Source: Octopus vulgaris
Lineage: Eukaryota
Reading direction: 5' to 3'
Length of the DNA stretch: 64,000 nt
NCBI GenBank assembly: GCA_951406725.2
Contig: OX597820.1
Span: 78,492,001-78,556,000 of the forward strand
The notes under the pieces were generated by a model. It was not told the origin of the DNA. It was given only the letters and a program-made list of their open reading frames with translations, and did not search any database. Below are positions 1 through 64,000 of the stretch, piece by piece. The position numbers were made by a program, and so were the translations under genes. Within the stretch, counting starts at the first letter, position 1. Every line of letters starts with the position of its first letter.

Positions 1-549
1 ATATATATGTATATATGCATATATATATATATACACATATATGTGTATGTATGCATATGTATATGTATATGAATGTATACGCATATGTATCAATATAAAT
101 ATGTAAATGTATATACATATAGATGTATATACTTGTATCCATGTATGCAATAAAATATATATTTATATGTATATATAATAAACACATATATGTATATACA
201 CATACATGCGCATACGATACATTTACGGTGAGAGAGAGAGAGAAAGAGAGATGAAGGGTAAGTGAGAGGCAAATGAAGAGGGATGAAATTAAAGATACAT
301 TCGACATCTATTAATTGCTTATGTAAATATATTCATGTACGAGTGTGTGTGTGTGTGAGTGTATTACCATACATTCGATACGTGCTTACATATATTGTAT
401 ATATTTAGGAGCACACATATAAATATGTAAATGATGTACAATACACATATATGTTTACATAAGTGAGGTTATCCTATTATACACACGAAATCGATATGCT
501 TAGTATATGCGTGTAAAGAAATATCCATTTGTATATACATATACGTATG

Positions 550-619
<70 letters not shown>

Positions 620-1213
620 TATATTTATATATACATACATATATATATATACATAAATACATGCATACAAATGAGTGAAGATATATGCATATATATATAT
701 AAATATATATATATGCATGTCTGTTCATGTATGAGTGTATATATTAATATATGTGTGTGTGTGTGTAAACTGACAGGATAAAAACTGTGTTAGTAAGGTT
801 TACAGCTGTATGTTGTTGTGTGTAACATGTTCTTACCTTCTTCAGCGAATTAAATTATGGTTGCATATGCACACGTGTGTGTATGTGTCTGTGTGTGTGA
901 ATGTGTTTGTGTGTGTGTGGTGGGGGGGCCTGTTTGTGTGTGTATGTGTATGCGAGTGTATTTGAGTATATATGAGTGCGTATGTGTGTGCATGATTATA
1001 TAATAAACTGTAACATTTTTACTTTCATTGCGTATAAACACTTCTAATGAGTATCAAAATAATTGCTCATTATTCATGTTGTCTTTATTGCACAGCCTTA
1101 AACACATTTACATATTCAAGACACACTGCATTCATATATATGAGTGTGTGCATATATCTATACACATGAACATATGCATACACATACACTTATATACATA
1201 TATATATAAATAT

Positions 1214-1241
<28 letters not shown>

Positions 1242-1244
<3 letters not shown>

Positions 1245-1567
1245 CAAAATTAGAAAATGGAGAAACATACTTAAATCAATCAAACATCAACCATCAGATG
1301 ATACCCAATCAATACTTTATTACTGATTGATTGGGTATCATCTGATGGTTGATGTTTGATTAATTTAAGTATGTTTCTCCATTTTCTAATTTTGTATTAT
1401 TAATTTACGGTAATATTTTTACCCTTGCCCATATAATACAGTAGATGAATTAATTGCATGGCAATTTTTAACATTTATGTATTTGTCTTGTTGGGTACCT
1501 CTCTAGCAGTATATTGGATATATGTTATCCCATGGTGGGTTGAATTTTCAACCCCTATCTCATTTTA

Positions 1568-1571
<4 letters not shown>
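1242..1571. repeat. Hairpin-ended insert between (TA)n tracts: 72-bp inverted repeat (1242-1313 / 1326-1397) plus tail; probable PLE end remnant
   Basis: Arms are reverse complements with one mismatch and a 12-nt spacer; (TA)n on both sides. Confidence 0.6.
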
Positions 1572-1660
<89 letters not shown>

Positions 1661-2009
1661 GAGTGTGAGTGTGTGTGTGTGTGCGCGTTTGTGTGTGCAT
1701 GTATGAATCTACAAACTAACATCTATACTTTAATGGTCCCGTACGACTTTGTAGTACGTGGATCTATTATAATCCGTTGACAAAGTATAAGTCCTGGAGT
1801 CGATTTGGTCGACTAAATGCGGTTCTCCAGCATGGCCGCAGTCAGATTACGGAAACAAAAGCATAAAATGAATATATAAATATATATATGTATACATATA
1901 TTTATATATATATATATATACCTATACATATATACACACATATATATATATAAATATATATATATACATACATACATACATATATATACATATATATACA
2001 TATATATAC

Positions 2010-2109
<100 letters not shown>

Positions 2110-2112
2110 GTA

Positions 2113-2323
2113 TACTCTTTACTCTTTTACTTGTTCCAGTCAGTTGACTGCGGCCATGCTTCAGCACCGCCTTTAGTCGAGCAACTCGACCCCGGGACTT
2201 ATTCTTTGTAAGCCCAGTACTTATCTTATCGGTCTCTTTGCCGAACCGCTAAGTGACGGGGACATAAAAACACCATCATCGGTTGTCAAGCAATGCTAGG
2301 GGTACAAACACACACACAAACAT

Positions 2324-2386
<63 letters not shown>

Positions 2387-2557
2387 CATACATACGACGG
2401 GCTTCTTTCAGTTTCCGTGTACCAAATCCACTTACAAGGCTTTGGTCGGCCTGAGGCTATAGTAGAAGACACTTGCCCAAGGTGCCACGCAGTGGGACTG
2501 AACCCGGAACCATGTGGCTGGTAATCAAGCTACTTACCACACACCCACTCCTGCGCC
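2113..2557 (-). mobile_element. tRNA-derived SINE, family A (dominant family), full length
   Basis: Reverse complement reads ggcgcaggagtgggtgtgtggtaag...ggttccgggttcagtccc (A/B-box-like head), internal TA/CA microsatellite and an (aaaagagt)n tail; many copies in the window. Confidence 0.85.
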
Positions 2558-2613
2558 TATATGTATGTATATATATATATGTTTGTATATATGGATATAT
2601 ATATTTACATATA

Positions 2614-2690
<77 letters not shown>

Positions 2691-2830
2691 CATTCATGTG
2701 TGTGTTTGTGTGCATTTACAGATGCATATACATATACATATACATATGTATATATATATACATATATATATGTATATATGTATATATATATATATATATA
2801 TATTTATTTATTTATGTATATATATATAAA

Positions 2831-2866
<36 letters not shown>

Positions 2867-3243
2867 TGTATGTATGTATGTGTGTATGTATGTATGTATG
2901 TATCCAACTAATCAGACTATGCATAGAATACCCACACATATTCTTTATTCTCGCATAATACTTTAATACTAGCTGCAACGCCTGAATATATGAATAAATT
3001 TACGAGTGCCAAATATATAGATTTTGTGAACGCAAAAACTTTTAATATCCAAAACAGCCATTAATTTATTCTTTGCTGTAACAAAATGTCTCCCCACCCA
3101 TCCTTTCCCATAGGTAAAAGCAAACACGCACACGTACATGTGTAAAGTTATATAGACACATATATAAATAAATGTATGTGTTCGTGTATGTATATATACA
3201 TACATGTTATACATAAGTATATATGTATATATATGTATACATA

Positions 3244-3288
<45 letters not shown>

Positions 3289-3346
3289 AGATATATTATA
3301 TCTATACATATTACATGTATATATACATATATGTTATACATAAGTA

Positions 3347-3415
<69 letters not shown>

Positions 3416-3529
3416 AGATATATTATGTATGTATAATATTTCAAGTATGTATGCTCGGGGGTATGTACATAAGTGTACTTACTTTAATATACTGATATAT
3501 ATGTTAATGTATGTAGATAGATTGATAGA

Positions 3530-3584
<55 letters not shown>

Positions 3585-3623
3585 GAGAGGGAGACTGGCT
3601 AACAGACAAACAGACAGACAGAC

Positions 3624-3706
<83 letters not shown>

Positions 3707-4156
3707 CAGACAAATAGATATATCCCTTTATTTGTTAATATGACAATAAGTCATACATTTACAAATGACAGTGTATTTGATGTCAGACGTAAATATTTAC
3801 GAACTAGAAAGGGCTCTTTTTTTTCTCTTTAGTTTCTTTATTTCTGTATTTGCGACATTACACATGAAACTATTATAGTCAAGAACTTTTTTTGTAAACG
3901 CAACAACCAATTAGGCGATATTTCATCGAAATATCAACATTTACCGTTGCAATAATGTATCAGAATGTCTATATATACATATATATATATATATATATTG
4001 AAATATAGCTCGGTTCTTTAATGTTCTATCGGTTTCTAATATCATTTATCTTCATTTCGCAAGAAACTTCAACAAAGCAGAAATAGGTATTTTATGTTTT
4101 ATGCGACTTGAAGTGTCTATAATCTATTAAATATATGTATATATATGTATGTGTAC

Positions 4157-4215
<59 letters not shown>

Positions 4216-4651
4216 AGTATGTATATGTGTTTTATATGAGCCTATGGTACTTTTATATTTTCTAAACACATAAACTTTTTATTTGGATTGTACTGTATAC
4301 CATCCTTTACAATTCTTGGATATTAAAATTTGTGTTATGGCTTCTTTTATTTATAAACTCTTCAGAATAAATTGACAAGTTTTACTTTTAAATCTTGCGA
4401 TTTTGTTTAATTTCTCTTAATACCAATCAAATCCATCTTCAGTGTATTCGTATGATGTTTTGAAATTTATATATATTTAATAGGTTAGTCTGTGTGCATA
4501 GTGATGTACCTATGTGTACGTGTGCGTGTATGTGTGTATGTGTGTGTGTGCGTGTGCGTGCGTGTATGTCCGTGTTTTGGTTGACAATTCGAGAAAATAA
4601 ACGTATTTCTGAATTAAATAATGCTGTTATTGAATTAAATAATACTGTTAT

Positions 4652-4935
4652 AGGCGCAGGAGTGTCTGTGTAGTAAGTAGCTTGCTTACGAACCACATGG
4701 TTCCGGGTTCAGTCCTACTGCGTGTCACATTGGGCAAGTGCCTTCTACTATAGCCTCGGGCCGACCAAAGCTTTCTGAGTGGATTTGGTAGACGGAAACT
4801 GAAAGAGGCCCGTCGTATATGTGTATATGTATATATGCATGTGTGTGTGTTTGTGTGTCTGAGCCCCCCCCCTCCCCTCAACATCGCTTGACAATCGATG
4901 CTGGTGTATTTATGTCCTCGTAACTTAACTATTCT
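4652..4935 (+). mobile_element. SINE family A, 3' truncated
   Basis: ggcgcaggagtgtctgtgtagtaagtagcttgc...ggttccgggttcagtcc head and family A body. Confidence 0.8.
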
Positions 4936-5282
4936 GCCTATATATCTGTGCACACTTTCCTATACTGTGTATACCATTAGGTTTACAAATCTAACGGATG
5001 CCTCGAAAGACTCTTTAGGATCCATTAAGATCAGAACTTAACTGCAGCTCTTGGTGGTCCAAATTGGTTATGGATTCTATATGGGTGTCTTTTCAATACA
5101 TTGTCTGGTTTAAAAAGCCACATCAGACATCATACTTTATCTAAAGTGAAGTTTCAAGCGGTGGTCAGACTCTGCATAAGGAGTAGGCAACCACCATGTA
5201 TGCATGTATGCATGTATGTATGTATGTATGTATGTATGTATGTATGTATGTATGTATGTATATATGTATATATGAGAGATTA

Positions 5283-6150
5283 ACATCAAGATGAAGGAGT
5301 TATTCGACGTCAACCCTCGTTATGCGACTTGAATGATTGCAATGTTCTCCAAATATCCAAAATGGTTGTTGAAAACTATTTGTATTAACTTGGTTACATT
5401 AGTAGGCTCTTTGTTTGGGTCCCGTATCAATTGAAAGAAGATGATGTCGCCCAATGGATTTCTACCTACGATTCTTTGCAGAAACATGAATGAAATAATC
5501 TTTTCTGAGATAATTGGTGGTAGGTTACAAAAACGGATCGTTAATAATAATGTAAAGAGCAAACAGCCATGTGAGAAGAGCTGCAAACCACCACAAACAA
5601 TCTCCAACGCAGGACTTCATCCGAAGAAGGTTATGTTTCAATTTAGTGGAATTAGAAGAGTGTTGACTTTTACGAGCTTCTTGCCACGGACAGTTCTATC
5701 AATTACTGCGACCAGCTGGAAAATTAAATGCAGCGATCCACCAGAAAATTGCTAATCGTACAGGTATTCATTGTCTTTCATCGCAACAAAGCCAGACCGC
5801 ACACTTCTATGAAGACGCAGCAGAAACTACAGGAATTTGGGTAAGCAGTTTTCTGGCACCCTCCATATGCGCCCGACCCTGAACCATCAGGTTTCCACTT
5901 ATTTCGGTCTCTTCAAAGTTCATTGAATGGACAGGCCTTTAACTCTGAAGAGGATATAAAAGATTTTCATGGAAGCGCTTTTCATAAGTAAAGAGATGAA
6001 ATTCTTTGGGCAGGAAGTAATGGCTTTGCCCCCAAGAGACATATCGGAACAAAACGAAAATAATATCATTGATTAAATAAATCACTTCGTGTTTAAAACT
6101 TGTGTCTTATTTTCGGTTAAAAATTAGACGAAATTTTTGGCCAATATAAC
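5283..6150 (+). pseudogene. Degenerate mariner (Tc1/mariner) transposase remnant
   Basis: Translates GLHPKKVM (about 5610-5635) and HPPYAPDPEPSGFHLFRSLQ (about 5855-5915, YSPDL-like motif); many stops and frameshifts. Confidence 0.8.
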
Positions 6151-6269
6151 CAAAATACGATAGCTTTTTGTACTTCATTCTCAACGATACTTGTAATTAA
6201 ACTTTAGGTGTTTTTGGATATTTAGGTATGTTTTACGAATAAAAACAATATCCCCAGCTCTCAACTCCC

Positions 6270-7150
6270 ATTCTTGGTGATGCTGCACGTATAGTGAACT
6301 TTATCAAATCTAGTTTTATAAACATAAGGATATTGCGTTTGTTGTGTTCAAAATTCAATGCTGAAGACGAGGCATTTTAATTTCACATGGTTGTGAGAAG
6401 GCTTTCCAAGAGGAAGTGTTATGGTTGTCGAAGTTTCAATGATGATGAATGAACTGGATGAATTCTTTCGGAGAATGAATCTGACACCAATCAGGCTTGC
6501 AGGTAAAATTCCTGATAATAAATAGACTGTAAAGCTAATTTAACTGGATGATATTTTCTTTTGGCTAACTACAGTCAATAAGGAATTTCAAGGCAATCTA
6601 GTTAGAATTATAGACTTCGAAATCCGGAATTTAAAAATAAAACTTACGAAACTTTAATTGTGGAATGAAAAACAGAAAGCAGTTTGTGAAAACGCTTTTG
6701 AGACTTGGAGAAAAAGTCTTATACTGCTGGAAGCAGAGAACATCAGAAAAGTCACTGTGCTAGCCCAGAAGCATTTTGCTTTGCTGTGTAAGGAATTATA
6801 TTCCTATTTGCGTCGGATTAGTAACTAGGGATATCAACTAATTCGAATTTTTTATATATTTAATCCCTGATCATTTCCAGACAATATGCTTGAAGAATTT
6901 GTAAAAAAAATACGTAAAGGATTCCATGACAAAAGAAAACTCTTGCTTAACAAAATTGCAGTGATCCATAGTAAAGTGTTACACAGTTGCGTCTAGAAAA
7001 TGTGTGAAGATTCTTTTGCAGGTCACATCCACTTATAGTTATAAAAACGGTTTTCAGTAATGTTCATTAACCAAAAACAAATTTCTTGTACGGCTGTCAG
7101 TTAAGAATGATATGCGAATGTGTCTCTCTGAAGCTGTACCTGAATAAGTA
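6270..7150 (+). pseudogene. Degenerate hAT (Buster/Charlie-type) transposase remnant
   Basis: DAARIVNFIKS resembles Buster ...IVNFIK; a decayed H..VRWLSRG-like motif lies near 6385-6415 and a DMR.CLS C-terminus near 7110. Confidence 0.55.
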
Positions 7151-7567
7151 AATCATTAGAAAGTAGCACGCTAAACAATTTCAATAATAAGTGCAGTATT
7201 ACATTCAGTGAAGATGTTTTCTCAGTCAAGCACAACGGAGGAAGCAGTCAGGTATGTAGACTCCAATAATTCACTCGTACTTTATTCCAACGACTCCGAA
7301 AATTTTAAACACAAACATGACCAGGGCATGATTGGGCCTCTTATATACAAGTAAATTCATTGATTAACAAATGATACATGCCTATATATATATCATTCTA
7401 TGGCATCCAACAATTTTACACCCTATTCGTCACCTGGAGTACGAACACTATGAAAATGTACGTCAGAAGAAAAGGGTTTGTCTCTTCACGGCCACAGAAT
7501 TGTTGTCAGCCGAGACTGTCTGAAATAGTACGACGTCTCAAACCGTTCAGCAGGTAGACGTCCAGAA

Positions 7568-7766
7568 TTTTACTCTTTTACTTGTTTCAGTCATTTGACT
7601 TTGGACATGCTGGAGCACCGTCTTTTAGTCGAGCAAAGTGACCCTAGGACTTATTCTTTGTAGGCCTAGTACTTATTCTATCGGTCTCTTCGTAAACACA
7701 CCAGCATCGGTTTTCAACGATATTGGGGGGACAATCACAGACACACAAACATATACACACACACAT

Positions 7767-7823
<57 letters not shown>

Positions 7824-7832
7824 ATATATATA

Positions 7833-7891
<59 letters not shown>

Positions 7892-8053
7892 TACGACAGG
7901 CTTCTTTCAGTTTCCGTCTACAAAATCCACTCACAAGTCTTTGGTCGGCCCAAGGCTATAGTAGAAGACACTTGCCCAAGGTGCGCAGTGAGACTGAACC
8001 CGAAACCATGTGGTTCGTAAGCAAGCTACTTACCACACAGCCATTCCTACGCC
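7568..8053 (-). mobile_element. SINE family A
   Basis: Tail, body, CA/TA tract and head match the copy at 2113-2557. Confidence 0.8.
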
Positions 8054-8151
8054 TAAGATGTTTGGAGGACAGATTCGGCTTTCAACCGTACTTGATATGA
8101 AAAACGATGCCTTCAATCGATCATTAACAATACACAACGTTCTTCTAAATG

Positions 8152-8465
8152 GGCGCAGATATGTCTTTGTGGTTAAGCTCGCATTGCAACCACGTGGTTT
8201 CGGGTTCAGTTCCACTGCGCGTTACTAAGGGTAAATGTCTTTTACTATAATTCCGGTCCGACAAATATCTTGTGAGTGAATTTGTTAAACGAAACTTAGT
8301 GGAATCTCGTCGTATGTGTTCGTGTGCCTGTGTTTGTTTTCCACCATTGCTTTAAAATTGACAATAATCTGTTTCTATTTTCATAACTTAGCAATTCGGC
8401 AAAAGATATCGAGGAAATAAGTAGCAGACTTGCAATAATTATGGGGTCGATTTGTTTCTTTAACC
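8152..8465 (+). mobile_element. SINE family A, diverged copy
   Basis: ggcgcagatatgtctttgtggttaag...ggtttcgggttcagttcc head and degraded body. Confidence 0.65.
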
Positions 8466-8552
8466 TCTTCAGGGAAGAAATAAGAATATGATAAAATACA
8501 AATCTTGGTTATGGCGACAGCGGTTTAATTGTGGAACAAGTCTGAATATACT

Positions 8553-8650
8553 GAGGAAGAGAGAATGGTGAGAGTAAGAGAGAATGGTAGGAGGAAGAGA
8601 GAATGGTAAGAAGAAGAGAGAATGGTAAGAGGAAGAGAGAATGGTAAGGG
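8553..8650 (+). repeat. Minisatellite, about 16-20-bp unit containing aagagagaatggt
   Basis: About five direct copies of aagagagaatggt. Confidence 0.8.
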
Positions 8651-10154
8651 GAAGTCCTGCTGGAATATTGATTGGAGGCTGAAGAATAATCCGGGTGAAT
8701 ATGTCAAAGAGCACTTTCCCTCGGTAGAAAGAGTGGGCTGCGATATAAGAGTTCCCCAGGCGACCCCACCGGAAATGATGTCTCTTTATCAGAAAGTTCC
8801 AATACCTTTACACTTTACTGTGTCCGAAGTATTTCTTGCCTTCTTTTGTAATGAAATGCACAGCGTCGTCTTTCGCTCTTGTGACAGACACAGTTTGTTT
8901 TCGTTTTTGTTTTGTTTTGTTTTGGGGGTTTCTTTTCCGTGTTATTCAGTTCCGGTTCATCTCTGATCAAGCGAACATGTTATGAAAGCGTGACCATACC
9001 ATTTATTTTACGAAAATGCTTTGAATTCTATATTATCCAATGAAAGTGTCCTACGTGTTTTGTTTTTTTTATGCTAAGTTACGGTTCCAAAGGAAATTTT
9101 GATTCTTACTACTTGAACGTCTTGTTATCTTCAAGAAATAACGGTTGGAGTTCCATCGCTCAAACATGGAGTACTTATATACAGCAAAACTGGGCTGAAG
9201 CGCTGATAGTTACGTCACATAGCCATAGTCCCATAGTCCTATAGTTCCAATGTGTTGCTAATGACTTTATACGAAACTTCTTCCAAAAATAAAAGTGAAG
9301 GATGTATATTTATGGACTTTAATCAAAATCTTTATAATTAAATCTGAACATTGGAAAGCCGATCGAGTTTTACCAAGATTATAAAATGCAACTAAAAAAC
9401 TACAAGTCCTCTAATTTTGAGGCTTATTTTTGCTTTTCTTCTTTAAATATTTTCTTTAAAAAATCTGTTTAATACAATTAAATTTAAAGATTTTCATATC
9501 ATCTAATTTCCTTCATTTTATTCTTTCTTTTGGTATTTCTATCAGTATTTTGCTATTTCATTCGTTTATATGTTGTGTTTTCTTTCCTTGCTCAATATTT
9601 TTGCTTTTAATTTTCTTTGACTCAAGACGCTGTCATGATTAAAACAACAGAGAACTGCCAACGTAATTAAAATAACAGCCGTGATTAAATTCGTTGAATA
9701 ATTCGACAATATTTATAGTTAGTTTCTGAAGATGTAACGTAAATATAATTACATTACACAGACACATTTATGGATATAGTTTGCAGAAATGTGTTTAAAG
9801 AGCAGAATTGAAAGACAAATGGCTGCACCGACTGACTAAAGACAAACGAAACTAACCAGGAAAATAACCGCCATTTTGTTTGCCACATTTTATTTTAAAC
9901 ATGTTTCATTATATATCACAACTTGTGAGCAGTTGCATCATTAGTTAAATTTTCAATGCGTCAATCACTGTTTCACTGCATCTCTGATGGAACCGAGAGA
10001 ATAAAGTTTCTAACCCGGTACAGAACAAATCACTCGAGAAATTTCCATTGTAAAGAATTCGTTTTGTCGTTAAGTTCTGACGACTATAAATATACACAGA
10101 TATGTATGCGAGGTATGTGTGTGTATATGTATTCACATGCGTATGATTACATAT

Positions 10155-10890
<736 letters not shown>

Positions 10891-11204
10891 ATATATAATA
10901 TATTCTAGATGCTTTAATTTAAATTGAATTGATAAAAGGTGGTTTTTGCTGATTTATATATAGATATATATATATAAAGGGATTTATATGATTGTGTATA
11001 GAGGGTTATATATTATTCAAAGGATTTCCAACTCTGTTTTATTTATATTGTTTATAATATTAATGTAGAATATAGAATATATAGTATAAATAGTATATAT
11101 AGTATGAAATCAAATGAAGTATCTGCTGGATGCTGTCATCGCCGTTGATGCGTAGTCAGAAGCAAAGTAAGTACGAAATGCACCGTGCACGGAAAGGAAT
11201 AACT

Positions 11205-11385
11205 TCTACTTTTATTCTTTTATTCTTTTGTTCATTTACTTGTTTCTGTCATTTGACTTCGGCCATACTGGAGCACAACCTTTAGTCGAACAAATCGACC
11301 ACCAGGACATATTCTTTGTAAGCCTAGAACTTATTCTATCGGTTTCTTTTGTCAAACGATGATGGGGGACAAACACATATATATA

Positions 11386-11419
<34 letters not shown>

Positions 11420-11703
11420 AATGTATGTATGTATGTATGCATGTATGTATGTATGTATGTATGTATGTATGTATGTATGTATGTATGTATGTATGTATGT
11501 ATGTATGTATGTATGTATGTATGTATGTATGTATGTATGTATGTATGTATGTATGTATGTATGTATGTGCGTGTGTGTGTGCGTGTGTATATGTGTTTGT
11601 CCCCCATCATCGTTTGACAAAAGAAACTGATAGAATAATTTCTAGGCTTACAAAGAATAAGTCCTGGCGTGAATTGGCAGATGGAAATTGAAAGAAGCCC
11701 GTC

Positions 11704-11761
<58 letters not shown>

Positions 11762-11945
11762 GTTTCAGCCATTAGACTGCCGCCATGCTGGGGCACTGTT
11801 TTGAAGAATTTTGGTCAACCGAAAGGACTCTAGTATTCATTCTTTTAACCCCGATATTTTATTGGTTCGGCAACTATATTACGTGGACGTAAATGCACGA
11901 ACACTGATTGTCAAGTGATGGTGGGGAACACAGTGACACGGAAAC
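11205..11945. mobile_element. Cluster of rearranged SINE family A fragments around (TATG)n and (TA)n tracts
   Basis: Family A 3' segments in both orientations: 11205-11385 (-), 11590-11705 (+), 11760-11945 (-). Confidence 0.65.
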
Positions 11946-12820
11946 ACATATACACATGCAGCAATTTCGAGGAAACGGTGTAAGGCAGTTACCAGGACTG
12001 TACTATCATTTATAGACAACTGTATCAGTGCCATCTTCGTCTCCTGCAAAAACCAAACACTTTCATCTCATTTGCCAACTCCTCTGCCCTTCCATTGAAT
12101 TCACCAAACACACCCCAGAAACCACCATTAACGTCAAGACTTTATCAACCGCTCAGCCTCATTCTTACCACAACCACTTCCTGCAAGCACACCGCCTCCT
12201 ACTCCTGTCCTGATTTGTCCTTCTTTCCCCTTTCCTACACCAAGCAGGTTAACCCTTTTTCCCAAATTCATCCTGCTCTTCTCTCTGTGCAGTTATGACC
12301 TGGGATTTGAGACCAGTCACAAAAATGGACTAACTCGTCATTCGACATGAATACCACGCGCTCTAATCCAGAATACTCCAATCGGAGCTCACCAAATCGA
12401 GCGCAACTCTGCCTTCTCGCATAGTACCCCAGTCTCACTCAAAACTGCATTCTCTTTCCTCTTCTTTTCCCTCTACCCTATCTTTTTCTCGTAAGATCCT
12501 ACGCTCTCTCACCTCGTCCTGTTAAAACCTACCGTACTTCTCTCTTCCTTAATACAACCTTCCACACACTTGCCCGTAGCTGGCTTCTTTTTCCAACTCT
12601 CCTGGATTCTATTTTTGCTTCCACTCCCATTCTCACAGCTGCCCGTTCCTCACTTTCACCTTCTCCCTCACATGACGCAACCACCGCATCTTCAATCATT
12701 CTGATTCCTTCCCTCATACATCTACCGGTGTCCTATACTGTTTAAATGCTTCTTCTGCGATATCTTGTACATCGGTCAAACCGTTCAGACACCGGCTAGA
12801 CATCTATAAAGCATATAGAC

Positions 12821-13176
12821 CAGTGCTTCTCAACCAGGGTCCTTATAACTTTTTTTGTTGGGTCTACGTAAGCAAAATGATAAATTGGGGATTTACGGTA
12901 GTATTTTAGGGGTCCATGAAACAATTTTGCCTTAGATATATTTATTGCAAGAAGCATTTATATTTTCTTTCTGTAATACTTAGCTTAGTTCAACATGTCT
13001 CCAACAACTGAGACGTTCTCTCAGCGAGTACTTTTGTAAACCTAAACATGTGAACATGTGATAAAGAAAATAGGGATTTTGAAAGAAATATCTGTGAACT
13101 GAATAGCTATGGGGCAGGGTCCACCACAGTAAAACGATAATCAAAGATGTTCATAAAGAATGGTTGAGAACCACTG
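12821..13176. mobile_element. hAT (Charlie/Buster-type) MITE
   Basis: TIRs cagtgcttctcaacca / tggttgagaaccactg; imperfect 8-bp TSD atatagac / atgtagat. Confidence 0.75.
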
Positions 13177-13459
13177 ATGTAGATTAATACCATGCTTTTC
13201 TCACTGGAATTGCTTATTTTCTATTATCTTCTTCCTTTTCCACTTTCTCCTGGTCTTTCTCGTATTTTTCCACAGGCTAAAAAAAGGCAATGTCCAAAAT
13301 GTAATGGTGATTGATTATTTCTCTTCTCTTTGGCGTCAACTGTGGATTTATTTCGTTATCTTCTTCTTTTTTGCATTTATGATGTTCTAGTTATTGTTCT
13401 TCGTCATATTTCTGCGCACATAATCACGCCCATACACACACACATACATATACAAATAA

Positions 13460-13498
<39 letters not shown>

Positions 13499-14171
13499 GT
13501 GAATGAATTATCCTATGTTTATCGTCAGCATGGAAAATTCGTTGAACCGAAACCTGGGTACCAAATTCACGTCAGAAACACGGTTGAAGCGACTTGTCCA
13601 AGGGTAGAAACTCCGGGTTCATGTGCAGAAATTTGTGTGTTGTATATGAATAAATGAAAGAATGGAGTCGAACGAAGATGTTAACAAAATTTACTCACGA
13701 CATATGTTTCGAAGACAACATGGTTTCATTCCAAAGGAATAAAGGGTGCATTATGCAATCTTCTCATAAGGAAAGTAAGGGAGCCTCTCTCGACAACAAG
13801 ACAAACAAAAATTTCGATGACTGCCTACATGGTAAACAAAACGATAATGAGTGTTTTTTTAAAAACCGTTAGATGAATTGACGTCAAAGATAGATAGTAG
13901 GAAGAGAAGGGTTAAAGGAATATTAGGTAGGGAACATGTGGAGAGGGAAGGGTACGTTGATTGAAAGAATGTTCGAAGGCTTAGGAAAGAATTTCGCTAT
14001 TGAAGTGGAAACCACAGTGACTATCGTTATCCTTTATATGAGTAGAAAGTATGTTTCTACCAGTGTTTACATTTGTATGATTTTTCTATGAGTGTGTTTA
14101 CAAGGGGAACCTTAGAGAAGAGAATATGGAAGAGTTCAGAGTTGCAAATGTTACAAAATCTCCTGCCCTTA

Positions 14172-15290
14172 TCAAAAGGAAAGGATAGACAGTATGAACC
14201 AATCTAACTTGAAATATATATTGTTGTCTTTAAGACGCCAAACTAATTTACTAAGCCCTGTACTATGTCGTTTTTTACTATCCCTGAATGTTGAATAATG
14301 GTTTGAAATTCTCTTGGATAACTGAGAAGTGGACGCTCCTATATAGAAGAAGACATCGGTACCGGAAGAAATTCTACACTGGTAAATAGAATTCTTCATC
14401 TTAGAATTACTAGACAAAAATTTAATTCTGTTGGGGTTGTCCTCCGAGATCGAAACGAAGTTTTTATTGCTATGATTGTTGTTACTATTATTATTAGCGC
14501 CAACAACTACACTATTTCTATTATTATTAGTATTATTAATGGTAATACAACCAGTAATACCACCGACAATAATACCGTTATTGTTATTACCATCAACATT
14601 ACCATTGTTATTAACACGACTAATACTATTATTAATATTATCATTGTTAACACTTTCGCTGCTACCAATGCTGTTACTTCTAATACTATTCCTATTATTA
14701 TGATTGTATGATGGGTTGGAATTAGCAAGATTAGTGTTGGAACTCCCGGGTGAAGAATCTTTGTTTAGCAGCTTGGTATTGTGAGAAGATATAATTTGTG
14801 AAAGATTTCTAGTGTTAGAGAAAGCGATTCTAACTATGTGGGAATTGATAATAGAATGATATCTAGAATTTCTGGGAAAGTTCCTAGCAACGGCTTCACG
14901 GAACTGTAAGGGAAGGTTCGATTTAATTTGTTTTCCGAAAGGTATTACGAACCAGATACAGTTTTTTGTGGCCTTTGAATTGTACTTAGTGTTATTTGTG
15001 ATAGTAAGGGGAAATTTTCTGGGTTGGAAATTTGGGGTTGAATGGCGCTTACCTCCCCTAGTCCGTAAAGAATTTATTTTATGTACAGGGTTGCTGGCAC
15101 TATTAGAATTGAAATCATTATTCTTCTTACGAGTAACTTTTCTATCTGGAGAAGCAGATGTTGGTTTAGAATGAGCTGAATCGATGTATGACACTTTCTC
15201 CTTATAACCGGCTTTTAACAAGGCGGCGTTATAGAAGTCTGCCTTTTGGTTAAAGATGTCGACATTGGCAGATAATTTAGACAGTCTCAA
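14172..15290 (-). CDS. PLE thumb/linker plus GIY-YIG endonuclease, with an Asn-rich insertion
   Basis: 372-aa ORF ending in a GIY-YIG domain; separated from the RT by a frame break. Confidence 0.7.
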   Translation of the reverse strand: MRLSKLSANVDIFNQKADFYNAALLKAGYKEKVSYIDSAHSKPTSASPDRKVTRKKNNDFNSNSASNPVHKINSLRTRGGKRHSTPNFQPRKFPLTITNNTKYNSKATKNCIWFVIPFGKQIKSNLPLQFREAVARNFPRNSRYHSIINSHIVRIAFSNTRNLSQIISSHNTKLLNKDSSPGSSNTNLANSNPSYNHNNRNSIRSNSIGSSESVNNDNINNSISRVNNNGNVDGNNNNGIIVGGITGCITINNTNNNRNSVVVGANNNSNNNHSNKNFVSISEDNPNRIKFLSSNSKMKNSIYQCRISSGTDVFFYIGASTSQLSKRISNHYSTFRDSKKRHSTGLSKLVWRLKDNNIYFKLDWFILSILSF

Positions 15291-15372
15291 AGATATGTTT
15301 TTGACTAAATTATCGGTAACTGGCCTGGCATGATTACTGTAAATGCTAATATACTTAAGATTTGTGGAGGGT

Positions 15373-15840
15373 TTATGATAAAGGGAAGTATGAGTTATTC
15401 TGCATATTGAGGGTAATGTCTAAGAAGTTGGCTTTAGTTAATTCATCGTCAAAAACGATGCGCAAGCCCATTCTACTAAAAAACCTAACTAATCTGTTCT
15501 TAACCTTCTGAATTTTTTGGTTCGAAACGTTTTGGAGGTAAAGCAGACAATCGTCGCGATAAAGACCTCCACAGATGTCCGGGAATTGATCGGCCATTTC
15601 ATAAAGAATATAAATTCCGACTAAATCGGCTATCTGGGCGCTGTCTGTACTTCCCATTAGTACATCAAACGCATTAGGAGTATCTCTACGGACCCACAAC
15701 TTCCTATCGAACTGGATGAAAGATTTCCTAGCAGTAAATATCACACTAATTTCCTCCCTGGAGAAGCCTGCCTTATTGTGTGCGTGCCATAGGGCCTTAT
15801 TAAGTATAATAGGGTTGATTGAAGAATAGAAACTAGATAT
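15373..15840 (-). pseudogene. PLE reverse transcriptase fragment
   Basis: ORF-track 15373..15900; true homology starts near ISSFYSSI; YRDD catalytic motif. Confidence 0.85.
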
Positions 15841-15905
15841 ATAGTGTAGAACGTGCTTAGTATTTTTTGTTGTACACGTATGATGACGTCCTGTGCCCAC
15901 ATATG

Positions 15906-15978
<73 letters not shown>

Positions 15979-16080
15979 GTATAGATGTAAGTATGTACAT
16001 ATACGTATGTATATATGAATACATATATATTATTTATATTATTCTATGATTGAACGTCACGCATCATCTTCCAAGTAAGT

Positions 16081-16169
<89 letters not shown>

Positions 16170-16195
16170 AAACTTACTTGGAAGAGGATGCGTTC

Positions 16196-17172
16196 AAAAA
16201 AATGCGGAAGATCCAACTGTGGGATATGCGTCAAATTAATTGGGGGATCAGAGTTCTTCTGATCCCCCAATAACAAAAATACAAGCTTCAGAATTTTTCC
16301 CCTCTACCAATTCAGGGACGATACAACCTGGACCCAATGAATCAGTAAAGAAACTCTCTTTATTACAAACTCCTTTTTATTACAGACCCTCTTTATTACA
16401 GACCCCTTTTGAACGTGTCTACAACAAACAACATATCCACCTCGGCCTTAGAATAACACAAATACACATGCAAATATTAAAAATGATACACTCAAGAGAT
16501 TCCAAAGAATTCATTAAAAACACAGTCCCAATCACTGCAATAATCCACAACGTGCCAATTTTAATTCATTAAAACATTTAACACCTTACTACTTTTATAC
16601 TACCTACATTCATTCTTATTCTCCCACATCTTACTTCTTCTTCTTTGTCTTCTTCCTCCTCCTTCCGAACTTTACCACTATTACTGTTTAGAATAACACC
16701 TACACAAATTTTATAAACAAAACATTCAAAAGAGACGTTTCAGGAATTCAACAATTACTACTACCATTCACAGCGGGTCACTTAACCATTTTACCACCAT
16801 CTACATCGGGCAGTTGACCATTTAGCATACTATTGTCATAGTACTACCACATTCTTCTTCTTCTTCTTCTTCTTCTTCTTCTTCTTCTTCTTCTTCTTCT
16901 CCTCCTCCTCCTCCTCCTTCTTCTTCTTTTTCTTCCCTACCAAGAATTTACAACGACCTCGAACCCACAAGAGAGACAGAGACAGGCAGAAACAAGGAAA
17001 ATGCCACTTGTATTTCAACACTATGCAAATATTTTTTTTAAACTTTTCTTTTAATTTTTCCAAAATTTAATTGTTTTTCATACTTACAGTTGAAAAAGTT
17101 TCAATAACTGAAACCGGTACTGAAATGTTTTTTATAAAATTATTGTAGCATTTTCTATCTTGACTTTTCCCA
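16196..17172 (+). mobile_element. Internally deleted 3' fragment of a Neptune-type PLE related to 23506-27141
   Basis: KKCGRSNCGIC linker, ttcagaatttttcccctctaccaattcagggacgatacaacc and the 3' UTR align with 25923-27141. Confidence 0.8.
17087..17122 (+). ncRNA. Minimal type I hammerhead ribozyme motif (U3-A8 variant)
   Basis: cag TTGAAAA agtt-tcaat-aact GAAA ccgg TA ctg. Confidence 0.65.
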
Positions 17173-17288
17173 TATATATATATATATATATATATATACA
17201 GGTAGGCAGGCAGGCAGGCAGATAGACAAACAGACAGACAAACAGACAGATGGACAGACAGACAGACTGACAGATAGTTTGATAGATG

Positions 17289-17373
<85 letters not shown>

Positions 17374-17591
17374 ATGGATTCTAAGGCTCGTGTCCTGTTA
17401 TTGTACCAAGTATATTACAGAAAATGCTATCGCTATCAGCAACAGATTTTTCATTATCATCATCATCATCTACATCAAAAACTTGAATACAGTTATCATG
17501 TCGCGTACAACCCCGAATGGATCTTTCGTGATATTATGATGATTAAGATAGCGATGCGAATGATAATGATGTTGCATTTGAGGAAGCTGAA

Positions 17592-17678
17592 AAGAAGGAG
17601 GAGGAGGAGGAGAAGAAGAAGAAGAAGAAGAAGAAGAAGAAGAAGAAGAAGAAGAAGAAGAAGAAGAAGAAGAAGATG
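17592..17678 (+). repeat. (GGA)n/(GAA)n microsatellite
   Basis: Direct read; source of the poly-R and poly-L ORFs. Confidence 0.95.
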
Positions 17679-18842
17679 AAGGGTTGGAGGAGTAGGAGGG
17701 AGATGAGTGGGAGGAAGTGTAGGGCGGGGCTTAGGTGTAGTGAAATTATTGAAAAATGTTTTCAACGGGAAGTGCCGTTAATTTGGCTTTTGGTGATTGG
17801 CCATGCAATTAAACTGCTCCTCTGTAATTACTGTGAACTGAACAGTTGAATGCCACGTGAACCAATTAGCAAAATTGAATGAACTATTATTCTCTGCTGT
17901 AGTGAGGAGGAGAGAATATTGGAGAACCAAAGAAAGAATAGAAGACAGAGTGAAAAAGAGAGAGTGAAGGAGAGAAAGACAGACAGACAGACAGAGAGTG
18001 GGAGGGAGAGAGGAGAGATGATCTGACTTAGTTGCTATGGTGAAATCGTTGCCCTTTTTATGTTTATATTTTTCAAACTCTCGACTCATTTCACAATAAA
18101 ACTATCTTCCATTTTTTATTACCATTTTTATTATTATTTTTTTTGTTATCTTCGATACGATTATGATGAAGATCATAGTAATTATCATCAAAATATTTCC
18201 CACTTCACTCTACAATCAGTATCAACATTAACAACGTTTCCGGCACAAAATCCGTTTCCAGAAACGAGAAACAGTAACTTCGACGTCATTACCACAAGCA
18301 GTAGCAGTAGCAGTAGCAGTCGTTATCGTATCCAATCCTATTACCATGCTTATCACTATTGTTATTATGCAACCAACCAGCACCCTTGTGGCAAATAAAA
18401 GAATAGATTATTAATAGCATTTTTTTTTTATCATTGATCTAAAATGGTGATTGTGCCGTGATCCGACCATTTACTTCCCGATTTCAAATCTTGAGCAAAT
18501 TAAGGTTGACTTCCATTATATCCACTTAAATATATAAAAATATATAAAATAATATAATACCATATATAAATAAAATATATATTACACATGAACCAATACT
18601 GGTGACGATTAATCGGTCCCATCTCCAAAAATGCCTGTCCTCCTGCTCTTATTGCCTTTCATCCATTCGTAGTTGATTTAAAAAGTACCAGTGAAATACT
18701 GGGGTCGCTGTAATTGACTAGTCCTCTCCCAACAATTTCAGGCCATGTACCTATAGTAGACAGGATTATTATTATTATTGTTATTATTATTATCATTGTT
18801 TTTGTTGTTGTTGTCTTTGCACAGCTTCTAACGCTTCAGGGC

Positions 18843-18987
<145 letters not shown>

Positions 18988-19006
18988 GTCGTTATTGTCG
19001 TTATTG

Positions 19007-19180
19007 TGAGCTGGCAGAATCGTTAGCACGGTGGACAAAATGTTTACCACGATTTCATCTGTCTTTACGTTCTGAGTTCAAATTCAGCTGAGGTTGACTT
19101 TGCTTTTTATCCTTTAAGGTCGAAAGTAATCGACTTACCTCCTTCCCTGAAATTACAAGCGTTGTGCCAACATTTTAAAC
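19007..19180 (+). mobile_element. tRNA-derived SINE, family B
   Basis: gagctggcagaatcgttagc...ctgagttcaaattc head and gttgactttgctttttatcc core; related copies at 39198, 51300, 56735 and 57850. Confidence 0.7.
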
Positions 19181-19456
19181 CATCATTATTATTACTATTA
19201 TCATTATAATCATCATCATTGATGTCTATAAATCACTGAACCAATTTTTTTTTATTTATATTGAGCTACGTGTATTTATCCTCTGAATGCAATCCTATCG
19301 CGGTCATATTTATCTTTCTTCTTTTAAGGACCTTGAAAACGAAGTCCCGGTCAAGTACTGGAGTTCATTAAAAGGAATTACAGCCCCTACTTCAAAAACA
19401 TCTGAGGCGTATTGCCAATACTTCAATTTGTTTTTTGCTTTTTTGTTTTTTTATAT

Positions 19457-19850
19457 AGGTGCAAGAGTGGATGTGTGGTAAGTAGCTTTCTTACCAACCA
19501 CAGGGTTCCAGGTTCAGGTCCATTGCGTGGCACCTTGGGCAAGTGTCTTCTACTATAGCCTCGGGCCGACCAAAACCCTGAGAGTGGATTTGGTAGACTG
19601 ACACTAAAAGAAGCCCCTCGTATATGTGTGTGTGTGTGTGTGGGTGGGTGGGTGTGGTTGTGTGTCTGTGTTTGTCCCCCAACATCGCTTGGCAACCGAT
19701 GCTGGTGTGTTTACGTCCCCGTAACCTAGCGGTTCGGCAAAAGAGCCCGAGAGGATAAGTACTAGGCTTACAAAGAATAAATCCTGGGGTAGAGTCGACT
19801 AAAAGCGGTGCTCCAGCATGGCCGCACTCAAGTGACTGAAACAAGAAGAG
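19457..19850 (+). mobile_element. SINE family A, full length
   Basis: Head-to-tail match to the other copies. Confidence 0.85.
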
Positions 19851-20326
19851 AAAATTAATTTTTTGCAACTCCGTTGCTAATTTAAACTGATATTTTTGTA
19901 GTTATGCTAAAGCAACATCATTTGGTATTATTTATTTATTTACTGCTAATATCATCGTTAACATCATCATTATCGTCATCAGCATCATCATCGTCGTCAT
20001 CACTATCATCATCATCATCATCATCATTATCATCACCATCACAATGATCAATATTATTATTTTATCAGTTACCTCGTTCGTACATTTCCAGTTGGCTACA
20101 TTCAATCAAAAATATTTTGTTTTCAGTTTTTATCGAATATTTTTTCTTCCTGACTACAAATTCAAAGCAATGAAATAAAGCAATTAATGAATTATACTTA
20201 AATTTATTTCTTTGATTAATGAGCACCAAAGTACAGATGTACCTGTACACACACGGAGACCTACAGTCGCATCATACATGCACATACATATATACATACA
20301 TACATACATTTATACATGCATGAACG

Positions 20327-20379
<53 letters not shown>

Positions 20380-20392
20380 CTGTACTCATATA

Positions 20393-20455
<63 letters not shown>

Positions 20456-21922
20456 TAATGTAGAACATTAACGCATATGAGAATGGTTACTCAACACCGC
20501 ATTGGTGGATAAATATTCTTTGATTGTGTATTAACAAGGCTATCAATGGTTTCACGAAGGTAGGGATTTTTACAATTGATCAAGCGTACCACATGCGAAA
20601 GTTGGTACTCGACTTCATTTTGGATGAGAATAAATGAAATTGCAAGGGACTGTACACGATTTCGATATGAATAAATATGCAGATCACCGGAGGTAACTTA
20701 TAAAGAAATCTTATTTGGCGCGTCCTTTGCAATAGTCCTGGGTTTTCACACTGTTTTAGTTAATAAATTAATTCCTTATACAAATACATGTATACATACA
20801 TGCAAACATAGCGCAAAGGATATTGAAGGAACATTCCCATCAAATCTTCTGTCGAGTGCAAATGTAACAGACCGATATACTTCTTTAGGTTAGAGAAGAA
20901 AAGTCAAATTCAGTCACAGAGTTTATCAGACCTACACATGTGAACATCCCTACCAAAATCTACGAGAAAAAGCATTTCTATGAACATGAGCTTCGAAATC
21001 TGCGACACCATTACCGCGAGTATACATTTTTCTTTCATTCCGAAAATTATTGTTGCATTCGGTTACATTACTAAATATTTAAACCACAGTCTGGTGAAGC
21101 TAGAATCTTCAAGCAAAGTAAGGTACCGTTTAGTAAGGACTTTACAGATACAATCTGGAGCGTTCGAAATATACAAGTCTTTCTTAATGTTCGATATGTA
21201 ATAATTATTTTTATGATCTTCGAAACTTCAATGATGGTGTTGTTTCTTTGTTGTAAAGGAGGTCCTTCATTCTAAAAAGAATACTAATAAACAGAAATAA
21301 GATATGCATAATAGTGTAGTTGACAAAGCTGTTTGCCAGTCACATTTTTCAGGGTTCATTTCCCCTGCGCAGCCCGTTGCAGAGATACCTCCAATAACAA
21401 TCCAATCCAAACAATGCTTTGAATATTGTATAAACATTTCGTGCATATGTTTATGTATTTATGTATTTATTTATTTCGGTAGCTGTGTATTGATGAAGGA
21501 TTTATAATCTGGCTTTACTTTAACATACATTTATACATATATCAATAGTTTCGATTGCCCACATCCTATGCAGTGAACGTATCTCAATCTAGCTTCAGTT
21601 ATCGATTGTCAAAATCTCAATGGTCATAAATCTGTTCTGATTCTCTTATTTCTCTGTCGTTATACTTATAAATACAAATGTATTCAAGCGGTAAGTGGGT
21701 GCATTCATGCTTGGTTCTATGGATGTTATACCTTGTCGTCTTACATCCAGGATGCAGAAAATTTGCATAGCGGCAAATTTGAAATTCAATGCGAATTCAC
21801 TATTCTAGGCCCTTTCTGATACTTTGAAAAACAGAATTACTTGCATGTATAGGAAGATACATTAATACATAGAATCATGTAAATACGTATGTATTTGCAT
21901 TCTTTATCTCATTCTGTTTATA

Positions 21923-21962
<40 letters not shown>

Positions 21963-21966
<4 letters not shown>

Positions 21967-22375
21967 CATAGGATGTGTGGTAAGTAGCTTCCTTACAAAC
22001 CACATGGTTCCGGGTTCAGTCCGACTGCATGTCACCTTCGGTAAGTGTCTTCTACTGTAGCCTTGGACCCACCAGTGGATTTGGTAGACAGAAACTGAAA
22101 GAAGCCCGTCGTTTATATGTATATATATATATATAAATGTGTGTGTGTGTGTGTATGTGTGTATATGTTTGTGTGTCTGTGTTTGTCACCTCCCCGCCAA
22201 CATCACTTGACAACCGATGCTGGTCTGTTTACTTCCCCGTAACTTAGCGGTTCGGCAAAAGAAACCGTTAGAATAAGTACTAAGCCTACAAAGAATAAGT
22301 CCTGGGGTCGATTTGCGCCACTAAAGGCGGTGCTCCAGCATAGCCACAGTCAAATGACTGAAACAAGTAAAGGAG

Positions 22376-22377
<2 letters not shown>
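21963..22377 (+). mobile_element. SINE family A, full length
   Basis: Head-to-tail match. Confidence 0.85.
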
Positions 22378-22428
<51 letters not shown>

Positions 22429-22466
22429 GTATGTATGTATGTATGTATGTCTGTATGTATGTATAA

Positions 22467-22641
22467 AATGCATATCGTCATCGTCCTTTGGAGTATTTTA
22501 TTTAAAGTATAGTACATTCATATGGAATCGAGGACTTGAGTATAGATTGGGCAAATGGACGACAAAAACAAAAGTATGGCTCTATACATAAGAAGATCGC
22601 TTTGCAACTTACATGGCTTCGTAAACCGTAAATAGGAATAT
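22467..22641. repeat. Unclassified dispersed repeat, copy 1 (copy 2 at 28944-29116)
   Basis: About 175-bp near-identical direct match between the two loci. Confidence 0.8.
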
Positions 22642-22649
22642 AGGTATAG

Positions 22650-22718
<69 letters not shown>

Positions 22719-22743
22719 CATATACATATATATACATATATAC

Positions 22744-22803
<60 letters not shown>

Positions 22804-22956
22804 ATATATACATACACATACACGTATACATATATTTACACACACGTATGTATATGTGTGAGTGTATATGTATATGTATGTATATGTATGTATGTTTGTA
22901 TGTATGTATGTATGTATGTATGTATGTAGAAGGTAGAAGAGTAACACACGAGTTGA

Positions 22957-23220
22957 TATGTATAAGGAAAATAAGACAAGGTAGAAAATGCTAAAATAAA
23001 TTTATCTTGAAGTCCCTTTTAGTACCGGTTTTCCCCTTTTAGACTTTTTCAACCGAGAGTAAAAGTTTAAAAAATAAGAAAAACAATTAAATTGGAGCAA
23101 AAAATTAAGTGAAATCTTTTGTAAGATAATTATATACGTATGCCTTCTTTCCTCCAATCTAATTGTTTCTTTTTTCTATATTAGTCTTAGTTGAGAGAGT
23201 CTAAAAGACGGAAACCGATT
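22957..23220. mobile_element. Inverted pair of Neptune-type PLE 3' ends with degenerate HHR motifs
   Basis: 22957-23130 is the reverse complement of the PLE 3' end seen at 41690-41853; 23145-23220 is a forward partial copy. Confidence 0.7.
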
Positions 23221-23466
23221 ATATATATATGCACATTTGTAAATCGTAAAAATAACTGTCACTACTACTACATGAAACTAAAGATTGCATAGTTTATACA
23301 TGACAGTACTAGTTCAATCAGAATGGACATTTAGTATTCTATCATTTCGTTATATTATATTATATTATTATAAGATTGTAAATAAAATGTGAAAATTGAA
23401 GTTGGAATTTCTTTGAGTAATATATTCTTCCATACACAGAGTTATACACATCCGTGTGTATGCATG

Positions 23467-23509
<43 letters not shown>

Positions 23510-24262
23510 CTCCAAACTATGGAAAGAGGACTGTGAAAAAGAAGAACTAAAATCTCTCCAACGCTGGGAGAAAAGCGCCACTTGGTTCTCAGACTATGAA
23601 GCCGTCTTTCAAACAGAGCACGCCTCCAACAACCCTTTCCAGAAAATAAGAAAACCAAAACAACACCCAAACACCGATACACACCTGTCTAAAAATCGGA
23701 ACCTTCACTACTATCAAAAAAAGAATACAGGACCTAACCCCAACTCTGTAAGCAGCCAGCGATACAATATCAGGAATACCCCCACTTCAAGCAGAGAAAG
23801 GATAAATCAACACCCACAGCATAGACACTGCAACCTCATCCCCACCCAAAGGAGTTACCAACGAAATCTTCGTCCCATTAACCGGTTAAACAACCATGCA
23901 CAACAAACCCACACCACTTGCAATGATTACCAACGAAGGCCTCCTAGAACACCACACCCGAATATGGGATATCGGGATGCTCTCCTCAATACTGCTCCAA
24001 GAACACACACCACAAATCACAACAGGAGACCCCTAATCAACAAAGAACAACTATATACTAGCTACCGTCCCAACCACCGCATTCATTTTTTAGACCCAAT
24101 ACGCAAACACAGAGACACAAGATAGCACCAAACAAGCAGGAGGAACCAAAAGTAATAAAAATTATTAATCTAACTCACAAGGAACTAACAGCAAACCAAA
24201 TAAACATACTTTCCAAAGGACTCAAGTTTACACCCACCCCACAACACCCCAACTACAATGAA

Positions 24263-25924
24263 ATGAAAGAAGACATCGCAGAATTCTGCAGAAAATTAAG
24301 ACTTACTGAGGAGCTATACGATAAATACAACGAGGACGAATCGTTAGCCAGAAATAGGAGTAACTACACCCCCTCGAAAGGTAAGAATAAAACACTTGAT
24401 GATTTCTGTGACCACATATCAAATTACCCATATCAACATATGCACAAACAAAAACACAAACCAAACTTCAGCAAAAAAGAATGGGCTGAGTTGAACAAAT
24501 TAAAACTAGATAAAACAATAACAATCAAAGAGGCCGATAAAGGGAGTGCTGTTGTCTTAATGGATACGACATTTTACATAACTTTGGTACTTTCTATGCT
24601 GGAAGACACAACATACTATGAAAAGGCACAAAACTACAGTCAACAAAAAATAATGAGGGAACTAAAATCCATATTAAACCCATACAAAGCAGGGCTCACC
24701 GACAAAGAATATGATTATATGACCAATTTCACAAGTAAAACTAGCCAATTCTACGGTATACCTAAGATCCACAAAAGTGAAAAAATAAGCAACGCATGCA
24801 AGATAGCTACAGACAAAATAATTAAAGTCCCTAATCCTAATGACCTCAAATTGAGACCCATAATAGCAGGTCCCGCATGCGAAACCCACCGCCTCAGTAA
24901 CTTTTTAGACACCCTGTTAAAACCACTCCTCAAACATGTCAAAAGCTATATAAGGGACGACTTAGATATGCTCAATCACCTACCGAATACTATAAACAAA
25001 AACACCATACTGGTATCCTTCGATGTAGTCAACCTCTACTCCAATATCCCCCACAACCTAGGACTAGAGGCAATCCAATTCTGGCTAGAGAATCACGCCA
25101 ACGAACTACCACACCGCATCAAAAAAGAATTTGTGATAGAAGGGGTTAAATTCATCCTGGAAAATAACTTCTTCGCCTTCAATGACAACTTCTACCGACA
25201 AAAATCGGGGACTGCGATGGGTACACGAATGGCCCCCTCCTTTGCCAACCTAGTCATAGGATACCTAGAGATCAGTCTGTATCGTAAGGTTCTAGAAAGA
25301 TATGGCAGCCCTTTCTCCATCTACATAGAAAACAACTGGAAGAGATATCTAGATGACTGTTTCATCCTTTGGCATAAAAATATAGAAAAACTCATAGAAT
25401 TCCAGAAAATTTTAAACGGACTGGACGTAAACATCCAATTCACGATGGAATATAGCCAACAACAACTCCCCTTCCTCGATATCCTCATTAAGAAAGCTAA
25501 TAATATAATAGAAACAGACATATACTATAAGCCTACAGACTCTAAGCAATATCTTCCATTCAATTCATGCCACCCCAGACACACCAGGATGAATATCCCC
25601 TTCAATCTAGCAAAAAAGATATGCACTATAGTCTCTAACGCAAACACCAGAGACACACGACTACAAGATCTAAAAGATACCCTAATCACCAGGAACTATC
25701 CACCTTCACTTATTGACAAGTGCATTCAACGTGCCCTTCAACTTAACATCAAGGAACTGAGACATCCCAAATCAAAGAAAAACTTACAACCAAAAGCCTT
25801 ACCATACATCTCCACACACAACCCTCTCAATAACGAAGCCTTCGACACCATCCTCCACAACATACCCCTCCTAAAAAAAGACCACAGAATGAACACAATC
25901 CTCCAACACAGAAGCCGACAGTAA
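24263..25924 (+). CDS. PLE reverse transcriptase (frame is also open upstream to about 24125)
   Basis: 553-aa ORF with the complete set of PLE RT motifs. Confidence 0.92.
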   Translation: MKEDIAEFCRKLRLTEELYDKYNEDESLARNRSNYTPSKGKNKTLDDFCDHISNYPYQHMHKQKHKPNFSKKEWAELNKLKLDKTITIKEADKGSAVVLMDTTFYITLVLSMLEDTTYYEKAQNYSQQKIMRELKSILNPYKAGLTDKEYDYMTNFTSKTSQFYGIPKIHKSEKISNACKIATDKIIKVPNPNDLKLRPIIAGPACETHRLSNFLDTLLKPLLKHVKSYIRDDLDMLNHLPNTINKNTILVSFDVVNLYSNIPHNLGLEAIQFWLENHANELPHRIKKEFVIEGVKFILENNFFAFNDNFYRQKSGTAMGTRMAPSFANLVIGYLEISLYRKVLERYGSPFSIYIENNWKRYLDDCFILWHKNIEKLIEFQKILNGLDVNIQFTMEYSQQQLPFLDILIKKANNIIETDIYYKPTDSKQYLPFNSCHPRHTRMNIPFNLAKKICTIVSNANTRDTRLQDLKDTLITRNYPPSLIDKCIQRALQLNIKELRHPKSKKNLQPKALPYISTHNPLNNEAFDTILHNIPLLKKDHRMNTILQHRSRQ

Positions 25925-26337
25925 AAAAATGTGGAAGACCCAGTTGCGGGATATGCGACTATCTAATCGAGGGTTCTCAGTTCTCCTTCAAACAGGGACA
26001 ACGGTTTACAGTGAAAAGCAACTTCACATGTGCTTCGGAGAACCTAATATACTCACTAACCTGCTCCGGGTGTCAAGAGCAGTACATAGGCCAAACAAAA
26101 AATGGTTTGCGTAAACGAATGGCCCTGCACAGATCCCAGATAAAAATTCCCCAAAACAGAAAAATAGCTTTTAGCCAACACATAGATACTTGCGCCAACA
26201 AAAAAACACCAAACTTCAGAATTTTCCCCCTCTACCAATTTAGGGACGATACAACCTCGAGACAAAGAATAAGTAAAGAAAATCTCTTTATTACAAAATA
26301 CAAGCCACTTCTTAACGGGTCTACGACAAACAATTAA
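25923..26337 (+). CDS. Cys-rich linker plus GIY-YIG endonuclease, frameshifted from the RT by a probable deletion
   Basis: KKCGRPSCGIC...FTC..NLIYSLTCSGC.EQYIGQT...LRKRMALH...RISKENLFI...PLLN. Confidence 0.88.
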
Positions 26338-27049
26338 TATACCTCAACTTTAGAATAAAAGAAAAAAATATATATACACACACAAATACTACACTCCATA
26401 GAATCCATTACTAATCAGCCCCTTCATAGCTATATTTACACCCATTCATATTCTCCCTTCTCTGTTTTTTTCTTCTTCTTCTTCTTCATCATCATCGTTA
26501 TCATCATCATCGGCGTCATCATCATCGCCACCATCATCACCACCATCTTCTCCTTCTCCTCCTTCTTCTTCTTCTTCTTCTTCTTCATCATCATCGTTAT
26601 CATCATCATCGTCGTCATAATCATCACCACCATCACCATCATCTTCTCCTTCTCCTTCTCCTTCTTCTTCTTCTTCTTCTTCTTCTTCTTCTTCTTCTTC
26701 TCCACCCCCTACCCCTTAAGTTTGTCACTAATGTTTTTTAGTATAACACCTACGCTAATTCTATAAACAAGCCTGTCGATATAAATATTCTCCTGAATTG
26801 AACTGAGACTGCCAGCCGCCACTGACCATTCAAAATACGACCATCAGGGCACTCCCAGATTCTCCCACCCCTTTCCTCACCAGCCTTCCCTCTACTACCC
26901 TACCAAGAACTCACAACTACCTCGAACACACAAGTGCAAACAAGGGAGTCAGAGAAAGGCAGAATGCCACTTAAATCTGAACACTACTATAGAAATATTG
27001 TTTTAAAAAAACTTTTCTAATTTTTCTAAATTTAATTATTTAATCGTTA

Positions 27050-27087
27050 CAGTTGAAAAGGTCTCAAAATGACCGAAACCGGTACTG
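27050..27087 (+). ncRNA. Minimal type I hammerhead ribozyme motif (U3-A8 variant) in the PLE 3' end
   Basis: cag TTGAAAA ggtc-tcaaaat-gacc GAAA ccgg TA ctg; palindromic stem III (ACCGGT). Confidence 0.7.
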
Positions 27088-27136
27088 AAATGTTCACTAT
27101 AAAATTATTTTAGCATTTTCTATTTTTTACTTGTTT

Positions 27137-27203
<67 letters not shown>

Positions 27204-27219
27204 TCTGAGTGTGTGTGTA

Positions 27220-27263
<44 letters not shown>

Positions 27264-27713
27264 TTTGCAAACAATATTTCCAGGATTTTCAACTCCAAGT
27301 TGAACCGCACATCAATATAACAACAACGAGTGTAAACTGGATTGTGATAATAGAATAAGCAGATGTGCTTGAAGAAGGCACAGCTTGGATTTTTCCTTAC
27401 TTACATAATAGGTAAGAAAAATGTGTGTGTATGAGTGTATGTGTGTATTTATGTATGCGTGCGTTTGTGCGTGCGTGCGTGTATATCTCTGTGTGTGCGC
27501 GCGTGCACGTGTGTGTGTGTGTGTGTATAATTATATACGTATATGTTAAAAATACAAGTAAGAAAATGTTTTGAGAACATGGACAAAAGAAAGAAAATAT
27601 TTAGATTTTTAACAAAATATGCTACAGTTTTCAATCCTTTTTAAGGCGATTAATTCGTGCTGTAAGAGACCTGAAAATAAATTGAAATAATTTAAATGAA
27701 ATATATTTTCCAG

Positions 27714-27923
27714 TTACTCTTTTATTTGTTTCAGTCATTTGACTGCGGCCATGCTGAAGCACCACCTTTAGTCGAGCAAATCTACCCTAGGACTTTTTCG
27801 TTGGAAGCCTAGTACTTATTCTATCGGTTTCTTTTGTCGAACCGCTAAGTTACGGGGACGTAAATACACGAGCATCAGTTGTCAAGCGATGCTGTGGCGT
27901 CAAACACAGACACACAAGCATAT

Positions 27924-27965
<42 letters not shown>

Positions 27966-28127
27966 GACGGGCTTCTTTCAGTGTCCATCTACCAAATCCA
28001 CTGACAAGGCTTTCGTCGGCCCGAGGCTATAGTAGAAGACACTTACGCAAGATGCCACGCAGTGGGAATGAACCTGGAACCATGTGGTTGATAACCAAGC
28101 TACTTACCACACAGCCACTCCTACGCC
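27714..28127 (-). mobile_element. SINE family A, full length
   Basis: Head-to-tail match. Confidence 0.85.
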
Positions 28128-28420
28128 TATAAAACTAAGCCGCTGCGGGCAGTTCTACAAGTTAACGTTACAAAATTCTTATATAAAATTTTCATTGTGC
28201 TGGTCGTCGGTTTCCTAGAGATAGAGAGAAAAATCATTAGCGACACAAGTTTAAATATCATACTTCGAGACTGATATATCGGCACATGCGCTAACAAACC
28301 ACACACATACGTCTTCATACATGCACGCACATAAATACATGCACATTCTGAAAAATACTTTCTCATATAGATATATTCATATACTTGTATATGAATATAT
28401 CTGCAGTAACACATACATAA

Positions 28421-28728
28421 AGTGGAGGCACAATGGCCCAGTGGTTAAGGCAGCGGACTCGCGGTCGGACGATCGCGGTTTCGATTCCCAGACCTGGACG
28501 TTGTGTGTGTTTATTGAGCAGAAACACCTAAAGCTCCACGAGGCTCCGGCAGGGGGTGTTGGCGACCCCTGTTATACTCTTTTGCCACAACTTTCTCTTA
28601 CTCTCTCTTCCTGTTTCTTGAGTAACGCTGTGATGGACTGGCGTCCCGTCCAGCTGGGTGGAACACATACGCCACAGATACCGGGAAACCGGACCCTTGA
28701 GCCTGTCTAGGCTTCAAAAGGGCGACGT
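28421..28728 (+). mobile_element. tRNA-derived SINE family C, body type 1 (OR-type octopus SINE-like)
   Basis: tggcccagtgg A box and gtttcgattccc B box; body contains gtgatggactggcgtcccgtccag. Confidence 0.75.
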
Positions 28729-28943
28729 AACAAATACATAAACAGACAAAACATGAGCTCATTCACAATTTATATCACTAAACACATATACACACACCTA
28801 AATGCACTCTAAAATATATTTCATAATTATGTATACATACATCTATACAGACGTATAGATTAGACGCACAGCAAGTATATTCATAAACATAACATATTTT
28901 CGGGTTTTTCTCTCACATGCGCACACATTTCTAGTAGATAAAC

Positions 28944-29116
28944 TGCATATCGCCATCGTCTTTTGGAGTATTTTATTTAAAGTATAGTACATTCATATGG
29001 AATCGAGGACTTGAGTATAGATTGGGCAAATGGACGACAAAAACAAAAGTATGACTCTATACTTAAGAGGTTCGCTTTGCAACTTACATGGTTTCGTAAA
29101 CCGTAAATAGGAATAT
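28944..29116. repeat. Unclassified dispersed repeat, copy 2
   Basis: Matches 22467-22641. Confidence 0.8.
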
Positions 29117-30645
29117 CACAGCATAATGCCTGTGCAGGCAAGTGCGATTTCAAACACCCCATTTCACTAGTAGACAGAATGATGATACTTAATGTGGAGC
29201 TCTAAACATACCAATTGCAATTGCATATCTAAATTTAGACACACACGCACTATATATGTATAATATACAAATATATACATATATAACATATATATATATA
29301 CACATATACATATATATATATATATATATACATATATATATGTACATATATATATGTACATATGTACGTATGTATATGTATATATACATATATATATATA
29401 TGTATGTATATATACATATATATATATATGTATATATACATATACATACACGCATACATATATTTACACGCACGCACGCATGCCCGCACACACATGTATA
29501 TGTGTGTGTGTATAAAGAAAGTGAGAGAGAATGGGAGGGAGGAAATTTGCATAAAGTCGCGATAAAGAAATATATGATGAAAGAATACAGTAGAAATGAG
29601 CGTAAACATGTTCTAACCATTATCTCTCGTCGAACACATATCATAACTGTGTGTGTGTGTGTCTGTCATGTGTGTGAGTGTGTGTGTGTGTGTGCGTTCT
29701 CAGTTAAAAAAAAACTTTGACATCGCATGAGAAGCACAAGAACCTGATCGATAGCCATAAACCGCACAATATCCTATTTTAGTTTCACCGAAAATATAAT
29801 TTCCAACAGACACACAACAAACTTGTCGGAAGGAATGCTCGGTTATATGAATGGCAATATTTTACTGGAACTTATTCTATCCACCCAAGAATAGCGATAA
29901 GCAAATTTGACTTAATGATATGAAATCCAATTTGACGAAATAATATAGCAAAATGAATTTCGTCTGCTTCTCCCTTTTCTGTCAACGACCGACCTTTTTC
30001 CTAAAAGAATAATCTGACCTGTATTATTCTTTATTCCTTACACATCAACACAATCCTCTACACGCTATAATTCATTCATTGTTTTGATTGAATTTCTCTT
30101 TTGCGAAGTTATACGTTTCGCCAAACGATATCGATTTCTCACACTGGCACAATTTGTCAGAGAAGTTATTTGTATTGTTGTCTCCTGAGAGATGGGAAGC
30201 AAAATAAAACCTGGCAAGATTTTAATTTAAGTCATCGAAGAAATAAAATCTATTCACGACTGTTTTTAGCCCAGATCTGCAGCATATCTGTATCACCAGT
30301 TTTGTTCCTTCTGTGGAATGATAATATGTTATTGTAATGTCTGTTCATCTGTATTTCAAATGAATAGATGTAATTCATGTTGGACTGAGTGATGCTGTGC
30401 AGTAGAGTAAGATGGCGTGTTTTTCATAGCAATGAATATGAAATACATCATGTAACTGACATTGAATGTGTATACCAAGAAAAAAATCATAATGCTAAAA
30501 ATTTTACTTTACACCTGGGTATATGTAATAACTACGTAGGCTTGGAAAAACCGGGTATATTTCTCTATCAGGCTCAGTTTTAATGAATTATGTAAGTTTA
30601 TATATATGTACGTGTGGGTGTGTGGGTGTGTATGTGTGCGTGTGC

Positions 30646-30679
<34 letters not shown>

Positions 30680-30689
30680 GTGCGTGTGC

Positions 30690-30724
<35 letters not shown>

Positions 30725-30826
30725 TATATTTACATATATATACATATGTATTTATATTTATAGGAATATAGGTACGCATAGATATATACACAAATGCATT
30801 CATACATATATGTGTGTTTGTGTACA

Positions 30827-30864
<38 letters not shown>

Positions 30865-30865
<1 letters not shown>

Positions 30866-31500
30866 TCTATACTGGTTTCTTCCTCGATTCTTCTCTAATT
30901 CTCTTTTTCTCCTCCTCTCTCCTTCAACGTTTTCTATCTGTCTCTCTACCCCTCTTTCTCTTTTTTCTTTATTTTATATTTCTCTTGTTGCTCACACGTG
31001 ACCATCATCCATCTTTCTTTTCCTCGCGTGACCATCGTCCATCTTCCTTTCCCACACGTAACCATCTTTCTTTTCCTACACTGACATTCAAAAGAACGGA
31101 CGTGTTTTTTTCCCTCTCTCTTCTATCTTTTTCTCTTTTCAAACAATTTTTTCTCCCAGTGTTCACTATTTTCCTCTCGTTCTGGTCTAACTACCCTCTA
31201 TGTTTCTTTTCGTTCGCTTTCCCTGTATGTCTCCACTGTCATGTTTTTGTTCCCAACTTTGACTCCGCAGAAATCCGAAATTTTATGTTAGAATTTATGA
31301 GAGCAACTGTTTTTGAATACTCATATTGTCTTTGAATGCTCGAAATGAGGAACAGATAAACAGCCGACAACTGATGAAGGATCCTTTCTCTGTGTTTACC
31401 TGTCCTGTTTTCAATTTTTTTCTCGTTTACGTATTCAAGTCGTTTGTTTACGTATTTCATGTTATTTGCACCGTTGGTGACGTCCTGTAACCGTATATGT
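30865..31500 (+). repeat. Pyrimidine-rich repeat, probable PLE 3' UTR/pLTR remnant
   Basis: Shares gacaRctgatgaa...ctgtgt...tgtcctg and the terminal gtcctgta motif with the reverse complement of 33440-33900; contains a decayed HHR-like frame. Confidence 0.45.
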
Positions 31501-31736
31501 GCGTGTATAAATAGAAGGTTGCAATGTTTCACCAAAACAGAATTATAATAGTCATTAAATGTGACTAGGGAGTTTAAAACACCTATATTACTAGAAATAA
31601 GAACTACACTTCCGTAATGCTGTGGTTAACACACATGTCTGAAAACATATAAACTAGCAGAGACCAAGGTTGTCCGGAAAATACCGACCAAGAATTCGGA
31701 GAAGACTTACTGACGTCATCTCTATCTATCTACCTA

Positions 31737-31786
<50 letters not shown>

Positions 31787-31839
31787 TCTCTCTCTCTATC
31801 TATCTACGTATCTATCTATCTATCTATCTATTTATCTAC

Positions 31840-32612
31840 CCTTTTATTCTTTTACTTATTTCAGTCATTTGACTGCGGCCATGCTGGAGCACCGCCTTTA
31901 GTCGAACAAATCAACCTCAGCACTTGTCCTTTGTAAGCCTAGTGCTTATTCTATCGGACACTTTTAATGGACCGCTAAGTTACGGGGCCGTATACACACC
32001 GACATCGGTTGTCAAGTGATGATGGGGGACAAACAGTCTTACAACGTATATATATATATGTATATATATATACTCTCTCTTTTACTCTTTTACTTGTTTC
32101 AGTCATTTGACTGCGGCCATGCTGGAGCACCGCCTTTAGTCGAGCAAATCGACCCCAGGACTTATTCTTTGTAAGCCCAGTACTTATTCTATCGGTCTCT
32201 TTTGCCGAACCGCTAAGTGACGGGGACGTAAACACAGCAGCATTGGTTGTCAAGCAATGCTAGGGGGACAAACACAGACACGCAAACACATACATACATA
32301 TATATACATATATACGATAGGCTTCTTTCAGTTTCCGTCTACCAAATCCACTCACAAGGCATTGGTCGGCCCGGGGCTATAGCAGAAGACACTTGCCCAA
32401 GATGCCACGCAGTGGGATTGAACCCGGAACCATGTGGTTGGTTAGCAAGCTACTTACCACACAGCCACTCCTGCGCCTATATATATATATAGCGGTTCGG
32501 CAAAAGAGACCGATAGAATAAGTACTGGGCTTACAAAGAATAAGTCCTGGGGTCGATTTGCTCGACTAAAGGCGGTGCTCCAGCATGGCCGCAGTCAAAT
32601 GACTGAAACAAG

Positions 32613-32615
<3 letters not shown>
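31840..32615. mobile_element. SINE family A cluster: 31840-32035 (-), full-length 32071-32477 (-), 3' fragment 32490-32615 (+)
   Basis: 32490-32615 is a near-exact reverse complement of about 32091-32215, indicating young copies. Confidence 0.85.
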
Positions 32616-32663
<48 letters not shown>

Positions 32664-32697
32664 GAATGTATATGTATATGTATATATATATATATAT

Positions 32698-33245
32698 AGC
32701 AATTAAGGGTAAAACTAATTAATTACGAAGTAATCAATAAATTTCACCAAGTAGAATTCAGTATGAAAACAGGACCGTTATACGGTAATTTCTAGTAATA
32801 CTAATATTGAGGGGTCAGCAAAAGAAATGCATCACCACATACCGAAGTTCAGAAATAGCAGCCACAATTTAAGCCATTTCTTCTACTTAAATAAAGGCTC
32901 TACCAGAGAAACCATAATACTTGAATCTTATTCATCCAGGCAGAGGGTAACGTAACAAAAATCAATCAATATCCGATTATCCATAGACGCGCGTTTCGGA
33001 ATCAGGATTTAAGTAAAGAATATCCAAAAATATAAACTTTACTAACCACATTCCTCTTCCTACTGATAATCGGATATTGATTGATTTTCGTTACGTTACC
33101 CTCTGCCTGGATGAATAAGATCCAAGTATTATGGTTTCTCTGGTAGAACCTTTTTTTAAGTAGAAGAAATGGCTTAAATTTTGGCTGCTATTTCTGAACT
33201 TCGGTATGTGGTGATGCATTTCTTTTGCTGACCCCTCAATATTAG

Positions 33246-33247
<2 letters not shown>
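32698..33247. mobile_element. PLE-type end with a roughly 183-bp inverted repeat (32799-32981 / 33065-33247)
   Basis: Arms are reverse complements with few mismatches; the spacer carries an HHR-like remnant on the - strand; (TA)n flanks. Confidence 0.7.
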
Positions 33248-33277
<30 letters not shown>

Positions 33278-33439
33278 ACAAAACTGGGAGGAAGGGAAGT
33301 GGGACGAAACGACGAATCGAATCGACCCTGACGCGAATGCGCTGTCAGACAATAATGTAATAAATAAAATATATGCATGCATAGAAACATATATGTACGT
33401 ACCTACATCTACATGTATATATACATGCATATATAAATA

Positions 33440-33900
33440 TATTTACGTGAGTACAGGACACTGCAACTAGACGTAGAACTCAACGAAAAACGAAAACGGA
33501 CAAGCCATATTTTTACAACAAAAAAACAGAGACGAAACGGAAACGGGAAAAACATTTTTTACAACAGAAAAACAAGGTACAGGACAAACCACACAGGAAA
33601 AATCCCCAGTTCATCAGCTGTCTCTAGCTAACTCAAGCGTGTTTCGAAGGATAAAACAGGACACGACTCGTCAACTAGTCCTTCATTGCGAGAGAATTAA
33701 AATAAAATTGCCTCGCATAGGGGCAAAAACAGACAAGAAAAACATGTGACGAAAACAGGACGTAAAAACGATACAAATGCAAAATAAAATACACGATAAA
33801 AATACACGTACAAGAAAATACAAAACGAGAAATAAAAAGAAAATACAATACGAGAAATCAAAAGACAAGAAAACAAACGAGAAAAACAAAATGCTTTTTC
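33440..33900 (-). repeat. Repeat related to 30865-31500 (probable PLE 3' UTR remnant)
   Basis: Shared motifs; gaagga...tccttc-GAAA stem on the - strand. Confidence 0.45.
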
Positions 33901-34258
33901 TTGTATGTATGTATGTATGTATGCATGTATGTTTCTATAAACGATAGAAACCTAAATTGCAAATAATTAGATTTTAGAAGTCGGAGTATATTCCAGTATA
34001 TCCCAAAGAAGTCTGTGAGGAGAGCTCGTCTGATAGTCTGGTTTATATTTGTTTCAGTTCAGTAATTGGATAAGTCACAGTATCACGGAGTAAAACATGT
34101 AGGAAGCAAACGAAACGGAAGAATTCGTTCATATAATATTTAGTCTATATTACTTTGTTTCAATTTTATACACACGCACACATACACATATATACACATG
34201 TACATATCTATATAAATACATACATACATATATATGCCTATATATATTTACAGGTATC

Positions 34259-34313
<55 letters not shown>

Positions 34314-34337
34314 CCATATATACATACATATATGTTT

Positions 34338-34373
<36 letters not shown>

Positions 34374-34792
34374 CTGTGTGCGTGCGTGCGTGTGTGTATG
34401 TTTATAAGATCCAGGAATCGTGATGTAAGAAGAAAGTTAGCTTCAAGCAATCCGTATTAAATATGAAAAAGCAAAATTCAGGGACACTAGTGGTTTATTG
34501 AGACGGAAGACTGACTTTTTTTGTTTTCTTCGTATCGAAGAACAACTATAAGCTGAAAAAAAGTTCTTCTATTCCACGGTAGGCGACCAGGATTGCCGGG
34601 TGTGCGAATAAGAATACAAGAGTTACGGAGCATATGTATGCATGTATGTATGTATGTATGTATGTATGTATGTATGTATGTATGTATGTATGTATGTATG
34701 TATGTATGTATATATGTATGTATGTATGTATGTATGAATGTATGTATGTATGTATGCATGCATATATGTATGCATTTATATATATATGCATA

Positions 34793-34840
<48 letters not shown>

Positions 34841-35337
34841 TGCATGTATCTGCATGTTCTCATTTGCTTTTAATTAATTGAAGTCTTCCTGTTAGAAAGG
34901 AGCTCTAAGAAAGATATGAAGTTCTAACGTTAGAATGTAAATACAAAACCAGAATCATTTTGGAGTTGAGAAAAGTCTTTGCACATTTTTACTTTTCTGT
35001 TTAGAAATTGTATTTGTAATGTGCGTAATTTTATTTTGTTGAAAAATCTTATTTTTCAGACTGTTGCTTAGGCTTTGGTTCACATAACCAAGTGTACCAT
35101 TAACCATTTATTATTGGTATAAATGTGTATTTATATTTTGGGTATAAAACTGAATGTTGTGAAGCATTTACCCGCAGCTATCCTCACCTTCTTTTATATT
35201 CGTAGGGATATTCACAAGAGCAGGGCAGTTGACTTCTATGACGGTACATACACTTTTTCATTTGGCCCAAAATAACAATATCCGCCCTGGTACGGTTATA
35301 CTTGTTATATTTTCCATGTTTACGTATTATTACCTTG

Positions 35338-35530
35338 CAGTTGTTTCAGTCACTAAACTGGTGCCATTTTAGGACAGCGCCTTAAAAAGTTTTACTCGAG
35401 GGAATCGAGCCCAGACCTATATTTGTCAGTTTGGTACGTATTTTACGGTACTTTTTTCGTGGGTGCCGATCTGCTAAGTTATGTGGGCGTAAACACACCA
35501 AGTTTAGTGGGGACACAAATAGACACAAAT
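35338..35530 (-). mobile_element. SINE family A, diverged 3' fragment
   Basis: ttgtttcagtca...gctaagtt...ggggacaca matches the family A 3' half. Confidence 0.6.
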
Positions 35531-35543
35531 ACAACACACATAA

Positions 35544-35607
<64 letters not shown>

Positions 35608-35660
35608 ATGTGTGTGTCTATGTGTGTGTATGTATGTATATATACACACATACATACACA

Positions 35661-35717
<57 letters not shown>

Positions 35718-36250
35718 GTGTGTATATATATACTATTGAAAATGAAGTACAATCTTGCTTGCTTGCAATGTTACACCGCCAAATTGTCGCATAATGGGAA
35801 AATACTTTGAAAGTAAAATGCGCATTAAATGTGACTTTCCAAAAATTATTTTACAATGAGGTTACGAGCGGATCTTTTACGAAATATTTACCGTATTTTT
35901 AAAGTCATTTTCACTTTAAAATATTTTTAAAATATGCCAAAAAATTTTTTAATGGTATTCACTTGAAAATAATTTTAAAAGAAACATTAAAATATTGTCT
36001 GTTTAAAGAAAGCTAAAATATAAACACAATGTTCTTCTACCCGAAAGATTTGCTATTTTATCGGCTTGCAATTCGGCAGCACTTTCGTCTTTTATCATGC
36101 CAACATTAATCAGTCATCATCTACTTATCAGTTAATGATAATGTTGAGTAAGAACAAGTGTTATGTAGTCGACAGTAAGTTTAATTATTAGAGAATGGAC
36201 GCAACTATGGCTGTGTGGTAAGATGGTTACTTTCCAGAAGCCTACTTCCC

Positions 36251-38315
36251 ACTGCACATGTGTTGCTGTCAGTGTGCGCATGCGTTGTTGTCAGCGTTGT
36301 GCGTATCACCGAAAGAAGTGGCCAAACTGTATACAGCTGGTGAAAAAAGCTGAATTGTAAGGTCTTTTGTGTTTTGGGCCAGTGGGGGTTTGTTGTTTGT
36401 GGTAATTATTTTGGTACAAGCAAGAGGTCCTCACTGGATTCTAAACTCTGGTCTGCCTTCAGTTGAATGGTTCACGTTAAGTGAATATTTTTTTCTCATT
36501 TAATTGTGAGAGTTGTTGCTTGTGGGCGTATCGTGCCTCCTAAAAATTTGTTCACTTTTTGTGAATTTTTTAAATAATTGTGAGAATTGCTGTTTTGGGG
36601 GAGTGTCTTTGCCTCCGAAGATTGAACGACTTGTATACCAGTTTTTGTGGAAGTTGTATCCCAGTTGTGGTGTTTCGGATTCTTTTTTCGTGAATTGTTT
36701 TCTTTTCTTCCTTCCATTTTATTGTGATTTTCTTTTGATTTCTTTCTTATTCTTTTAAGGTTTTATATTGATCTATTTTCGAACTGTTATTACAAAAGAA
36801 AACATGGCAATGAAAAAAGACAATGATTTTGAATAGGAAATTATACCACACAACAGTGGTTGAAAGACCTTGAAGAGAGGACGGTGGTGTTGAGGACTTA
36901 CTCCAAGTCGCTCGACACCATCGCTCTATTTGAAAAGAGTAATTGAAAAGGAGTTGGCAGAGTATCTGCCAACTATGAAATTCATTTCCAGGGGTGAGGT
37001 CAAATACGCAAGGATGTGGTTATTTGACACTCCTGAAGAGGCTCGAAAATTTGCGAGCCAGCCCTTAGAGGGCAAAGAAAGTTTGTTTCTTCCCACGTTT
37101 TGTTTGAAGATATTGACAAGAGCTTGGGTCCGCGGGTTGCCACCCGGGATAAAACCCGAGTGGATATAGGAGACTATCCGCCGGGGTCTGGGTGGCAGCG
37201 GAACCAAGGTCCTTAATGTGAAAGTTTTTTCTGCGTCTGATTGGGTTGGGTCAAAAGCTGTTTTTATCCTGTGAATCCAATCAGCAAATCATTATTTGAA
37301 AATGGCGGGGTGCAGGTACCTGGTGATTCTTGAGGGTCGCACCCCCAGGTGTTTTCGGTGCCTGGAGCCTGACCATAAAAAAACTTATCCCAGGAACAAA
37401 GTAGGGTCCTGGAGCAGTTGGTTGAGAACTGTGTAGAAGAGTGAACGAAGGGGGTCGAGGAGACGGAGGGCTCCTCAAAGAAGGGCCACAAGAGGAAGAA
37501 GGTGAGCAACAATGAGTGCTCTCCGAAGGATCCTAGGGATGAGGGAGAGGAGGTGAATCTCCCGCTCACGGAGGAGACGCACCCTCTCTCAGGTGAGAAG
37601 AAAAAAAGAGGAAAAGGAAGAGGAAGAGAAACGAGACATTGCCGGCAGTCGGTGACATAGTACCGGAATGTCCAGGAACCCCGTCAGTGGGGGTTGTGCC
37701 ACTGGTAGGGGAAGAGATACTGTCGGTGGAAATTGTGCCGCCGACAGTAGAAGTGACGACCTCATCCCCGGGGGAAGACGAATTATTGGTCTTATTCTAC
37801 AGAGGCGGAGATGTGGAAAAGGTGTTGGAAAAACACCATTAGGGAGTGCCTTTAGCCTGCACATGGGAACCCGAATGGCTTTCGCAGATAGCTGTGGAGA
37901 TCATAACGTTGCACGTGTTGCGTACGCTGCTGGTACTCAACGAGGAATATCGCTTGTGGCCGGGCGGTGCTGACAGGCACCCGCCTTGCGCTTGAAGGAG
38001 GCGTGGGGGATGGCGGAGAATGGAGTCACAAGCGATGTTGAGGAAGAATATGGATAAGAGGTTGAAAAACCTCAGTGTTATTGAAAGTTCCTAGTGCCTC
38101 ATTTTGTTATTGAATTGTGAACAGTGTAAGAAGTTTGCTGCCTCATGAATAACATAAGAGATCAATGGTCTCGGAAAAAAAAACGATTGGCGGGCGTCGT
38201 ATTTCCCCCCATTAGTCATCATTTTCATTTTTCATTTCAAATAACATTATATCTGTGTCCAGCCCGCAGTTTCCTATCTCTATGTAAGGCCTTTATGGCC
38301 AATATAATGAAATAA
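36251..38315 (+). mobile_element. Non-autonomous ORF1-only (gag-like) non-LTR element A, inserted in a SINE head
   Basis: Decayed ORF with LPTMKFISRG...FDTPEEARKFA...LFLPTFC...VRGLPPGI and VILEGRTPRCFRCLEPDH (knuckle); no RT; ends aataaag; flanked by agaagcctacttc / agaagcttgcttc. Confidence 0.75.
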
Positions 38316-38454
38316 AGAAGCTTGCTTCACAACAACATCGTTCCGGGTTCAGTCCCATTGCGTAGCACCATGGGCGAGTGTCTTCTACTATAGCCTCAAG
38401 CAAACTAAACTTTTGTTAGTGGATTTGGTAGACAGAAACTGAAACGAAAACCGT

Positions 38455-38552
<98 letters not shown>

Positions 38553-38730
38553 TGTCCGCCACCAGCGTCTGACACCTGATGCTGGTGTGGGTACGTACCC
38601 GTAACATAGCGGTCCGGCAAAAGGGGTTTGATAGAATAAGTATCAGGCTCAAAAATCGATTCATTCTCTAAAGATTCTTCAAGGCCGTGACCCAGCATGA
38701 CTGCAGTCTAACGACAGAAACAAGAAAACG
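38316..38730 (+). mobile_element. SINE family A whose first bases lie at 36207-36235, split by element A
   Basis: tggctgtgtggtaag lies upstream of the element; agcttgcttc...gttccgggttcagtccc and the rest of the SINE lie downstream. Confidence 0.8.
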
Positions 38731-39197
38731 ATAGTCAAAGAGCACAAAGTAAAATCTGGTGTTCTGTAAGGGTGGGATCATACCAGATGATAACTAATCT
38801 TATTAATTTTCCCAAAGCTAGAGCGAGAGACGATTCCAGACACGTTTTGTTCCACCTGAAGCTCTATACCGGAATTGCCGTCGGCTTGTAATTTTCCAAA
38901 TTATTAACGATGAAATCGCTAAGTAATCTTAAAGAATTAGATTTATTTATGTGAATTAATTACTAAAAAGTGACAGATATCCTTTCTAGACCGATTAAAT
39001 TTTAGATAAGACCTGACAAAGTACGGAATTATTCATTATATTTGAGACAAATTGGTCCGATTCCTTTTATAAATCGAGCTGCGGATACGCGCGACATAAT
39101 TACATTATTTTAAACTGATGACTCATTTATGTGTATGTTTGTCTGTGTGGGTGCGTGAATTCTGCTTATGAAATCTTATCAATATAGCGTGAGTCGA

Positions 39198-39400
39198 AGG
39201 CGGCCAGCCAGCAGAATCGTTAGTATGCCGGGAGCAATGCTTAGCGGCATTTCATCCGTCTTCACGTTCTAGTTTCTAATTCGATTTTGCCTCTTATCCT
39301 TTCGGGGTCGATAAGATAAGTTCCAGTTGCGCACTAGGTTCGATATTATCGAGCTACGTCTCCCCAGAAACGGTTGGCCTTGCGCCGAAATTTGAAATCA
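39198..39400 (+). mobile_element. SINE family B
   Basis: aggcggccagccagcagaatcgttag head; tcctttcggggtcgata core. Confidence 0.7.
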
Positions 39401-39459
39401 ATATAGGGTGACTCTACCTTCTTGAAAGATTATAGCCATCTTTTCTCACATAACATCTG

Positions 39460-39775
39460 GGCATTGTTATGTGGTTAAGGTTCTCACTTTGCCACCATGT
39501 CGTTTCAGGTTCCGTTCGACTGTGTATCATGAGTCCAGCATTGCCTGTCAGAGAATTTGTTATACAGAAATCTTGTGGAAACTTGTCGTGTGTGTGTGTG
39601 TGTGTGTGCACGCATAACTTTGTGCTTGTTTACGGCCTTTTAACAAAGCGGTTCGGCATTAATGTCCCATAGAATAAATAGCAGGCTTTAAAAATAAGTT
39701 CTATTTGTTCGGCTAACTCCTTGGAAGACGGTGCTCAGGCATGGCCATAGTCTAATGACTATAAGAAGTATAAAG
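39460..39775 (+). mobile_element. SINE family A, diverged
   Basis: Degraded head; gcggttcggca and ggtgctcaggcatggcc motifs. Confidence 0.6.
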
Positions 39776-40694
39776 GAGAGATGGCTTCAAGATGACGAGA
39801 AGCCGAAAAGTCGAGAAAACAATGGAGAGATTAAACAGAGACAACAACACGACTGGCAGCACAAACATTTCCAGTTACTACTTACGAAGAAAAAAAATGA
39901 ATGAAACAAAGACATTGCTGAACCAGACATAAAATAAACGACAATATCAGACAGGATAACAGAGAATAAATGGAAAATCATGGAGTGAATTGGCTGTCTG
40001 TAGCATTACTACATTTATTTCCTGGGAAAATGAAAGCAATTGTTTCACAAATACCGAAACGAAAGTATTAAAGCTTCTTGATAAGACGTACGTTCATTCC
40101 CTTGTTGCACTTAAAAAATATATTCCGAACGACAAATTTTCCCTCGACATTTCTACTTTAACTTCTTCAGATGTTTCGGTAATTTTATCAGCTTGAATTT
40201 CTTTTCGATGTTTCTCTTTTATGTCGATTGATTCACAGCAGCTGCACCTCCTATCGGACCTGTAAAACATTTCGTCTCTCAGACAAGTGGACGGCTTTCG
40301 CTACACAACTTTCATATCATTAATATTTCTTTGCGATAAAATTTTCATAGAAAATTCCCCATCTCACAAAAGACTTTGACAATTAATAATGCTCTTAAAA
40401 GCCATGTTCTTAAAATTGACTCTTATTTGTTTATTTATTTATTTCGTTTCACATTCAAAATGGTTGCGTGGAATGAAGTTGTTACAGCTGCATCTGTTGT
40501 TATTATTATTTTTGCTTAGCCCCAGGTAAAATTCTAAGCTCAAAGAGTTCCAGTCGTAACTACGCTATGCTAGGACACAATAACCGCCTAAGCAGGCCTA
40601 ATGCAGATACGAGTAGAATATGAGAACCGGTATTAAAGAAGGATACAAAAATATTAGGTTCATAAGTCATAAAATTCACCCTGTAATTGACCAT

Positions 40695-40955
40695 GGGCAT
40701 ATAGCGTAATGGTCAAGAGCGTTGGCTACTAACCCCAAGGTTCCGAGTTCAGTTTCAGGCAGTGAATAGATAATAATAATATCAGCAAAAAATACGATAG
40801 AAATGAGAGCCCAGGATTGGGTTCAAAATTCCGCCAGGACATCCGATGAAGGCTGGAGAGTAAATCAGCCGAAATGTTGTGGTAACAACAAACAAGATGA
40901 GGACACATATCCGCCCAATGTAAATAATGTATAGAATTCCTCACCTCAAATATTC
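40695..40955 (+). mobile_element. tRNA-headed SINE-like element carrying a hammerhead motif (family D)
   Basis: tagcgtaatgg A box, gagttcagtt B-box-like, (aat)n, then an HHR-like frame at 40838-40883; homologous to 56062-56432. Confidence 0.7.
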
Positions 40956-41037
40956 TTTTTATCATTCCAAATAATAAAATCAAAGACCACATTACCACAT
41001 TCTACCTATTTTATGATGGCAATGTCTAGCACAGTTT

Positions 41038-41285
41038 CTCGTGCTGGTGTTTGTTCCTTCTTGAGTTATGCCTGGCTCATTAGTTCCGGTTTCCCGGTTT
41101 CACTGCCGGATAGTTTCCCCACCCGGACGAGACGCCGGTCCATCACAGATGAGCTGCTACATGCAGGAAGAGAGAGTGAGCCGGAGCCGCGTGGGGCTTA
41201 GGTGTTTCTCTCATAAATACACATATTACCCAGTCTGAGATCCCACGACCGCGAGTCCGCTGATCTAACCATGATGCCATGTGCA
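41038..41285 (-). mobile_element. SINE family C, body type 1, diverged
   Basis: Reverse complement aligns with 28421-28728. Confidence 0.7.
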
Positions 41286-41444
41286 TAGTGGACGCTTCTA
41301 AATTTTCCATGGACTCCCTCAGAGCCATATTTCATTGAACCTAAAAAGAGAATGTCGGTTGACGCAGGTATTTTTTCCTACTCAGACCGTAACTAGGCGA
41401 AAGGACTTTTACATTCTAATTTTTCCTTTTTGTTATATTTGTTT

Positions 41445-41624
41445 CATTCATTGGATTGCAGCCATGTTGGGGCACCATCTTGAACAAATCAGCCAGAGTA
41501 TTGATTTTTAAGCCTGGTATTTATTCTAGCGATCCATCCAACTTCTTTCCTTGACTGCTACGTTAGATAGAATAAACAAATCAACGCTGGCTATCGCGCG
41601 TTGGTGGGGAAAAACAAATACAAA

Positions 41625-41691
<67 letters not shown>

Positions 41692-41850
41692 TTATGGAAA
41701 TATTTACAAAACATTCACTTAATATTTTTCTCCAATTTAATTGTTTTTCTTATTTTACTCGTAGTTGAAAAAGTCTAAAAGGCGGAAACCGGTATTAAAA
41801 TGTAATTCATGATAAAATTATTTTAGAATTTTCTACCTTGTCTTATTTTC

Positions 41851-41894
<44 letters not shown>

Positions 41895-42020
41895 ATGGGC
41901 TTCTGCACAGTTTTCGTCAATGCAATTCATTCACAATGAAAAACCCGTACCTAACCTGCCGCGCAGTGCGACCGAGCTCGAAACCAAATGGTTGCAAAGT
42001 GAGCTTCCTAACCACACCTC
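41445..42020 (-). mobile_element. Diverged SINE family A interrupted in its TA tract by a solo PLE 3' end
   Basis: SINE 3' part at 41445-41630 and 5' part at 41893-42020. Confidence 0.6.
41690..41853 (+). mobile_element. Solo Neptune-type PLE 3' end with an HHR motif (41762-41797)
   Basis: Aligns with 26990-27141; tag TTGAAAA a gtct-aaa-aggc g GAAA ccgg TA tta. Confidence 0.7.
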
Positions 42021-42916
42021 CATGTTCAACATACTAAGTACATAACAAATTACATTGGTTAGGAACTCTTCCATTGTGTTTATTACCGATTACTAACATA
42101 AGACCAAAAACCTCAAATTTTGAGGGGAGTACAGTCGGTTAGGAACGAACCACTATGTGCTCTGTTCTTTACTCCATCAGGGACAACACTGACATCACGA
42201 TATACAAGATTGGTGCTCTGACGTTCAAATAATTTCTGGTTCGTCTGTAAAAGAATTTTATCGATAACTCAAATCTGGTAAATAAAATAGACCGTTGATA
42301 ATTCACACATTAAGGTCAGATTAGAGCGGGTGAGTTCCTGTCAAGAGGTTACATGTACCTATCTCTTAAGAATAAATCAGTTACTTAACTGTCAGAGCGC
42401 ATAAGGAAAAACTTAGAATAAATCACTGTTAGCAATTCTTTCGGAGAGAAATATTTTGTGTTGTAAATAATTGATGGAAAACCCATCGGAGAAAGCAGAA
42501 TACTTCAAGCTAAAAATTTCTAAACGGTCGTGTTGTAATGGCAGTGAAGTAGAGATGTGTCATACGTTGTTGGCGCGGTATCCATTCTCTGCATCAGGTG
42601 TTTAAACTGTGCCGAGGTGAAAGTTTCCCGTTTCCTTTCACCAGCAAGAGTTCCACGAATTAAATAGAAGTCCAGTATTGAAGTCAGTTTCTCTCGCTGG
42701 CTGTGGACAGTCGCCCCAATGGCGCCCAGAGCGAGCTCTGGGCGCCATTGCGTCGACTGTGGGCATATATATATATATGCATATATATATGCCTAAAAAT
42801 ATATTCATATATATATATATATGTACATATATATATATGTACATATATGTATACAAGTATACATCTACGTATACAGATATGTGTATGAATTCAAATATAT
42901 AAGGTAATATAAGGTA

Positions 42917-43862
42917 CTAGCAGAATTACCCGGCGTTGACCGTGTTACATACAATTGAAGAATTAGACTTTTCTGTTATATTTACTGTAATGAACTGGAA
43001 TACGTATGTTTCGAATTTCATCAAATTTGCAGATGAATCTTATTTCCCTCTTTACAGACCCAAACAAAATTGTAATCTTGCCACATGTATCTCATACTCC
43101 TTATTTTTTATGCGCATATTCCAAAATTCCAGTCTTATAGCACCTGTTTCAAGGATTTTGCTCCTGGAAAATGAAAGTCAGGGAGCCCTAAAATGTGAGA
43201 GTTAAGGCCCCTGTTGGGGGTGGGCGTCTTAATGTCAACCAGAGAAGTTGAATTGTTGAGAATCTGTTTAACTTGGGTCTTATATCTATTGTTTGAATTT
43301 CTTTGAAATAGGAAATATGCGTTCACTGGGTTTGTACAAGAGAGCAAAGCTACAGGAAACCAAAAGACGAATGATCACAATAAGCAGTCAGCTACAGTGC
43401 CCTAGACGTTACCACTCCCAATGTAGGACTTAGTTTTGGATCATAAATGAAATGACTAAAATTTGGGAGTTAAGGACCCCATTAGGGTGTCTCAGAATCC
43501 CCACGTGAAGTGGAAACTTTGAGAATACTTCTTGATATGTGTCAATTACCCATGGTTGAAATTTCATCAACATCGAAAATTTATGAATTTTCATGTGGGG
43601 TTCTTCCCCCTTTAAGCCATCATAAATTCAAACCAAACATATTGCATTATACCCGCCCAATGGCATTGATTCTAAGTTTCAAATATCATAAGGATCCATT
43701 CAGAAATTTTGGTCCATGAAACTGTATGAAACACACAGCATTACCCTTCTCCCTGGGCTCCGATTTTGTGTTCCAAATTTCATTATGATCGGTGCAGCAG
43801 TTTTCGAATGTATAAGTAATACACGAACACATAAAAACATTGTCTTTGATATAATAAATATG
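42917..43862 (+). mobile_element. Non-autonomous Helitron/Helentron-like element
   Basis: 5' actagcagaattacccggcgttgaccg and 3' aaatttcattatgatcggtgcagcagtttt...acacgaacaca resemble Lep1/DINE-type ends (recalled similarity). Confidence 0.5.
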
Positions 43863-43925
43863 AATGTACACATACATATATACATGTATATATATATGTG
43901 CGTGTGCGTGCGTGTGTGTGTGTAT

Positions 43926-43967
<42 letters not shown>

Positions 43968-44044
43968 CATACTTACACACACACAAAGATAAATTGATAG
44001 ATACAACTGAGTGGGCAAACAAAAATATGAGACACAGCGTTGAT

Positions 44045-44270
44045 AAACCTGGTACTTATTCTATTAGTTTCTCTTTGTGAAACCGGTAAGTTATGGGGAT
44101 GTAAATAAACGAACACCAGTTGTGAGGCAGTGATGAGCGCGAAACACAAAGACACACACACAGACTTACATATATACATACATATATATACGATTGATTT
44201 GTTTCAGTTTCTGTCTACAAAATCCACTGACAAGGCTTTGGTTGGTCTAAGGCTATAGCAGAAGACACAT
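44045..44270 (-). mobile_element. SINE family A fragment
   Basis: gtacttattctat...aaatccactgacaaggctttgg...gaagacac. Confidence 0.7.
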
Positions 44271-44478
44271 GCCTCGTGTATGGTTTGTTACTGAACTATG
44301 CCTCATTTTGCTTTAAAAAAAAAGAACAATGTTTTAGAGAAGCGAAAGTCGGCGGGCGCTTTTCGTCTTCTCACATCCTTATCACCCTTGCATCCTTATC
44401 ATTCATCCCATTAATGTCTGTGCCCAGCCCGCAAGCTTCTCTCTGTGTGCTGCCCTTGTAGCAAATTAAATGAAATAA
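44271..44478 (+). mobile_element. 3' end of an ORF1-only element, in tandem upstream of element B
   Basis: Near-identical to the 3' end of element B (about 45983-46166); followed by agaagcttgcttc. Confidence 0.8.
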
Positions 44479-44491
44479 AGAAGCTTGCTTC

Positions 44492-46166
44492 CGGTTCCGG
44501 TTGTTCAGTGTTCTTCACTAGCCTGTTGAAGTCGTCACGCTGGTGTGCAGCTGGCGAAAATTGAATTTCTAAGACGCTCTACCGTAAGGTAAGACTTTTT
44601 GCTCATTGAGTCCAGTAGGATTTGTTGCTTGTAGGTTTTATTTTTTTGTACAAGAAAGGAGTCCTTACTGGATTCGGAGCTTTTTGTCTGCCTTGCGGTG
44701 GAGACGTGTGTGTTTTCTCACATAATTGTGAGAAATTATTTAATTCTCTGTGGATTATTGGCCAGGAGTACCCTTCGGTCGAAAATTAATTTCTTTGTCA
44801 GCATTTGAACTCTTTTTCACAGCTATCATTTATTTTGAAAAAAAAAAGAACTTTATTGAACTGTTATTTTTTCTTTTTCTTCCCTTCTGTTTTGTCTTTC
44901 CTTCTTTTTTTGTGTACCGTTTTTCATTTGAAACCGTATTGTGAACTGTATTTGAACTTTAAAAAAAATGGCTAAGGAATTAGTAGTGTGGGAATTAACA
45001 CCTCCCAAAACATGGATAAAAGAGCTCGAAAGGAAGACGGTGGTGTTGAGGACTTATTCAAATCGATCGATACCATAACCGTCTTCCCGAAAGCCACAGT
45101 TCTGAAGGAGCTGGTAGAGTACATGCCAACCATTAAATTTGTTTCACGGAGAGTCAAATTTGCAACGGTCTGATTGCTATTTAACTCCCCCCAAGAAGCT
45201 TGCCAATTTGCAAGCCGGTCCCTGGAGGGCAAGGAAATTATGTTTCTTTCAAGTTATTGTGGGAAGAAGTTAATGAGGGCTTGGGTCTGCGGTTTGCCAC
45301 CCGGAATTGAGCCCGAGTGGATAGAGGATTCTATCCGCCGGGGTCTGGGTGGTAGCAGTACCAAGCTGCTCCCGAGAACTGCGGGAGAAAAGGAGGACCT
45401 GCTGGGTACAGCAAAGGAACACCACCCTCCCGCGGCCCAAGGGAAAAAGAAAAGAAAAAGGAAAAACGGAACATTGCCGGCGGGTTGTGATGCGCTGCCG
45501 GCGTGTCCCGATTCCCCTTCGGTGGGTGTGCCGCTGGAGGAGGAATTTTTGTTCCCCTTCCACAAGGGAGGAACTTTGCAGAATGAAATTAAAAAATTTG
45601 AAAGGAAGGGCCGGTGGGAGGGGCTTCTGTCCTGCACGGGGGACCCTGAGTGGCCTTCGTAGGTGGCTGCGAAGGTCTTATGGGATAATGATCTATGCAG
45701 GATAATGAATTCCTTCCCAGTGGACTCCTATAGATATATGGCCAAGTGGTCCGGCTTGGAACCGAATAGAAGCTTCGATGAAGCAAGGAGCCTCGTCGGA
45801 CGGAAAACTTGAAGTATTGGACGTTTGGACTCAAAAAGAGTCTACAAAATGTAAAAAAAGTGAGAGGTTTATTGCCTCGTGTATGTGATTTTTTTCAATG
45901 TTGAACTATGTACGAGATTTATAGCCTCATTGTGCTTTAAAAAGAAAAATAAAGAATTCTGATCTATGTAAGTGGTTTATTGCCTCATTGTGTTTTTTAT
46001 AAAAAAAAAAAGAACAATGTTTTAGAGAAGCGAAAGTCAGCGGGCGCTTTTCGTCTTCTCCCATCCTTATCATCCTTGCATCCTTATCATTCATCCCATT
46101 AATGTCTGTGTCCAGCCCGCAAGCTTCTCTCCGTGTGCTGCCCTTGTGGGAAATTAAATGAAATAA
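44492..46166 (+). mobile_element. Non-autonomous ORF1-only element B (internally deleted)
   Basis: ORF pieces 44988-45173 and 45174-45662 are homologous to element A; exact 13-bp flanking repeat agaagcttgcttc (44479-44491 / 46167-46179); the SINE continues downstream. Confidence 0.8.
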
Positions 46167-46371
46167 AGAAGCTTGCTTCTCGACTGCATGTTTTCGTCTT
46201 TAGTCCCATTGCTTGGCACCTTGGGCAAGTATCTTCTACTATAGCCTAGTGCCTGCCAAGACCTTGTGAATGGATCTGGTAGACGGAAACTAAAACAAGC
46301 CTTTCCTGTGTGTATGTGTATATCTCTGCCACCACCACAACCATCACCGCTTGACAACGGGTGTTGATGTG

Positions 46372-46372
<1 letters not shown>
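46167..46372 (+). mobile_element. SINE family A lacking its first bases (target of element B)
   Basis: agtcccattgcttggcaccttgggcaagt...ggtagacggaaact. Confidence 0.75.
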
Positions 46373-46408
<36 letters not shown>

Positions 46409-46696
46409 TGAATATAAGAATGATGATTATGATAATCGCCCCCATCTTGTCAGGTAACAATCTCACATTCAGAACAACACACTTTTACGTCATTAGATTC
46501 AAGTGACAAAAGCTCGTACGACACTTGGGCCACACTCTTTGGTCGCCATAGAATGTTCCAGTAACAAGCACTGCAAGACGTCTGAAACTATTTTCACGGC
46601 AACGTTTACGTCGGAGTATCATTTCTTTTGAAGCGCTGCCTTCCCCACCAATTTGTCAAGACTAAAAGGGGGGCACCTCTACCACTGGGAAATCTA

Positions 46697-46948
46697 TTGG
46701 GTTGGCGCATAATCATTGCGGATTTTTTTTAACAAATTTTATTCTGCAAAAACAATAACAACGTGTAAGAAAAACATCTTTAAATGATTATTCCGGAGCA
46801 TATTCACCATCTACTTCAATTACTGCTTCCCATTTGTTTGGCAGACGCTCAGACCATCATTTAAAGATGTTTTTGTTAAATATTGTTGTTGTTTTTGTTG
46901 AATAGAATTTGTTTAATAAAAAGCCGCAATAATTATGCACCAACCCAA
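46697..46948. mobile_element. Mariner-type MITE
   Basis: TIRs ttgggttggcgcataatcattgcgg / ccgcaataattatgcaccaacccaa, extended imperfect inverted arms and a TA TSD. Confidence 0.85.
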
Positions 46949-48290
46949 TATTTGATTCATAAATGGGACTCTGACAGACACTGGCGTTCCGGGTAGGAAC
47001 AGACTTGGAAGCAATGGTGATTTAGTGGTGACTCCACACACCCCACAACTCCAGACCTCCCCCTAACATGAGCTTCCTCACCAGATGCAGTTTCACGCCG
47101 TACCTATAACTCTGTCTGTGTGTGTATATATACACATGTATAAGTGTATATGTGCGTTTCTTGGCATTTGTGTTAATCACACATCGTCGATTGACAACCG
47201 ATGTTCGTTTGTTTATATCCACACCACGTAGCGGTTCGACAAAAAAGGGAATTAGAATATGTACTACATTTTAATAATAAGCACTGTAGGCAATTTGCTC
47301 GGCTAAATTGGTTCAAAGCAGTATTACTGTGCTCGAAACCTTTTACTTCTTATTACACAACCACATCTTCACCTTTGGGCAAGTGGCACAGTGGTTATTG
47401 TGGTTTCGATTCCTTGACCGGGCGATGTGTTGTGTTCTCGAGTAAAGATACAAAAAAAGGACTTCATTTCAACTTGCTATTGTCCACTCAGCTGGCATCC
47501 CACCGAGCAGGAAATACATACGCCACAGATTCCCGCCAACTAGCCTATGACTCGGGAAGGACCCACGACTTTTTTGCATATGTGTATAATAGATAGATCG
47601 ATAGATCTGTGTGTATTGATGTGAACATATACTTGCACATGTCTGTATATGTGCGTCTGTGTGTGTATACATTATACATATGCATTCATATTACGTATGT
47701 ATCTGTGCATGTCTCTTCTGTATTGAATCATTTAAATTCCTCCTCTGAAGGAGCTGGTTTCTGGCATCGATACAAAACTCCATCAATGGAATGTAGATAA
47801 CGAAAAAATGTCACATTTGTATGTACTTACGTACGTACGCATGTATGGATGGATGGATGGATGGATGGATGGATGGATGGATGGATGGATGGATGGATGG
47901 ATGGATGGACGGGTGGTTGGGTGGATTTGTGAAAATGCGTAGAATCTATATATCTTTTTATTGAACTGACGGAAGGAATAATTCTTTCCTGTTGGGAATA
48001 GAAATCAGACGGAGTATATATATTCTGGTGTATTTACAACACTCTTCTATCGATTAGAAATTCAGTCGCTGTTGATTTGTTGAATCTTTGTGATTTAATT
48101 ATGAATTATAACTTAATAACAATTATAATGATAATATGAAATAATTTAATGAAGATAAAGGACTCATAGGATTTTACAGATCTTCCTTGATTAAAATATG
48201 AAAGAATTTCTAAAACATAAAATATGTCTAATACCCGAAGATCTCTCGTGAATTAGAGCGCAATTTCGACTGAAGTGAATGAAATATATA

Positions 48291-49365
48291 TTGGGTTGTC
48301 AGAAACATTTACTCTTTTACTCTTTACTCTTTTACTTGTTTCAGTCATTTTGACTGAGGCCATGCTGGAGCACCGCCTTTAGTCGAGCAAATCGACCCCG
48401 GGACTTATTCTTTGTAAGCCCAGTACTTATTCTATCGGTCTCTTTTGCCGAACCGCTAAGTGACGGGGACGTAAACATACCAGCATCGGTTATCAAGCAA
48501 ACCGTTCACTTCTTTGTTCACTTCTTGTTCACTTCCTTTACTTCTTGTTCACTTCTTGTTTCACTTCTTTCCAGCGTCATTTGAATTAGTACAAAAATAC
48601 TCTTATCACAACGTTTCACGTTTTGTAGTAACTCTATTCTTTCTCTACAATTATTGTGTATTGTTCTTGGTATTTGAATAAATTTGACCTCTTCTCAGAT
48701 ATATGACAATAGAGTGCCATGCAGAATTTTTAAAATGACCATACTCGACGCGTGCTTCTTTTTGCTTTCAATCAATGTTTCAAGGCTGCCAAAGTTGCTC
48801 GAGACGTTTTTTGTTGGGTAGAGAGAAGGTTCTATTACCAAAAGAACGCCACTGAAATGGTTTTCACGCTTCAAGGAGGGGAAATTCGATCTCGTAGACG
48901 CTCCAAAAGGATATCTTGAACGAGCTCATCCACAAGAATGCGCACCAATCCACTAGCAAATTGCCCCAGCAGATAGGATACTTTCATAATACCTTCCTTG
49001 TCACCTTCACTCAATGGGTAAGGTGCAAACGATCCCACCAGCGAGACGGCGTGCTTTTTCAACACCACAACGCTTGCCGCCCCATCCCGTTCACTAATAC
49101 AAGAGATTCGGTTGGCGAAGTTCTACTGCACCCAACATATTCTCCTTTAGATTGTTACCTTTTCGATCGCTTTTCAACAGCATCACGGAGCTGAGGACGT
49201 GCGCGATGTCAAGAATCAAGACCTTGTAATTTCTTCCAGAAAGTGGAATATTGGCAAGGGGTTGTGAACAAAGAAGGAGAATATGACTGATTTGTTAAAA
49301 TTGTTGATGAAATTAAGGATTAAAATAAATGTAAAAAAAAACGAAGGATTGTATCTGACAATACT
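48291..49365 (+). mobile_element. Degenerate mariner element interrupted by a SINE A 3' fragment (48308-48500, -)
   Basis: TA-ttgggttgtcagaaa left end; WFSRFKEGKFDL helix-turn-helix region; QHHNA and LHPTYSP motifs. Confidence 0.7.
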
Positions 49366-49719
49366 CCTCGCTAGGTAGGAAACCAGTCGTTCGTAAATAC
49401 ATTTCCGTATTATAAGGTACCCAATCCCAAGTTGAGACGATTACATTGTTTATGTTGTTTAACTTTGATAGAGAAGACAGTGCTATGATCAATGTGATTC
49501 TAGCCATAAACATTTCGACTTCTCTCATTTCTAGAAGTGTTATTTCCTCACAGCTAATGTGTGATTTAAGAATGATTTCGCTGCTATTTCTGTCAGAAAG
49601 AAACTGAAGAGTCACATACAGAAACACAACGAAGAATTTAACTCAGCACAGCAACGTAGCGAAACAGTCGTAAGTTCTAGGGTGTTACTAGTCCTAAGAG
49701 CTGCGAAGAAAACCATTTG

Positions 49720-50460
49720 TAACACTTAGAGCTTCGTAACTACAAAAGATAAAGGCGACTCACGTTCATAATCATAAACAGAGACAGAAAATTCCATACT
49801 CAAAGAAACCTTATTTGTGCAACAAATAAGCAACATCATAAGTGTACAATATATTACATCAACCATGGATGATGCTAGTTGTTTTGAGAACCCAGTCCTC
49901 CACATCAAACCACATCAGAATTTAAGAACGTAAGCAGCACACTTCGCATTGTTAGTGATCACATCGACGAGCGGTACTCATAAGGATAAAGATTCTCTGG
50001 ACATTTGAGAGAAAAAGTTATCGCAGTGACATACACCAACGCTCACAGTCTCCCACAATATGAAGACATATTTGCAACACCGCAAGACACTACTTCACCA
50101 TCATTCTATAAACACTAGGTCACCTCTTTTACTTATTCTCGAATACAAAACCGAAAAAAAGCACCCGTGTCAACAATCAAAGAAGCCCTCCTGGCTGCAC
50201 ATCCCTATAAATAGACTCTAAGGGAGAGCAACCGAGTCCACCTTCTTTGCGCCAGATCAGGTTACACGTCGGTCATATTGGAGTAGATTGGACTATAAAA
50301 ACAATGGAGTATGCATTAGAGCCGGACACATTGTATCCCCAACACAATGCATTCCATAAATTCAAGCGATAAGTAACTACCAACGATAGAGAATTGTGGT
50401 ATATCTGGAACAAAGGTTTTGAAGATCTTCCTTGGGTATTCAATGAGCTATCGACGTTCT
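49720..50460 (+). pseudogene. Highly degenerate PLE-like RT remnant
   Basis: Ordered traces of DKG, LRIVS, IKDSLD and IWNKGFEDL across frame breaks. Confidence 0.4.
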
Positions 50461-51299
50461 ATAAACCTGTTTGAGTAATACTAACATGGGTTACGACAAC
50501 ATCAAGTATATTGCAAAAATTGTAAGGCGAACTCCACCCACATCTCGAATGTTCGTCCGAATTACGTTGGGCGCAGACAGAGCCGTATTGTTACAAGTTC
50601 GTTTCAATCGGACCGCATGGAAACTTAGGTTAGTGTTTTCTACGGTGTTGTTGAGCCAACCAATTCGTTGTTAGTATTTGGTTGACGCAAATTTTGCGAC
50701 AGTCCATTGTGTATCTGTGTGTACATGCGTGTAGTATGTCTATGTGTGTATGCGGTATATTTTTCCATGCATCATATAAAAAAACTGAACATAAAAAAGT
50801 AGTTCAAAGAAGCTTTTATTCCTGATAGTTTTAATATTTTACATGAAACAGAATTTTTACTCGGTTACCAAACAGTAATAATATATTTGTTAATATAAGG
50901 TCTCCGGTGGACAATTAAATTTACTGAGTAAAGTCTGCTTGTGAATGAATGGAAAGCATGCCGAACGCAATATTTGTACAGACGAACAAAGAAATCGGTC
51001 AACGAAAACGAGAAGCGCTGTACAACAAAACAAAATGTGTATGCAGAGACAAAAATAGTAAAATTAACGACGAAAAGGTTCTAAGTTCGGTTGTAGTGTC
51101 AAAAGGAAGGTAGGTGTAAACATAAACAAATGTGTTCGTCAGTGCAAAGACTATACAGAAGAGAAAACTGCTGAATAAGAACTCTTAATAAAGGACATGC
51201 GAAAAATGCGAGAATACCATGTGACCGATGAAGACCCAACCAGCAACAAGACAGCTCTGGTAGAAGTAAAAACAGTTTGCGCAGCTTAATTTATTTTTC

Positions 51300-51498
51300 T
51301 AAATTTGGCAAAAGGCCTGCAATGTTGAGAGGACGCAGAGGTCGATTACATCGACCCAGTGCTCTACTGGCACTTATTCAATAGACCCCCGAAAGGATGA
51401 AACGTAAAGTTGTCCGCGGCAGCATTTGAACTCAGGATGTAAAACCGTAAGAAGAGTCGCTAAGTGTTTTGTCCAGTATGCTAACGATTCCGCCAGCT
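51300..51498 (-). mobile_element. SINE family B
   Basis: Reverse complement of gagctggcggaatcgttagc...tcctttcggggg. Confidence 0.7.
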
Positions 51499-51659
51499 CA
51501 GGCCCAGATAGATTGAGATGTACTCTGCGCATGTGCGCGAAAGAGATCTGGATGAGGAGCAATGTACAGTGAAGTGACTTGTTCAAGGACACAACGAGCC
51601 ATCCAGCCGAGGAACTGAACCTACTACATTATGAACCGAGCCATAGAGCCATGCACGTA

Positions 51660-52041
51660 GCACTCCGTCGGTTACGACGATGAGGGTTCCAGTTGATCCG
51701 ATCAGCGGAACAGCCTGCTCGTGAAATTAACGTGCAAGTGGCTGAGTACTCCACAGACACATATACCCTTAACGTAGTTCTCGAGGAGATTCAGCATGAC
51801 ACATAGTGTGACAAGGCTGGCCCCTTTGAAATGCAGGTACAAGAGAATCAAGAAGAAAGAGTAAAGGAAAGTTGTGGTGAAAGAGTGCAGCATGGTTCTC
51901 CACCACCCCCTAACGGAGCCTCGTGGAGCTTTAGGGGTTTTCGCTCAATAAACACTCACAACGCCCGGTCTGGGAATCGCAAACCGAGATCCCACGACCG
52001 CGCGAGTCTGCTACCTTAACCACTGGGCCATTTCGCCTCCA
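51660..52041 (-). mobile_element. SINE family C head with body type 2
   Basis: Head matches 28421-28600; the body differs (gtctgtggagtactcagccacttgcacgttaatttcacgagcaggc). Confidence 0.75.
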
Positions 52042-52821
52042 CATAAAGCAAAATGCTACTTAAAACGAAAGAAAGGAAGGAAGAGAACAGAACAAGATTG
52101 TTTAAAACTTTTGTTACAACAATCTGACTTTGAAATATTACACATCAGGGAGTTTCCTACAACATAAGAAGTAATTTATATGCAAAAGGGCGACAAGACT
52201 TCCAAAGGAGGGATTGGAGAGGTAACCTAATTAAGATAATTGAAAAGAAAGCAAAGCTGCGCATGTCTCACTGTTCTCAATAGCTCATCTGAATCCCTAA
52301 TAGCTAAATCTATGCATATGTAACTTGTCTTGATACAAAAGAGTCTATGAGTGTATAAGAGGACGGGTGGGTGTTAACGAGGTATGGCGTGGGTTTAAAC
52401 TGATTAATATGTATGGCAAACCATCGTTACGTAGATGCAATTTGTAAAACTTAATCAACATCGGAATATTTAATAGTTAAATTCACTCATTTGTTCTTCG
52501 CCTTTCTTTCACTGTTTCATTCTTTCAATGAATATATTTCTGAGGAGAGGATGACTAGTCATATGTGCGCATGCTTGCGTGGGTGTGTGTGTGTGTGATT
52601 TTGCTCGTTAATAAAACACTTACTTCAAAGCTTCCATTCATGTGTGTGCGTGTATACGTGTATGTATATATATATGTGTGTGTGTGTGTATGTATGTATA
52701 TGCATATATGTATATACAGTTATATATAAATTTACATGTATATATATGTATATAAATATTTATCCAAAAATTAATTTGTATACGTATTACTATTTATATA
52801 CATGTATATGTATATATATAA

Positions 52822-52855
<34 letters not shown>

Positions 52856-53300
52856 ATAGATAAATATATACACATATGTATAGATATAAATATATATATA
52901 TATATACATAAGTATAGATATAAATATATATATGTGTGTGTAGATAAATATATATACATATGTATATATAAAAATATATATATACATATGTAGAGATATA
53001 CACATTTATACATATGCATAGATATAAATATGCATACATATGTATAGATATAAATATGTACATTCACATACACATATATGAAAGTGGAACACCAAACTTC
53101 AAGATGAATTATTGAACGCATTAATTTATTAATGCCGCACTTATATGATTCTTTAAAATAAATTTGGCTCCAATAAACAATTTTAAAAAACACTATATAG
53201 CCCTAGGAAGCATCGACGCTTCCTGTCGGCTTTGTCACATTTCCTGTGTCCTTATATTTGCGAAGGGGAGGCAAGCACCCCCACCATCTAGGACTAGCAA

Positions 53301-53346
53301 CCTGAAGACATGCATGTTTCTGGGTCTTGCCCGTCATCAGTCCAGG
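53301..53346 (-). ncRNA. Type I hammerhead ribozyme
   Basis: Reverse complement: cctgga CTGATGA c ggg-caaga-ccc a GAAA catgcatg TC ttcagg. Confidence 0.85.
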
Positions 53347-53514
53347 GTAGCGAGTCCCGCTAGTTGAGATACCTGCCAAGCCTTCGCAAATATATATATA
53401 TTTACAGTGAAATCTATTCACTGGTCACCGTAATTAGAAATATTGAATTTCTAAATGTCTCAAAGAGACATGAGCGAAGGCTTGGCAGGTATCTCAACTA
53501 GCGGGACTCGCTAC

Positions 53515-53560
53515 CCTGGACTGATGACGGGCAAGACCCAGAAACATGCATATCTTCAGG
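53515..53560 (+). ncRNA. Type I hammerhead ribozyme with a G>A change at the base of stem III
   Basis: cctgga CTGATGA cgggcaagaccca GAAA catgcata TC ttcagg. Confidence 0.75.
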
Positions 53561-53858
53561 TTGTTAGTCCTAGCTGGTGGGGGCGCTTGCCTCTCCTTCG
53601 CAAATATAAGGACACAGGAAATGTGTCAAAGCCAACAGGAAGCGTCGATGCTTCCTTGGGCTATATAGCGTTGGTGTAATTCCATTACGGGACTGTCACG
53701 TTATGTTGACATACAACCACTCTATCGCTCCACCACCGCTCATGTCTCTTTGAGACATTTAGAAATTCAATATTTCTAATTACGGTGACCACTGAATAAA
53801 TTTCACTGTAAATATATATATTTGCGAAGGCTTGGCAGGCATCTCAACTGGCAGGCTC

Positions 53859-55496
53859 ACGGAAGTGTTTGTGTCGGTTATTTTGTATTTGCGGTTGTGA
53901 GTTGGATTTTGCTGATTATTGTTGTTGAGAACTGTTGCGTCGTGTTGAATTGCGGGAGCAGCAGGCAAGGGCCTGACTGCGAACGAATTACAGTTATAAT
54001 TGCCGAGAAGGAAAATTTGAGGAAATACTACGACAGCTTCAAGAAGGAAGGAGAATGTCTGAGGGTTATACCACCTGAAGACGAAGTGAAAGAAGCGGAG
54101 AAAAAATCATAACATACAGAACATGGAATGTAGTCTCAAAGAGAATAGAAGTAGCAGAGGTGGAAGAGATTGAGAAATGTCTACAGGAAATTAAAGGAAG
54201 AACTACCTTCTGCAATAGAGGTAGAAAATACGCTACTGTAGACGTTCGTTTTGAAAATGAAGACGAAGCGAAGAGGAACGCCACGACAGTTTTGAGATCG
54301 GAAAAATGGGTTTTACTTCCTAGTTATTGTGGAAAAAGAGCAGTGAGGATACGAATAAGCAAAATCCCACCGGAACTTGATACCGAAAGCATAGTAGCTG
54401 CAATAATCTACAACTGCAAAGAGAGCGTGGACATACTTAAGGTGGAAAAGTCGAAAGAAATAAACTGGTGGGGTTATTCGGTGCAGGCTTCGGTCCACAT
54501 AACCATGCCAGATTTGTATAACATCCCGGAGGAGTTGGTGTTCCCCGACGAGACACGACTGAGAGTCGTGGTGGAGGGGAGACCTCCAGTGTGTTATAAA
54601 TGTAAGAGCAGAGGGCACATGAAGGATGTGTGTCCTCAATAGGAAATACAAGAGAAGACGATAACACTTGAGGAAGGAATGGAGGTTTTGACAGAAGAGT
54701 TAGAAAAAGAGAATGTGGAATTGCAAGCGGAAGAGGAAGTCGTGATCGTGACAACAGATAATGTGGAAAGTGGCAACGACTTAGTGAAGGAGGAAGAAAA
54801 GGAAAGAACAGAAGAAAAAGAGGATAGAAAGCGAACACGGGTGGAATCACCACCCAAAGACCAAAAAAAGAAAATAAACTAAAAAGAAGTCTGCCGACGA
54901 GACAGAGGGTCGAACGCGCGAAGGGAGAGATACAGCAACTAAAGTGAGTGAAGATCCAACGTGGGATGAAACGGAAAAATGGTCAACAAAAGTGGAAGAA
55001 TGTCTGAAAACATGCAAGGAAGGAGAAAGACCAAAAGGAAGAAATCTCAATGCTTTAATGTTGTACAAAAAAAGATAAAGAAATTGAGAAAAAATTAGCG
55101 ATAATGAAAAATCTAACGAGAGTGAAATTGAACCCGAGGATATACGATAACCAAATAAAGGCTGCAATTGTGGATAAAGAGACGGTAAATAAATTAATGA
55201 ATTTGTTTTCAAATACAGCTGTGTGCATAGCGCACTACGTTCGACATGACAGTTTGCCCGGCTTTATAGAACAGGATGAATTACTCGTTTACATTACTGA
55301 CGAACACCCCAAATAGTACAACTGTAATTGTAAATGAAACTGCGAGCTTTGGGGGGCTCGTAAGCTATTCCATTTAATTCATTATTAATATTTCATTTCA
55401 TATCATCCTTTCTGTATTTTTATTATATGTACCCCATGTCCTGTATTGTATTGTTATGTCCCCTCTTCATTCAGGCCATTGTGCCTATAATAAAGA
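53859..55496 (+). mobile_element. Non-autonomous ORF1-only element C, nested in the HHR repeat
   Basis: Interrupts the 350-nt unit at atctcaact; gag-like ORF1, no RT; T-rich 3' UTR ending ctataataaag. Confidence 0.8.
54160..54642 (+). CDS. Gag-like ORF1 core: RRM-like region plus CCHC zinc knuckle (part of a broken ORF spanning about 54000-55316)
   Basis: YATVDVRFENEDEAKR...LLPSYCGKRAVRIRISKIPPEL...VVVEGRPPVCYKCKSRGHMKDVCP (C-x2-C-x4-H-x4-C); a Glu-rich continuation follows the stop. Confidence 0.8.
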   Translation: MEEIEKCLQEIKGRTTFCNRGRKYATVDVRFENEDEAKRNATTVLRSEKWVLLPSYCGKRAVRIRISKIPPELDTESIVAAIIYNCKESVDILKVEKSKEINWWGYSVQASVHITMPDLYNIPEELVFPDETRLRVVVEGRPPVCYKCKSRGHMKDVCPQ

Positions 55497-55519
55497 TTTT
55501 AACTAGCGGGACTCGCTAC

Positions 55520-55565
55520 CCTGGACTGATGACGGGCAAGACCCAGAAACATGCATGTCTTCAGG
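55520..55565 (+). ncRNA. Type I hammerhead ribozyme
   Basis: cctgga CTGATGA cgggcaagaccca GAAA catgcatg TC ttcagg; GUC cleavage triplet ends at 55559. Confidence 0.85.
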
Positions 55566-56061
55566 TTGTCAGTCCTAGATGATGGGGTTCTTGCCTCCCC
55601 TTCGCAAATATAAGGACACAAGAAATGTGTCAAAGCCAACAGGAAGCGTCGATGCTTCCTAGGGCTATATAGCGGTGAGTGTAATTCTATTACGGGACTG
55701 TCACGTTATGTTGACATTATACAACCATTCTATCGCCCCACCACCGCTCATGTCTCTTTGAGACATTTAGAAATCAATATTTCTAATGTATTGGGATTGT
55801 TGTGTATCATAGTATCGGTAGTATATCTGTAATACAAGGTAGTATTAGAGTAAACCAGTAGAAGCCGGATAAACTAGTGATAGACTGTATTGACAAATAG
55901 TAAATGATAAATAGTTTACAAAGTAAAATATATTATCTTCTCTCGATGAAGAGGTGACATCTAATATTTCGCATGAAGAATTATTTCGAGATTGATATAG
56001 TAATGTTATATAGTGTTTTATCATGGATGTTTGTCTGTGAAAGGGAAGAATAAATTGATTG

Positions 56062-56363
56062 TTATATTGTTCTATATTTAAGAGATGAGGAATTATGTAC
56101 ATTATTTACATTATTTACATTTGACGAATATTTGACCTCATCTTGTTTGTTGTTAACGCAACGCTTCGGCTGATATACCCTCCAGCCTTCATAAGGTGTC
56201 TTGGGGAAATTTCGAACCTGGGTTCTCATCCCTAAGGTATTTTTGTTAATTTTATTATTATTATTATTATCATTATTATTATTATTAACCACTTCGCCAT
56301 ATGCCCGTGGGCAAGAGCGCGGGCTAGTAACCCCAAAATACCGAGTTCGATTCCAGGTAGTGG

Positions 56364-56410
<47 letters not shown>

Positions 56411-56432
56411 TCGAAAAAATACCTTAGGAATG
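56062..56432. mobile_element. Family D tRNA-headed HHR element in a divergent arrangement: body plus HHR on - (56062-56290), tRNA head plus (aat)n on + (56295-56432)
   Basis: B box gttcgattcc; aaaatacctta present in both orientations; HHR-like frame at 56155-56200 (-). Confidence 0.7.
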
Positions 56433-56434
56433 TT

Positions 56435-56710
56435 TGGAATGTTTTTCAGGGATGTTTGGCCTTGTGACTGGCACGAACTGATTAGATTTTGGGATCCATC
56501 TGTTACTGGACAAGGATTCTGTATTATTTTTCCTGTATTTTTTTTTTACTTAATTTTTGAGAGCGGTCGGGTTCGTTTTTAGTATTCTTGTTTGTGAGAG
56601 CAATCAAATTTATTTCAGATATTCTCATTTTAAAAATCATCTCTGGCTAATTGTTGAGAGGACGTTGGTGTTGACTTAGCGGAGGTTTGCGCTCTCTGGG
56701 TGCACTTGTT
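56435..56710 (+). mobile_element. Helentron-associated (HINE-like) element 3' part
   Basis: tgattagattttgg and a terminal gcggaggtttgcgctctctgggtgc hairpin resemble HINE ends (recalled similarity). Confidence 0.4.
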
Positions 56711-56734
56711 GTTAGATACATTCATAGCCATAAT

Positions 56735-56940
56735 CCTTTCTACTATAATCACAAGGCTTGGAATTTGTGGGGAGAGTGATAATCAATCACATCGACCCCA
56801 GTGTTTCACTGGTACTTAATTTATTGATCCCGAAAGGGTGAAAGACAGTTAGTGGAATTTGAACTCAGAACATACACGACGGGCTAAATACCGCTAAGGA
56901 TTTTGCCCGGTGTGCTAACGATTTTGCTTGTTCGCTGCCT
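56735..56940 (-). mobile_element. SINE family B
   Basis: tcgaccccagtg...ctggtactta...cccgaaagg...gaatttgaactcagaac. Confidence 0.7.
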
Positions 56941-57849
56941 TTACATTTATAGCCAAAATGGCATTTGCAAAGGCTACAACACTGAAAAGTAGTTTCGTTA
57001 TTGAGGGATATAATTCGATAACGATGAAACTGGTAAACTTAAGCGCTGCTTACCGTTTATGTCACTGTACCATTCTGTAACAGGACATTGTCACAAAATG
57101 GAACAGTGATAATATTTGTTTATCAGCTGACCTCGTGCCATCAAAATGACGGCTAATTGTAGTATTTTATAAATATATATGTATGGTAAATCAAATTAAT
57201 ACACTTGTCAATGTTCCCATACATTCACAGACTTCCCTTGTACATGTACTCACATACACACACATACTCACAGAGTTGAAACGCTGTTTGATTTTTCTTT
57301 TCAGCGTTGAATATTCACCATCCCATCAGTTTGCCATCACACCTTCCTTCCTTATTTATCTATCACCCATTTCTTTCTCATTTATATGTCGTGACGGAGA
57401 AAAGCACAAAAGTATCATTATAGTAGATTGTACGCGCAATCGGATCTAGATCGCATTTGGTAATTAGCATTACAACAGATTCTACGGTATTAATAACTTT
57501 ATATCTGGCTAGCTACGGGAATTATTTAACCTAAATGAGCATCTACTATTCATGTATCTATTATGGTGTAAGTATTTGGTTAGATAAAGGGAAGAAAGAG
57601 GAAAGGGTGGGGAAGGAACTTAGCAGAGAGATGGGTAAAACATGTTAGGAGGTGAGAGGAATACCGTAGAAGCTATTGAGTGGGATCTGGTTAGAGGGAT
57701 GCGGAGGGATGTATAATTCTTTCTACTGTCGACACAATGTCTGAAAATTAAAGGGAGGGGATAGTCGATTACATTAACACAAGTACGTAACTGGTACTTA
57801 GGAGAGATGTATAATGTTATGTAAAGAGAGATGCAGAAGGATGAAAAAC

Positions 57850-58247
57850 CTTTTCTACTAAAGGCACAAGGCCGGAAATTTGGGAGAGGAGCTAGTCGAT
57901 TACATCGACCCCAGTGCGCAACTGGTACTTATTTAATCGACCACGAAAAAATGAAAGGCAAAGTCGAGCCCGGCGGAATTTGAACTCAGAAAGTAGCGGT
58001 TGACGAAATACCTATTTCTTTACAACTCACAAGGAGCTAAACACAGAGAGGAGACAAACAAGGACAGACAAATGGATTAAGTCGATTATATCGACCCCAG
58101 TGCGTAACTCGTACTTATTTACTCGACCCCGAAAGGATGAAAGGCAAAGTTGAGCTCGGCGAAATTTGAACTCAGAACGTAGCGGCAGACGAAATATCGC
58201 TAAGCATTTCGCCCGGTGTACTATTGATTCTGCCAGCTGGCCGCCTT
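57850..58247 (-). mobile_element. SINE family B with an internal partial duplication (dimer)
   Basis: gtcgatta.atcgaccccagtgcg...gaactcagaa occurs twice (about 57895 and 58081). Confidence 0.75.
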
Positions 58248-59047
58248 AGGAGGGACGTAATGTAAAATAAAGGCACGAAAAGGAGTTGTGTCAATCGAGG
58301 TTTGCATATGAGGGAGAGGACAAAGTAATAAGCAATGAATATAACCAACATTTGTTGACGCATTCTTTAAGAATAATATACTTGAAACAGTAAAATCAGT
58401 TTTAAATTTACGTTAACGAATCCCATTTCCAGCTCAGAACAAAATAGTCTAACTGTTGTTTATTTATAATTAAATATGTCAGACAAAACCAGCTAGACAT
58501 TAATGTAGTTATATAAATATATAATGATTATTTGTATTAAGAGGTATATGAAGTTGAAACTATGAGAAGAAAAGTTAGTGCAGCTGTCAAAATGTCTCGC
58601 TTAAGGTCAAGGAGCAGCCCTCCACGACTCTTTAAAACTATGACATACTTTAGCAAAGTCTAAAGGCATCATAAAAATTGATATAGCTGAGTTCAATTTA
58701 TTATTAAATTAAAATAAATATTTCGAAATTTTGCAATAAAAAAAAACTATGAATGTAAAACGAAGCAAGAAGAGGAAGAACGAACAGGAAAGACGGTTTT
58801 TTTAATGTTTTTAGAAAGATATCTATCATTTAATTCATAAGACTTCACACTCTTTTGTCCGCTAATATGAAAAACGAACGTTTCGACTGAACGCGATGAC
58901 AACTTAATTTCTGCCTTTCAACATTTAGGAAGATAAGTTCAAAGTTTTTGCTTTGAGCTAGCTTTGGTCGATTAAATAAGTACCAGTTGCGCACTGGGGT
59001 CGATGTAATCGACTAGCTTCTCTCCCAAATTTCAAACAATATTTATT

Positions 59048-59083
<36 letters not shown>

Positions 59084-59314
59084 GCGCACAGACACACACA
59101 CATGCACAGATTCTTCACCAGTCCACACACCGAACATTAAATGGATTTATTTGCTTCTCCACTTTTTAAGTACCATGTACATGATCTACTCCCCGTGAAA
59201 ACGATAAAATATGATTTCGTTTAGATACAAACCAACACGGAGGTAGATAGATAGATAGATAGATAGATAGTCATTTATAGACAGACAGACAGACAGACAG
59301 ACAGACCGATAGAG

Positions 59315-59389
<75 letters not shown>

Positions 59390-59438
59390 GAGATAGATAG
59401 ACAGATAGAGAGATAGATAGACATATAGATAGATAGAC

Positions 59439-59516
<78 letters not shown>

Positions 59517-59520
59517 CTAT

Positions 59521-62325
59521 GTTTCTTTATTAGCCACACAGGGCTGCACACAGATAGAACAAATTACAAGGTAGAGCTTTTCTTTTGAAGGTTTAAAAAA
59601 AAAAAAAAAAAAAGGAAGGGGGAGTTTCGATCAAAAGGGATCGTAAAAGGAGAGAAAGAGGACAAAAAAAGGGGGTTAAAAAAAAAGGGGGAGAGGAAAA
59701 AAAAATTGATCAATAGGGATCGTTATCACAGAAATGTCAATATGAAGTGTAAAGGGGAGGACAGGTGAGGTTTACCCGTGGAAAGAAAAGCCTACGGAAA
59801 AGACCACGGTAACCTCGGTCAATGAAGTCACATTTTATATTTCTTTTTTTTTTTTTTTTTTTTTGCAAATAAGCAACTCTCTGTTTTCGACATAAGCCCA
59901 CAGGTCGGAAATTGTTGGACACTGAACGAGTGCGTGCAGAACGGTTTCGTCGCTCTGACCGCATCTCGGGCAGGTCGGCCCCGTGTTTCTCGAGCCGTGT
60001 CTGTAGAGCTTTTCCCGAACGGGTAGCGCTTCTCGGTAGCACTGCCAGGCCAGGGATCTCTGGAAGTTGTCCATGGGCCCTGGCCCGAAAGTCGTCCTGA
60101 ACAGTCGTCCTCGTCGACGTCCAGGTTCGCCCCGAGCTCGTCGTCGTACCTCCCCTCCACTAAACCCCTATAGAATGCTTTGGTTGTGTTGAAGTCACTT
60201 AAGGTCGACCCAGGACGGCAGAGTTGCTTGAGAGCAACGCGACACTCGCGGTGCCATTCGCCCTTCCTCGGCCTCTTTTTGATCCACGACTGCAGTTCGG
60301 TCATGGAGACGAGCTGCGGGAAAGCGTGCCTCACAAACGGCGACCACACCTGTTCACCGTCGTCTACATAGAGCCAGAGATGTCGCAGTCTCAGCGCGTG
60401 TCTGCGCATCATCAACCACGGCATGCCCAGCCCTCCTTTTAACGGGTGTTGACAGCAAATGGATCGCCTGACCATCGGGACGCATCCTTTCCACAAGAAG
60501 CGAAAGAGGATGCGTTGTAGTTTGGTGATGGTAGGGTCGGGACAAGGTACGACGGTCAGGCGGTAGTAGATGACGGACGCGATGTACGTGTTCGCCACCT
60601 CCGCTCGACCTTTTAGGGACAGTTTCCTCTCGGCCCATTGCCGGGCGAGAGTGACCACCCTACTCGTTATCTCGTTCCAGTTCTTCTCCACTTGGAGGTC
60701 CGGACCAAACCAGACCCCGAGCAACTCAACCGGGCCGTCAGTCCAGCGTCCCACGACGGAGGCGCTGGTGGACGGCATGGGCTTGCTTCTCCAGGTGCCT
60801 AGTCGCAAGCCCACTGACTTTTCCCGGTTGATTTTCGCTCCTGTCACCGCTTCGTAGTTTTTCAGTGTCTCGCCGACCAGCTCGATGTGCTCGTGGCTAG
60901 ACACTATGACGGTGACGTCGTCCGCGTATGCAGACACGCTCGTCCCGCATCCCAATTCTCGCGGGATGCCCCTTAGAGTCGCCAGCTTCCGCAGTAGTGG
61001 CTCAAGAGTCAATACGTATAGAAGCGCCGAGAGGGGGCATCCCTGACGGACCGAACGTGCAATGTCGAAAGGTCTCGATAGATGTCCATTTACGCGAATT
61101 ACCGAACGGATGCCTCTGTACAAGGCAGCTATCCAGCCGCGGAAGACGGGACCGAAACCAGCCGCTCTCAGGACTGCCTCCAAGTATCGATGGTCTACCC
61201 TATCAAAGGCTTTCGATTGATCCAAGTTGATCAGGGCCCCACCCATGCCAGGTTCGTTAACTACCCTGTCTATGATGTAGCGCATCAGATGGAGGTTGTC
61301 ATGGATGGTCCGGCCTGGCACGGCGCATGTTTGCGCCTTGTCGACCAGTTTCTCGATGACAAGCGCCAACCTCTTGGCTAGCACCTTGGCCAAAATTTTC
61401 AAGTCTGCATTAAGCAGAGTGATGGGCCTAAAGTTATCTATTACATTTCCCTTGTTTAGATCTTTCTTCAGCAGTGTTACGGCTCCTCGGCTCACAAAAC
61501 CAGGAATGCTCCCGTTTTGCTGCCAGTTGCAGTACACCGCCGCCAAGAGATCTCCAAACAAGTCTGGCATACAATTGTAAAGCTCGTAGGGTAGACCATC
61601 CAAACCCGGTGATTTGTCCCTCGAGCATTCTGCCATCGCTTCCCGCACTTCCGCCGCCGTGATGGCACCTTCGCAGCACCCTGCCTTTCTTGTCGAGAGT
61701 CGTGGTAGGCTATGTAGGTAGGCACTGAAGTCCACCCTACGTTCTTGCCCTCCACTCGTTCCGAACAGTCGGGCAAAATGCTGCTGAAAGGCCTCACACA
61801 TTTTACTTGGCTCGAGCAATTCGCGCCCCTGTTCATCTACCAGTGACCGAATGGTGGCTTTGTTGCCCTGTTGCGCCTCTGCCACCCGGGCCTCTCTCGC
61901 GGCTCCAACACCTTCGTTCCTTAGAGCACGCATCCTAGCTCTGACAGCACATCCTTCGTGTTTGGCGTTGAAGTGTTGGTCGAGGGCCAACCTCGCCGCC
62001 AAAACGTCGGATGCGATGCCGCTTCTAATTGCCTCTTCTAGCTTCTTAACTAGCTCACCCTCTACTCTATTTCTATCTATGGCTAGTGCTTTGCTGTACC
62101 TAATCGCTTCTGCTTTTACTGCTCTCTTGAGGGCAAACCACCATTTGTTGTTGATGATGGCTCCCGTCAAAGCCCTCTTTACTAGTGTGCTAATCCGGTC
62201 TCTGAAAACTTGTCTCGATGGGAAAGACGCGTTTAGTTTCCAGTATCCGGGACCCTGCCTAAGTGTCTTACCTAAGTCTAGCGTACATGTCACAAGTTTG
62301 TGATCCGTGTAGCTGACTATGTGGA
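59521..62325 (-). mobile_element. L1/Tx1-clade LINE, 5' truncated, inserted in a (GATA)n tract
   Basis: APE C-terminus (TDH), GYWKLN, KSPGLDG, FRPITLLN, DQSKAFDRV, RQGCPLS and YADD; C-terminal CPRC...H...C in a shifted frame; 3' UTR ending aataaagaaac. Confidence 0.93.
59880..62323 (-). CDS. LINE ORF2 (partial APE, RT, zinc finger); frameshift near 60100
   Basis: ORF-track 59828..62575 minus its microsatellite-derived N-terminus, plus 59835..60074. Confidence 0.9.
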
Positions 62326-62396
62326 ACGGATAGATAGATAGACGGATGGATAGATGGATAGATAGATAGACGGATGGATAGATAGATAGACGGATG

Positions 62397-62461
<65 letters not shown>

Positions 62462-62806
62462 ATAGATGGATAGATAGATGGATAGACGGATAGATAGATA
62501 GACGAATAGCTGGATAGATAGATATGTATACATGTATGTATGCATACATTTTTGTGTGTATACACACACAAACATAAATACACATATATATATATTGTAT
62601 GTTTTTTACTCACCTATCATCCAGGTACATCACAAAATAAACATGCACTGATATTTCTGACAATTGAATGATGGAAATTACATGCGCATCACCTTGAATA
62701 GAACCATTCGGTGTTTAATATGGTAAAGATAAAGGCAACTTGTGAATTATATGCGTATACTACATTTTTCTAAAATTTCAGGCCTTGTGCCTTTAGTAGA
62801 AACGAT

Positions 62807-62865
<59 letters not shown>

Positions 62866-62866
<1 letters not shown>

Positions 62867-63785
62867 ATTTGTCTATTGTATGTCACGTCACAGTACCCTC
62901 TCGCAACTTGGGGAGAACAACACGTATGTTTTTCCAAGTATTGTTGCTAACTTAGTACTTCCTAAGAAATTTGGTGTCTGCAGCTTTTCATGCCAGAATA
63001 ATGCTTTCTCTGAGATAGTCCCACGTGCATCGATCACAATAGATACCACACACACTTTTGAAGATCTATGATTGTCGTTCACTTCCAATGCTAGGTCTTG
63101 ATAGTAGTGTCGGCATCTAATTTAATGGAAGCTGTTTGTCTGAGCTTGCCTCTTACAAAAGTTGCTTTAGCACACTTATCAAGGCCAAAGTCCATCTCAA
63201 TGTCAGTATTGAATTCTTTAACAGTTGTTAACAGCCCTACTAGCTCTTTACTCTTTTTAGCAAACAGATGGTTTATTGTTGTATTGAAAATTTGAACCCA
63301 TACCTGGTGTTATTTAGTCTGTTTGAGAGTGGGGTCAGTGCCATGCAAAAGAGTAATGGGGAGGAGGAGTCACCTTGAAAAGTGCCTCGTTTGATGCTGA
63401 TGTTGTTAGTTTGGCTCATCCTATTACTATGGTTTATAAGAGAACGTGTGATCCACTTGGTCATGCTATCTTGTAAGAATTTGGAGATGACAAGAGAGAT
63501 CTTATATATCTCAAGGGCTTTGAATATCCAATTATGTGGGACACTATCAAACGCCTTCCTGTAGTCTATCCATGCTACACTCAAGTTCTTCTTTTTGCTC
63601 CGGCAATTCTCTACAATCCGTATACTTCGAAGTAATTTATCTTTTCACCCATTAGAATTCTTTTTACAGCGTTTTTGCGCTTGTAGAAGGATAGATCTCT
63701 GTTTAAGTAAAGCGTATATTCTGTCAGTTAATATGGACGTGAGGATCTTCTAGGTGGTGTTGAGACATGTTATCGGTCGTTACTT
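62866..63785 (-). mobile_element. Dong/R4-type (RLE) LINE remnant with internal deletions
   Basis: SVAWIDYRKAFDSVPH, RGTFQGDS.SPLLFC and C-terminal VVSIVI..RG...ATILG.TYVL; its 3' end abuts (TAG)n at 62808-62865. Confidence 0.75.
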
Positions 63786-64000
63786 CTTTGGATTATTATT
63801 GAGTGAGAGAGCAGTGCATGCCATCAAAGTGACACTGGGGTAAAATATATGAAGCCCAGTAGATCCATCATGACTACCCGTCTGATAAGGGTACACTAGG
63901 CACATGCATCACAACCATATGTGCGCGACATGGTGATCTCATATCAAGATAAACCACGCAGGACCTTGCAGGTGGAGCCCACTTAGAATTTTCTTCTGGT

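Follow-up and report, generated by a model that had tools for sequence, protein, structure and literature searches.

An ORF1-only Tx1-type element recurrently inserted at one site of octopus hammerhead retrozymes, with a probable link to snRNA-type start sites

Introduction

Several described retrotransposon systems resemble, each in part, the element described here, which we call element C and which lies between two hammerhead ribozyme motifs in a 64,000-nucleotide stretch of the Octopus vulgaris genome (contig OX597820.1, positions 78,492,001 to 78,556,000; hereafter the window). The comparisons below refer to the available parts of the cited papers. In the case of the Tx1-Mar LINEs and SINEU of crocodilians (PMC4494074), a Tx1-type LINE and a non-autonomous passenger share a target inside another mobile element, as in octopus; likewise, tandem copies sandwich a duplication, 5' heads derived from U1 or U2 occur repeatedly, and transcription from the flank was proposed. 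The crocodilian elements, however, target a Mariner DNA transposon, and their heads were ascribed to template switching, whereas the octopus elements sit in retrozymes and at position +1 of U1 and U2. Moreover, the octopus passenger encodes an ORF1, and the length of its head equals that of the duplication. Keno (Tx1 clade, with an APE endonuclease) and Utopia are non-LTR elements also found in U2 genes (PMC4640811), there at nucleotide 38/39, in contrast to the octopus elements, which separate promoter from gene by lying at +1 and are present in U1 and retrozymes as well. Only Keno, Utopia, Dada-U1 and Dada-U6 are listed for snRNA-gene targeting in the available text of that source.

With regard to coding content, HAL1 (half-L1; PMC5753468) is, like C, a non-autonomous LINE derivative encoding ORF1 alone; HAL1 derives from mammalian L1, with no target specificity stated in the accessible part of the source, whereas C is Tx1-type and site-specific, with an RRM-RRM-CCHC protein. 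Drosophila HeT-A (PMC5537684) shares with C a Gag/ORF1-only content, head-to-tail arrays, promoter sequence upstream and an RT-bearing helper, although HeT-A is telomeric and its promoter is the 3' UTR of the previous copy, while C would use a host promoter of snRNA type. Integration of a non-LTR element at a fixed distance from promoter-bound factors is known from Dictyostelium TRE5-A (PMC3159450), where Pol III factors direct it to about 50 bp upstream of tRNA genes; in octopus the genes are Pol II snRNA-type and the position is +1. Finally, non-LTR retrozymes, which are considered derivatives of Penelope elements (bioRxiv 10.64898/2026.07.22.740005) and of their pLTRs, match the host repeat of C in the 350-nt monomer, type I hammerhead, partial tandems and lack of an ORF. 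A LINE parasite or coding insert in retrozymes is absent from the available text of PMC7229834 and of the bioRxiv paper, in contrast to the octopus retrozymes carrying C.

In octopus, 13 active L1-Tx1 families have been reported, in a paper whose main text mentions neither hammerheads, snRNA nor nested insertions (PMC13282606). Our literature search revealed no LINE with retrozymes or snRNA +1 as its target; Repbase and Dfam were outside its scope, and the families may already have names. The individual parts of the arrangement are precedented, as far as the available texts go (PMC4494074, PMC5753468, PMC5537684, PMC3159450, bioRxiv 10.64898/2026.07.22.740005).

Results

Layout of the locus and its hammerheads

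The features of the locus are collected in Table 1. The initial annotation had reported two same-strand hammerheads cutting 2005 nt apart, with an RRM-like and CCHC protein devoid of reverse transcriptase (RT) between them, and both statements hold: the cores lie at 53521 and 55526, with C17 at 53554 and 55559, and the protein comprises two RRMs, one CCHC and a coiled coil. The imperfect duplication at the junctions also proved real, with the bounds of Table 1, and the start of C, previously placed at 53840, was corrected to about 53860. Of the damage described for the reading frame, the frameshift (54100-54105) and the stop (54640) were found again; the list was short, as the copy has also lost 38 nt including the start codon (53952/53954) and has indels near 54875 and 55067. 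This copy of C is dead.

Table 1. Positions of the features at the insertion locus, numbered within the window
Feature	Position	Strand	Remarks
Inverted 5' retrozyme arm	53189..53476	-	Monomer positions 1-196 and 261-363; holds a third hammerhead, core 53340
Upstream retrozyme	53477..53845	+	One 350-nt monomer (53477-53826), then positions 1-19 of the next monomer
Hammerhead 1	53515..53560	+	Type I, AUC, stem III mismatch; predicted cut after 53554
PSE-like heptamer	53788..53808	+	One mismatch here; within a short inverted repeat of the retrozyme
5' copy of target duplication / inherited 5' head	53846..53859	+	Predicted transcription start 53846
Element C	53860..55496	+	ORF1-only, Tx1-type; terminal AATAAAGA (55489-55496), then a 4-nt T tail
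Decayed ORF1	53954..55316	+	Start codon lost, frameshift near 54100, stop 54640, indels near 54875 and 55067
Codons of single CCHC zinc knuckle	54592..54633	+	
3' copy of target duplication	55501..55514	+	Retrozyme position 20 onward
Hammerhead 2	55520..55565	+	Type I, GUC, palindromic stem III intact; predicted cut after 55559
Downstream retrozyme part	55501..55787	+	Stops at the fixed 3' end of the family (monomer position 304)

Both hammerheads have a stem I of 6 bp and a stem II of 3 bp with a C.A pair at 10.1/11.1. The stem III mismatch noticed earlier in hammerhead 1 is a C.A pair that costs one base pair and lowers the predicted stability of the stem III self-duplex to -6.3 kcal/mol, against -13.5 kcal/mol for the intact form. 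The predicted cut of hammerhead 2 lies 63 nt beyond the end of C. Rfam at gathering score gave no hammerhead in the window or the fetched loci, and the motifs were examined by hand; single-strand folding of the two window hammerheads was similar to that of shuffles (z -0.15 and -0.39). Stem III was perfectly palindromic in 107 of the 149 hammerhead motifs of the fetched loci, with eight different sequences, and strict cores numbered 1544 genome-wide compared to 0 for a reversed-pattern control. On the basis of these two observations, the hammerheads were taken as real motifs. By analogy, a palindromic stem III fits hammerheads of the dimer type such as those described for amphibian retrozymes in the available text of PMC7229834. 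Core variants CCGAUGA, UUGACGA and UUGAAAA occur in the retrozyme families of five loci (L083, L116, L232, L235, L270), where nearly all hammerheads, with activity as a prediction, have the C.A pair at 10.1/11.1.

The host repeat itself is non-coding and consists of tandem monomers in the 150-450 nt range with a type I hammerhead predicted to self-cleave, as is characteristic of non-LTR retrozymes. Its 3' end is fixed at 302-306 in 29 of 30 loci, and 14 of the 30 have an inverted 5' arm; together with 5' truncation and partial tandems, these features are those of Penelope-like derivatives. In the upstream monomer of the window the target site, at about 53496, is empty.

Other repeats were seen in the window, whose repeat content, like its named protein matches, indicates an octopus genome. 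Two tandem copies of a 238-nt repeat occupy 31841-32310 and are presumably related to the common octopus SINE. Fragments on the minus strand at 62950-63900, and at 73-1623 of locus L061, belong to another RT-type element, which we take to be R4/Dong-like by its motif. A 5'-truncated LINE at about 59500-62320 (minus strand; RT domain E 7.8e-31) ends with AATAAAGAAAC beside a (GATA)n tract, and a near-identical piece of it (59515-62320) sits inside a C relative in L218.

Element C as an ORF1-only derivative of a Tx1-type LINE

The protein of C had been labelled Gag-like. No LTR, PBS, pol or capsid fold was seen for C, so that it lacks the marks of a retroviral or LTR Gag, and the protein is LINE ORF1-like. 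A search for intact ORFs, proposed in the initial annotation, gave a natural relative with an intact 460-aa ORF1 (P0001, locus L024). Its alignment-based structure model (pLDDT 72.5, compared to 38.8 for the single-sequence model) matches tandem RRM proteins (best E 8.5e-5). A zf-CCHC domain was matched in 23 of 33 members of the ORF1 family. An ORF1 profile searched against the PDB matched zinc knuckles alone and no L1 ORF1p, and the named homologs are octopod: eight of ten looked-up proteins carried names, with relatives from O. bimaculoides, O. vulgaris, O. sinensis and Argonauta. At the C-terminus, residues 340-455 of P0001 form a confidently modelled extra alpha/beta domain, for which tblastn gave no counterpart in the partner ORF1s described below.

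Across the RRM-CCHC region, the ORF1 of C shares about 30% amino acid identity with the partner ORF1, and no RT lies between ORF1 and the 3' end. Element C is a HAL1-like ORF1-only derivative of a Tx1-type LINE, and judged by its sequence not a HAL1 in the strict sense, which is mammalian and L1-derived. The median dN/dS of the ORF1 in this solo lineage was 0.12 (56 pairs with dS > 0.3), a ratio that marks it as under purifying selection. Solo-lineage ORF1s and the partner ORF1s found are well separated and have long diverged. Stacks of differing intact ORF1-only elements occur at eight loci (L111, L112, L117-L121, L128), with near-identical copies on different contigs.

A recurrent insertion site in retrozymes

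The counts for C that follow refer to best-scoring subsets, namely the best 40 of 380 candidates of a DNA search and the best 92 of 63,092 of a protein search. Among 48 distinct C 3' ends in loci retrieved with C as query, 33 sit 19-30 nt 5' of a hammerhead core, another five are followed by a duplication and then by a further family member, being stacked at the target, and ten lie elsewhere. Tabulation of the flanks, proposed in the initial annotation, showed that the junction recurs in at least four diverged retrozyme families. Genome-wide, AATAAAGA followed by the strict core gave 74 matches, the control 0. Had the insertion been a single untargeted nesting event with unrelated flanks, a reading to which the ten ends elsewhere would lend some support, neither the 38 of 48 ends at one site nor the 74 matches would be expected; this reading is excluded with near certainty, and the C of the window is real, multi-copy and targeted. 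With the pattern used, only 74 of the 1544 strict cores are occupied, so that most retrozyme copies lack the insert.

Target-primed reverse transcription is shown to be the mode of movement of C by duplications, 5' truncation and a shared 3' end. Separate duplications of 13-18 bp accompany truncated copies both inside retrozymes (L142, L150) and outside them (L138, L139, L156). In a tree of 27 copies, the host label switched nine times (minimum 4, shuffled mean 13.4), so that host use is clustered, yet with repeated switches. These duplications and host switches together indicate that C inserts independently of its host.

The initial annotation had offered two readings of the locus, a targeted parasitism of the retrozyme or a composite element processed by ribozymes. 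The recurrent site strongly supports the first. According to the second, retrozyme and C would form one unit, freed by both hammerheads as a 2005-nt RNA, closed into a circle and copied by the Penelope-type enzyme responsible for retrozyme movement. Structures suggestive of joint copying do exist. In three loci (L025, L063, L065) the inverted arms hold the C 3' end and retrozyme between outer flanks of TA repeat, and positions 249 and 304, where retrozymes usually end, are also where the arms of L025 stop; Penelope-like elements typically show inversions of this kind, according to the available text of PMC8557442. Three further loci (L061, L137, L158) have truncated C joined to retrozyme without any upstream retrozyme, and a search for duplications around them found none; either co-copying or a deletion at a later time may account for them. 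However, a co-oriented hammerhead within 480 nt upstream was present in only 4 of 32 C copies with a full 5' end, no upstream retrozyme piece starts at the cleavage site, and, by the pattern used, some 95% of strict cores carry no insert. In the window, rolling copying of a composite circle would not leave the site of the upstream monomer empty, no plus-strand promoter motif lies 5' of hammerhead 1, and stem III of that ribozyme is the weakened one. Inverted arms, moreover, need not imply co-copying: locus L240, a candidate 5-kb co-copied composite, was rejected since its inverted arm has a separate 65-nt insertion with its own duplication. As the main route, the composite unit is thus very improbable, and it is not supported as the normal mode; as a side route, occasional hitchhiking of C with a retrozyme copy is evenly poised between true and false. 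Targeted parasitism is the part of the earlier two-way reading that stands, and that reading lacked both the autonomous partner and the snRNA link described below.

Autonomous Tx1-type partners

Located 5' of the matches to AATAAAGA plus core were not only C but other ORF1-only families and full-length LINEs of 5.3-5.5 kb. Three of the latter (L193, L197, L198) have retrozyme on both sides and duplications of 15-17 bp. The partner LINEs encode an ORF1 homologous to that of C and an ORF2 with APE, RT and zf-RVT domains, and their named matches include the Tetraodon pol-like protein Q76IM5 and YTX2 (35-37%). By these named matches, rather than by a reference tree, the partners appear to be Tx1-type. 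In many copies ORF2 spans 1134-1148 aa without a stop; the scores are identical, and some of these copies stand in arrays. The last ~60 nt follow a pattern ending in ATAATAAAGA that is common to C and partners.

Among 32 partner 3' ends retrieved by endonuclease similarity, 14 lie in retrozymes, two in U2, four in stacks and six in an unnamed repeat; three are at gene-like starts, one of which has a TATA box 32 nt upstream, two are elsewhere and one was not found. Target specificity with duplications of 10-20 bp, as is usual in the Tx1 clade, was thus seen in the partners. Altogether, the insertion is very probably targeted and performed by a Tx1-type partner. C is likely mobilised by the enzyme of a full-length relative, with the note that the ORF1s of the candidate helpers have long been separated from that of C.

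Two more specific helpers were considered. An RT partner with the exact 3' UTR of C seemed present in L191/L185 and was rejected, since the C-like UTR there proved to be a fragment apart from the RT element, which has a terminal AATAAAGA of its own. The minus-strand LINE of the window (about 59500-62320) is Tx1-like but terminates before its (GATA)n tract, and is at most a candidate helper of C. A young partner subfamily forms long arrays (L247, L249, L255-L262) with a period of about 5.28 kb and at least six copies, in a multi-copy repeat without Rfam match.

Insertion at snRNA +1 and the upstream heptamer

In the case of L263/L264 and L267, elements with 96-97% amino acid identity to the retrozyme-inserted L198 are inserted exactly at U2 +1, in the order promoter, 14-bp duplication, element and full Rfam U2; L285 is inserted at U1 +1. 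Upstream of the octopus U1, U2, U4 and U5 genes, RYCAGT(G/C) occurs at -56 to -60 in 38 of 47 regions (U1 18/23, U2 5/6, U4 4/6, U5 11/12; copies within arrays are not independent). The same heptamer was found in 40 of 112 empty retrozyme sites compared to 1 of 112 control windows. Mapping to an empty template succeeded for 73 of the 118 occupied retrozyme sites. The 3' junction lay 54-63 nt past the heptamer in 42 of these 73, 65-67 nt past it in ten, as a second class, and further away in 21, for which the templates fit badly. The heptamer of the window begins at 53788, which puts the first base of the 5' duplication, 53846, 58 nt further on; it is the sole plus-strand motif of promoter type there and sits between the two ribozymes.

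Heads at the 5' end give a further record. Heads of 17-28 nt that start exactly at U1 +1 were found away from U1 promoters in a C copy (L010) and in L277, and a second, older head is carried by L002, L005, L027, L264 and L267. Such heads are what transcription from the 5' duplication would leave. Template switching could also have produced the U1 heads, in analogy to what is proposed for SINEU in the available text of PMC4494074. The 5' ends of the retrozymes were scattered, with no pile-up at cleavage site or predicted start, and are uninformative here. A promoter of snRNA type has been reported for newt satellite 2, a retrozyme, in the available text of PMC2220036.

Ordinary Pol II start sites may be targeted as well, as hinted by a partner 32 nt past a TATAAAA box (L244) and a C copy about 26 nt past one (L030). 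On contig C18 of the assembly (G000, 48.97-49.21 Mb; L280-L300, L325-L329) an array of about 25 U1 genes has Tx1 fragments nested at the start of one U1; U5 genes are arrayed on C25, and U4 genes form a cluster on C4.

An alternative is that the same element and the same targeting operate through DNA sequence alone, by endonuclease preference and pairing of the tail of read-through RNA, with the heptamer as an RNA hairpin and the snRNA likeness as local sequence. Several observations are in line with this. Some of the ten off-target C ends lie at sites beginning like the target, as do the duplications in L138, L139 and L156, and U2 has about seven bases around the nick in common with one of the retrozyme families. 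With a 34-column snRNA promoter matrix, the predicted position was recovered in no more than 14 of 65 retrozyme sites, against an expectation of 2.7 and up to 13 with shuffled columns, a weak result, so that the likeness to snRNA promoters is limited to heptamer and spacing. Furthermore, the heptamer of the retrozyme is one half of a covarying inverted repeat and could be conserved as an RNA hairpin; the repeat targeted by one autonomous subfamily, with 6 of 32 3' ends, has no heptamer at -58; and Tx1 target choice is set mainly by the endonuclease, according to the available text of PMC4494074. On the other hand, the first bases at the nick vary among U1, U2 and the retrozyme families while the heptamer distance stays at 54-63 nt. 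In addition, the nearly identical elements described above occupy corresponding positions in U2 and in retrozymes, and a match of four to seven bases is too little to explain 38 of 48 on-target ends in 2.8 Gb. We consider targeting by sequence alone unlikely, and insertion of C at snRNA-type start sites with promoter capture probable.

Discussion

The preferred reading, insertion at snRNA-type start sites, suggests the following course of events. C would have entered a pre-existing dimer of hammerhead retrozymes, likely at the transcription start of a predicted snRNA-type promoter, in which the heptamer may be the core of the proximal sequence element. The promoter-bound machinery would position the integration complex, with some help from a local sequence match of a few bases. 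Each new copy would then come under the host promoter and be transcribed from the 5' duplication, and daughters would thereby inherit short host heads.

In the window, such an RNA would start near 53846, 3' of the first ribozyme, leaving the upstream hammerhead without a role. It would end at an AATAAA or at the cut at 55559, with about 1714 nt in the latter case, and the cut would leave a 63-nt tail matching the target. This RNA would carry the downstream ribozyme only, whose palindromic stem III probably makes for partial cleavage, and ORF1 would likely act as a chaperone for C's own RNA. Contigs of four runs presumed to be RNA cover both C and retrozyme, at a resolution that does not extend to starts, strand or circles; among the matches listed for four other runs, no contig joined C and retrozyme by a 31-base rule.

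A broader scheme is offered tentatively, as slightly less probable than even. Here, an octopod Tx1 lineage with long-lived ORF1-only passengers would dock on Pol II snRNA-type pre-initiation complexes at +1 and capture the promoters of U1, U2 and retrozymes. Its heads would record past hosts, the host hammerhead would form the target-matching 3' end, and the retrozymes would act as thousands of decoy promoters absorbing insertions.

The target class suggested here, the +1 of snRNA-type units common to U1/U2 genes and hammerhead retrozymes, was not found described in the literature searched. How promoter-less elements with U1 or U2 heads are transcribed was left open in the available text of PMC4494074, and the present reading gives that question a testable answer. 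Intact, identical autonomous copies exist, which opens the mechanism to direct assay. For site-directed integration, too, a LINE that homes on a promoter start is of interest. For the retrozymes themselves, the footprints of the parasite map the likely transcription start of an invertebrate retrozyme.
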